A stretch of DNA of 51,203 nt from Alphaproteobacteria bacterium (lineage in GTDB: Bacteria > Pseudomonadota > Alphaproteobacteria > JAAXGF01), in assembly GCA_046582565.1 (NCBI GenBank), contig JAYGED010000178.1:1-51203 (forward strand), read 5' to 3'. The notes beneath the pieces are model-generated. The model ran no database searches. It was not told where the DNA came from and saw only the letters and a list, made by a program, of their open reading frames with translations. The position numbers and the translations under genes were made by a program. Shown piece by piece: positions 1 to 51,203 of the stretch; the first letter of the stretch is position 1; the number at the start of each line of letters is the position of its first letter.

Positions 1-183
1 GCCTATAGTCGCCCACACCTGTTTACCGCGAGGATCTCGGGTCACCGCGCAATATGACTTTGCTCCGGTCGGCGTGATGCGGACGTAGTGGCCTCGTAGT
101 TCAGGATCGGGAAGTGTGACGCGCTTGATCCCCGGTTTTAATTTCTTAATCTGTAGATCTGTGAGGGTTTGGCGTCGGGCCAT
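1..183 (-). CDS. Tyrosine recombinase/integrase, N-terminal arm-DNA-binding domain (continues beyond the window's left edge)
   Basis: Manual translation from ATG at 183: MARRQTLTDLQIKKLKPGIKRVTLPDPELRGHYVRITPTGAKSYCAVTRDPRGKQVWATIG, open to position 1. Matches the LTD..I..LKP...D....G..VR.TP.G.KS....R...GKQ...TIG pattern of P4-type integrase arm-binding domains (DUF4102). Lies next to a tRNA fragment. Confidence 0.85.
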   Translation of the reverse strand, partial: MARRQTLTDLQIKKLKPGIKRVTLPDPELRGHYVRITPTGAKSYCAVTRDPRGKQVWATIG

Positions 184-192
184 TTTATTACC

Positions 193-309
193 AGGCTATC
201 ATCAGGCTAACATCATTGCCGCATAACATCGTGAAACACTGAGTTTCATAACCCAACAAATAAGCTTCTAAACAAGGTAATTCAAGAGTACAGTTGGTCT
301 ATGTTAGCC
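193..309. repeat. Putative integrase arm-type binding sites
   Basis: AGGCTATCATC (193-203), AGGCTAACATC (204-214), GCATAACATC (221-230), and inverted ATGTTAGCC (301-309, reverse complement GGCTAACAT). Confidence 0.55.
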
Positions 310-326
310 AGAGTAGTGTGATGCTT

Positions 327-376
327 TCAGACTACGAATCTGGGGGTCGGGAGTTCGAATCTCTCCGGGCGCGCCA
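327..376 (+). pseudogene. 3' fragment of tRNA-Arg(ACG), att-site duplicate
   Basis: TCAGA-CTACGAA-TCTGG anticodon arm (ACG), GGGAG-TTCGAAT-CTCTC T-arm, CGGGCGCGCCA 3' end. No 5' acceptor strand or D-arm upstream. Confidence 0.88.
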
Positions 377-384
377 CTCTCCTT

Positions 385-411
385 CGTTTGCGGCGTTTGC
401 GGCGTTTGCGG
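385..411 (+). repeat. 3x 9-bp tandem repeat CGTTTGCGG
   Basis: Direct reading: 385-393, 394-402, 403-411. Confidence 0.9.
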
Positions 412-547
412 CCCTCTTCATTCATGACAGGCGCGTTCTCATGTCATCAAATCCTGAATATGAGACGTTCGGCGATCACCAAGGAGAAGGGCCTGGGCGC
501 CGTCTTGCGGTGGCGCGAAAGCCAGTTCGCGGATTAACCCAGCCGCA

Positions 548-1504
548 ATGACCAAAAAAACCACCTTCGGCACATCCGCATACGGCGGCGCGGGCTGGTC
601 CCCACGGACGCGGCCTCTCGGTGAGGAGATCGGCGATCTGTGGACCGCTTGCGGCGTCGATAGCGAATGGGCGCCCCTGCGCGGCATTCTGCTGCACCGC
701 CCGGGAGATGAACTCGCCGCCTCGGCCAAGGACGCCGATGCGGTCCAGATGCTCGATGCGGTCGATGTGGCGGCCGCCCAGGCCGAGCATGACGCGATGG
801 CCGACGCCTTCCACGCCCATGGCGTTGTGGTGCACTACGTCGAGCCCGAGGGTGGCGTCACGCCCAATCAGATGTTCTGTGCCGATCAGATGTTCATGAC
901 GCCCGAGGGCTTGATCCTGGCGCGGCCGGCCTCGACCGTTCGCGCCGGTGAAGAACGCCACGTCGCGCGCCGCGTCGCCGCCCTCGGCATGCCCATCCTC
1001 AAAGGCCTGAGCGGTATCGCCGTCTTCGAGGGCGCCGACGCCATGTGGCTGGATAGCGAGACCGTCATCATCGGCCACGGCATGCGCACCAACCTCGAGG
1101 CCATCGATCAGGTGGCAACCGCCCTCGATGAGATCGGCGTTGATACCCTGGCCGTCGATATGCCCTACGGCACCATGCATCTCATGGGCATGCTGCGCTT
1201 TGCCGACCGGGACCTTGCCATTGCCTGGCCCCGGCGCACGCCCCATGCGGCGGTGTTGGCGCTGCGTGAGCACGGCTATGCGGTCGCCTTCCTGCCCGCG
1301 ACCGATGACGACACAATGAACCGGGCGATGAATTTCGTCACCCTGGGCCCGCGCAAGATCCTGATGAATGCGGGCTACGGCGAAATCCAGAGTTTCTTCG
1401 AGGGCCTCGGCATCGAATGCGTCACCGTGCAAGCGCGCGAATTGATCAAGGCCGCCGGCGGCTTCGGCTGCCTCGCCGGGGTGCTGCACCGGGATCCGGG
1501 CTAG
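548..1504 (+). CDS. Amidinotransferase/dimethylarginine dimethylaminohydrolase (pentein) family protein
   Basis: SEWAPLR, 'AQAEHDAM', FEGAD, G.RTN, MHL and C-terminal GGFGC nucleophile motif. Confidence 0.85.
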   Translation: MTKKTTFGTSAYGGAGWSPRTRPLGEEIGDLWTACGVDSEWAPLRGILLHRPGDELAASAKDADAVQMLDAVDVAAAQAEHDAMADAFHAHGVVVHYVEPEGGVTPNQMFCADQMFMTPEGLILARPASTVRAGEERHVARRVAALGMPILKGLSGIAVFEGADAMWLDSETVIIGHGMRTNLEAIDQVATALDEIGVDTLAVDMPYGTMHLMGMLRFADRDLAIAWPRRTPHAAVLALREHGYAVAFLPATDDDTMNRAMNFVTLGPRKILMNAGYGEIQSFFEGLGIECVTVQARELIKAAGGFGCLAGVLHRDPG

Positions 1505-1554
1505 CCAAAGCGCATTTAGAGCAGGACGGCGGCCTATGAGGCAGCCTGCCGGAC

Positions 1555-2898
1555 TTAATCAGGCCCGAACGCCGCCTCCATGTCGCGGCGGAAGGCGGCG
1601 GTGGGGTCGGTCTCATCGATGGATACATGAGCCCAGGTCAGGACTTCCCCTTCGGCGACGGCCGCCTTGAGGGCGACGCCGTGGGCGAGGCCCAGGGGCA
1701 GGGCGCCGGCGGCCAGGGATTGGGCGGCGCTGGTAAGCTTTCCCCAGACCGTATAGCCGCCTTCGCCGTCGAGCACTTCGCCCGCCGACAGGTCGCGCTT
1801 GGCGACGGCGATCACATCGGCGTTGAAGTCGCGCGATACTCCGGTCGGTTCGCCGCGCAGCGCCGCTGAAGCAACGCTCATGCCGAGTTCCAGGCCGATC
1901 AGGTGATAGGGCTTCCACATGGCCGCATAGCGCCCCGAACTGTCGGTCGAAAGTCCATATTCGGCGAAGCAGCGGCGGACATACTCATCGGGTGCGGCGA
2001 AGGTGACATAAACCCCCCAGCGCAGGTCGCGCGCTACCGCTGCGCCGTCGCGCTGTTCGCAGGAGACCACTTCGACGGTTCCCGACGTCTCGAGCAGGCC
2101 GCCGTCGCTTCGCGGTTTGAGCCGGTCCGCCAGCTGATCGACGCCGACGGGCGGAAAGCCGAGGCCGTCTTTGGGCGGCGCCAGCCCGCAGGCGTTCGCC
2201 ACCGCCGCCATCTCGATGGCCGACTTGCTGCCGTCGAGGAAAGAATTGAACATCTGCGGGTTGAGGCCCCCGGCGGCGGCGTCCTCGGGTGACATCCCGT
2301 AATGACCCCATATGGTGTCCGGCGTCGAGGCGTGATAATGGGTCCGGTATTTGGTGCCCTTGCCGGCGCAAACCACTTTAAAGCCGGTGGCCCGCGCCCA
2401 ATCGACCAGCTCCGAGATCAATGCCGGCTGATCGCCGTAGGCCAGGGAATAGACCACTCCGGCGGCCGCTGCGCGCCGCGCGATCAGCGGGCCTGCGAGG
2501 GCGTCGGCCTCGACGGTTACCATCACCACATGGCGGCCCTTGGCGATGGCGGCAAGGGCGTGCCTGGTCCCGGCGGCGGGGCTTCCCGTCGCCTCGATCA
2601 CCACATCGAGGCCGTCGGCGGCGATCAGCTCCGAGGCGTCATCGGTTATGTGACATCCAGAGCTACTATAGGCGGCGTCGAAACCGGTTGCCTCATGGGC
2701 CTCATCGGGCCAGCCGACACGCGCGCATGTTTGATGCGCCCGGTCCACATCGAGATCGGCGATCGCCATGACATGGAGGCCGGGGGTGCGCCGCGCCTGC
2801 GCCAAAAACATGGCGCCGAATTTACCGGCGCCGATCAAGCCGACGCGGATCGGATTGCCCGCCGTCTGCCTGGCTAAAAGCTGGGAATGAAGGTTCAT
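1555..2898 (-). CDS. NAD(P)-dependent oxidoreductase (homoserine dehydrogenase-like) with C-terminal SAF domain
   Basis: GLIGAGKFG Rossmann motif, EATG, GDQP, NSFLDGSK, AKRDL..GE.LDGEGGY SAF motif. Confidence 0.85.
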   Translation of the reverse strand: MNLHSQLLARQTAGNPIRVGLIGAGKFGAMFLAQARRTPGLHVMAIADLDVDRAHQTCARVGWPDEAHEATGFDAAYSSSGCHITDDASELIAADGLDVVIEATGSPAAGTRHALAAIAKGRHVVMVTVEADALAGPLIARRAAAAGVVYSLAYGDQPALISELVDWARATGFKVVCAGKGTKYRTHYHASTPDTIWGHYGMSPEDAAAGGLNPQMFNSFLDGSKSAIEMAAVANACGLAPPKDGLGFPPVGVDQLADRLKPRSDGGLLETSGTVEVVSCEQRDGAAVARDLRWGVYVTFAAPDEYVRRCFAEYGLSTDSSGRYAAMWKPYHLIGLELGMSVASAALRGEPTGVSRDFNADVIAVAKRDLSAGEVLDGEGGYTVWGKLTSAAQSLAAGALPLGLAHGVALKAAVAEGEVLTWAHVSIDETDPTAAFRRDMEAAFGPD

Positions 2899-3527
2899 GA
2901 TTCCCCATTATCAACATCTTCCATCAGCCGCACAAGCTCCATAGCCAGGGGGTCGCCACTGACGCGTAAGCCGGCGGCGGCGCCGCGCCTATCGGCATCG
3001 GGCTTGTTCTGGCCGAGCTTGTATTTGCCTTCCAGGCGACTGATGGGAATTTCGAAGGCGACAATGCCGCGCATCTGGGTATCGCGGAATTCGGTTGCCA
3101 GACTGTCGAGGCTCCAAGGCGTGGGTCTGGCGCTTTCATTCTGTGCGACCAGCCGTTCCAGCACGGCCAGCACCGCGCCGTGATCCTCGATAATTCGCGG
3201 CGCGCCATAGGCATGGACGGCGGCGTAATTCCAGGTCGGTACGGCCTGTTGCGAGGCATACCAGGACGGTGAGATATAGCCGTGCGGCCCCTGGAAGATA
3301 GCCAGGGCCTCCGCGTCTTCGGTGAACCCCCGCCACTGCGGGTTGTTGCGCGCCATATGGCCGATCAGGGAACCGAATTCCCCGGCCTCCCGATCGACCA
3401 GCAGCGGCAGGTGACTGGCAACCGGGGCACCGTCGACAACCGTGACCAGGCTGGCAAAGCCATAGTCCGCCATCAACCCCTGGAGTGTGGGTGCGTGATC
3501 TTCGGCAAAGTGCCGTGGAATATACAT
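2895..3527 (-). CDS. paiB: PaiB-family FMN-binding negative transcriptional regulator
   Basis: MYIPRHF, GHMARNNPQW, GPHGYISPSWY, VPTWNY, GKYKLGQN motifs. Confidence 0.88.
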   Translation of the reverse strand: MYIPRHFAEDHAPTLQGLMADYGFASLVTVVDGAPVASHLPLLVDREAGEFGSLIGHMARNNPQWRGFTEDAEALAIFQGPHGYISPSWYASQQAVPTWNYAAVHAYGAPRIIEDHGAVLAVLERLVAQNESARPTPWSLDSLATEFRDTQMRGIVAFEIPISRLEGKYKLGQNKPDADRRGAAAGLRVSGDPLAMELVRLMEDVDNGES

Positions 3528-3546
3528 CGCCGCATACAGAGCAGGA

Positions 3547-4329
3547 TTAGAGGCGGCGTTCGACCAGCATTTGCTTGATCCCGGCGATGGCCTTGGCGGG
3601 ATTGAGGCCCTTGGGGCAGGTCCGGGTGCAATTCATGATCGTGTGGCAGCGATAGAGCCGGAACGGATCCTCGAGATCATCGAGGCGCTCGCCGGTGTTC
3701 TCGTCGCGGCTATCAACCAGCCAGCGATAGGCCTGCAGGAGAATGGCCGGGCCGAGATAGCGCTCGCTGTTCCACCAATAGCTCGGGCAGCTTGTCGAGC
3801 AGCAGGCGCAGAGGATGCATTCATAGAGCCCGTCGATCTTTTCGCGCTCACGCATCGACTGCGGCCGCTCGCGGTCCGACGGCGGCGGCGTTTCGCTCTG
3901 AATCCACGGCTTGATCGAGGCATATTGGGCGTAGAAATTGGTCATATCGGCGACCAGGTCCTTGACCACCATCATATGGGGCAGGGGGTAGACCTTGACG
4001 TCGCCCTTGCAGTCTTCGATGGATTTGATGCAGGCGAGGGTGTTGGTACCATCGATATTCATGGCGCAGCTGCCGCAAATCCCCTCGCGGCAGGAGCGCC
4101 TGAAGGTCAGCGTGGCGTCGTTGTCGCTTTTGATCTTGATCAGCGCGTCGAGCACCATGGGGCCGCAATCGTCGATATCCACATCATAGCTATCGACGCG
4201 GGGGTTCTCGCCGGATTCGGGTTCCCAGCGATAGACCTTGAAGGTCTTGACGTTGGTGGCGCCCGCCGGGGCCGGATGGTGTTTGCCGGGACCGATCTTC
4301 GAATTGGCGGGTAGCATGAATTCGACCAT
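3547..4329 (-). CDS. sdhB: Succinate dehydrogenase iron-sulfur subunit
   Basis: [34 protein letters not shown]. Start trimmed to MVEF (AGGAG upstream). Confidence 0.98.
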
Positions 4330-4345
4330 GTCTCCTCCTCGGAGC

Positions 4346-6136
4346 CTAGTAGACGCGGGCTTTGGGCGGCACCACCTCGACCTCATCGGTCAGGGTGTAC
4401 ATATGAACCGGGCGATAATCGATGGTCACCTCGCCGGCATCGCTGAGCCAGGTGACGGTGTGCTTCATCCAGTTTTCGTCATCGCGGTCGGGGAAATCCT
4501 CGCGGGCGTGACCGCCACGGCTTTCCTCGCGGTTATGGGCCGACTTGACCGTGACCAGGGATTGCTGCAACAGATTCTTCAGCTCCCAGGTCTCGACCAG
4601 ATCGGAATTCCACACCAGAGAGCGATCGGAGACGCCGACATCGGCAAAGGACTTCCACACCTCGTCGATCTTGGCGACCCCCTCGGCGAGGATATCGCCG
4701 GTGCGGAACACCGCGCAGTTGGTCTGCATGGCCGCTTGAAGATTGTTGCGGATCTCAGCCGTCGGTGAGCTGCCGTCCGCGTGGCGCAGCGTATCGAAAT
4801 CATCGAGAGTTTTCGCAAGCGCGTGATTGCCGATGGTCTTATGCAGGTCGTCGGGTTTGATCACTTCGGCGGCGCGGATCGCTGCGGCCCGGCCGAACAC
4901 GACGATATCGAGCAGGGAATTCGAGCCCAGGCGGTTGGCGCCGTGGACCGAGACGCAGGCGCCCTCGCCGATCGCCATCAGGCCGGGGACGATGCTGTCG
5001 GGATCGCCGTCTTTCACGGTCACCACCTCGCCCCAAAGATTGGTCGGGATGCCGCCCATGTTGTAATGCACCGTCGGGATCACCGGGATCGGCTCCTTGG
5101 TGACATCGACGCCGGCAAAAATCTGCGCCGATTCCGAGATGCCCGGCAGGCGCTCCTCCAAAAGATCAGCGCCGAGATGTTCGAGATGGAGATAGATATG
5201 GTCCTGGTCCGGGCCGACGCCACGGCCTTCTCTGATCTCGATAGTCATGGCGCGGCTGACCACGTCGCGCGACGCCAGATCCTTGGCCGACGGCGCGTAG
5301 CGTTCCATGAACCGCTCGCCCTCCGAATTACTCAAATAGCCGCCCTCGCCGCGCGAGCCCTCGGTGATCAGGCAGCCCGAGCCGTAGATGCCGGTGGGAT
5401 GGAACTGGATGAACTCCATATCCTGATTGGGCAGGCCGGCGCGCAGGGCCATGGCGTTGCCGTCGCCGGTGCAGGTATGGGCCGAGGTGCAGGAGAAGAA
5501 GGCGCGCCCGTAGCCGCCGGTGGCCAGCACTACCGTATGGGCGCGGAAGCTGTGCAGGGTGCCGTCGTCCAGGTTCCAGGCGGTGACGCCCCTGCAGACG
5601 CCCTCGTCGTCCATGATCAGATCGAGGGCGAAATACTCGACAAAGAACTCGGCGTTATGCTTCAGCGATTGCTGATACAGGGTATGCAGGATGGCGTGGC
5701 CGGTGCGGTCGGCGGCGGCGCAGGTGCGCATGGCCTGGCCCTTGCCGAAATGGGTGCTCATGCCGCCGAAGGCGCGCTGATAGATCGAGCCGTCCTCGTT
5801 GCGCGAGAAGGGCACGCCATAATGCTCAAGCTCGATCACCGCAGGCGACGCCTCGCGGCACATATATTCGATGGCATCCTGATCGCCGAGCCAGTCCGAG
5901 CCCTTGATGGTGTCGTACATGTGCCAGCGCCAGTCGTCCTCGCCGTTGTTGCCGAGCGAGGCGCTCATACCGCCTTGGGCGGCGACCGTGTGGCTACGGG
6001 TCGGGAAGACCTTGGTGAGGCAGGCGGTCTTGAGGCCCTTCTCGGCCATGCCAAAGGTAGCGCGCAGGCCCGCGCCGCCGGCGCCGACAACCACCACATC
6101 GTAGAAATGTTCGACAATTGGATAGGCTTCCGACAT
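4346..6136 (-). CDS. sdhA: Succinate dehydrogenase flavoprotein subunit
   Basis: [33 protein letters not shown]. Start trimmed to MSEAY. Confidence 0.98.
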
Positions 6137-6140
6137 TGCC

Positions 6141-6521
6141 TTAACTCCCGAGCGCGAGTTTGAGCAGCGCGAAGACGCTGGCGGTGGCGAGGGCAACGGT
6201 CCCCAACGTCACGCAGAGCAGCAGCGCGATCTTGGCGCCTTCGTGGGAGATATAATCTTCGATCACCACCTGCATGCCGAGCTTCATGTGATAGAAGCCG
6301 GTGAGCAGGAACAGCAGCATCACCGTGGCGACCAGGGGGTTGCCCATCAGCGCCACGGCGCGGGCATGATCAGCGCCGAAGAAGACAAACATGATGATGA
6401 CGAACAGGAAGGTGAGCGGCACCAGGGCGATGGCGGTGAGCCTTTGGTGCCAGAAATGGCCGGTGCCTTCCTTGGCTGTACCCAGGCCGCGGACGCGCCC
6501 GAGAGGGGATTCTAAGCTCAT
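6141..6521 (-). CDS. sdhD: Succinate dehydrogenase hydrophobic anchor subunit
   Basis: [30 protein letters not shown]. Start trimmed to MSLES. Confidence 0.95.
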
Positions 6522-6532
6522 GATAATCTCCC

Positions 6533-6916
6533 CTACAGGCTCAAGCCGATGAACCAGGCGATGAAGGTCAGCACCACCGACGCACAAAGCATCACCCAGC
6601 CCGAGCGGTAGACGTCTTCGATCTCGAGCATCCAGCCGGCATCCCAAAACAGGTGCCGCACCCCGTTGCATAGGTGATAGAACAGGCATACCGAAAAGCC
6701 GAACAACACCAATTGGCCGAACCAGGAGCCGTAGAATTCCCGCGTCGCCTCATAGGGCCCGGGGCCCGAGGCGGCGGCGACCAGCCACCAGGTGATGAAC
6801 AGGGTTCCCACCGCCAGACCGACGCCGGTGCCCCGGTGAATGATCGACAGAACGGATGTGAGCTGAGGTTTGTAGACCTGCAAGTGAGGCGACATGGGTC
6901 GCTTATGTTGGGTCAT
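6533..6916 (-). CDS. sdhC: Succinate dehydrogenase cytochrome b556 subunit
   Basis: RPMSPHLQVY, SIIHRGTG, HLCNGVRHLFWD. Confidence 0.96.
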   Translation of the reverse strand: MTQHKRPMSPHLQVYKPQLTSVLSIIHRGTGVGLAVGTLFITWWLVAAASGPGPYEATREFYGSWFGQLVLFGFSVCLFYHLCNGVRHLFWDAGWMLEIEDVYRSGWVMLCASVVLTFIAWFIGLSL

Positions 6917-7002
6917 TGATGTTCTCCCAACCAAAATTATTGCGCCCCGGGCGGCGCCTTTGAAACGATATTAACCCCTTGTGACAGCAAGTCAATCACG
7001 GC

Positions 7003-7475
7003 TTACACGCGGTGACGCCGGTGCCAGTCGCTCAAGGATTCCTCGGGGTATTCATCAAACTGTTCGTGGTCAGGGCCGGCTTCGGCTGCGACCCAGCCGG
7101 CCTTCGATGCGAGCATGATATGGACGGTTTCGGGCGGGGCGGGTAGCTCCGAATCGATAGCCGATGCGAAGGGATGGACCAGCTCGGGCCAACGCGGGTC
7201 ATAGACCCAGAGCGCCGAGCCGCAAGCCTTGCAAAATGCCGCTGCGCCTGCCGCATGCCGTCTTCGTTGGTTTCCGAGGCGACCCGATAGACCGAGAGAT
7301 TTTCCTCGCCCTCGATTCTGAGGCTGCCAGAATCGGCGCCGAGATTGATGGCGTAGCCGCCGCCGCCCGCGGTCTTGCGGCAGACCGAACAATAGCAGCG
7401 CATGTAGGGATAGGGCGCAGAGGAGTCGACGGAGAAACGCACCGCGCCGCAGTGACATGATCCTTCGAGTTTCAT
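7003..7475 (-). pseudogene. GFA-family (glutathione-dependent formaldehyde-activating, CENP-V-like) protein, frameshifted
   Basis: GSCHCGAV...CYCSVC in one frame and FCKACGSALW...WHRR in another. One missing base at CATTTT/GC (~7233-7236) would rejoin them as RHFCKAC. Confidence 0.8.
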
Positions 7476-7525
7476 TCAAGGTCCCTCATGGCAGATGACT
7501 CGCCAGGGCGCCACTCAAACGGCGG
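7441..7525. repeat. Duplicated HMT-end/GFA-start junction, copy A (copy B at 8111-8195)
   Basis: Ungapped manual alignment gives 70/85 identical. Confidence 0.92.
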
Positions 7526-7528
7526 CAA

Positions 7529-8026
7529 TCAAGGATTACGCCCAGCAATCTGCTTCTCGTAGAGCACATCGTAGGGGCGGTAGTCGCACTTCTCGTAGAC
7601 CGCGCGGGCGTTCGCGTTGCCCGCCATGACCCAGAGCATGACCCGGCTGAAGCCGCGACCGGCGAGATAGTCCTCTGCCGCATCCAGCAGGGCAGCACCC
7701 ACGCCCCGGCCGCGATGGTCGGCGGCGACGAAAACATTGGAGACATATCCATAAGGCCGGAATTTCTCTTGCAGATTTTTATCCTCGTCATCACCGTCAT
7801 GGCAGGAGACGAAACCGATGGCCTTGCCGGATAACACGGCCATCAACAAGGCTCCGTTATGGGCCGCCATCTTGCGCTCAATTTCGGCGAGAGCGCTCTC
7901 GGCCGCCTCGGCGCCGAGCCTAAGCTTAGGGTCCAACGCGCGCTCATAGTCCTGTATCGCGACGAGGAAACCCAGCAGCGTCGCGCGGTCGTCGGCACGG
8001 GCCGGCCTGATTTCGATGTCTCTCAT
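7529..8026 (-). CDS. GNAT-family N-acetyltransferase
   Basis: IRPA start, VFV...RGRGVG acetyl-CoA motif, N..AR..YEK. Confidence 0.88.
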   Translation of the reverse strand: MRDIEIRPARADDRATLLGFLVAIQDYERALDPKLRLGAEAAESALAEIERKMAAHNGALLMAVLSGKAIGFVSCHDGDDEDKNLQEKFRPYGYVSNVFVAADHRGRGVGAALLDAAEDYLAGRGFSRVMLWVMAGNANARAVYEKCDYRPYDVLYEKQIAGRNP

Positions 8027-8145
8027 CGCCGCCTCGGCATCAGCGCCGGGTGGTTGCCGCCGTCGGCGTTTTTATAAGGATAATCGGCGCTGGGGTGGTC
8101 CTTGGTGGCCACTGCGCCGTAGTGGCAGGAGCCTTCAAGCTTCAT
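8023..8145 (-). other. 40-aa chimeric mini-ORF (GFA N-terminus fused to hydratase C-terminus)
   Basis: MKLEGSCHYGAV matches the GFA start and ATKDHPSADYPYKNADGGNHPALMPRRR matches the mch end. 8041-8110 vs 9181-9250 are 62/70 identical. Its stop overlaps the GNAT ATG (ATGA). Confidence 0.8.
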
Positions 8146-8155
8146 TCTAGCGCCC

Positions 8156-9121
8156 TCATGGCAGATGACTCGGCAGGGCGTCACGCAAGGGGCGGATATA
8201 GTCGATCTCGACGCCGCAGCAGCCGCCGATGATCTGCACGCCGCCGGCGACGCAGCCCTGGGCCCAGGCGACGAATTCGTCGGGTGTGATCGGCGTTGCC
8301 ACCGCGTCGTCGCGGTGGGCGGAGACGTAATCGTTGCGCTCGGCCTCGGGATAGACACAGACCGGGCCGTCCCAGGCTCCCTTCACGATATCGAGTGCCG
8401 CGTCGGTGGCGTCGAGCGGTGAATGAAACACGCTGACCACCGACCCACCGAGGGCGGTGATCTCGCCGAAGCCGTCGGCGAAGCTCTGCTCGGAGGAATA
8501 ACCGAGGCGGGCGACGCCGTCATCAAGGCGGCATTTGAAGCCGTCCCACACCGGCAGGCCGGACGATAGACAGGCCTCGACGACCCATTGCCGGTGATTA
8601 TTGCCGCCGGTGGATTCGGAAATCAGGAAATCGACCCCCGCTTCGGCCAGAATATCGGCCTGTTCGCGCAAGTTGGCCTTGGCCTGGGCCTCGGAGGTTT
8701 CCGAGCGGCGGCGCGCCATGGACCATCGGTCCATGCCCGGTTCCTGGCCGACTTTGATGCCAAAATTGGAGACCGAGCCGGCGATCAGCACCGGCCGGTC
8801 GCGGGCCGCCTTGTCGCGCGCGTCCTGGGCCAGCATGACGGCGCGCAGGTTGAGCTCGGCGGTGCGTTCGCCAAGGCCGAGGGGCTCGAGATTATGACGC
8901 GCCGAGGCGTAGGAGTTGGTGGTGATGATATCGACCCCGGCGGCAATATAGTTCTCATGCATATGGCGCACGGTGAAGGGATGGGTGTCCAGCGCCAGGG
9001 CCGCCCAGGCGAATTCGGCCATCGGCGCCCCCATGGACTGAAGTTGGGTGCCGATGGCGCCGTCGAGGATGATGACCTCGCGCGCCGCCAGACGCTCCTC
9101 AAGGTGGCTGTAGTCGCTCAT
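8156..9121 (-). CDS. Homocysteine S-methyltransferase family protein
   Basis: ILDGAIGT, H..YI.AG.DIITTNSY, AGVD, IIGGCCG. Confidence 0.88.
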   Translation of the reverse strand: MSDYSHLEERLAAREVIILDGAIGTQLQSMGAPMAEFAWAALALDTHPFTVRHMHENYIAAGVDIITTNSYASARHNLEPLGLGERTAELNLRAVMLAQDARDKAARDRPVLIAGSVSNFGIKVGQEPGMDRWSMARRRSETSEAQAKANLREQADILAEAGVDFLISESTGGNNHRQWVVEACLSSGLPVWDGFKCRLDDGVARLGYSSEQSFADGFGEITALGGSVVSVFHSPLDATDAALDIVKGAWDGPVCVYPEAERNDYVSAHRDDAVATPITPDEFVAWAQGCVAGGVQIIGGCCGVEIDYIRPLRDALPSHLP

Positions 9122-10212
9122 TTTCTGTCCTCTCCAGTTGGCCGACGCGGCATCAGTGCCGTGTAATCGAGATCGAGCACCACCGCCGGGTGGTCGGCGC
9201 CGTCGGCGTTTTTATAGGGATAATCGGCGCAAGCGTGGTCCTTGGTGGCGACCGTGCGCAGGCGCAGGGCGCCGATGTCGTCGCGTCCCGGCAGAGGCAT
9301 GGTCTCCAGCACCTCGCTCCAGGCATAGACGGTGTCGCCGGCGAACAGCGGCGCGACGTGGCGGCCGCCGTTTATGGCGATGATGCGGAGGGCGTTGGCC
9401 AGGCCGTTGAAGCTCAGCGAGCGGGCGATGCTGATGACATGGCCGCCATAGACCACGCGGCGGCCGAAGTGGCTTGCCTGGGCGGCGTGGGCGTCGAAAT
9501 GCACCCGCGCGGTGTTCTGATACATCCGCGTCGCCATCATATGCTCGGCCGCCTCGACGGTGGTCCCGTCGATATGATCGATGCGCTCACCGGCTGTGTA
9601 GTCCTCCCACAGGTAGGGCGATCCGGCGGCGGCCAGGTCATAGCCCGCAAGATCGAGTTCACCGGGCAGGACAATACGCTCGAGCGCAACCTTGGCGGGC
9701 AGCTCGGGCACCGACGGCTCGGGTGCCGGCGATGCCGGGTCGCGCTTGGCCACCATCACCCAGCGGATAAACTCGACCAGCACCTCGCCGTGCTGGTTGC
9801 GCCCGGTGGTGCGCACGTAGACCGTGCCGGTCTTGCCGTTGGAGTTCTGTTTGACGCCGATGACCCGGCTGGTGGCGCTGACCGTGTCGCCGGGGTAGGT
9901 CGGCGCCTTGAACAGGCAATCGGCGTAGCCCAGATTAGCGATGGCGTTGAGCGAAATATTGGGCACCGACTTGCCGAACACCACATGGAAGGTCAGCAGG
10001 CTGTCGATCGGCGAGCGCTCGAGCCCGGCGGCGCGGGCGAACTCATCGGACGAGATGAAGGGAAAGCGCGAACCGTAAATGGCGTTATACAGCGCCTGGT
10101 CGCCGAGGGTTATGGTGCGCGGCGTGGCATGGATGATTTCCTGGTCGAGGTGAAAATCCTCGAAGAAGTTACCGCCCCCGGATTTATTAGACATAGGAGA
10201 TTTATTCGACAT
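9118..10212 (-). CDS. mch: Double-MaoC hydratase, mesaconyl-CoA hydratase-like (ethylmalonyl-CoA pathway)
   Basis: GNFFEDF, HATPRT, SLNAIANLGY, YQNTARVHF; lies directly downstream of a CitE-type lyase. Alternative start at 10194. Confidence 0.78.
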   Translation of the reverse strand: MSNKSPMSNKSGGGNFFEDFHLDQEIIHATPRTITLGDQALYNAIYGSRFPFISSDEFARAAGLERSPIDSLLTFHVVFGKSVPNISLNAIANLGYADCLFKAPTYPGDTVSATSRVIGVKQNSNGKTGTVYVRTTGRNQHGEVLVEFIRWVMVAKRDPASPAPEPSVPELPAKVALERIVLPGELDLAGYDLAAAGSPYLWEDYTAGERIDHIDGTTVEAAEHMMATRMYQNTARVHFDAHAAQASHFGRRVVYGGHVISIARSLSFNGLANALRIIAINGGRHVAPLFAGDTVYAWSEVLETMPLPGRDDIGALRLRTVATKDHACADYPYKNADGADHPAVVLDLDYTALMPRRPTGEDRK

Positions 10213-11080
10213 GGCGCGCTGCTATGGCGTCGGCCAGGGCAACCAGACGATGGGCGGCCTCGACATGGAGGTTTTCGATCAGCTTGCCGTCGATCACCAC
10301 GACGCCCTTGCCTTCTTTGGTGGCCTCGCCATGGGCGACGATGATCCGTTTCGACCATTCCACCTCGTCGGCCGAAGGGGCGAACAGCTCATTGGCCACG
10401 GCGATGGTCTTGGGGTGGATCAGGGTCTTGCCGTCGAAGCCGAGCTCCAGCCCCTGGCGGCAGGAATTGGCGAACCCTTCGTCGTCGGCGAGGTCGAGAT
10501 GAACCCCGTCGACGATGGCGACGCCGTGGGCCCGCGCCGCCAGCAGACAGAGGGACAATCCGGTGAGCAGGGGCAGCCGGTCGCGGGTGTGGGCGGCGTG
10601 GAGGTCCTTGGCGAGGTCCGAGGTGCCCATCACCAGACAGGCGACGCGGCCATGGGCGCCGGCCACCTCCTCGGCGTGCAGCATGCCGATGGGGGTCTCC
10701 ATCATGCACCAGATGGTCAGCTCGTCGGGCGCGCCGTTGGCTTCCAGCACGGCGACCGCCTGCTCGACCATATCGGCGCTGCCGACCTTGGGCAGCAGCA
10801 CCGCATGGGCCCCGCTGGCCGCCACCGCCACCAGATCGTCGTTGCCCCAGGAGGACGCCAGCCCGTTGACCCGCACGACCAGTTCGCGCGACCCGTAGCC
10901 GCCCTTGGCGAGGGTTGCGAGCACCTGATCCCGCGCCATCTGTTTGGCGTCGGGGGCGACCGCGTCCTCGAGATCGAGGATCAGCGCATCGGCGGCCAGG
11001 CTGCGGCCCTTCTCAAGCGCCCGGGCGTTGGAGCCCGGCATATAAAGCACGCTGCGGCGAGGTCGTATGGTTGAGGGCAT
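10202..11080 (-). CDS. HpcH/CitE-family CoA-ester lyase (malyl-CoA lyase/thioesterase-like)
   Basis: RPRRSVLYMPG, DLEDAV, GTSDL, GFDGKTLIHP, GKLIENLH. Confidence 0.88.
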   Translation of the reverse strand: MPSTIRPRRSVLYMPGSNARALEKGRSLAADALILDLEDAVAPDAKQMARDQVLATLAKGGYGSRELVVRVNGLASSWGNDDLVAVAASGAHAVLLPKVGSADMVEQAVAVLEANGAPDELTIWCMMETPIGMLHAEEVAGAHGRVACLVMGTSDLAKDLHAAHTRDRLPLLTGLSLCLLAARAHGVAIVDGVHLDLADDEGFANSCRQGLELGFDGKTLIHPKTIAVANELFAPSADEVEWSKRIIVAHGEATKEGKGVVVIDGKLIENLHVEAAHRLVALADAIAARHVE

Positions 11081-11106
11081 TGATAAATCCTATGGCTATC
11101 GCTTGG

Positions 11107-11126
11107 TGATTATGTGTACATAATCA
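11107..11126. promoter_or_regulatory. Palindromic operator candidate TGATTATGT-gt-ACATAATCA
   Basis: Perfect 9-bp inverted arms in the divergent intergenic region between the lyase and the DUF1989 operon. Confidence 0.6.
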
Positions 11127-11165
11127 ATTTCCGCATCATAGAGGCGACATTAAGGACATCGCAAC

Positions 11166-11774
11166 ATGGCTGAGAGCGAGCTCATCACCGTCCCGGCGCG
11201 GCGCGGCAAGGCGGTGCGGCTGAATAAGGGGCAATCCATCCGGGTCATCAACACTCACGGCGAACAGGTGGTCGATACCTGGGCCTTCGTTGCTGACGAC
11301 CTCTATGAATTCATGTCCATGGAGCATTGGCGGCCGACCGTGCAGCGGATCATTCCCGAGGTCGGCGACGGCCTGGTGACCAACAAGCGCCGCCCCATCC
11401 TGACCCTCACCGAGGATACCTCCTCGGGCATCCACGACACCCTCATGGCGGCCTGCGATTCATATCGCTACGGGCTGCTCGGCTGCACCGAGTATCACGA
11501 CAACTGCACCGACAATCTGATCGCCGCCATGCGCCAGATCGGCCTGACCCCGCCGGAGGTGCCGTGCCCGCTGAATTTGTTCATGAACATCCCGGTGCTC
11601 GACGGCCGCCGTCTGGAATTCAGCGCGCCCGAGAACAAGCCCGGTGATTACGTCACCCTGCGCGCCGAGATGGATTGCATCATGGCCTTCTCGACCTGCC
11701 CGCAGGATATCCTGCCGATCAACGGCAAGGCCTGCATCGTCACCGAGGTTCATTTCGAGATAACCGGCCCCTGA
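11166..11774 (+). CDS. Urea carboxylase-associated/DUF1989 family protein
   Basis: GEQVVDTW, HDTLMAAC, HDNC.DN, PLNLFMN, STCPQD. Confidence 0.88.
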   Translation: MAESELITVPARRGKAVRLNKGQSIRVINTHGEQVVDTWAFVADDLYEFMSMEHWRPTVQRIIPEVGDGLVTNKRRPILTLTEDTSSGIHDTLMAACDSYRYGLLGCTEYHDNCTDNLIAAMRQIGLTPPEVPCPLNLFMNIPVLDGRRLEFSAPENKPGDYVTLRAEMDCIMAFSTCPQDILPINGKACIVTEVHFEITGP

Positions 11775-12571
11775 TGCATGACGGCGAGGACATCGAGCGG
11801 GCCGCCTTGGCGAGCCTGCATGCGGCGGCCCCGGATGATTTGGTCGCCGCCCTCGGCTTGCGCGCGGTGACCATCGGCGCGGGCCTGGTGTCGGTGGCCG
11901 CCGCCCTGCCGCCCACAGCTATCGTCATCAACCGGGCGGTGGGCTGTCGGCGCCGGAGACGGAAGCGTCGGTCAAACAGACCTTAGCGGCCTACCGGGGA
12001 CGCCGGCATGGCTTGCTACTTCATCCAGCGCCACCCCGAGGCCGAACCGGCGGAGATGGTCGGCTGGCTGCTCGATGCCGGGCTTGAAAAGGCTCGGGGC
12101 TGGCAGAAATTCCAGCGCGGGCGGGAGGCGCCGCCGCACTCAACCAGCGATCTCAGGGTCGAAGAAATCGGCCCGGACCACGGGGACGCCTTCGCCAGCA
12201 TCCTTTGCGCCGCTTTCGACCTCGGCGATCTGGCCGAGCCCTGGCTGGCGAAACTGCCGGGTCATGCGGGCTGGCACGTCTTTATGTGTTTCGACGGCGA
12301 TCAGCCCGCCGGTACGGCAACCCTGTTCGTGAAGGACGGCCTCGCCTGGTTCGATTTCGCCGCGACCGCGCCTGCGTTCCGGCGGCGTGGAAGCCAGGGC
12401 GCGTTGCTGGCAGCGCGCATCAAGGCGGCCCTCGATCACGGTTGCCACGCCATGTTCACCTGCACCGGCGAGGAAGTCCCCGGCGACCCGCAGCATTCCT
12501 TCAAGAACATTCTCAAGGCGGGCTTCACGGAGGCCTACGTGCGCGAGAACTACGCCCCGCCGAAGGTTTGA
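11774..12571 (+). pseudogene. GNAT-family acetyltransferase interrupted by two compensating indels and a stop
   Basis: MHDGEDIERAAL...INRAVG, then LSAPETEASVKQTLAAYR in a shifted frame, then DAGMACY...FRRRGSQ...SFKNILKAGF. TAG at 11984-11986 lies in the main frame. Confidence 0.75.
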
Positions 12572-13752
12572 TGCACCCGAAAAACACCATGAAAGCGGAT
12601 ATCGTCATCATCGGTGGCGGTATCGTCGGCTCGGCAATCGCTTATTTCCTGGCGCGCGGCGGGCGGGCCGGCAGGGTCGTGGTCATCGAGCCGGACCCGA
12701 GCTATGAATTCTCCGCCACACCGGCGTCCAACGGCGGCATCCGTCAGCTTTTTAGCCTGCCCGAGAACATCCTCATGGCCCGCTACGGGCTGGATTTCTT
12801 CAGCAATTTTCACCAGACCATGGCGATCGACAGCGAGGCGGCGGATATCGGCTTCAAGCGCCGGGGCTATCTGTTCATCTCCGACCGTGGCGATCATGCC
12901 CAGATGGAAACCAATCATCGCCTGCAGGACTCTCTCGGCGCGCGGGTCGATCTGTTGGACAGGGACGGGCTCAAAGCGCGCTTCCCATCGCTCAATGGGG
13001 ATGATGTGGCGCTGGCCGTCCATTCGCCGGACGACGCCTGGATCAACCCGCAGGCGGCTCTCATGGGATTTCGCGCCAAGGCGCGCGCCCTGGGGGTCGA
13101 TTATATTGAGGACCGGGTCACCGAGTGGTGGGCCGAAGGCGGATTGGCGCGCGGCGTGGCGTGCAAATCGGGAGCGACAATTGCGGCGGACAGCTTCGTG
13201 CTCGCCGCCGGCGCCTGGTCGGCCGAAATCGGCGCCCTGATCGGCCTCGCCCTGCCTGTCGAAGCCATGTGCCGTGAGTCCCACTATTTTGTCACCAGCA
13301 ACGACATCGAGCCCCTGCCGTTCATCAAGACCGAAAGCCATATCGCATTCGGGCCGGAGGGCGAAGGCTTCTCCGGCGGCCTGCCCGATTGGGACCAGCC
13401 GGCGGGCTTTCATCTCGGCGTGCATCCGAGCCGGTTCGAGGACCTGGTCTGGCCGATGCTGGCCCATCGCATACCAAAGCTTGAGACCCTCAAACTGCGG
13501 CGCAGCTGGGTCGGTCATTACGCCCGCAACGCCCTCGACCTCACCGCCATCGTCGGGCGCTGGGAAGGCGGCTGTGAAAATGTCTATATGGCCTGCGGCT
13601 ATTCCGGCCACGGCATCATGCACGCCCCGGCGAGCGGCCTCGCCCTGGCCGAACTGATCCTGGACGGCGGCTATCAGAGCCTCGACATCTCGGCCTTCGG
13701 CTACGGCCGCATCGCCGCGGGCAAGCCCTATCGCGAGCAGGGCATAATCTAG
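12571..13752 (+). CDS. FAD-dependent oxidoreductase (DAO/sarcosine oxidase beta/FOXRED1-like)
   Basis: IVIIGGGIVG, GGIRQLFS, GYSGHGIMHAPA. ATG at 12571 overlaps the upstream TGA. Confidence 0.9.
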   Translation: MHPKNTMKADIVIIGGGIVGSAIAYFLARGGRAGRVVVIEPDPSYEFSATPASNGGIRQLFSLPENILMARYGLDFFSNFHQTMAIDSEAADIGFKRRGYLFISDRGDHAQMETNHRLQDSLGARVDLLDRDGLKARFPSLNGDDVALAVHSPDDAWINPQAALMGFRAKARALGVDYIEDRVTEWWAEGGLARGVACKSGATIAADSFVLAAGAWSAEIGALIGLALPVEAMCRESHYFVTSNDIEPLPFIKTESHIAFGPEGEGFSGGLPDWDQPAGFHLGVHPSRFEDLVWPMLAHRIPKLETLKLRRSWVGHYARNALDLTAIVGRWEGGCENVYMACGYSGHGIMHAPASGLALAELILDGGYQSLDISAFGYGRIAAGKPYREQGII

Positions 13753-15110
13753 GGAGCGGGCGTTTCCGCAAGGGTCCAGACGCCGATTTTTCCCCGGCGG
13801 CCGCGCACCTCTTGGGGTCCGGCGTCGGATAGTTTTTCCAGCAGGGCAGCGCTGTCGGCGTCTTCCCGGCGCACCGCCTGTATCAAGTCTTCACTGACCG
13901 TCAGCGGCGTCCCCAGGCTGCGGGTCAGATGCTCGACCCGGCTCGCCACATTCACCGTATCGCCGATGACCGCGAATTCCAGCCGGCGCTCGTCGCCGAT
14001 GTCGCCGACCACCGTGACCCCGTAATGCACCCCGACACCCACCGAGACTGACGACTCGCCCGCGGCAATCCGCTGCCGTTTCCAGTCAGCCAGGGCCTCG
14101 ACCATATCGAGGGCGCAAGCCAGGGCGTTGGTGGCGTCGTGGGGGCCGGTGCGCGGCGTGCCGAAGGTCGCCATCAGGCCGTCGCCGATATATTTGTCCA
14201 GGGTGCCGCCATGGCGGAACACCACATCCGCCAGCAGGCTGTGATAGTCACGCAGCAGGGCCGCCACCTTGGGCGCCGGTTCGGTTTCGCACAGGCTGGT
14301 GAAGCCGATGATGTCGGCGAACAGCACGGCGACGTCCTGATCGTGGGCGGCGGTGCCGATGCCGCCCGCCGAGGTTATCTCGTCGACCACGTTGGGCGAG
14401 AAATAGCGCGCCAGCTTGGAGCGCGCCCGCTCGGCCTGGGATCGGCTTTCCACACATCGGCGGGTGCGGATGACGATAACGGCGAGGCCGATTGCGGTCA
14501 GGATGATAGCCAATATTTCGTTTATCCGATCCCCGAGGAAGACAAAATTCGGATCGAAATATATGGCCTGTAATTCCTCCATCGTCGTCCCGCCGCTCTC
14601 AAAGCCGGAGTAGATGCCGGACAGGCTCAAGACCCAAAACAGGGATCCGAGCCGGGCGAGGACAATGCAGAATCCGCACCACAGCACCAGAGCCGGGCGA
14701 AAGCTGAAGGTGGCCTGCATGAGCAGTATGAAATACCAGACGAAGGCGCTGCCGCGCAGAACCACGGCCGGTGTAAAGCCTTCGGGTTCGAACGGATTGG
14801 GCGCGATGAAGATGATGGTCAGGACTGCAACATCGCCGACTACCCATACAAAAGGCGCCCATGGGGGATTGAGCCCACGCCTGATGAAATGGAATTGCGC
14901 CACGCCCAACAACAACATAAGCGTGACCTCGCCGAGCACATAGAAATAGGCCGGCCCGGTTAGCGGGTTGTCGAGGATTTGCCAGGCGAGGATCACGAGC
15001 AGCGCCCAGGACCGCACTTTGGCGGCGAACATCAGCCCCTGGCGTTCCTCCTCGATGAAAGCTCCGCGCAGGCGGACGAGCAGCCTGGCCGCACCCGCCC
15101 CGTCTCTCAT
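13749..15110 (-). CDS. Membrane-anchored class III adenylate/guanylate cyclase
   Basis: Multi-TM N-half; LFADIIGFT, DKYIGDG, IGDTVNVASR. Confidence 0.93.
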   Translation of the reverse strand: MRDGAGAARLLVRLRGAFIEEERQGLMFAAKVRSWALLVILAWQILDNPLTGPAYFYVLGEVTLMLLLGVAQFHFIRRGLNPPWAPFVWVVGDVAVLTIIFIAPNPFEPEGFTPAVVLRGSAFVWYFILLMQATFSFRPALVLWCGFCIVLARLGSLFWVLSLSGIYSGFESGGTTMEELQAIYFDPNFVFLGDRINEILAIILTAIGLAVIVIRTRRCVESRSQAERARSKLARYFSPNVVDEITSAGGIGTAAHDQDVAVLFADIIGFTSLCETEPAPKVAALLRDYHSLLADVVFRHGGTLDKYIGDGLMATFGTPRTGPHDATNALACALDMVEALADWKRQRIAAGESSVSVGVGVHYGVTVVGDIGDERRLEFAVIGDTVNVASRVEHLTRSLGTPLTVSEDLIQAVRREDADSAALLEKLSDAGPQEVRGRRGKIGVWTLAETPAP

Positions 15111-15565
15111 CGCTTATTCCGGAAGAACGCTTTCAGCATCTCAGACGACTCGCGCTCCCGGATGCCGCCATAGACCTCCGGTTTATGGTGGCAGCTAGGC
15201 TGGTTGAAGATGCGCGGGCCGTGCTCGACGCCGCCACCCTTGGGGTCGGGGGCGGCGAAATAGAGCCGGCGGATGCGGAAAAAAGAGATTGCCTGGGCGC
15301 ACATGGGGCAGGGCTCCAGGGTGACATAGAGATCGCAATCGGTCAGCCGGGCTATGCCGAGGCGCTTGGCCGCGGCGCGCAGGGCGAGCAATTCGGCGTG
15401 GGCCGAGGGATCCTTGTCCGCCTCGCATTGATTGCCGGCGGCGGCCAGGGTCTCGCCGCTCACCCCGTCGATGACCACGGCGCCGACTGGAACCTCGCCG
15501 CGCAGGCCCGCCGCGCGTGCCTGTTCCAGGGCCAACTCCATGGTCGATTGTGCTTGCTCCCCCAT
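15107..15565 (-). CDS. tadA: tRNA adenosine(34) deaminase
   Basis: GEVPVGAV, HAE, TLEPCPMC. Confidence 0.92.
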   Translation of the reverse strand: MGEQAQSTMELALEQARAAGLRGEVPVGAVVIDGVSGETLAAAGNQCEADKDPSAHAELLALRAAAKRLGIARLTDCDLYVTLEPCPMCAQAISFFRIRRLYFAAPDPKGGGVEHGPRIFNQPSCHHKPEVYGGIRERESSEMLKAFFRNKR

Positions 15566-15723
15566 GGCGGCACCATCGCGGCGCGGGCCAGCGGCGTCAA
15601 GCGGTCTGGTTTTTCGCAGTTGCAGTATAAAAAATTTCAGGCATTCACGGCCTTGTGGCGGCTACACCCATGCGATATATTGCGCCGCACAATTTTTTTC
15701 ATAATTCCCAATTAGGTTTCACG

Positions 15724-16197
15724 ATGTCAGAAAAACAAGCCGACTCGATTACGCCGATGTTCGATGTCGCCGAACTCGAAGGTTACGCCATGGAAGAACT
15801 CGACGTCGGCATGTCCGCGATCTATTCCAAGACTGTCACCGAATCCGACATCAATCTGTTCTGCGCCATATCGGGCGACACCAATCCGCTCCATCTCGAC
15901 CATGAATACGCCGCCACCACCATGTTCGGCGGCCCGATCGCCCATGGCATGCTGGCGGCGAGCTTCATCTCGACCGTCATCGGCACCAAGCTGCCGGGGC
16001 CGGGCTGCGTCTATATCAGCCAGAACTGCCGTTTCAAGGCGCCGGTGCGCGCCGGCGATACGGTGCGCGCGCGGGTGACGATTGTCGAGATCGACAGGAA
16101 ACGCCGGCGGGTCAAGCTCGACACCGTCTGCACCGTCGGCGATACGGTGGTGATTGACGGTGACGCCAAGGTTCTGGTGCCGCCGCGCGGTTCGTGA
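15724..16197 (+). CDS. MaoC-family (R)-specific enoyl-CoA hydratase (PhaJ-like)
   Basis: SGDTNPLH, AHGML, LPGPG, F.APV..GD. Confidence 0.88.
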   Translation: MSEKQADSITPMFDVAELEGYAMEELDVGMSAIYSKTVTESDINLFCAISGDTNPLHLDHEYAATTMFGGPIAHGMLAASFISTVIGTKLPGPGCVYISQNCRFKAPVRAGDTVRARVTIVEIDRKRRRVKLDTVCTVGDTVVIDGDAKVLVPPRGS

Positions 16198-16257
16198 TTG
16201 TGGCCGGCTGTTCAGTCATGGTGGTAAAAACCCCCCAATTGCGGTAAACGCGCGGCT

Positions 16258-17208
16258 ATGCGCATTTTTCGACATTACGATCGGATTCCCCCCGAGGCGC
16301 GCGGCGCCGTGGTTGCGCTGGGAAATTTCGACGGCCTGCATAACGGCCATCTCGGGGTTATTGCCGAGGCCGGTAGGATCGCTGAGCAACGCTCGGCTCC
16401 CTTGGCCGTGCTCACCTTCGAGCCTCATCCGCGGCATTATTTTCAACCCTCCACGGTGCCGTTCCGCCTGACTCCGTTTCGCGCCAAGATGCGATTGCTC
16501 GAGGAGGTCGGCGTCGATTCCGTCTTCAACCTGCGCTTCAGCGCCGCCCTGGCCGGGCAGGCGGCTGAGGATTTTATCGCAAATGTCCTGGTGGGCGGCC
16601 TCGGTATCAGCCATCTCGTGGTCGGCCCCGGTTTCGTTTTCGGCAAGGGCCGGGGCGGTGATGCAGCGCTGCTGCATCGGGCGGCCGAGAGCGCGGGCTT
16701 CGGCTTCACCGAAGTCGCGGCGGTACAGGATGCCGCCGATGGCCGGATGTTCGCCTCGACCGACATTCGCGTGCTGATCCGGCGCGGCCAGGTCGATCTG
16801 GCGGCCCGGGCCTTGGGGCGGATTTGGGAAATCGAGGCGCGCGTACAGCACGGCGACGCTCGCGGCGATGCCCTGGGCTTTCCGACCGCCAACATGCCGC
16901 TCGAGGGCGTCCTCCATCCCGGCCCCGGCATCTATGCGGTGCGCGTGGGCATGACTCATCAGGGCGAGACCCGGTGGCACGACGCAGCCGCCTATATCGG
17001 CACGCGCCCGACTTTCGCCGGCGAAACCATGCTGCTTGAAGTTTACCTGTTCGATTATTCGGGCGATCTTTATGATCGGCGCCTGCGTGTTGCCTTCGTC
17101 GGACTGGTGCGTAAGGATCAGACCTTCGACAGCCCGGAGACTCTGAAAGAACAGATGACTGTCGACTGCGAACGCGCCCGCGAACTTCTCGATCAAGCCA
17201 GCCAATAA
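16258..17208 (+). CDS. ribF: Riboflavin kinase/FAD synthetase
   Basis: GNFDGLHNGH, GFPTAN, G.RPTF; upstream of ileS. Confidence 0.96.
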   Translation: MRIFRHYDRIPPEARGAVVALGNFDGLHNGHLGVIAEAGRIAEQRSAPLAVLTFEPHPRHYFQPSTVPFRLTPFRAKMRLLEEVGVDSVFNLRFSAALAGQAAEDFIANVLVGGLGISHLVVGPGFVFGKGRGGDAALLHRAAESAGFGFTEVAAVQDAADGRMFASTDIRVLIRRGQVDLAARALGRIWEIEARVQHGDARGDALGFPTANMPLEGVLHPGPGIYAVRVGMTHQGETRWHDAAAYIGTRPTFAGETMLLEVYLFDYSGDLYDRRLRVAFVGLVRKDQTFDSPETLKEQMTVDCERARELLDQASQ

Positions 17209-17242
17209 AAATCCCGCCAATAAAAGTCCTGAAAGTTTATCT

Positions 17243-20035
17243 ATGAGTAGCGATTACCGGTCGACCCTATACCTTCCGCAAACCGACTTTCCCATGAAGG
17301 CAAAGCTGCCCCTGCGCGAGCCGGAAATTTTGGCGCGCTGGAACAAGCTCGACATGTACAAGCGCAGGCGCGAGGCGGCGAAGGGTCGCGAGCCCTTTAT
17401 CCTGCATGACGGCCCGCCCTATGCCAACGGCCATATCCATGCCGGCACGGCGATGAACAAGATCCTCAAGGATGTGGTGGCGCGCAGCCAGCAGATGCTC
17501 GGCCGCGACGCCAATTATGTGCCGGGCTGGGATTGCCACGGCCTGCCCATCGAATGGCAGATCGAGCAGAAATACCGCAAGGCGGGCCGTGACAAGGACG
17601 CCGTGGACATCATCGAGTTCCGCGAGGAATGCCGCACCTTCGCCGGCGAATGGATCGCCGTGCAGTCGGCCGAATTCCAGCGTCTCGGGGTGGTCGGCGA
17701 TTGGCACAATCCCTATCTCACCATGACCCATGCCGCCGAGGCGCAAATCGCCCGCGAAATCGGCAAGTTCGCCATGAACGGCGGGCTCTATAAGGGCTCC
17801 AAGCCGGTCATGTGGTCGGTGGTGGAAAAGACCGCCCTGGCCGAGGCCGAGATCGAATATCACGACCATACTTCGACGACGATTCATGTGCGGTTTCCGG
17901 TTATCACGGCGTCTAACCCGGCTCTCGACGGCGCCGCCGTGGTGATCTGGACGACCACGCCCTGGACTATCGCCGGCAACCGCGGCGTCGCCTATGGCGA
18001 TGACATCGAGTATGTGGTCTTCGAGGTGAATGACACGGAGGCGGGTAGCCTGGCGCGGAAAGGCGAGCGTCTGGTGTTTGCCAATCTCCTCATGGCAGAG
18101 GTCTTGATGGCGGCGGGCATCAAGGGTGGAGATGAAATCACCCGCCTCAAAGGCAGCGATCTTGCCGGCACGGTCTGCGCCCATCCCTGGCGCGGCCAGG
18201 GCTATGAGTTCGACGTGCCGCTTCTGGCCGCCGACCATGTCACCACCGAGGCCGGCACCGGCCTGGTGCACATCGCGCCGGGCCACGGCGCCGAGGATTA
18301 CGTCGCCGGCATCGTCGCCGGCCTGGAGGTGCCCGAGACCGTCGATGGCGACGGTACCTATTTCCCCCATGTGCCGCTGTTCGCCGGTCTGCATGTGTTC
18401 AAGGCCAACGAGCCGGTCGCCGACAGCCTGGAGCAAGCCGGCGCCCTGCTCGCCAAGGGCAAGCTGGTGCATAGCTATCCCCATTCCTGGCGCTCCAAGG
18501 CGCCGCTGATTTTCCGCAACACGCCGCAATGGTTCATTTCCATGGCGACCAACGATCTGCGCGACAAGGCCTTGGCCGCTATCGAACAGGTGCGCTGGGT
18601 GCCCGAGAGCGGCGCCAACCGTATGCGCTCCATGGTCGAGCAGCGGCCCGATTGGGTGATCTCGCGCCAGCGCGCCTGGGGTGTGCCGATCGCCGTTTTC
18701 ACCCATCGGGTCAGCGGCGAATTGCTGCGCGATCAGGCGGTGCTCGACCGCATCGCCGAAGCCTTCGAGGCCGGCGGCGCCGATGTCTGGTACACCACCG
18801 ACGCGCAAGAATTTCTTGGGCATGAGTACGATGCCGCCGATTACGACAAGGTCGAGGATATCGTCGATGTCTGGTTCGAATCCGGCTCGACCCACGCCTT
18901 CGTGCTCGAGGCCCGCGATGACCTCGTATCCCCCGCCGCGATCTACCTGGAAGGCACGGATCAGCATCGCGGCTGGTTTCAATCCTCCCTGCTCGAATCC
19001 TGCGGCACCCGCGGCCGCGCGCCCTATGAGACCGTACTGACCCACGGATTCGTCCTCGACGGCAACGGCCGCAAGATGTCGAAATCTCTCGGCAATACGG
19101 TGGAGCCGCAGACCATCATCGACCAGTATGGCGCCGATATCCTGCGTATCTGGGTGGTTTCCTCCGATTACACTGAGGATGTGCGCATCTCCGACGAGAT
19201 CATGCGCTATCAGGCGGATTCCTATCGCCGCCTGCGCAACACCCTGCGCTATCTGCTCGGCAACCTCACCGACTTCAATGAGGACGAACGCCTGCCCGCC
19301 GAGGACATGCCCGAGCTGGAACGCTGGGTGCTGCACCGGCTTACCGAGATTGACGCCGAGGTGCGCCGCGCCTGCCTTGAATATGATTTTCACGCCCTGT
19401 TCGCAGCGTTGCATAATTTCTGCGCCATGGACCTGTCGGCCTTCTATTTCGACATTCGCAAGGATGCGCTTTATTGCGACCCGCTCGACTCCACGCGCCG
19501 CCGCGCCGCGCGGACCGTGCTCGACACCCTGTTCAATTGTCTCACCGCCTGGCTCGCGCCGATCCTCGTCTTCACCGCCGAGGAGGCCTGGCTCAATCGG
19601 TTCCCCGACGATAACGACAGCGTGCATCTGCGCCTGTTCCCCGACATTCCCGAGGATTGGCGCAACGACGAACTGGCCGCCAAGTGGGCCAACGTCCGCC
19701 GGCTTCGCCGGGTGGTCACCGGGGCGCTTGAAATCGAGCGCCAGGAGAAACGCATCGGCTCAAGCCTTCAGGCCGACCCGGTTGTTCATGCGGATGACGG
19801 CTATATTCAGGCCCTGGAAGGACTCGATCTTGCCGAGCTGATGATTACCTCGGCGGCGACCCTGACCAAAGATGAGCCCAAGGGCGACGCCTTTACGCTC
19901 GATGATGTGGCTGGTGTGTCGGTGACGCCCGGCCTCGCCCAGGGCAGCAAATGCGATCGTTGTTGGAAGCTGCTGCCCGATGTCGGGGAGGAGGCCCTCT
20001 GCGGCCGCTGTACCGATGCTGTTGCCGCTGGCTGA
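17243..20035 (+). CDS. ileS: Isoleucyl-tRNA synthetase
   Basis: HDGPPYANG, GWDCHGLP, WTTTPWT, KMSKS, C-terminal zinc finger. Confidence 0.98.
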   Translation: MSSDYRSTLYLPQTDFPMKAKLPLREPEILARWNKLDMYKRRREAAKGREPFILHDGPPYANGHIHAGTAMNKILKDVVARSQQMLGRDANYVPGWDCHGLPIEWQIEQKYRKAGRDKDAVDIIEFREECRTFAGEWIAVQSAEFQRLGVVGDWHNPYLTMTHAAEAQIAREIGKFAMNGGLYKGSKPVMWSVVEKTALAEAEIEYHDHTSTTIHVRFPVITASNPALDGAAVVIWTTTPWTIAGNRGVAYGDDIEYVVFEVNDTEAGSLARKGERLVFANLLMAEVLMAAGIKGGDEITRLKGSDLAGTVCAHPWRGQGYEFDVPLLAADHVTTEAGTGLVHIAPGHGAEDYVAGIVAGLEVPETVDGDGTYFPHVPLFAGLHVFKANEPVADSLEQAGALLAKGKLVHSYPHSWRSKAPLIFRNTPQWFISMATNDLRDKALAAIEQVRWVPESGANRMRSMVEQRPDWVISRQRAWGVPIAVFTHRVSGELLRDQAVLDRIAEAFEAGGADVWYTTDAQEFLGHEYDAADYDKVEDIVDVWFESGSTHAFVLEARDDLVSPAAIYLEGTDQHRGWFQSSLLESCGTRGRAPYETVLTHGFVLDGNGRKMSKSLGNTVEPQTIIDQYGADILRIWVVSSDYTEDVRISDEIMRYQADSYRRLRNTLRYLLGNLTDFNEDERLPAEDMPELERWVLHRLTEIDAEVRRACLEYDFHALFAALHNFCAMDLSAFYFDIRKDALYCDPLDSTRRRAARTVLDTLFNCLTAWLAPILVFTAEEAWLNRFPDDNDSVHLRLFPDIPEDWRNDELAAKWANVRRLRRVVTGALEIERQEKRIGSSLQADPVVHADDGYIQALEGLDLAELMITSAATLTKDEPKGDAFTLDDVAGVSVTPGLAQGSKCDRCWKLLPDVGEEALCGRCTDAVAAG

Positions 20036-20044
20036 GCTGAGCCC

Positions 20045-20512
20045 GTGCCGCGCCTAGGTCTCGCGGTGGCGGCGCTGGTCATTGTCGCCGACTGGATTGT
20101 CAAATGGTGGGCCATCGGCGCCCTCGGCGGCGACCTCTATGGGATAGAGGTTTTGCCCTTCTTCAATTTGGTTCTGGTGTGGAACCGGGGCATCAGTTTC
20201 GGCATGTTCGGCGGCGGCGCCGTGGCGCCGTGGTTGCTCGCCGTTGTCGCCCTCGGCGTCACACTGGCGTTGTTTATTTGGCTGCGTAAGGTGGTCAGCC
20301 GTCTGGTGGCGGTTGCCATCGGGCTGGTGATCGGCGGCGCGCTAGGCAATGTGGTCGATCGCTTCAAGTACGGCGCCGTGGCCGACTTTATCGACATCCA
20401 TTGGGGCGATTACCATTGGCCGGCCTTCAATCTGGCTGATGCGGCGATCTCCGTAGGCGTGGTAATTTTGCTGATCGACGCCTTGCTCATTGGTTCTGAA
20501 AGGCATAAATAA
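20045..20512 (+). CDS. lspA: Lipoprotein signal peptidase II
   Basis: N.GISFG, GGALGN..DR, V.DF, FNLAD. Confidence 0.96.
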   Translation: MPRLGLAVAALVIVADWIVKWWAIGALGGDLYGIEVLPFFNLVLVWNRGISFGMFGGGAVAPWLLAVVALGVTLALFIWLRKVVSRLVAVAIGLVIGGALGNVVDRFKYGAVADFIDIHWGDYHWPAFNLADAAISVGVVILLIDALLIGSERHK

Positions 20513-20517
20513 GGTCC

Positions 20518-21090
20518 ATGCGTCCAACCTTCAGACAAGGCCTATCCCGCCTGACACGCGCCGCCTGCGTAGCGTCGCTCGTGCTTGCGGTCGGCGCCTG
20601 TGAAAACGTCAAGGATCAGCTTGGTCTGAACAAAAATTCGCCCGACGAATTTACCGTACTGACCAACGCGCCCCTCAGCCTGCCGCCGGACTACAAGCTC
20701 AGGCCGCCCGAGCCGGGCGCCGAGCGGCCGCAGGAAATATCCATACAGGATCAGGTCAAGGCGGCGCTGTTCAACGCATCGCCCGACCATGCCGGCGGCC
20801 CGGCGTCGGCGGGCGAAAACGCGCTGCTGGCGCGCGCCGGCTCCAGCGAGGAAGATGCCGGCATCCGCGCGATCATCAATCAAGACAATGCCATATACGC
20901 CGAGGACAGCGACAGCTTCGTCGATTCGATGATCTTCTGGCGCGATGATCAACAGCCCGGCACGATCATCGATCCCGCCAAGGAAGATCAGCGCTTGCAG
21001 GAGGCCGAGGCGACAGGCGAAGACCCGAGCGCGGGAGAAACGGCGATCATACAGCGACGCGATCAGGGTATTCTCGAAGGACTTTTCTAA
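20518..21090 (+). CDS. DUF3035 lipoprotein
   Basis: Lipobox (VGAC), PDEF.V...PL..PP...LRPP.PG; usual position after lspA. Confidence 0.85.
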   Translation: MRPTFRQGLSRLTRAACVASLVLAVGACENVKDQLGLNKNSPDEFTVLTNAPLSLPPDYKLRPPEPGAERPQEISIQDQVKAALFNASPDHAGGPASAGENALLARAGSSEEDAGIRAIINQDNAIYAEDSDSFVDSMIFWRDDQQPGTIIDPAKEDQRLQEAEATGEDPSAGETAIIQRRDQGILEGLF

Positions 21091-21208
21091 GAGTTTTAGC
21101 TCAGTTTAAGGACCGCTACGCGCTGGCAGGCGCGTGACAATCAAGGGGGCAATGGAGGAGTTATCATACGGCGGGCCGTTGGGATCCGCTGTCTAGGAGA
21201 CTATTATT

Positions 21209-22546
21209 GTGCTGATACGTTTATTTGCCCTGGCCGCCCTTTTTGCAGTGATCACCGCATCCGCCCCCGCCTCGGCGGGTGTGTTCAATCCCGTGACCTT
21301 CATGCTGGACAACGGCATGCAGGTGGTGGTGGTGACCAACAAACGCGCACCCGTCGTCGTTCATATGGTGTGGTACAAGGTCGGCTCGGCCGACGATCCG
21401 GCGGGCCGCTCGGGCATCGCCCATTTTCTCGAACATCTCATGTTCAAGGGCACCCCCACCGTGCCCGACGGCGAGTTTTCAAAAATCGTCGCGCGCAACG
21501 GCGGCAACCAGAACGCTTTCACCAACCGCGATTACACCGGCTATTTCCAGAAGATCGCCAAGGACCGCCTCGAGCTGGTCATGGGTCTTGAGGCCGACCG
21601 CATGGTGAACCTGGTGCTCGACGACGCCGTGGTGATGTCCGAGCGAAAAGTTATCCTCGAGGAGCGCCGCTCGCGCACCGACAACAATCCGAGCGCCCTA
21701 TGGAGCGAGCAATTGTCCGCGGCGCGCTATCTCGCCCATCCCTACCGTATCCCGGTGATCGGCTGGGCGCATGAGATCGCCGGCCTCAAGACCGAGGATA
21801 TCCTCGCCTTTTATCGCCGATATTACGCCCCCGACAACGCCGTGCTGGTGGTTGCCGGCGACATCACCGCCGAAGAACTCAGGCCCATGGCATCGCGCAC
21901 CTACGGCGCCGTGCCGGCGGCAGGGATTGCCGCTCGGATGCGGCCGCAAGAACCGCCGCACCGGGCCGCGCGCCGGGTCGAGCTGCGCGACGAACGGGTG
22001 CGCCAGGCCGAGTGGAGCCGCACCCATTTGGCGCCGAGCTATAATGCGGGGGACAGTGAACATGCCTATGCGCTGCAGGTGCTGGCCGATCTGCTCGGCG
22101 GCGGCAGCACCAGCCGCCTCTATCGCTCTCTGGTAATTGATCAAAAAGTCGCCGTTTCGGCGGGCGCCTGGTATGGCGCCACCAACCTCTACCTTAGCCA
22201 GTTCGGTCTCTACGGCACACCGGCGCCGGGCGTCGATCTCGGCCAACTGGAAGCGGCGGTCGAAGCCGAAGTCGCCGCCCTGCTCACCGAGGGGGTGTCC
22301 GATGACGAGGTTGCGCGCGTCACCGCCCGCATGGTGCGTGGCGCGATCTATGCCCGCGAAAGCCTTGGCACGGCGGCGCGTATCTTCGGCGCCGCGCTGA
22401 CTTCGGGCATCACTGTCGCGGATGTCGAGGCCTGGCCCGATCGTATCGCTGCTGTGACTGCCGCCGGGGTCATGGCTGCCGCGCGTGCCGTTCTGAAACC
22501 GGAGACGTCGGTCACCGGCCTGTTGCTGCCGGCCGAGGGGAATTGA
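21209..22546 (+). CDS. M16B zinc peptidase, catalytic subunit
   Basis: Signal peptide; HFLEH inverted zincin motif; NAFT. Confidence 0.93.
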   Translation: MLIRLFALAALFAVITASAPASAGVFNPVTFMLDNGMQVVVVTNKRAPVVVHMVWYKVGSADDPAGRSGIAHFLEHLMFKGTPTVPDGEFSKIVARNGGNQNAFTNRDYTGYFQKIAKDRLELVMGLEADRMVNLVLDDAVVMSERKVILEERRSRTDNNPSALWSEQLSAARYLAHPYRIPVIGWAHEIAGLKTEDILAFYRRYYAPDNAVLVVAGDITAEELRPMASRTYGAVPAAGIAARMRPQEPPHRAARRVELRDERVRQAEWSRTHLAPSYNAGDSEHAYALQVLADLLGGGSTSRLYRSLVIDQKVAVSAGAWYGATNLYLSQFGLYGTPAPGVDLGQLEAAVEAEVAALLTEGVSDDEVARVTARMVRGAIYARESLGTAARIFGAALTSGITVADVEAWPDRIAAVTAAGVMAAARAVLKPETSVTGLLLPAEGN

Positions 22547-22547
22547 G

Positions 22548-23900
22548 ATGAACATCTTGAACTCTGTGCGTCTCATGGTCTCCAGCGCCCTGGCCGCCCT
22601 CGCGCTGATGATTGCGGCCGCTGTCGTCTCTGGGCCGGTTTTTGCGGTGGAGGTCGTCAGGGTGATCAGCCCGGGCGGCATTGAGGCCTGGCTGGTCGAG
22701 GAGCACAGCATCCCGATCCTGTCGCTCAAAGCGGTATTCAGGGACGGCGCGGTGCTCGATCCGCCCGGCCGTGAGGGCCGTGCCTACATGGCCTCGGGTC
22801 TGCTCGACGAAGGCGGCGGCGCCTATGATTCGCAAGCTTTTCAGGGCCGCCTGGAAGACCTCGCCATTCATCTCTCCTTCGACGCCGGCTTCGATAGCTT
22901 TTCAGTCAGCCTTAAGACCCTGAGCGAGTATAGGGACGAGGCTTTCGAGATGCTGCGGCTCGGGCTGATCGAGCCGCGCTTCGATACGGAGCCGGTCGAG
23001 CGCATCCGCGCGCAAATTCGGGTCCAGCTCGTCCGCGGCGCCGAAAACCCCGACCGTATTGCCTCGCGCACCTGGTACGAAAATGCCTTTCCCGGCCACC
23101 CCTACGGCCGCCCGGTGATGGGCACGGAGGAGACCCTGGCCGCTCTGACCGTGGATGATCTACGCCGCTTCGTGGCCGAGCAGTTGGCCCTCGACCGCCT
23201 GGTCATCGGCGTGGTCGGCGACATCACGCCGGCGCGGCTCAGCACCCTGTTGGACAGTACATTCGGGAGTTTGCCGGCCACCGGCATCGCCCGCGACACG
23301 CCCTACACGGCCCCCCAGGCCAAGGGCCGCACGGTGATCATCGAGCGCGAAATTCCCCAGTCCATCGTGCTGTTCGGCCACGCCGGGCTGAAGCGCGACG
23401 ATCCGGATTTCTATGCCGCTTCGGTGATGAATTATATCCTCGGCGGCAGCGGCTTCACGGCGCGGCTGACCGACGAGATCCGCGTCAAGCGGGGCCTTGC
23501 CTACGGGGTCTATAGCTACCTGTCGCCGATGAATTACGCCGCCCTGTTCATGGGCCGGGTGGCGACCGAGAACGGCTCGGTGGCCGAATCCCTCGACATT
23601 ATCCGCACCGAATTCGCCCGCATGCGTGATTTTGGGGTGAGCGAGCAGGAACTCACCGACGCCAAGACCTACCTCACCGGCTCCTACCCCCTGCGCCTGG
23701 ATTCCAACGCCAAGATCGCCAGGCTGCTGGTCGGCATCCAGCTCGAAGACCTGGGCATCGACTATATCGACCGGCGCAATGAGTATATCGAGGCGGTCAG
23801 CCTGGACGACATCAGCCGTGTCGCCCGCCGTCTGCTGGCGCCGGAGGACCTGGAAGTCGTCGTCGTCGGCAAGCCGGAGAACCTGGAAGCGACCAACTAG
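22548..23900 (+). CDS. M16B peptidase, non-catalytic partner subunit
   Basis: Lacks HxxEH; has the IR.KRGLAY motif; paired with the upstream subunit. Confidence 0.9.
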   Translation: MNILNSVRLMVSSALAALALMIAAAVVSGPVFAVEVVRVISPGGIEAWLVEEHSIPILSLKAVFRDGAVLDPPGREGRAYMASGLLDEGGGAYDSQAFQGRLEDLAIHLSFDAGFDSFSVSLKTLSEYRDEAFEMLRLGLIEPRFDTEPVERIRAQIRVQLVRGAENPDRIASRTWYENAFPGHPYGRPVMGTEETLAALTVDDLRRFVAEQLALDRLVIGVVGDITPARLSTLLDSTFGSLPATGIARDTPYTAPQAKGRTVIIEREIPQSIVLFGHAGLKRDDPDFYAASVMNYILGGSGFTARLTDEIRVKRGLAYGVYSYLSPMNYAALFMGRVATENGSVAESLDIIRTEFARMRDFGVSEQELTDAKTYLTGSYPLRLDSNAKIARLLVGIQLEDLGIDYIDRRNEYIEAVSLDDISRVARRLLAPEDLEVVVVGKPENLEATN

Positions 23901-23984
23901 AACTTACAGGCATCCACGGGCCTGACCCATTGGGGCAGCACCCGTTTCAACGTGCTTGATCGTAATCGGTAACGTCGCTGTTCT

Positions 23985-24146
23985 TTACAGCGCGGCGCCG
24001 ACGGTGGTGAACATGCCTTCGAGGCTGGTGCCGAGCAGGCCGACAGCGGCGATAATGGCAACCGCGATACCGGCGGCGATGAGGCCATACTCGATGGCGG
24101 TGGCGCCGGACTCGTCATTGATGAAGTTACGAATGAACGTTGTCAT
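23985..24146 (-). CDS. flp: Flp/Fap type IVb pilin (53 aa; not in ORF track)
   Basis: MTTFIRNFINDESG/ATAIEYGLIAAGIAVAIIAAVGLLGTSLEGMFTTVGAAL*, with Flp G/ATAIEY motif and AGGAGAG RBS. Confidence 0.93.
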   Translation of the reverse strand: MTTFIRNFINDESGATAIEYGLIAAGIAVAIIAAVGLLGTSLEGMFTTVGAAL

Positions 24147-24337
24147 GTTTGCTCTCCTATAAAAGGTTTACTGCAATAATCCGCAGCTTCGTTATCTCGT
24201 CTGATGCGTTGTTACATCATGGCCCAGAGTTTACCGGCCCTGACCCGGCTGTGATATGACGGCCATCACAGCGGGTAATTACGTCGTCACACTCGATCCA
24301 GGATGGCGGTGAGGCGGGCGATTTGCTAGGTTCGTCC

Positions 24338-25620
<1,283 letters not shown>

Positions 25621-25624
<4 letters not shown>

Positions 25625-27444
25625 TCATCCGCATCCTGCCGCCCGCCACCATCAACCGCATAGCCGCCGGTGAGGTGGTCGAGCGTCCGGCGTCGGTGGT
25701 CAAGGAGCTGGTGGAGAACGCCATCGATGCGGGGGCGATGCGCATCGACGTCATCATGGACGACGGCGGCCGCGGGCTGATCGCGGTGACCGACGACGGC
25801 CACGGCATGAACCCCGAAGCCCTCGATCTGGCGGTCACCCGCCACGCCACCTCGAAGCTCGCCGACGACGACGATCTTCTCAATATCACCGCCCTGGGCT
25901 TTCGCGGCGAGGCGCTGCCTTCGATTGCCTCGGTCTGCCGTATGAGCCTGATCAGCCGCGTGGCCGGCGCCGAGCAGGCCTGGGCGCTGACCATCGAGGG
26001 CGGCGAGAGGCAAAATCTGGCCCCGGCCGCCCTGGCCGCCGGCACCCGCATCGAGGTCCGCGACCTGTTCTACGCCACGCCGGCGCGGCTCAAATTCCTC
26101 AAGACCCCGCGCACCGAAATCGATTACGCCGCCGACGCGGTCAAGCGCCTGGCCATGGCCAATCCGGCCATCGGCTTCAGCCTGACCACGGACGGCCGAG
26201 ATCTACTGCGTCTCGACGGGGTCGCGCCCGGCCTGCTGGAGTCTCCGGCCGAGGCCCGCCTGGCTCGTCTCGGGGCTGTCATGAAGCGCGGTTTCGCCGA
26301 CAACGCCCTGATCATCGATGCGGAGCGCGACGGCGTGCGGCTGACCGGCCACGCCGGCCTGCCGACCCTCAATCGCGGCAACGCGGGCGCGCAATATCTC
26401 TTCGTCAACGGCCGCCCGGTGCGAGACAAGCTGATCCATGGCGCGGTGCGCGCCGCCTATATGGATTTCCTGGCGCGCGGCCGCCACCCCATGGTGGCGT
26501 TGTTTATCGAGCTGGAAGCCCACGGCGTCGATGTCAATGTGCATCCCACTAAGGCCGAGGTGAGGTTCCGCGATGCCGGTCTGGTGCGCGGTCTGATCGT
26601 CTCCGCCCTCAAACACGCTCTGGCCGACGCCGGCCACCGCGCCTCGACCACCGTGAGCGAGGCGGCGCTGGGCGCCATGCGTCCCGAGACCAACCGGGCG
26701 CCCCTGCTCGGGAACTACGGCGGACACGGCTCCCACAGCTTTAATCCCAGGCTAAATCCCGGATTGTCCGAGGCCGTTATGGCCTACGCAGCGCCCCTCG
26801 ATGCCCCGTCCGGGCGGGTCGAGGCGGTGCCGGACGGGGAGGAATCCGGGGCGGCCTCCGAGGCGTATCCCCTGGGGGCGGCGCGCGGCCAGCTTCACGC
26901 CACCTATATCATCGCCCAGACCACCGACGGCATCGTCATCGTCGACCAGCACGCCGCCCATGAGCGCCTGGTCTATGAGCGCATGAAGCGGGATTTGGCG
27001 AGCCAGGGTGTCGCCCGCCAGGGCATGCTGATCCCCGAGGTGGTCGAGCTTGACGAGCCGGCGGTAGCCAGGCTGGTGGGGCGCGCAGACCAGCTCGCCG
27101 AGCTTGGCCTGGTGATCGAGGCGTTTGGGCCGGGCGCCGTGGTGGTGCGCGAAGTGCCGGCCCTGCTCGGCGATTGCGACATCCAGGGGCTGGTGCGCGA
27201 CCTGGCCGACGACCTGGCCGAATTCGAAGACACCCTGGCGCTCAAGGAGCGGCTCGAAGAGGTCTGCTCGACCATGGCCTGCCACGGCAGCGTGCGCGCC
27301 GGGCGTATTCTGAACGTCTCCGAAATGAATGCCCTGCTGCGCGAGATGGAAGCCACCCCCCACTCAGGCCAATGCAACCACGGCCGCCCGACTTACGTCG
27401 ACCTCAAACTCGCCGACATCGAAAAACTGTTCGGGCGGCGGTGA
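25621..27444 (+). CDS. mutL: DNA mismatch repair protein MutL
   Basis: [28 protein letters not shown]. Confidence 0.98.
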
Positions 27445-27450
27445 GGAAGG

Positions 27451-27505
27451 GCTATCAGCTATCAGCTTAAAATTATTTCTTGGCTGAAAGCTGACGGCTG
27501 ATAGC
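27451..27505. terminator. Heptamer-based inverted repeat between convergent mutL and clpB; probable bidirectional terminator
   Basis: GCTATCA-GCTATCA-GC ... GCTGAAA-GCTGACG-GCTGATA-GC. Confidence 0.55.
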
Positions 27506-27509
27506 TTCT

Positions 27510-30107
27510 CTAAGCCGCTTCCGCCGCCACAGCCTTGCCGTTGATTTCCAGGCCATCAGCCCCGGCGCTGACCGTAACTTCGGCGCCGTCATCGATGACG
27601 CCTTCGAGGATCATGGCGGCCAGGTTGTTCTGCAGATGGCGCTGGATGATGCGCTTCAGGGGGCGCGCCCCGTAGACCGGGTCGTAGCCGGTGTTGGCCA
27701 GCCAGTCGCGGGCGGCCTCGTCGAGGCTGAGCGTGATGCCGCGATCGGCCAACAGGCCAAGCAGATTGCCGAGCTGGATTTCGACGATGCCCTTCATATG
27801 CTCGCGGCCCAGGCGGTCGAACAGGATGATCTCGTCGAGGCGGTTGAGGAATTCCGGGCGGAAGGCATCGCGCACCGCCGCCATCACCTTGTCGCGGACC
27901 GGGCCCATAAGCGAGCCCTTGGGCAGCTCGGCGAGAAACTCGGAGCCCAGGTTCGAGGTCAGCACGATCAGGGTGTTGCGGAAATCCACCGTGCGGCCGT
28001 GGCCGTCGGTCAGGCGGCCGTCGTCGAGCACTTGCAGGAGCAGGTTAAAAACATCCGAGTGGGCCTTCTCGACCTCGTCAAACAGGATCACCTGGTAGGG
28101 CCGGCGCCGCACCGCCTCGGTCAGAGCGCCGCCTTCTTCATAGCCCACATAGCCCGGCGGGGCGCCGATCAGCCGCGCCACGGAATGCTTCTCCATATAT
28201 TCCGACATATCGATGCGCAGCATGGCGTGGTCATCGTCGAACAGGAAGGCGGCCAGGGTCTTGGCGAGTTCGGTCTTGCCGACCCCGGTGGGCCCGAGGA
28301 AGAGGAACGAGCCGAGCGGCCGGTTGGGGTCCTGCAACCCGGCGCGATGGCGGCGTACGGCGTTGGACACGGCGACAATGGCCTCGTCCTGGCCGACCAC
28401 CCTCTCGCGTAAGGAGTCTTCCATATGGAGCAGCCGCTCGCGTTGGCCTTCGAGCATGCGTTCCACCGGCACCCCGGTCCAGCGCGAGACGATGGCGGCG
28501 ATATCCTCGCCGGTGACTTCCTCGCGGGCCTTGGAATCCTGGCTGCCTTCCGCGGCCCCGGCAAGCTTGTCTTCAAGATCGGGGATGATGCTGTAGGTGA
28601 TTTCCCCGGCGCGGGCAAGGTCGCCCTGGCGCTGGGCGGCGTCGAGTTCGTTACGCGCCGCATCGAGCTGTTCAGTGAGCTTTTGCGATCCGGCGACACG
28701 GTCGCGCTCAAGCTGCCAGTGCGCGCCTTCCTCGTCGGCCCGGACCTCGAGCTCGGTGAGTTCGCTCTCAAGCTTCTCGAGGCGGTCCTTGGAGGCCGCG
28801 TCGGTCTCCGTCTTCAGGGCCTCGCGCTCAATCTTGAGCTGGATCACCCGGCGGTCGAGTTCGTCCAGGGCCTCGGGCTTGGAATCGACTTCCATGCGCT
28901 TGCGGCTCGCCGCTTCGTCCATCAGGTCGATGGCCTTATCGGGCAGGAAGCGGTCGGTGATATAGCGGTGCGACAGGGTGGCCGCCGAGACGATGGCTGA
29001 ATCGGTGATCCGCACCCCGTGGTGCAGCTCGTATTTCTCTTTCAGGCCGCGCAGGATCGAGATCGCGTCCTCGACCGTGGGCTCGAGGATCATGATCGGC
29101 TGGAAGCGCCGCGCCAGAGCGGCGTCCTTCTCGATTTGCTTGCGGTATTCATCGAGGGTCGTCGCCCCGATGCAGTGCAGATCACCGCGCGCCAGGGCCG
29201 GTTTGAGCAGGTTTGATGCGTCCATGGCACCTTCAGCAGCACCCGCGCCGATCAGGGTATGCAGCTCGTCGATGAACATCAGCACCTCGCCGGCGGCGTC
29301 GGTGACCTCATTGAGCACCGCCTTGAGCCGTTCCTCGAATTCGCCGCGGAACTTGGCGCCGGCGACCAGGGCGCCGAGATCGAGCGACACCAAGCGTTTC
29401 TGCTTGAGGCTCTCGGGCACATCGCCGTTGACGATGCGCAGGGCCAGCCCTTCGGCGAGCGGCGTCTTGCCGACGCCGGGTTCGCCGATCAGCACCGGGT
29501 TGTTCTTGGTGCGCCGCGACAGCACCTGAATGACCCGGCGGATTTCCTCGTCCCGGCCGATCACCGGATCGAGCCGGCCGTCGCGGGCCAGGGCGGTAAG
29601 GTCGCGGGTGTATTTCTTGAGCGCTTCGTACTGGTTCTCGGCGGTCGCTGTATCGGCGCTGCGGCCTTTGCGCAGATCATTGATCGCTGCGTTCAAGGTC
29701 TCGGGCTTGAGCCCGGCGTCGCCGAGGATACGCGCGGTCTCAGTGCCGGCGCCGAGGGTCAGGGCGAGCAGCAGGCGCTCGACGGTAACGAAGCCGTCTC
29801 CGGCCTTGTTGGCAATTTCCACGGCGCTCTCGAACAAGCGTGCCGTCTCGGGCGCCAGATAGACCTGCCCGGCGCCGGGGCCTTCGACCTTGGGCTGTTT
29901 TTCAAGCTCGGCAATGACCGCGACGATGGCGTCCTCGGGGCGGGCGCCGGCGGCGGACATCAGGTTGGCGGCCAGGCCCTCATTGTCGTCGAGCAGGATT
30001 TTCAGCACATGCTCGGGCATGAAGCGCTGATGGCCGCTGCCTATGGCGAGTGCTTGGGCGGATTGAATCACGCCCTGGGATCGTTCGGTAAATTTCTCAA
30101 TATTCAT
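27510..30107 (-). CDS. clpB: Chaperone ClpB
   Basis: Two AAA+ modules ([16 protein letters not shown]) and middle coiled-coil domain; 865 aa. Confidence 0.97.
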
Positions 30108-30182
30108 CGTTACACCATAACCCTCTCATGAGCGGTCAAACGTATCGTGCGCCGATCCTCGAATGAGCAATCAGCACCTGGG

Positions 30183-30213
30183 ATATATGGTGATCGGCAA
30201 CGGGAGACGCAAG
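30183..30213 (-). promoter_or_regulatory. Putative RpoH (sigma32) promoter of clpB
   Basis: Minus strand CTTGCG-N17-CCATAT(AT), about 80 nt upstream of the clpB ATG. Confidence 0.5.
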
Positions 30214-30231
30214 ACGCCTCAAAAACAGGCC

Positions 30232-30792
30232 TTATTCGATGGCTGGTTGGGGCTCCTTGGCCATATCCGGTTGCGCCGTCTCGACGGTCGCTTCCTTCTC
30301 GGCGTCGGCAGTCTCTGTCTCGGCGGGCTCGGTTGCGGCAGTCTCAGTGATGCTGACGACCGTTTTCGACTGGTCCGCCTTAACTGTCTGCTGCGACTGC
30401 GACTGCGACTGCGACTGCTGTGGCTGTTGCTGCTGTTCCGACGATTGTTGCTGCTGCTGTTGCTGCTCCTGCTGCTCCTGCTGCTCCTGCTGCTCCTGCT
30501 GGGGCTGCTGCTGTTGCCGTTGCTGCTGACCACCGCCGCCTTCACTGTTGGCCAGACGGTAATAATGCTCGGCATGCTGGGCGTAGTTTTCTTCCATCAC
30601 CCGATCGCCGGCCGTATTGGCGTCACGCGCCAGAGCCGAATATTTTTCGAAAATCTGGTGCGGGTTGCCCCGTATTTTCATACCCGGTCCGTGGCTGTCC
30701 AGGGTTTGTCTGCCGCCACCACCGCCACCGCCACCGCGTCGTTGATTATTGCGGTTATTGCGCGGCCGCTTGGAATTCATGTTCGGTCTCAT
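30232..30792 (-). CDS. DUF4167 protein with Gln/Glu-rich low-complexity tail
   Basis: DSHGP..KIRG...QIFEKY..LARDA...GDRV..ENY.QHAEHYYR; usual position downstream of prmC. Confidence 0.9.
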   Translation of the reverse strand: MRPNMNSKRPRNNRNNQRRGGGGGGGGRQTLDSHGPGMKIRGNPHQIFEKYSALARDANTAGDRVMEENYAQHAEHYYRLANSEGGGGQQQRQQQQPQQEQQEQQEQQEQQQQQQQSSEQQQQPQQSQSQSQSQQTVKADQSKTVVSITETAATEPAETETADAEKEATVETAQPDMAKEPQPAIE

Positions 30793-31003
30793 GACTGAAT
30801 CATTTTTATGTTCACGCGCGCGGTTTGAAAGTCCCGCGCGGCTCCAATATCGTTGTTCGGGTTGGAGGGAACCGGCGCCTCAGCCTATGCTACGGAAACA
30901 GGGTAATGTTGTACCCTGAGCCCTTGAGCTAATGCTCCCTACCAAGGGATTATTTAATCAAGTCTTGCGCGTATTCCAAGCGTTTTCTCGCATGGTCGAC
31001 AAA

Positions 31004-31842
31004 TTAGCGCTGTAGCAGGAGGCAGCGTTCGACCCCCGCCAGGTCCTGTCGCCGGCCTTTTTCGGCCAGTCCCTGGGCGCTCATGACCGCCGCCACCGCG
31101 TCTGCCTGCCCCGCGCCGACCTCGATCACCGCCAATCCACCGGGCGCAAGCAGGCGGGCAATATCCGGTGCCAGGGCGCGATAGCAGGCCATGCCGTCCG
31201 GCCCGCCGGCCAGGGCGGAGGCGGGCTCAAAGCGGGTAATCTCAGGCGCCAGGCCGGCCATTTCGCCGTCTTCGATATAGGGCGGGTTTGCGACGATCAG
31301 GTCGTGGCTTCCGGCCACAGCCCGCCCCCAATCGCCGCACAGGAAACGCGCGCGCTCGCCCAGGCCGAGCCGGGCGGCGTTGCCGTGCGCCACGGCGAGG
31401 GCTTCCGGGCTGATATCGACGCCGAGGCCACAAGCGCCGGGCAGTTCGCTCAACAGTGCGAGCAGAAGACAGCCGCTGCCGGTGCCGAAATCGAGTAGGC
31501 GATGGGGCGCGTCGCAGTCAGACATGCCGTCGAGCGCCACTTCGATAAGGGTCTCGCTATCGGGGCGGGGGATCAGAGTGGCGCCGTTGACTGTAAAGTC
31601 GAGGCTCCAGAATTCCCGCTGCCCAAGGATATAGGCTGCCGGCTCGCGCGCGGCGCGGCGGTTGATCAAGGCCTCGAAATGCTGGCGCTGGCCGTTTTCC
31701 AGGGCCCGCTCGGGCGCGCCGATCAGGCCTTCGAGCCCGACGCCCAGGGCGGCGCCGAGCAGAAGCCGGGCTTCGCTGCGAGGGTCTTCCAGGCCGGCGT
31801 CGGCAAGGGTTTGCGCCCCCTGAGCTAGAGCTTTGCTACGAC

Positions 31843-31846
<4 letters not shown>
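31004..31846 (-). CDS. prmC: Release factor glutamine methyltransferase
   Basis: [19 protein letters not shown]. Confidence 0.96.
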
Positions 31847-32915
<1,069 letters not shown>

Positions 32916-32919
<4 letters not shown>

Positions 32920-34085
32920 TGACTGGTCTCCCCGTCGTTCTGAAACAGCTGGCGAATGAGGCGTTCGGCCTCTTCCTGGTCACCGCCGGTCTCGGCCAGG
33001 ATGTCTCTTCGTAGGGCGTCGATGCGCTGGCGCAGGGCATCGGCATCGGGCGCCTGGGCGCGGCCTGCACGATCCTCATGATAGGCGGCGAGGGTTTCGT
33101 CGACGATGCGCCAGGCCTCTTCGGCGGCGGCTTCGCGATGGGCGATCCCGGCGCGGGCGACGCCTTCCAGATCGTCGTTATCATAGAGGAAAGCGTCGTC
33201 GAGGTCTTCGATGGCTGGATCCGCATCGCCCGGCACCGCCAGATCGATGACGAATATCGGCTTTCTCCGCCGGGCCTTGAGGGCCGCCTCCAGGGCATCG
33301 GCTGTCAGCGTATAGCTGCCCAACCCGGCGCAGGTCACGACAACATCGGCGCCGGCGAGGGCATGATCGAGGGTCTCGAATTCGATCACATTGGCGTCGA
33401 GCGCGCGCGCCAGAGGGGCGACCCGCCGCGCTGTGCGATGGGTGACGGCGAGCCGCCCGAGACCGCCGTCAGTCAGGCGTCGGGCGACCATCTCGCCCAT
33501 CTCGCCAAGGCCGATGAGTAGGCCCGAGCAGGACCCCAGGTCGCCGTGGATACCCCGCGTCACATCGAGCGCGGCGGCGGCGATGGAGACCGGCCGCTCG
33601 CCGATTTTGGTGGTTGAGCGAACCCGTTTCGCAGCGCTGTAGGCGGCGTCGAGCAGACGATCGAAGTCACTGCCGATCATGCCTGCCGCCTGGGCGACGC
33701 GATGGGCGGTCTTGACCTGGCCGAGTACGTTGGGCTCGCCGATTACCAGACTGTCGAGCGAGGCAGCGATAGCGAACAGGTGGCGCGCCGCCTCGGCGCC
33801 TTGCAGGGTGTAGAAACCGGCCGCCAGTTCGCTCGGATCGATGCTGGCATTGTCGGCGAGGATAGTGGTGATTGCCGTTGCGGCGGCGGCGGCGTCCTGA
33901 TGGATTGTCTGAATTTCAACCCGGTCGCAGGTCGATAGCAAGAGAGCTTGCGTCACGCCGGCGTGCCTGAGGCGGTTGAACAGCGCGCCGACGTCTTCTT
34001 CCTCGACCATCAAATTTTCGCGCAGGGAAAGCGGCGCCGATTTGTGATTGGCGCCGACCACAACCAATGCCGGCCAATGCTCCAT
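32916..34085 (-). CDS. hemA: Glutamyl-tRNA reductase
   Basis: G.NHKSAP..LRE, STCDRVE, SLDS..IGE...LGQVK, G.GEMG, DLAVP.D. Confidence 0.9.
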
Positions 34086-34092
34086 GGCGGCG

Positions 34093-35337
34093 CTAACGCT
34101 GCTTAGCGAGCCGGTCGTTCAGCTCTGGGAGAGGCACGCTCTCCTGCTCGCCCGTATCAAGATTCCGCAGTGTAACCACACCAGCGCGTCGTTCGTCTTC
34201 GCCGAGAATGACGGCGGCGCGAGCCCCCAGCTTGTTGGCCCGCTTCATGCGTTTGCCCACATTCCCGCGATAGCCGAGATCAACCGCAAAGCCGGCCTGG
34301 CGCAAGGTATGGGTCAGCACCAAGGCTTCGTTCATCGCCTCGGCGTCGGTCGGTATCATGGCGATCAACCGCACCTCGGCGGGCGGCTCGGCGATCAGCA
34401 TGGCCAATCGCTCGATGCCCGAGGCCCAGCCGATACCCGGCGTCGGCGGCCCGCCCATGGTCTCGATCAGGCCGTCATAGCGCCCCCCGGCGATCACCGC
34501 GCCCTGGGCGCCGAGCGCCTGGGTGGTGAATTCGAAGGCGGTGTGGGTGTAATAGTCGAGCCCGCGCACCAGCCGGCTGTTCAGGGTATAGGCGATCTCC
34601 AGGCGATCGAGGCCGTCCTGGACGGCGGCGAAGAAATCGGCCGATTCAGCATTCAGATAATCGCCCATTTCCGGTGCGCACGTGACGATACGCCGGTCGC
34701 CTTCGTCCTTGGAATCGAGAATGCGCAGGGGGTTGCGATCGAGGCGCAGCAGGCTGTCTTCGGACAGCTTGTCCTTATGGCCGCTGAAATACTCGACCAG
34801 GGCCGCCCGGTAGGCGGTGCGGCTCTCTTTATCGCCCAGGCTGTTGAGCTCCAGGGTGGTGTCGCCGGCAACGCCGAGTTCCTTGAGCAGCTGATCGCCG
34901 AGGGCGATGACCTCGATATCGGCCAGGGGTTCGGCGACGCCGAGGATTTCTGCGTCCAACTGATGGAATTGCCGCTGCCGGCCCTTTTGCGGCCGCTCGT
35001 AGCGAAACATCGGCCCCGAGGCGAAGAACTTGAGCGGCAGGTTCTGGCTCAGGCCGCCGGAAATGAAGGCGCGGGCGATGCCGGCGGTGTATTCCGGGCG
35101 CAGGGTGATCTCTTCGCCGCCCCTATCGGTGAAGCTGTACATCTCCTTGGTGACCACGTCGGAGGTCTCACCCAGGGTGCGCTTGAAGACTTCTGAGAAT
35201 TCGAAGATCGGCGTGGCGATCTCGCCGAAGCCGAAGCGCAGGGCGAGGTCGCGGAAGGTCTCGATGACAAGGCGGTGGCGCGCGACGTCCTCGGACAACA
35301 GGTCATGGGTGCCGCGAACGGGCTGCAGTTTTGCCAA
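34093..35337 (-). CDS. hisS: Histidyl-tRNA synthetase
   Basis: LRPEYTA, FRYERPQKGR, LVRGLDYY, GGRYD. Confidence 0.98.
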   Translation of the reverse strand: MAKLQPVRGTHDLLSEDVARHRLVIETFRDLALRFGFGEIATPIFEFSEVFKRTLGETSDVVTKEMYSFTDRGGEEITLRPEYTAGIARAFISGGLSQNLPLKFFASGPMFRYERPQKGRQRQFHQLDAEILGVAEPLADIEVIALGDQLLKELGVAGDTTLELNSLGDKESRTAYRAALVEYFSGHKDKLSEDSLLRLDRNPLRILDSKDEGDRRIVTCAPEMGDYLNAESADFFAAVQDGLDRLEIAYTLNSRLVRGLDYYTHTAFEFTTQALGAQGAVIAGGRYDGLIETMGGPPTPGIGWASGIERLAMLIAEPPAEVRLIAMIPTDAEAMNEALVLTHTLRQAGFAVDLGYRGNVGKRMKRANKLGARAAVILGEDERRAGVVTLRNLDTGEQESVPLPELNDRLAKQR

Positions 35338-35352
35338 GGGTCTACTTCCGCT

Positions 35353-36495
35353 TTAAGCGGCGGACGCCGTCTTGCCGGCGGCCTTTTTCTCGTCGGTTTT
35401 CCGGGCTTCGATTTCGGCCGCCTTGGCCTCGACCAGTTCAACGAGATGATCGACCAGCCCCGCGTCTTCGATCTTGTGATCGGAGACGCCGCTGAGATAG
35501 ACCAGATGGCTGCCCTTGCCGCCGCCGGTCAGGCCGATGTCGGTTTCGCGCGCCTCGCCGGGGCCGTTGACCACGCAGCCGATGATCGAGAGGGTGAGAG
35601 GCGTCGAGATATGGGCGAGACGACGCTCGATGACCTCGACGGTCTTGATCACCTCGAACTGTTGGCGGGCGCAGGACGGGCAGGATATGACAGTGACCCC
35701 CCGGTGACGCAAATTCAGGGATTTAAGCATCTCAAAGCCGGCCTTGATCTCTTCCACCGGATCGGCCGAGAGCGAAACGCGCAGGGTGTCGCCGATGCCC
35801 GACCAGAGCAGCATGCCGAGTCCGATGGAGGATTTTACCGTGCCCGAGGTCAGGCCGCCGGCCTCGGTGATGCCGATATGCAGGGGATAGTCGCAGGCCT
35901 CGGCCAGGCCCTGATAGGCGGCGACGGAGAGGAACACGTCGGACGCCTTGACGCTGATCTTGAAATTACGGAAATTATTGTCTTCGAGGATGTGGGCGTG
36001 GTTCAGGGCGCTCTCGACCATGGCTTCAGGGCAAGGCTCGCCGTATTTTTCCAGCAAGTCACGCTCCAGGGAGCCGGCATTGACGCCGATGCGCATGGAG
36101 CAGCCATGGTCCCTGGCCGCCGCCACCACCTCGCGTACGCGCTCCGCCTTGCCGATGTTGCCGGGATTGATGCGCAGGCAGGCGGCGCCCGCCTCGGCGG
36201 CCTCGATGGCGCGCTTATAGTGGAAATGAATGTCGGCGACGATGGGCACGGTTATCTCGGCGATAATATCCTTGAGCGCCGCCGTCGACGCCTGATCGGG
36301 GCAGGAAACCCGCACAATATCGGCGCCCGCCGCCTCCAGGTCATGAATTTGCGCCACCGTGGCCGCCACATCGCTGGTCAGGCTGTTGGTCATGGATTGC
36401 ACGGTAATCGGCGCGCCGTCACCGACCGGCACGCCGCCGACATTAACCCGCAACGATTTGCGGCGGTCGATATCGCGATAGGGGCGAACGCTCAT
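35353..36495 (-). CDS. ispG: HMBPP synthase
   Basis: VQSMT, ADIHF, RINPGN, CPSC, GC.VNGPGE. Confidence 0.98.
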
Positions 36496-36578
36496 GATGA
36501 GGCCCTGAAGAGGTGGTTAAGTCGAACTCGATTTTTCATGCAACTGATAACGTAGAGCGCGGGCGGCTGTAAAGCCAA

Positions 36579-36718
36579 CTAGAGCATCATCCGCCAGATT
36601 GAATCGCCTTAGAAATTTAATCTGGCGGGTAAAGATGCTCTAGCTCGTTAAAACCTAGAGCAATTTTACCCGAAGATAATAAACCAGATAGGTTTATTAT
36701 CTTCGGGTATTGCTCTAG
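36579..36718. repeat. RIME/BruRS-like double-palindrome intergenic element
   Basis: Two long inverted repeats, each bounded by CTAGAGC...GCTCTAG (36579-36643 and 36655-36718). The terminal CTAG supplies the rodZ stop. Confidence 0.85.
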
Positions 36719-38028
36719 GGATTGTTGATGCTCCCGGCAAGCAGCTTTTCGGGATCGAGCAAGACCTGACGGCGCACCTTGCCGATTTCTCCCAGGGACG
36801 GCGTCACCACACCGCCGACCAGAATTTCAATGCCCCCCGCGTTGCCGGTCATCAACTTCAGGCCGATGCGGTTGGGAACATGGTAGATATCGCCCGCCCG
36901 CAGGATGCGAGTCAGCAGCAGTTCGTTGTTAAGGCCGGTGACCTGGACCCAGCTTTCTTCGCGGGCGCGCAAGGTGATTATCGAGCCGATATTGGCCTGA
37001 CCAAACTCCCGGGGAAGATAATCACTCGAGACGATCATCGGCGCTGGAATAACCGGCTGTAACGATGCGGTTTCAAGCGGGGCGGCCTCAAGCGTTTCGG
37101 CGGGCGTTGGTTCGGGCTCGATTTCGGTTGGCGGGGTTTCGACGAACGGCTCTGATATAAGCGCTGCTTCAGCCACCGGCTCGGGCTGGGTCTCGGTTAT
37201 CGTTTCCAGCGGCTCCAGGGTTTCCGGCATAGCAGCGGGCTCAACAACCGATTCGGGCGCGGGCTCGGTTTCATCCACGAGATTTTGGTCCCCGGAATTT
37301 TGGTCTATCGCCGATGCCAAGATTGCATCGAAGGACTCCTCGGATAGAACAACCGGGATCGCGGCGGCAGCGGTTACGGGTGCGTCGGCCTGGTCCGCCG
37401 GTATCATCGGCGCGGCTTCGGCCTCGGCCACTATGGGTCCCGGTGTGGGCTCCGCTGCGGGTTCCGGCTCCGGTTCGCTTTGAACGGGCTCGGCGGACAG
37501 GGTGGGTTCTGCTTCTGGCAACACAACCGGGTCCACCGCCGCTGCCGGCTCCGGCGCGAGGGCGGCCACCATTCTCTCAGGCACTTCGGGGACCTGCTCG
37601 ATGGCGACGTCGTCGCGATTGACCATATAATACCAACCCCCGTAGGCGCTGACGGTGAGAACCATGGCCAACATGATGAGAGCGCCCGTCGGCACTCCGC
37701 CTTCGTCGTAGGGCTCCAGGATGTTGAGATCCTGGCGGGGCTCGAATTCCGTCGTCTCGGCCTTGAAGCGCTGCACCAGGAGATTGGCGTCGAGACCGAG
37801 ATAGCCCGCGTAGCTGCGCAGGAAGCCGATGACATAGGTCGGGCCGGGCAGATCGGAAAACCGGCATTCCTCGATAGCCAGCAGATAATCGTATTGAATT
37901 CGCAGTTCAGTCGCTACGGCGTGCAGATCAACGCCACGCTCCAGACGGGCGGCATAGAGCTCAGCGGCAACATCGCCGGGCAGGAGCACACCGTCGCTAC
38001 TTATTTCACGCAGATGAATTGGCGCCAT
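36715..38028 (-). CDS. rodZ: RodZ-like protein (HTH, transmembrane segment, DUF4115)
   Basis: L.A.E......LP...Y..GF.RSYA..LGL, TM segment, C-terminal SWVQV and GNAGG; upstream of ispG. Confidence 0.88.
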   Translation of the reverse strand: MAPIHLREISSDGVLLPGDVAAELYAARLERGVDLHAVATELRIQYDYLLAIEECRFSDLPGPTYVIGFLRSYAGYLGLDANLLVQRFKAETTEFEPRQDLNILEPYDEGGVPTGALIMLAMVLTVSAYGGWYYMVNRDDVAIEQVPEVPERMVAALAPEPAAAVDPVVLPEAEPTLSAEPVQSEPEPEPAAEPTPGPIVAEAEAAPMIPADQADAPVTAAAAIPVVLSEESFDAILASAIDQNSGDQNLVDETEPAPESVVEPAAMPETLEPLETITETQPEPVAEAALISEPFVETPPTEIEPEPTPAETLEAAPLETASLQPVIPAPMIVSSDYLPREFGQANIGSIITLRAREESWVQVTGLNNELLLTRILRAGDIYHVPNRIGLKLMTGNAGGIEILVGGVVTPSLGEIGKVRRQVLLDPEKLLAGSINNP

Positions 38029-38194
38029 CTCAAAATCCCCGGCCCGGTTCAGTCATCATTTTAACGTTGCGGGCCGCTCATCACATTTAATCAAAGTATT
38101 CATTATGCATTGCTCACATTAAACAAGACTAACACGCCTGGAGGGGCTGGGTAAACCATGGAACGAGCTAGAGAAATTGCTGCCCTACACAATA

Positions 38195-39415
38195 TCATTC
38201 AGCATCCAGACCATAGGCGCTGTGCAGGGCGCGCAAGGCAAGTTCGAGATAGTCTTCGGCGATCAGGATGCTGATCTTGATTTCGGAAGTCGAAATGACC
38301 TGGATATTGATGCCCTTGTCGGCCAGGGTCTGGAACATCATAGTCGCCACCCCGGCGTGACTGCGCATGCCGACGCCGATCACCGAGACCTTGACGACAG
38401 TGCCGTCTGACGTCAGCGACTTATAATCGAAACCCCGCCCGCCGTCTTCGAGCAGCGCCACCGTGCGCGCGAGATCGGCGGTGGTGACCGTGAAGGTCAG
38501 GTCGGTCAGGGATCCGTCGGCGGAGACATTCTGCACAATCATGTCGACATTGACATTGGCGTCGGCCAGGGGCCCGAAGATGGCGGCGGCGACGCCGGGT
38601 TTATCCTGCACGCCGACCAGGGTGATCTTGGCCTCGTCGCGGCTATAGGCGATGCCGCTTACCATTTGCTCTTCCACGATTTCATCCTCATCTACGACCA
38701 GGGTTCCGGGGGAATGGGTGAAACTCGACAGGACCTGGAGGCGAACCCGATGGCGCATGGCCAGCGCTACGGCGCGGGTTTGCAGGACCTTGGCACCCTG
38801 GGACGCCATTTCGAGCATTTCTTCATAGGTGATCAAATCGAGCTTGTGGGCCGCCGAGACGATGCGCGGATCGGCGGTATAGACGCCATCGACATCGGTG
38901 CAGATATCACAGCGTTCCGCGCCCAATGCCGCGGCCAGTGCGACAGCGGAGGTGTCCGATCCGCCGCGCCCCAGGGTGGTTATCCGGCCCTCGGGGCTGA
39001 GGCCCTGATAGCCGGTGATCACGGCGACCTGGCCGGCCTCGAGGCGGTTCTCGATCTCCGCGGTGTCGATGGACAGGATCCGCGCAGCGCCATGGGTGCC
39101 GTCGGTGCTCAGGGGAAGCTGCCAGCCGTGCCAGGAGCGCGCCGAGACGCCGATATTCTGCAAGGCCAGGGCGAGCAACCCGCTGGTCACCTGTTCGCCG
39201 GTGGCGACCACGGCGTCATATTCGCGGGCATCATGCAACGGCGCCGTCTCATTGACCCAGCCGACCAGTCGGTCGGTCACCCCGGCCATGGCCGAGACCA
39301 CCACGGCGACCTGATTGCCGTCGTCGACCGCCGCCTTAACGCGCAGCGCAACGGCTTTGATGCGCTCAATATCGCCAACCGACGTGCCGCCGTATTTTTG
39401 AACCAGCCGGGCCAT
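38195..39415 (-). CDS. lysC: Aspartate kinase
   Basis: VQKYGGTSV, GRGGSD, DVDGVYTADPR, two ACT domains. Confidence 0.97.
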   Translation of the reverse strand: MARLVQKYGGTSVGDIERIKAVALRVKAAVDDGNQVAVVVSAMAGVTDRLVGWVNETAPLHDAREYDAVVATGEQVTSGLLALALQNIGVSARSWHGWQLPLSTDGTHGAARILSIDTAEIENRLEAGQVAVITGYQGLSPEGRITTLGRGGSDTSAVALAAALGAERCDICTDVDGVYTADPRIVSAAHKLDLITYEEMLEMASQGAKVLQTRAVALAMRHRVRLQVLSSFTHSPGTLVVDEDEIVEEQMVSGIAYSRDEAKITLVGVQDKPGVAAAIFGPLADANVNVDMIVQNVSADGSLTDLTFTVTTADLARTVALLEDGGRGFDYKSLTSDGTVVKVSVIGVGMRSHAGVATMMFQTLADKGINIQVISTSEIKISILIAEDYLELALRALHSAYGLDAE

Positions 39416-39506
39416 ATGTTAGATTCTATCCACTAGTGCATGCTGTTTAGGGCGCGTATACATACTGGGGTGACGATCCGGTTTCAACCCCGACTTATGG
39501 GTAATT

Positions 39507-40256
39507 ATGAGCAATACAGCCGCCGCATCGATCGACGCCGACGAAGTCGAGCGGTTTAATCTGCTCGCCGATGAATGGTGGGACCCCCAGGGCGGGCTCA
39601 AAGCGCTACACCAAATCAACCCGGTCCGTATCGCCTATATCCGCGATCATCTCGCGCGCCATTTCGATCGCGATGCGCTCGGCGATCGGCCCTTCGCCGG
39701 GCTCCGCCTGCTTGATATCGGCTGTGGCGGCGGCTTGCTGTGCGAGCCCCTGGCGCGGCTCGGCGCCGAGGTGGTGGGCGTCGATGCGGCCCGGGCTAGC
39801 ATCGAGGTGGCGGCGCGCCATGCCGCCGACGGCGATCTCAAAATCGATTATCGCCACGGCGACGCCGAGTCTCTGGCCGCCGCCGGCGCGCGCTACGATG
39901 GGGTGCTCTGCATGGAGGTGATCGAGCATGTCGCCGATCTCGATGTCTTCTTCGCCGCGGCCTGCGCCCTGGTGCGGCCCGGCGGCCTGATTGTCGTAGC
40001 CACCCTGAACCGAACGCCTCAGGCTTTCGCCCTGGCCATCGTCGGCGCCGAATATCTCCTGCGCTGGCTCAAGCCCGGCACTCACGACTGGCGCAAATTC
40101 GTGCGCCCGGCCGAAATGGCCCGCCAGTTTCGCTCTCGCGGCATCGCCGTCATCGCCACGGACGGCGTGCGCTACCACCCGCTCGATGACGAATGGAGCT
40201 TATCGCGCGACCTCTCGGTCAACTATATGGCTGTGGGGGTGAAGGAAGGGCTCTGA
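39507..40256 (+). CDS. ubiG: Ubiquinone biosynthesis O-methyltransferase
   Basis: WWD..G...LH..NP.R, DIGCGGG, EVIEH, GTHDW.KF. Confidence 0.96.
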   Translation: MSNTAAASIDADEVERFNLLADEWWDPQGGLKALHQINPVRIAYIRDHLARHFDRDALGDRPFAGLRLLDIGCGGGLLCEPLARLGAEVVGVDAARASIEVAARHAADGDLKIDYRHGDAESLAAAGARYDGVLCMEVIEHVADLDVFFAAACALVRPGGLIVVATLNRTPQAFALAIVGAEYLLRWLKPGTHDWRKFVRPAEMARQFRSRGIAVIATDGVRYHPLDDEWSLSRDLSVNYMAVGVKEGL

Positions 40257-40265
40257 ATCGGGCTG

Positions 40266-40389
40266 TCAGCCTCACAAGCATTCTCCGACCGCTACCGGTC
40301 GGAGAAGCAAGCGAGCAAGCGCGAGCCGCCGGCTTACCCGGTGTAAGTTTGCGTGACGTTTGAACGCAGGGAGCCCTTTTGGGCGACCG
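40266..40389 (+). repeat. ~120-bp multi-hairpin interspersed repeat, copy 1
   Basis: Near-identical to 50685-50805; four stem-loops. Confidence 0.9.
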
Positions 40390-40397
40390 AAATTGCT

Positions 40398-40811
40398 TTA
40401 ATTATCCCGGCGCTTGGGCAGCGGCGGCAATATTCCGAACTCGATGCCTTCTTCGTCAAGGGCGCGGGCGTCTGCCATGTCGGCGCGGCCGTGGATATTG
40501 CGCCTTTCGGTCTCGCCGTAATGAATTTTGCGCGCTTCTTCGGGGAATTTCTCGCCGACATCGTCGCTGTTCTTGGTGATTTCCTCGTGCATGGCTTGCA
40601 GCTGGCGCATCATCTGGGCGGCCTGGGCGGGATCCCTGGTCTCGGAGCTGCGGGCGACGTTGGGCGCCATCAGCGCCTTGGTGATACGGCAATCGCCGCA
40701 CAACGGGCACTCGATTTCGCCGGCCGCCGCCTGGGTATCGTAGGTCTCGCTGTCACGGAACCACGCCTCGAAAACATGGTCCTCAGCACATTTGAGATCG
40801 AACAGGATCAT
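40398..40811 (-). CDS. DUF1178 family protein
   Basis: MI.FDLKC...H.FEAWF, CPLCG, K.LMAP, VG..F.EEARKIHYGE. Confidence 0.93.
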   Translation of the reverse strand: MILFDLKCAEDHVFEAWFRDSETYDTQAAAGEIECPLCGDCRITKALMAPNVARSSETRDPAQAAQMMRQLQAMHEEITKNSDDVGEKFPEEARKIHYGETERRNIHGRADMADARALDEEGIEFGILPPLPKRRDN

Positions 40812-40907
40812 CGCCGCGTCCCTATTATTCGCATAATCGCCAAATAATCATATTTTCCACATAATCGCTTTCGGATTTGTAAACAACATGAAATTGTCTG
40901 CCTGACC

Positions 40908-41456
40908 ATGACCGAGACTGTCCATCATACGCCAATCGATGAGCCCTCGCCCTGGGTGGTGCGCTTCGCCACACGGGTGCACGAGGGCGCCGAGGTGCTC
41001 GATGTTGCCTGCGGCAGCGGCCGTCATTCGCGGGTTTTTCTCAATCTTGGCCATGCGGTCACGGCGCTCGACCGCACTCTCTCGCGGCTCGCCGTGGCGC
41101 TTGATGAGCCCGGCTTCACCGCCATCGAGGGTGATCTTGAGGACGGCGGCCCCTGGCCGCTGGCGGGGCGGTTATTCGGCGCCGTGGTGGTGACCAACTA
41201 CCTCTACAGGCCGCTGTTCCCCGCGCTGATGGCAAGCCTGGAGCCAGGGGGGGTGCTGATCTACGAGACCTTCGCCCTGGGCAATGAGCGCTTCGGCCGG
41301 CCGCGCAATCCCGATCATCTGCTCAAGTCCGGCGAACTACTCGAGGCGGTTCGCGGCCACCTCATGGTGATCGCCTACGAGGATATCGAACGGCCGGCGC
41401 CGAAACGCGCTAAGATACAGCGGATATGCGCGATTTCCCCAGATTCGTCACCGTGA
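40908..41456 (+). CDS. Class I SAM-dependent methyltransferase
   Basis: PSPWV.RF, LDVACGSGRH, VVTNYL.RP, YETF..G...GRP.NP. Confidence 0.88.
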   Translation: MTETVHHTPIDEPSPWVVRFATRVHEGAEVLDVACGSGRHSRVFLNLGHAVTALDRTLSRLAVALDEPGFTAIEGDLEDGGPWPLAGRLFGAVVVTNYLYRPLFPALMASLEPGGVLIYETFALGNERFGRPRNPDHLLKSGELLEAVRGHLMVIAYEDIERPAPKRAKIQRICAISPDSSP

Positions 41457-42279
41457 AAGGCCGGTCATGGTCGAGGCTCGGGATCATGGCGCGCACCTGA
41501 TCGATACGCGCCGGGTCGATCTCGGCCATGACGAAGCCCACACCATCGCCGCCGTCGGCGAGCACCTTGCCCCAGGGGTCGATGATCATCGAATGGCCGC
41601 AGGAATTGCGCTTGGCGTAATGGTGGCCGGTCTGGCAGGGGGCGATGACGTAGCAGCAGTTCTCGATGGCCCGGGCGCGCAGCAAAATCTCCCAATGGAC
41701 ATCGCCGGTCACCTTGGTGAAGGCGGCGGGGATGGTCATGAACCGCGCGCCGCCCTGGGCCAGGGCCCGGTAGAGCTGTGGGAAACGCAGGTCGTAGCAG
41801 ATGGTCATGCCCAGCATTCCCCAGGGGGTGTCGGCCAGACGCGCTTCGGGGCCGGGCTGGAAATCCTTTGATTCGCGGAACCGCTCGCCGGTCGGCAGGT
41901 CCACATCGAACATATGAATCTTGTCATAACTCGCCACTACCCGGCCGCCGTTATCGAGCAGCACCGAGCAATTGGCGATGCGTCCGTCGGGCGCGCGCGC
42001 CGGCAGCGAGCCGATCAGCATCCAGCGCCCAAGCTCGGCGGCCAGCGCCGCCAGATGCGCCAAGGTCGGATGCTCATCAAGCGGCACCGCATGGTCGTGC
42101 AGCACGGCGGTGCGCGGCTCCATCAGGGTGCAATGCTCGGGCATGGTGATGAAATCGGCGCCCGCGGCGGCGGCGTCTCGGATCAGGGAGCTCAGCTTTG
42201 CGACATTTTCGTCGAGATCGGGTGTCGCCGTGTTTTGAATACAGGCGACCTTGAAAGGTTGAGCGCTTGTCTCGGTCAT
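41410..42279 (-). CDS. Carbon-nitrogen hydrolase (Nit1/deaminated glutathione amidase-like)
   Basis: PE, YDKIHMFDV, ICYDLRFP triad motifs, ARAIEN. Confidence 0.92.
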   Translation of the reverse strand: MTETSAQPFKVACIQNTATPDLDENVAKLSSLIRDAAAAGADFITMPEHCTLMEPRTAVLHDHAVPLDEHPTLAHLAALAAELGRWMLIGSLPARAPDGRIANCSVLLDNGGRVVASYDKIHMFDVDLPTGERFRESKDFQPGPEARLADTPWGMLGMTICYDLRFPQLYRALAQGGARFMTIPAAFTKVTGDVHWEILLRARAIENCCYVIAPCQTGHHYAKRNSCGHSMIIDPWGKVLADGGDGVGFVMAEIDPARIDQVRAMIPSLDHDRPFTVTNLGKSRISAVS

Positions 42280-42542
42280 GAGGGGGATCCTTCCAGCATG
42301 GCGTTGAGCACATCATCCTGCTCGAGTTCCATGAGTTCGTTGAAGCCGCCAACGGCGACGTCGTCGATGAAAATTTGCGGCACCGATGTAGCGCCGCCGG
42401 CGCGTTCGGTCATCTCGCCGCGCAGGCCCGGCTTGAACATCACGTCATATTCGGTGAAATCGACGCCCTTCTTGGACAGCAGATTTTTGGCCGCGTCGCA
42501 AAAGCCGCACAGCATGGTGGTGTAAATCTCGACTTTGGCCAA
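42276..42542 (-). CDS. grxC: Glutaredoxin 3
   Basis: CGFC active site, SVPQIFI, GG; TTG start. Confidence 0.92.
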   Translation of the reverse strand: MAKVEIYTTMLCGFCDAAKNLLSKKGVDFTEYDVMFKPGLRGEMTERAGGATSVPQIFIDDVAVGGFNELMELEQDDVLNAMLEGSPS

Positions 42543-42592
42543 ATCGCCTCCGCTTCTCAGGGTTCATGTTATTCGCAGGTGACAATATAGTA

Positions 42593-43345
42593 TCAGTCGC
42601 CTTCTGCGACTACCCGGGCCAGAGTCAAAACGGCAACAGTTGCGGCGCCCGCTTGCTTGAGTGTTCGCGCGCAGGCCTTGACGGTGGCGCCGGTGGTCAT
42701 CACGTCGTCGATCAGGACGATGCGCCGGCCTTCCACGGCGCGCTCCGGACGGACGGAGAAGGCGCCGCGAACATTCTCGAAGCGGTTGAGCGGCGTCAAA
42801 GTAATCTGGCTCACCGTATTGCGGGTGCGGATCAGCAAATCGGGCTCGAAGGCAAGCCCGGTCAAGTGAGCAATCTCGCGCGCCAGCAGAGCCGATTGGT
42901 TGAAGCGCCTGCTGAACAGGCGGCGGCGGTGGAGCGGCACCGGCGTTACCGCGTCGGCGTGGCTGAGAATCTCGGCGCTGCTACGCCCCATCCAGGCGGC
43001 AAATGCCGGCGCCCCATGGGTGCGGTCGTTATATTTGAAACCCTTCACCAAGGCGGCGACGACGCCGTTATAGCGCAGCACCGCGCGGGCCTGGTCGTAG
43101 TCCGGTGGCTTGCCGAGGCAGGCCTCGCACAAGACGCCCGCGCCTTCATCGAAGGCAAAGGGCAGGCCGCAGCAATGACAAGAGGGCGCGGCGATGAAAT
43201 CGACCTCGGCCCAGCAATCGCCGCACAGCCGGCCCGGCACATCGACCGACGCCGTGCAGGCGAGACAGCGCGGCGGCAGCAATATGTCCAGTAGGGTGTC
43301 GAACCAACGCCTTGGCGATGACGCGTAAGGGCGGGTGAGGGTCAT
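42593..43345 (-). CDS. comF: ComF family protein (double zinc ribbon plus PRT domain)
   Basis: Four CxxC, PVPLH..R...R.FNQ, IDDVMTTGAT. Start uncertain. Confidence 0.92.
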   Translation of the reverse strand: MTLTRPYASSPRRWFDTLLDILLPPRCLACTASVDVPGRLCGDCWAEVDFIAAPSCHCCGLPFAFDEGAGVLCEACLGKPPDYDQARAVLRYNGVVAALVKGFKYNDRTHGAPAFAAWMGRSSAEILSHADAVTPVPLHRRRLFSRRFNQSALLAREIAHLTGLAFEPDLLIRTRNTVSQITLTPLNRFENVRGAFSVRPERAVEGRRIVLIDDVMTTGATVKACARTLKQAGAATVAVLTLARVVAEGD

Positions 43346-43461
43346 GGCCCGAGTATGGCCGCCGGTGGCGGGATCGTCGAGAGAGTCCCATAAGATCGGA
43401 ATATGCTCTAGCATCCTCATGATACCGTGCCACCGTGATCAGTACCGGCAGCAAAAAAACC

Positions 43462-44436
43462 ATGCCCTATAGCCACCTCCCCAGGATTTCGCTCATCGAG
43501 CGTCCAACCCCCCTTGAGCAGCTTCACCGGATCGGAGCCGAGCTCGGCCACGACGCGCTCTTCGTGAAACGTGACGACGTCATGGCACTCGGTCTTGGCG
43601 GCAACAAAGTGCGGGGCCTGGAATTCTGGATAGGCGAGGCAATGAGCCAGGATTGCGACATGCTGTTGGTCGCGGGACAGCCGGTCTCGAACCAATGCCG
43701 CTTGACCGCCGCGGCGGCAGCCAAAACCGGGCTGGATTGCGTCATCCTGCACAATGCCGACCGCCCCGCGCGGATCGAGGGAAACCTGCTTTTGAACCAT
43801 CTTTACGGGGCCGAGATTCGCTATCTCGGCCCTCTGGACGAACCGGCGCGGCAAATTGCGGTCGAGGAAATGGCGCATGAACTCCGCAAGGCCGGGCGGC
43901 GGCCCTACATCATCGGCGATCCGGTGCTGGGTGCTGCGGGCTACGTGGTCGCCGCCGAGGAGCTTCTTCGCCAGGCGTCCGAGACCGTCGGAAGCTTCGA
44001 GCATATCGTTATGCCGGGCTCCATGGGGCCGACGCAGGCAGGCTTTCTCTATGGCCTTTTGCACGGCGGCTATACGGGCAAGGTGCACGTCATCAGCGTC
44101 GAATACGAACGGGACGAAATGGTGGCTCGGATCGAGACCATCTTCGCGGCGGTGTCGGAGAAACTGGGCGTGCTTGAGAATGCCCCCTCCACCATCGCGC
44201 GCTATGACGACAGCTTCCTGGGCCCCGGCTATGGTATGGCAAGCCCGGAGTCCGCCCAGGCAATGAAACGTTTCACCACATCCGAAGGTCTGCTGTTGGA
44301 GCCGACCTACACCGCCAAACCCTTTGCGGCGCTGCTATCGATGATCGAAGACGGCTCCATTCCAAAAAGCGCGCCGGTCTGTGCTCTCCATACCGGCGGC
44401 GTGCCGTCGCTTTTTGTGTCTTCAACGCTGGCATGA
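43462..44436 (+). CDS. PLP-dependent D-cysteine desulfhydrase/ACC deaminase family protein
   Basis: PTPL, KRDD, GGNKVR, SNQ, GN.LL..L.GA, LEPTYTAK, HTGG. Confidence 0.88.
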   Translation: MPYSHLPRISLIERPTPLEQLHRIGAELGHDALFVKRDDVMALGLGGNKVRGLEFWIGEAMSQDCDMLLVAGQPVSNQCRLTAAAAAKTGLDCVILHNADRPARIEGNLLLNHLYGAEIRYLGPLDEPARQIAVEEMAHELRKAGRRPYIIGDPVLGAAGYVVAAEELLRQASETVGSFEHIVMPGSMGPTQAGFLYGLLHGGYTGKVHVISVEYERDEMVARIETIFAAVSEKLGVLENAPSTIARYDDSFLGPGYGMASPESAQAMKRFTTSEGLLLEPTYTAKPFAALLSMIEDGSIPKSAPVCALHTGGVPSLFVSSTLA

Positions 44437-44500
44437 AAGACCGTGGTTTTGGCGATGACGCGGGCTTTCGGTTTTCCCGGGTCCGCGCCATGATGGCGCC

Positions 44501-45385
44501 ATGAAGGGGCCTGTTGAAATTTTCGACCGAACGGCCGTGCGCCGTCACCGCGACCGGGCGGCGGCGCGGATCGGCGAGCATGATTTTCTCATCCAGGAAG
44601 TCGCTCAGCGTCTTCGTGAACGCCTCGGCGACGTCAAGCGGGCGTTCTCCTGTGCGCTCGATATGGGCGGTGTCGGCGCGGAGCCCCCCGCGGGGCTGGT
44701 GGTGCGGACCGATCTGTCGCCGGCCATGGTAGCGCACGGCTCCCGGCCCGCTATTGCCGCTGACGAGGAATGGCTGCCCTTCGCGCCGGCCAGCTTCGAT
44801 CTGGTGACCAGCCTGCTCACCCTTCATTGGGTCAACGACCTGCCCGGCGCCCTGGTGCAAATCCGCCGCTGCCTGAAGCCCGACGGGCTGTTTCTCGCCG
44901 CCATGCTGGGGGGCGAAACCCTGAGCGAGCTGCGCGAGTCCCTGGCTCAGGCGGAAAGCGCCGGCGAGGGCGGCGTCAGCCCGCGCCTGTCGCCGACGGT
45001 CGATCTCCAGGACATGGGGGCGCTCCTGCAGCGGGCGGGATTTGCCCTGCCGGTGGCCGATCTCGATCATCTCACCGTGAGTTATCCGGACGCCTTCGCC
45101 CTGATGCATGATCTGCGCGGCATGGGCGAGACCAACGCGGTGTGTGAGCGGCGCAAGCATTTCAGCCGGCGCGCCACCCTGATGGCGGCGGCGGATATTT
45201 ACAGAGAACGCTTCGCCGATGGCGACGGCCGCCTGGCCGCGACCTTTCAAATCGTCTGGCTGACCGCCTGGGCGCCCCATGAGAGCCAGCAACAGCCCCT
45301 GCGTCCGGGCGCCGCCAAATCCCGCCTCGCCGACGCCCTGGACGTGGAAGAAAAGCCGGCCGGCGACAAGGCGCGGCCGAAGTAG
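44501..45385 (+). CDS. BioC-like/NDUFAF5-like SAM-dependent methyltransferase
   Basis: IFDR..V..HR.RA, LHWVNDLPG, LRGMGE.N, QQPL.PG.A. Confidence 0.9.
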   Translation: MKGPVEIFDRTAVRRHRDRAAARIGEHDFLIQEVAQRLRERLGDVKRAFSCALDMGGVGAEPPAGLVVRTDLSPAMVAHGSRPAIAADEEWLPFAPASFDLVTSLLTLHWVNDLPGALVQIRRCLKPDGLFLAAMLGGETLSELRESLAQAESAGEGGVSPRLSPTVDLQDMGALLQRAGFALPVADLDHLTVSYPDAFALMHDLRGMGETNAVCERRKHFSRRATLMAAADIYRERFADGDGRLAATFQIVWLTAWAPHESQQQPLRPGAAKSRLADALDVEEKPAGDKARPK

Positions 45386-45398
45386 GAACTGTCCGGCG

Positions 45399-45448
45399 TT
45401 GCAATTGGTACTATAAAATGATATCTTCTAGATATCTAAATAGATATC
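45399..45448 (+). promoter_or_regulatory. Sigma70-type promoter with triple GATATC operator for the TA islet
   Basis: TTGCAA (45399-45404), 17-bp spacer, TG-n-TATCTT (45422-45427). GATATC at 45420, 45431 and 45443. Confidence 0.6.
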
Positions 45449-45460
45449 GAGTGAATTTGT

Positions 45461-45733
45461 ATGTCTACGCCCACTGATGACTATGTGCTGCGGTTCACGT
45501 CCGGCTCTGATGCACTGATCGCCAAGGACGAGGCCATGGCGCTTGCCCGTTCACGTAACATGTCGCTTCGCGACTTCATCTTGAGTGCGCTGGTCCATGA
45601 GCGGGAGCGCATCAGCCAAACCCCGCTCGCCGATGATGGGCCCCTGTCCGACAAACAAATAGACTGGCTTCGCGCGCAATTCCCCGATAACGCCTTCGAC
45701 GGTGAGACGCAGATCGGTCCTGCGCTCTGGTAG
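45461..45733 (+). CDS. Small protein, putative antitoxin (RHH-like helix pair)
   Basis: 90 aa; A.ALARSRNMSLRDFILSAL resembles a ribbon-helix-helix; acidic C-terminus; directly upstream of a PemK-like ORF. Confidence 0.55.
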   Translation: MSTPTDDYVLRFTSGSDALIAKDEAMALARSRNMSLRDFILSALVHERERISQTPLADDGPLSDKQIDWLRAQFPDNAFDGETQIGPALW

Positions 45734-46128
45734 GATATGAGCCGACGACCCTGCCCAAGCCTGGAGATGTCGTCTGGTGCAATTTTTCCTATGAGGGGAT
45801 GCCGGGTAAACCCGGCCCTAAGCCTCGCCCCGCTATTGTTCGCGCCGTCTTCATCGATCCTCAAACCAGTCGAGCCTCGATAGAGGTGGCTTTTGGCACC
45901 AGCAAGAAACCCGATAAGCTCTATAGGGGAGAAATTCTGGTCGCCTCGCCCGCGGGGATGAATAGTGCCGGCCTCGACCTGCCAACAAAATTTGCCCTTG
46001 GAAGAACCGTCCGTCTGCCCTGGGCGCGCCACTATTTTTCTATCAAACCGGGCAACACCCGTCTGGTCATGGGGTCGCTGCATCCCACCGACGTGCTTGC
46101 TCTTCGTCAAGCCGCCAAGGCCCCGTAG
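45727..46128 (+). CDS. PemK/MazF-like toxin candidate (start uncertain)
   Basis: Frame is open upstream of ATG 45799: (L)VGYEPTTLPKPGDVVWCNFSYEGMPGKPGPKPRPAIV...VAFGTS...GLDLPTKF, matching the PGD.VW..F / K.RP..V / TS pattern of MazF folds. Confidence 0.62.
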   Translation: MVGYEPTTLPKPGDVVWCNFSYEGMPGKPGPKPRPAIVRAVFIDPQTSRASIEVAFGTSKKPDKLYRGEILVASPAGMNSAGLDLPTKFALGRTVRLPWARHYFSIKPGNTRLVMGSLHPTDVLALRQAAKAP

Positions 46129-46133
46129 AGAGG

Positions 46134-46535
46134 CTAGCACAATAAATCCTCGAGCGTGGCGATGAGCGGCTCGTCGGCGGGGGGCATGGGGTAGTCGCGC
46201 AATTTGTCGGGCCGCGCCCATTTGATCTGCTGGCCCTCGCGGGGCTGTGCGATGCCGTCCCACTTGCGCAGGATATAGAGCGGCATAAGCAGATGGAAAT
46301 CGTCGTAAGCGTGAGAGGCGAAGCTCAGGGGCGACAGGCAGGGCAGGCATATGTCGATGCCGAGTTCTTCCCGAAGCTCGCGATCGAGGGCCGCCTCCGG
46401 GGTCTCGCCGGCCTCGACCTTGCCGCCGGGAAACTCCCACAACCCGGCCATAGGCTTGCCCTCGGGGCGGCGCGCCAACAGCACCCGCTCATCGATGTCA
46501 ATCAGGGCGCAGGCGACGACCAGCAGGGTTTTCAC
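46134..46535 (-). CDS. mutT: 8-oxo-dGTP diphosphatase (Nudix)
   Basis: WEFPGGKVE.GETPE.AL.REL.EELG; GTG start overlaps the argJ stop. Confidence 0.93.
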   Translation of the reverse strand: MKTLLVVACALIDIDERVLLARRPEGKPMAGLWEFPGGKVEAGETPEAALDRELREELGIDICLPCLSPLSFASHAYDDFHLLMPLYILRKWDGIAQPREGQQIKWARPDKLRDYPMPPADEPLIATLEDLLC

Positions 46536-47773
46536 GACCGGTAATCGGCGTTGATGTCGATATAGCCGTGGGTCAGGTCGCAACTCCAGACCGTGGCGCG
46601 GCCGCGCCCCACCCCGACATCCACATCGATGACGATCTCGCGGCCCCGCATATGGGGCATCACCGCGGCCTCGTCGTAATCGGCATGGGCGACGCCGTTC
46701 TCGGCGATCAGCACGCCGCCCATGCTGATGCTCATGCGGTCCCGGTCGGCCTCCTCGCCGGCCTTGCCGACAGCCATGACGATGCGTCCCCAGTTGGCGT
46801 CTTCGCCGGCGATGGCGGTCTTGACCAGAGGCGAATTGCCGATGGCGAGGCCGATACGCCGCGCCGATTTCACCGAGGCGGCGCCGCTGATGTTGATGGT
46901 GATGAATTTGCCTGCCCCTTCGCCGTCGCGAACCACCTGCTGGGCAAGGTCCATGAGCAATTCTTCAAGAGCGCCCCGGAAATCGCGGTAGCGCGCCTTG
47001 CTTGATGACTCGGGCGCGTCGGCTGGGGCGGCCTGGCCGGTGGCGAAGACCAGCAGGGTATCGCTGGTCGAGGTATCGCTGTCCACGGTGATGGAATTGA
47101 ACGAGCGGCTGTTGGCGGTGGCCAGCATGGCCTGTAGCGCCGGGGCGGGGACAGCCGCATCGGTAAAAACAAAGCACAGCATGGTTGCCATGTCGGGGGC
47201 GATCATGCCCGAGCCCTTGGCAAAGCCGTTCAGCGTGACCGTGACGCCGTCGACGGTCGCCTGGCGGGTGGCGCCCTTGGGGTAGGTGTCGGTGGTCATG
47301 ATCGCCCGGGCGGCGTCCTCCCAGCCGGCGTCTTTCTGCGCGGCGTAAAGACCGTCCAGAGCGTCGGTGATTTTTTCCGTGCTCAGGGTTTCGCCGATGA
47401 CGCCGGTCGAGGCGATGTAGATGCCCTCGGGCTCGGCTCCGACCAGGCCGGCGGTTATTTCCGCGGTGCGCCGCACGGTATCGAGCCCGGCCGCCCCGGT
47501 GAAGGCATTGGCGTTACCGGCGTTGACAACCAGGGCGCGCGGCGCATCGTGATTGAGCGCGTCGCGGCACCAGCCGACCGGAGCCGAAGCGGTTCGCGAG
47601 CGGGTAAACACCCCGGCAACCGTGGTTCCTGCCGCCACAGTGATCAAGGTGAGGTCGTTACGCCCCTTGTAGCGCTCACCACTCATGGTCGCCGCAAGCC
47701 GCACCCCGGCCACCACCGGCATAGGGGGGAAGGAATCGGGCGCGAGGGGCGAGACGGGAAGTTTTTTGGCCAT
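46532..47773 (-). CDS. argJ: Glutamate N-acetyltransferase/amino-acid acetyltransferase
   Basis: NAGNANA.TG, KGSGMIAPDMATML, DGEGA, NWGR. Confidence 0.97.
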   Translation of the reverse strand: MAKKLPVSPLAPDSFPPMPVVAGVRLAATMSGERYKGRNDLTLITVAAGTTVAGVFTRSRTASAPVGWCRDALNHDAPRALVVNAGNANAFTGAAGLDTVRRTAEITAGLVGAEPEGIYIASTGVIGETLSTEKITDALDGLYAAQKDAGWEDAARAIMTTDTYPKGATRQATVDGVTVTLNGFAKGSGMIAPDMATMLCFVFTDAAVPAPALQAMLATANSRSFNSITVDSDTSTSDTLLVFATGQAAPADAPESSSKARYRDFRGALEELLMDLAQQVVRDGEGAGKFITINISGAASVKSARRIGLAIGNSPLVKTAIAGEDANWGRIVMAVGKAGEEADRDRMSISMGGVLIAENGVAHADYDEAAVMPHMRGREIVIDVDVGVGRGRATVWSCDLTHGYIDINADYRS

Positions 47774-47972
47774 GGACTGCGATTTAAACTCCAGAACCTT
47801 GAGGCGAGGGGCAGATCATGCACATCACCGGCCTTGGCACAAGCCCGCCCCCGCCCCCAGCTGCCCCAGGGCAGGACATTGACTTAAACCCTTGTGTTGC
47901 TTATGTCTGACCGTGACAGGCGGTTCCCCGTCGCCTGCGGCTCCTGATGTCTTAAAAGGCTTGCTCACCGTC

Positions 47973-50660
47973 ATGTTCGGCTCTCTTGCGCAGCGCTTGT
48001 TCGGCTCCGCCAACGACCGCATCCTAAAAACCTTCGAAGTCACGGTCGCGGCGATCAACGAGCTTGAAGCCAGCCTCGAGGCGCTCGACGACGACGGCGT
48101 TCGTGCCCGCACGGACATGCTGCGTACGCGTCTGGCCGGCGGTGACAGTCTCGACGATATTCTGCCCGACGCCTTCGCCACGGTCCGCGAAGCCGCCAAG
48201 CGCACCCTGGGCCAGCGTCATTTTGACGTACAGCTCATGGGCGGCATTGTGCTGCATGACGGCAAGATCGCCGAGATGAAGACCGGCGAAGGCAAGACCC
48301 TGGTGGCGACCCTAGCGGTCTATCTCAACGCCCTTACCGGGCGCGGCGTCCATGTGGTGACGGTCAACGATTATCTGGCGGCCCGCGATTCCCGCTGGAT
48401 GGGGCAGATTTACGAATTTCTCGGGCTCACCGTGGGCTGCATCGTCCACGGCCTGGACGACGAACAGCGCCGCGAGCAATACGCCGCCGATGTGACCTAC
48501 GGCACCAACAACGAATACGGCTTCGATTATCTGCGCGACAATATGAAGTTCACCCTCGATACCATGGTCCAGCGGCCGTTCAATTTCGCCATCGTTGACG
48601 AGGTCGACTCCATCCTGATCGACGAGGCGCGCACGCCGTTGATCATTTCCGGTCCGACCGAGGACAACACCGAACTCTATGTCAAGATCGACAAGTTCAT
48701 CCCGCGGCTCGGCGCAGACGATTATGAAGTGGACGAGAAGGCGCGCTCGGCGACCCTGACCGAGATCGGCACCGAGACCATCGAGGCCCTGTTGAAAGAG
48801 GCCGGCCTGCTCGAGGGTGAGAACCTGTACGACATCGAAAATGTCTCCATCGTCCATCACGTCAATCAGGCGCTGCGCGCCCATCATCTGTTCGAGCGCG
48901 ACAAGGATTATATCGTCAAGGACGACATGGTCATCATCATCGATGAATTCACCGGGCGCATGATGGAAGGTCGGCGCTATTCCGACGGGCTGCATCAGGC
49001 GTTGGAGGGTAAGGAAGGCGTCACCATCCAGAACGAGAACCAGACCCTGGCCTCAATCACCTTCCAGAATTATTTCAGGCTGTACCCTAAGCTTTCGGGT
49101 ATGACCGGCACGGCGATGACCGAAGCGGGCGAGTTCGACGATATCTACAAGCTCGAAGTTATCGAAATGGACACCAATCTTCCGGCCATCCGCGAAGACC
49201 AGGACGATGAGATCTATCGCACGGTCGAGGAAAAATTCAACGCCGTCGTCGATCTTATCGAAGAGCGCCAGGAAGCCGGCCAGCCGCTGCTGGTGGGTAC
49301 GGTGAGTATCGAGAAATCGGAAGAACTTTCGACCCTGCTGAAGAAGCGCAAGGTCAAGCATAATGTGCTGAATGCGCGCTATCACGAGCAGGAAGCCTCG
49401 ATCATCGCACAAGCCGGCGGCTTGGGAATGGTCACCATCGCCACCAACATGGCCGGGCGCGGCACCGACATCCAGCTTGGCGGCAATCTCGACATGCGCA
49501 TCTCCCAGGAGATTGACCCGGATGCGGGTGAGCAAGAGCGGACTCGCCGTATCGCCGAAATCACCGCCGAGATCGAGGCCAACAAGGCAAAAGTCATCGC
49601 CGCCGGCGGGCTGTTCGTGCTCGGCACCGAGCGCCATGAGTCCCGCCGCATCGACAATCAGCTGCGCGGGCGCTCAGGCCGCCAGGGCGATCCCGGCACG
49701 TCGAAATTCTTCCTCTCGCTGCGCGACGATCTGATGCGCATCTTCGGCTCCGACCGCATGGACGGAATGCTGCAAAAGCTCGGCCTCGAAGACGGCGAAG
49801 CGATCGTTCATACCTGGATCAACAAGGCTATCGAGAAGGCCCAGAAGAAGGTCGAGGAGCGCAACTTCGAAATCCGCAAGAACCTGCTCAAGTTCGACGA
49901 CGTGATGAACGACCAGCGCAAGGTAATCTATGAGCAGCGCATCGATTTGATGCGCGCCGCCGAGGTCGAGACCATGGTGGCCGACATGCGCCATGAGGTG
50001 ATCGAGGACATGGTCGAGCGCTTCATTCCCGAAAAGGCCTACCCCGAACAATGGGAGATGAAATCGCTCCATACGGAAGCGATCCGATTGCTGGCGCTTG
50101 ATCTGCCGGCCGAGGACTGGGCGGCTGAGGAAGGCATCGCCGATGCGGAAATTCTCGAGCGTATAACCGCTGCCTCCGACACATGGATGGCCGAGAAAGA
50201 AGAACGCTTCTCGGTGGAAGTCATGCGCATGGCCGAAAAGAGCCTGCTTCTGCAAATCCTCGATCAGCAATGGAAGACCCATCTGCTGGCCCTCGACCAT
50301 CTGCGCCAGGGTATCGGCCTGCGCGCCTATGCGCAGCGCGATCCGCTGAACGAATACAAACGCGAAGCCTTCGACATGTTCAACGGCATGCTGTCGACCC
50401 TGCGCGAGACCATGACCGCGGTGCTATCCCACATCGAGCTTCGCGTGGCGCCGGAACAGGAAGACGGTTTCTCGGCCCCATCGCCGCCCCGCCAAGTGAT
50501 GAGTGAAAGTCGCAGCCTGCCTGGTGAGAAGGCGAAGGCCCCGCCGTTTGCGCCCGCCCAGGCGAGTTCGGCGTCACCCTGGGGCAAGGTCGGGCGCAAC
50601 AAACCCTGTCCCTGCGGCTCGGGCAAAAAATACAAGCATTGCCACGGCCGGGTGGCCTAA
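47973..50660 (+). CDS. secA: Protein translocase subunit SecA
   Basis: [33 protein letters not shown] motif. Start trimmed to MFGSL. Confidence 0.98.
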
Positions 50661-50684
50661 GGCGGGTTTAAGAGTGCCTATTAT

Positions 50685-50805
50685 TCAGCCTCATAGCATT
50701 CTCCGACCGTTAACGATCGGAGAAGCAAGCGAGCAAGCGCGAGCCGCCGGCTTACCCGGCGTAAGCCTGCGTGGCGACTGAACGCAGGGAGCCCTTGGGC
50801 GACCG
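50685..50805 (+). repeat. ~120-bp multi-hairpin interspersed repeat, copy 2
   Basis: Near-identical to 40266-40389. Confidence 0.9.
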
Positions 50806-50823
50806 TAAGGGGGAATTCCCGAG

Positions 50824-51203
50824 ATGAGTAATCAGACCGTTGGCGATCAGCCCTTCCGCTTCTTCGATAACCGCGAGAAATATCTCATGTTCGTCACCAC
50901 CTGCGGTGAGAAGCAGGTGACCGCCGAACGCATCGGCCGAGAACTCGATCAGCTCAAGCCGCGCCCGCCGGCGATCCGGCTGTTTGACGCCGGCATGGGC
51001 GACGGCACGGTCCTCAGCATGGTGCTGCGCGATATTCACCGGCGCTGGCCGACGTCGCCTATCATGGTTGTCGGCAAGGAGATCAGCCGCGAAGACATGC
51101 GCATCACCACCGGCAAGCTGGCCGACCGGTTTTACGAACATCCCCAGATGGTCATCGCCCTGACCAACATGTTCTACAGCGAAGCGCCCTATCTGTTGCC
51201 CAA
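50824..51203 (+). CDS. Putative SAM-dependent methyltransferase-like protein (runs off the window's right edge)
   Basis: Manual translation MSNQTVGDQPFRFFDNREKYLMFVTTCGEK...LFDAGMGDGTVL...VVGKEIS, open to the end with host-like codons and a DAGxGDG motif. Confidence 0.75.
   Translation, partial: MSNQTVGDQPFRFFDNREKYLMFVTTCGEKQVTAERIGRELDQLKPRPPAIRLFDAGMGDGTVLSMVLRDIHRRWPTSPIMVVGKEISREDMRITTGKLADRFYEHPQMVIALTNMFYSEAPYLLP

Follow-up and report, generated by a model that had tools for sequence, protein, structure and literature searches.

The GNAT locus analysed here is a well-preserved yet fairly ordinary recombination scar, in which a GNAT acetyltransferase gene is spliced into an operon together with copies of its neighbours' ends. 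We tentatively regard it as two versions of a single operon slot that recombination joined into one composite, a reading in which we have a little less than even confidence, and illegitimate recombination between alleles of close relatives is the most likely route. The locus lies in a stretch of 51,203 nt (hereafter "the window") from an uncultured marine bacterium, whose 3.6-Mb genome is a metagenome assembly of 317 contigs with 2.9% contamination. On the minus strand, the order of the parts is mcl, mch, HMT, codons 1-12 of GFA fused in frame to the tail of mch, GNAT, the last 13 codons of HMT, GFA, and sdhC. The features are:

10202..11080, minus strand: mcl, malyl-CoA-lyase-like gene (HpcH/HpaI; Pfam PF03328, HpcH_HpaI, E 7e-45)
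9118..10212, minus strand: mch, mesaconyl-CoA-hydratase-like gene (Pfam PF19315, MC_hydratase, and PF01575, MaoC)
9177..9257, minus strand: X1, resident copy of the mch tail, repeated at 8037-8117 (repeat D2, 86% of 81 nt; E 3.7e-19)
8156..9121, minus strand: HMT, homocysteine S-methyltransferase family, first cargo gene (Pfam PF02574, S-methyl_trans, E 3e-42)
8110..8195, minus strand: Y1, functional HMT end, spacer and displaced GFA start (repeat search, translation, alignment)
8023..8145, minus strand: chimeric 40-codon ORF, GFA codons 1-12 and mch tail in frame (translation)
8028..8117, minus strand: X2, mch-tail remnant (repeats D2 and D8, tail alignment)
7529..8026, minus strand: GNAT acetyltransferase, second cargo gene and the inserted gene (Pfam PF00583, Acetyltransf_1, E 3e-21)
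7440..7525, minus strand: Y2, decayed HMT-end remnant, spacer and resident GFA start (repeat search, translation, alignment)
7003..7475, minus strand: GFA-family gene, right-hand resident (Pfam PF04828 on the ORF 7032-7475; two overlapping frames)
6533..6934, minus strand: sdhC, conserved right border of the slot (tblastn mapping in relatives)

The repeat search of the window revealed the pairs D1 (7440-7525 and 8110-8195, 86 nt, 83% identity), D2 (8037-8117 and 9177-9257, 81 nt, 86% identity) and D8 (8028-8051 and 9141-9164, 24 nt, 83% identity), with longest identical runs of about 19 nt. The D8 offset (1113) is 27 nt shorter than that of D2 (1140), and X2 thus consists of two blocks, 8037-8117 and 8028-8051, with an in-frame deletion of 27 nt between them relative to the resident tail. 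In a whole-genome self-BLAST, the E values were 6.7e-16 for the D1 pair and 3.7e-19 for the D2 pair. A search with 7000-9300 retrieved no third copy of D1, D2 or GNAT from the window's own genome, and all other matches were HMT paralogues. The first-pass annotation had counted 70 matches of 85 and 62 of 70 for the two repeats; a recount on the printed sequences gave the same values, and the duplicated-junction anatomy of the locus is confirmed.

Y1 comprises 13 HMT codons with the stop codon, a 10-nt spacer with a Shine-Dalgarno-like motif (GAGGG), and 12 GFA codons, in which Cys9 is changed to Tyr. The chimeric ORF that starts here is translated as MKLEGSCHYGAV, continued by ATKDHPSADYPYKNADGGNHPALMPRRR and a stop codon. 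Its joint is at 8110/8109, where inspection by eye showed that the tetranucleotide CGGT is common to both parents (...GCGGTG/CGT in the GFA parent and ...ACGGTC/GCC in the mch parent). It ends with LMPRRR and a stop codon that overlaps the GNAT start (ATGA), and it has no match in Pfam. The SAxYPY motif of this ORF stands in the same register in GFA, and a GFA origin of the segment was considered; this was discarded, because the nucleotides match the mch tail and not GFA. The HMT-end remnant (7486-7527) begins right after the GNAT stop codon; translation past that stop gives CRRLSGALASHLP and a stop codon, compared with IRPLRDALPSHLP and a stop codon at the resident HMT end. The resident HMT gene is full length (positions 1-283 of the 283 Pfam profile positions are covered), and its start overlaps the mch stop (ATGA).

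The first-pass annotation had proposed a variable slot in the operon, and the content between mch, the conserved left border, and sdhC does differ among relatives. The locus was obtained from nine of the 12 family genomes searched. The slot is empty in four of them (G002, G009, G011, G012) and filled with differing combinations in the other five (G001, G005, G006, G007, G010); across the relatives it is either empty or contains GFA, GNAT-GFA, HMT-GFA, or GNAT-GNAT-HMT-GFA, the last being the order in G010. Both simple variants that had been predicted were recovered, i.e. mch-HMT-GFA-sdhC in the metagenome contig L055 and mch-GNAT-GFA-sdhC in G005, and the existence of the two parental arrangement types is, like the anatomy, a direct observation. 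The GNAT protein is 50-55% identical to those encoded after mch in G005 and G001 and before HMT in G010. From a search of metagenome contigs with mch, 80 loci were kept out of 566 relatives found. Two of these, L054 and L055, were informative; in the remaining 78, none of HMT, GNAT and GFA occurs downstream of mch. A 32% GNAT match lies upstream of mch in one of these 78. The search of genome contigs with GNAT resulted in one weak match (47% over 47 residues) among 178 candidate stretches.

L055 serves as the empty site. It is collinear with 13751-8073 and 7475-5756 of the window (81-83.5% identity), has nothing between HMT and GFA, and contains one single HMT-end/GFA-start junction; its HMT protein is 85% identical to that of the window, the G010 protein 79%. 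Compared with L055, the window contains an insertion of 670 nt with a target duplication of 86 nt on its flanks. The junction of HMT end and GFA start in L055 and G010 is matched in the alignment by both 86-nt copies, 7440-7525 and 8110-8195.

The two junction types can be traced beyond the window. The mch tail reads LMPRRPTGEDRK and a stop codon in the window and LMPRHAPGEGKK and a stop codon in L055, with equal length up to the HMT start codon; as seen in an alignment with L055 and eight relatives, the tail is extended by seven codons (PTGEDRK) that are read through the HMT leader. The mch-HMT junction, i.e. this extension at equal length, is common to the window and L055, and the L055 junction is likely to be homologous by descent and to predate the duplication. 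At its mch-tail/GNAT junction (LMPRRR and a stop codon that the GNAT start overlaps), the window conforms to the type found in G005. The window differs from L055 or G005 by dS values of 0.47-0.59. In contrast, the scars have accumulated 12-20 changes in 158 nt, while at least 34 would be expected at the age of the L055 and G005 divergences (P = 0.008). These are too few changes for that age, which argues that two pre-existing arrangement types were joined; by this comparison, the mch-HMT and the mch-GNAT junction types are both older than the duplication.

The partners themselves were close kin. Y1 and Y2 share a 14-nt insertion in the spacer and substitutions that are missing from L055 and G010, and X2 shares window-specific bases with X1, so that very closely related partners, and not well-separated lineages, are indicated. 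The first-pass annotation had suggested a fusion of two alleles from different lineages. Its first half is borne out, since two arrangements with older junctions were joined; its second half is not supported, because the remnants carry the lineage-specific marks of the resident copies. Distances and counts of derived states were used in place of trees of the remnants, because the segments are only 36-84 nt long.

The remnants have decayed unevenly. Over 38 nt of the HMT-end remnant, 7 changes were counted; polarised with L055 and G010, every one of them is derived on the remnant, and they are scattered over the codon positions in the manner expected from neutral decay. In the 84 nt of the mch-tail remnant, 2 changes are clear and 5 are ambiguous. 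The difference between the two (Fisher P = 0.004 to 0.13) fits two ages. In the 12 codons of the GFA-start pair, the earlier count of six synonymous differences out of seven was correct (Sd 6.0, Nd 1.0; 0, 1 and 6 differences at the three codon positions). Only three of these seven changes can be placed confidently on the remnant, as three are at sites that vary among all relatives. The third-position bias in these codons (6/7, P = 0.007) had been taken as a sign of protein selection on both copies, a view that does not survive pooling: the 12 codons had been chosen post hoc, the pooled count is 11/23 (P = 0.11), and 5/16 without the GFA codons.

The preferred reading of two joined alleles would proceed as follows. 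One parent would have been mch-HMT-GFA, the arrangement that persists in L055, and in the other, mch would have been followed directly by GNAT (the order in G005 and G001), and GNAT by a leftover of the HMT end before GFA. The GNAT version would have been supplied by a very close relative or by a sister chromosome, and its DNA would have paired by homology on the right side, in the HMT-end/GFA-start region or deeper in GFA. On the left side, it would have been joined illegitimately: codon 12 of the resident GFA would have been linked to a point some 45 codons short of the end of the incoming mch, in frame and at the 4-nt microhomology CGGT of both parents. The product would be two head-to-tail units, [mch tail-HMT-HMT end/GFA start]::[second mch tail-GNAT-second HMT end/GFA start], with both cargo genes retained and GFA intact, and would look as if 670 nt had been inserted and 86 nt of the target duplicated. 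The GFA start that was displaced would now, together with its Shine-Dalgarno motif, open the 40-codon ORF that stops on the GNAT start codon, and this ORF probably keeps GNAT translationally coupled. No tract boundary is visible downstream of Y2, and a donor allele mch-GNAT-HMT remnant-GFA without the HMT unit is absent from 13 family genomes, 41 relatives and the 80 of 566 metagenome loci. Against the joining of two alleles, all differences between Y1 and Y2 can be explained by decay after a duplication that arose de novo.

Such a de novo origin is the alternative that we consider possible but unlikely. A fragment consisting of the mch tail and GNAT, taken from the mch-GNAT locus of a relative, would have been joined illegitimately at both ends into the GFA start, and 86 nt of the target would have been copied in repair. 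Y1 and Y2 would then have started out identical, and the three scars would be equally old. This agrees with the alignment of both Y copies to the single junction of L055, with their shared spacer insertion and derived bases, and with the location of all changes of the HMT part on the remnant, spread over the codon positions. It is less compatible with the lower number of derived changes in the mch-tail scar than in the HMT scar and with the synonymous nature of 6 of the 7 GFA-start differences; in addition, the insert would have to end, by chance, no more than about 3 nt away from the stop codon of GNAT, and an 86-nt duplication has no established mechanism. The genome scan for fragments of flanking gene termini, which the first-pass annotation had recommended, revealed four other loci with duplications of gene starts or ends (70-102 nt) around inserted DNA in the whole-genome self-BLAST. 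At one of them, an MFS gene lies next to pyrB, and this gene is kept elsewhere in G005 and G010. These further loci favour the de novo alternative; they lack a sign of an allelic donor and fit a general insertion process better.

Insertions with long target duplications have been described by Furuta et al. 2010 (PMC2853133) and earlier by Nobusato et al. 2000 (reference 37 therein). Records of them go back to 2000 and concern mostly restriction-modification genes, and none of the mechanisms considered has gained acceptance. In the passages of PMC2853133 considered here, the repeats often span start or stop codons, which is also in line with a de novo origin. The GNAT locus has the empty site in L055, flanking direct repeats of more than 30 bp, no integrase or transposase family among the locus proteins and the ORFs of at least 150 aa in 1-24 kb, and repeats that are unique in the genome. 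As in those passages, the insert is shorter than 20 kb and devoid of a mobility gene, both direct repeats (>30 bp) align to a single-copy target in a related empty-site genome, and the repeats span a translation start and stop, so that the target genes stay intact. Unlike the published cases as described there, the cargo is a GNAT gene with gene fragments and not restriction-modification genes (a criterion of the survey and not of the mechanism), and the repeats are old, with 83% identity compared with 93-100% in the tables of that paper. The insert also carries the tail of mch, the gene that borders the resident locus, a feature without mention in these passages, and this points to an allelic donor.

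For the GNAT locus, we infer homology-facilitated illegitimate recombination (HFIR). The resemblance is that one side is possibly anchored by homology, the other is joined illegitimately at a short microhomology (CGGT at 8110/8109, by eye), and no recombinase gene is involved. In the laboratory, HFIR usually replaces or deletes recipient DNA; in contrast, nothing was lost at the GNAT locus, 86 nt were duplicated, and we infer the homologous crossover on the right side. HFIR in natural transformation was reportedly described by de Vries and Wackernagel in 2002 and Prudhomme et al. in 2002. A literature search retrieved no bacterial report of HFIR with microhomology and duplication.

A tandem duplication of an ancestral mch-GNAT-HMT-GFA locus, i.e. 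with the gene order of G010, followed by reciprocal loss, is rather improbable. The region from the mch tail to the GFA start would have been duplicated, the first unit would have lost GNAT and the second HMT, and the order would have been swapped. A framework for this has been published as the SNAP hypothesis, or duplication then remodelling (Brandis and Hughes; PMC7055797, PMC9016547), and with the parts of it considered here the locus shares the two head-to-tail units, the novel joint, and a complementary content that could turn GNAT-HMT into HMT-GNAT. GNAT-before-HMT order does exist in G010 (GNAT-GNAT-HMT-GFA), the window and G010 resemble each other by eye over about 17 nt upstream of HMT, the joint of Y1 and X2 looks exactly like a tandem-duplication joint, and an HMT-end remnant is retained in the second unit. 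However, the mch-HMT junction, which would be the product of the first deletion, predates the duplication, as it is common to L055 at dS values far above the age of the duplication. Moreover, each unit should show traces of its lost cargo, whereas no GNAT remnant is found between mch and HMT in the first unit, and three events are required.

We consider it very improbable that the composite is old and was kept similar by gene conversion, with the simple forms of L055 and G005 derived from it by recombination between Y1 and Y2 or X1 and X2. Deletion between the Y repeats would indeed yield exactly mch-HMT-GFA, and deletion between the X repeats mch-GNAT-HMT remnant-GFA. However, L055 and G010 lack the 14-nt spacer insertion of both Y copies, an HMT remnant is missing between GNAT and GFA in G005, and identical runs of about 19 nt at most are short for conversion.

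Least probable of all is an assembly artefact, i.e. a chimeric contig from two strains with the two simple alleles, a concern that had been raised at the outset. The fragmented, slightly contaminated metagenome assembly leaves room for it. L054 and the window also disagree from 7350 downstream, with the switch inside a 34-nt stretch that is identical in three sequences, so that chimerism or real recombination does occur at the locus. Across both joints, however, the two assemblies agree: L054 is identical to 10460-7461 of the window in all 150-nt bins apart from one mismatch, and the same 3.1 kb are thus present in a second assembly. At the joint of Y1 and X2, there is no shared k-mer by which an assembler could be misled, and each repeat copy is a unique sequence, because the copies differ by 14-17% and by the 27-nt deletion. 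Twenty sequencing runs from 11 studies contain 0.74 or more of the words sampled from 6900-9400, which attests presence and is not junction-level proof; eight of the 20 runs are flagged as possible sources, and the 12 unflagged runs contain 0.74-0.96 of the words. The contiguity of the joints rests on the two assemblies and these word shares. No second sdh operon, which would expose the window as a chimera, was found in the genome, and the window has a uniform tetranucleotide profile throughout (r 0.975-0.985), which is uninformative between close relatives.

In agreement with the first-pass annotation, no integrase or transposase family was matched in Pfam by the nine locus proteins or the 15 ORFs of at least 150 aa within 1-24 kb, and the inverted-repeat list for 6900-10300 contains no hairpin or palindromic element at the GNAT borders. 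The slot resembles integron cassettes in that a fixed context collects small, promoterless genes on the same strand; unlike them, it has no intI integrase family and no attC-like palindromic element at the cassette ends (Pfam; inverted-repeat list for 6900-10300), and its junctions are the ends of neighbouring genes. Another parallel is the capsule locus of Neisseria meningitidis, where the regions D and D' contain an intact and a truncated galE (PMC5349592). In the part of that source considered here, acquired DNA is likewise bracketed by an intact gene and its truncated duplicate; the differences are the size (24 kb there and 0.67 kb here) and that, at the GNAT locus, both unit borders are duplicated and the units are in tandem inside one operon.

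The GNAT locus is an unusually legible case, because all four junctions are readable at base level, and both parental arrangements survive in relatives. The mch piece in the insert suggests that offset recombination between two versions of one locus can create such insertions; in that case, the variable slots of conserved operons would acquire genes with no need for an integrase. A wider generalisation appears doubtful to us: that gene ends are portable homology arms in this lineage, that slots grow by enzyme-free junction duplication with the displaced start as a relay ORF, in at least five events in the 3.6-Mb genome, and that the mechanism of insertion with long target duplication is thereby revealed. 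A gene may then be carried along with the tail of the gene that used to lie upstream of it and land in the first codons of a resident gene, whose displaced start codon may be reused for a short relay ORF by which translation of the new gene is maintained. As the donor would be an allele of the same locus, the mechanism would be offset recombination between alleles and not staggered-break repair, and the long-sought mechanism of long target duplication would be exposed.

Annotators should treat the 40-codon ORF and the HMT-like stretch as scars and not as genes. The GFA gene has a 1-nt deletion near 7234 in a three-way alignment, causing a frameshift in the assembly of the window, and its Pfam match is therefore confined to the N-terminal part (the first 66 residues). 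The gene mcl is likely to be the first of the transcription unit, with a promoter-like site upstream (11164-11135, minus strand), and a terminator-like hairpin (6957-6942) and promoter-like sites (6995-6936) lie near sdhC, also on the minus strand.

The locus is encoded on the minus strand and comprises the following features, in the order in which that strand is read:

10202-11080, minus strand: mcl, a malyl-CoA-lyase-like gene
9118-10212, minus strand: mch, a mesaconyl-CoA-hydratase-like gene with the C-terminus LMPRRPTGEDRK before its stop codon and an ATGA overlap onto HMT
8156-9121, minus strand: HMT, a gene of the homocysteine S-methyltransferase family
8023-8145, minus strand: a 40-codon ORF, composed of GFA codons 1-12 and an mch tail in frame, with a 10-nt spacer containing GAGGG upstream
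7529-8026, minus strand: GNAT, an acetyltransferase gene, followed right after its stop codon by a decayed remnant of the final 13 codons of HMT, and then a spacer
7003-7475, minus strand: GFA, a GFA-family gene, its frame shifted by a 1-nt deletion near 7234 in this assembly
6533-6934, minus strand: sdhC

A repeat search of the window returned two direct repeats, i.e. 7440-7525 versus 8110-8195 (86 nt, 83% identity) and 8037-8117 versus 9177-9257 (81 nt, 86%). When the whole 3.64-Mb genome was compared with itself by BLAST, the respective E values were 6.7e-16 and 3.7e-19, and a search of the same genome yielded no further copy of either repeat or of GNAT. The counts of the first-pass annotation for the two pairs, 70/85 and 62/70, were reproduced on the printed sequences. 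A third block, 8028-8051 versus 9141-9164, has an offset that is shorter by 27 nt, showing an in-frame deletion of 27 nt in the mch-tail remnant. The locus can be written as [X1-HMT-Y1]::[X2-GNAT-Y2], two units arranged head to tail that share their borders and differ in cargo, where X1 is the resident mch tail, X2 its remnant, Y1 the HMT end with the displaced GFA start, and Y2 the HMT-end remnant with the resident GFA start. At the Y1::X2 joint, the tetranucleotide CGGT, read by eye, is common to both parents.

Consensus scans detected a promoter-like site upstream of mcl and no terminator-like site on the minus strand until a hairpin at 6957-6942, and therefore mcl through GFA probably form one transcription unit. 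Housekeeping genes (sdh, ribF, ileS, lspA) surround the locus. Integrase and transposase families were found neither among the locus genes nor among the 15 ORFs of at least 150 aa within 1-24 kb, which bears out an earlier remark that no such gene is nearby.

For comparison, we searched the 12 other species genomes of the family and obtained the locus from nine. The arrangements between mch and sdhC were:

G002, G009, G011 and G012: mch followed directly by sdhC
G006: mch-GFA, with GFA-sdhC on the next contig
G005: mcl-mch-GNAT-GFA, about 650 nt, sdhC
G001: mch-GNAT
G010: GNAT-GNAT-HMT-GFA, the contig stopping before mch
G007: mcl start fragment, GFA, a 220-aa ORF, sdhC

In addition, an mch search of metagenome contigs left 80 loci, two of which were informative. 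One, L054, has the same arrangement as the window. In the other, L055, the order is mcl-mch-HMT-GFA-sdhC-sdhD, and window 13751 to 5756 aligns to it collinearly; relative to this contig, the window carries an insertion of 670 nt, at whose flanks the HMT-end/GFA-start junction is duplicated over 86 nt. The differing states show that the slot between mch and sdhC varies in content. The first-pass annotation had predicted two simple arrangements, and both of them exist, mch-HMT-GFA in L055 and mch-GNAT-GFA in G005.

The slot of G007 is another rearranged state, with the 220-aa ORF between GFA and sdhC. Its mcl-start fragment (G007:C72; L022 1323-1445) has 41 codons, is 76% identical and lies directly before GFA, with no mch; just upstream is a gene pair that, judged by appearance, resembles a putative RHH antitoxin and a MazF-like toxin. 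The HMT of the slot is an extra copy in its genome (G000), which has a second paralogue at G000:C123:705-1654 (73% amino acid identity) and a 205-nt HMT 3′ fragment (81%) on a short contig, G000:C212:1201-1405. Further HMT-like matches at other loci of G005, G001 and G010 (74-75% nucleotide identity) may be orthologues of the second paralogue.

That the composite is an assembly artefact is hardly credible. L054, which stems from another assembly, equals window 10460-7461 in every 150-nt bin bar one mismatch, and this stretch includes both joints. The copies are 14-17% diverged, so that each is a unique sequence, and the Y1::X2 joint holds no common word able to mislead an assembler. Of the words sampled from 6900-9400, a share of 0.74 or more was present in 20 sequencing runs from 11 studies, eight of the 20 runs being flagged as possible sources.

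Downstream of 7350, L054 and the window part ways: L054 continues into an L055-like GFA-sdhCD region and stays with it for at least 3.2 kb. The change occurs inside a 34-nt stretch that is identical in the window, L054 and L055 (window 7384-7351, L054 3066-3099). Past it, L054 has zero mismatches to L055 in the displayed stretch, and the identity is 98.8% over the whole 1724-nt match, the window-like start included. For the window, identity to L055 is about the same on the two sides (81.2% and 83.5%), whereas for L054 it jumps from 80% to 98.8%, and thus L054 appears to be the mosaic. It would be either a real inter-lineage recombinant at the locus or a chimeric contig; both joints of the composite are unaffected.

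The ages of the junctions bear on how the composite arose. The mch-HMT junction is common to the window and L055, with a tail extension that is equally long up to the HMT start codon (mch ends in LMPRRPTGEDRK in the window and in LMPRHAPGEGKK in L055, each followed by the stop codon). The end of X2, LMPRRR before the stop codon, and the overlapping GNAT start correspond to the mch end of G005, and other relatives have a similar form. The window is separated from L055 and G005 by synonymous distances of 0.47-0.59. The scars contain at most 20 changes in 158 nt, versus at least 34 expected if they were as old as the splits from L055 and G005 (P = 0.008). Both junction types thus predate the duplication, and hence two existing arrangements were joined. 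An old composite in which gene conversion kept the copies similar is a very remote prospect. Probably, a GNAT segment that came from an mch-GNAT arrangement entered the GFA start of an mch-HMT-GFA locus through illegitimate joining. Improbable is a tandem duplication of a G010-like mch-GNAT-HMT-GFA locus with subsequent reciprocal loss; both the age of the mch-HMT junction and the missing trace of GNAT in the first unit contradict it.

The reading that we tentatively prefer, as a possibility somewhat short of an even chance, is a fusion of two alleles, mch-HMT-GFA and mch-GNAT-HMT remnant-GFA, in which the left side would have formed by one illegitimate, in-frame joint and the right side by homologous exchange. 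A two-allele fusion had been proposed in the first-pass annotation, with partners from different lineages. The joining of two arrangements stands; the different lineages do not, because X2 and X1 have window-specific bases in common, and a spacer insertion of 14 nt and derived bases, all absent from L055 and G010, occur in Y1 as well as Y2, marks which show that the partners were close kin. The marks common to both Y copies are also consistent with a long target duplication that arose de novo around an inserted [mch tail-GNAT] fragment. We consider this unlikely, though well ahead of the tandem duplication, since the end of the insert would have to coincide fortuitously with the GNAT stop codon, and scars of equal age are predicted.

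The differences between the copies were polarised with outgroups. All seven HMT-end changes are on the remnant. The seven in the GFA start comprise three on the remnant, one on the resident copy and three at sites variable among all relatives. The mch-tail remnant has two clear and five ambiguous derived changes in 84 nt, versus seven in 38 for the HMT remnant (Fisher P = 0.004 to 0.13). These values hint that the HMT scar may be older than those of GFA and mch, as predicted by the fusion of mch-HMT-GFA with mch-GNAT-HMT remnant-GFA. The synonymous bias on which the earlier proposal was built holds for the 12 codons of the GFA start, where a codon count again gave six of seven differences as synonymous, all six at third positions (P = 0.007). 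It does not extend to the larger sample: by codon position, the differences are 3, 3, 1 for the HMT end and 3, 1, 3 for the mch tail, with an additional 1, 0, 1 in its last five codons, so that third positions account for 11 of the pooled 23 (P = 0.11) and, with the GFA codons left out, for 5 of 16.

The duplicated junctions are real and very easy to read, and how they arose is for the most part explained. Homology-facilitated illegitimate recombination is the nearest mechanistic model. The nearest rival model is SNAP (PMC7055797), i.e. duplication followed by remodelling. The closest described kind is the "insertion with long target duplication" of PMC2853133, for which the accessible part of the article requires that a related genome has the empty site, that direct repeats of >30 bp flank the insert and align to a single target, and that mobility genes are absent. 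According to its authors, start or stop codons are often contained in the repeats, which leaves the target genes intact; the mechanism is not established there, and they propose double-strand breaks by restriction enzymes. All three features apply to the window. In contrast to the cases in that part of the article, it lacks restriction-modification genes, and its insert starts with the tail of mch, the very gene at the border of the target locus, a situation unmentioned there. A few queries of the literature other than subscription journals returned no two-unit composite of this sort. The locus is of some value for the question of how long target duplications arise.

The 40-codon ORF has a GFA-derived Shine-Dalgarno motif and start, and its stop, after LMPRRR, is placed on the GNAT start codon by an ATGA overlap. 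It is plausible that the ORF couples GNAT translation; the prior that both the joint and the deletion preserve the frame is 1/9. Cys9 of its GFA part is now Tyr. A similar motif occurs in GFA (SAPYPY, window 7403-7420) and the mch tail (SADYPY, window 8073-8090), and after the fusion it occupies residues 19-24 of both GFA and the chimeric ORF. A GFA origin of the segment in the chimeric ORF was rejected, as its nucleotides are mch-derived. The likeness looks like chance similarity, and could have favoured pairing close to the joint. The 1-nt deletion in the resident GFA (window 7225-7245, CATTT-TGCAAGG versus CATTTCTGCAAGG in L054 and L055) divides the gene into two frames; GFA is intact in L054, L055, G005 and G010, and the split copy is either a pseudogene or an assembly error.

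A genome-wide scan yielded 72 local diverged direct-repeat pairs, 30 of which were viewed for ORF context and 11 in detail. Among these, four further loci have a gene terminus duplicated around inserted DNA, which is consistent with the de novo target duplication:

G000:C17:17444-17539 and 18823-18921 (L135): pyrB 5′ region and first 15 codons, 99 nt, 86%; insert, an MFS transporter gene
G000:C209:59136-59205 and 62266-62335 (L136): first 22 codons of a hydantoinase A gene, 70 nt, 89%; insert, a cupin gene and a 736-aa DMFase-like gene
G000:C46:7128-7229 and 7758-7859: last 43 codons of a histone-deacetylase-family gene, 102 nt, 91%; insert, about 500 nt with no clear ORF
G000:C8:3063-3131 and 4087-4156: last ~20 codons of a 512-aa gene (family not assigned), 70 nt, 84%; insert, a split methyltransferase gene

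The MFS gene of C17 is located elsewhere in G005 and G010, on contigs other than that of pyrB. The differences in the C209 repeat are scattered over codon positions. At C46 and C8, 3′ ends are repeated 0.6-1 kb downstream, and the insert of C8 is a frameshifted SAM-methyltransferase gene on the opposite strand between the copies.

The pyrB 5′ region has a third, partial copy at C252:16197-16331 (79%). A 194-nt repeat (91%) at G000:C261:37849-38042 and 39272-39465 contains the 3′ end of a 381-aa ORF, presumably a porin gene, and a terminator-like hairpin; the second copy follows a truncated ORF of 111 aa. Intergenic hairpin-rich repeats (60-130 nt, 87-92% identical) are dispersed over several contigs, i.e. 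G000:C243 (8356-8471, 10968-11083, 29017-29099, 33933-34015), C170 (6449-6575, 9788-9914) and C196 (1317-1375, 4714-4772); they were rejected as gene-terminus scars and classed as REP- or MITE-like elements.
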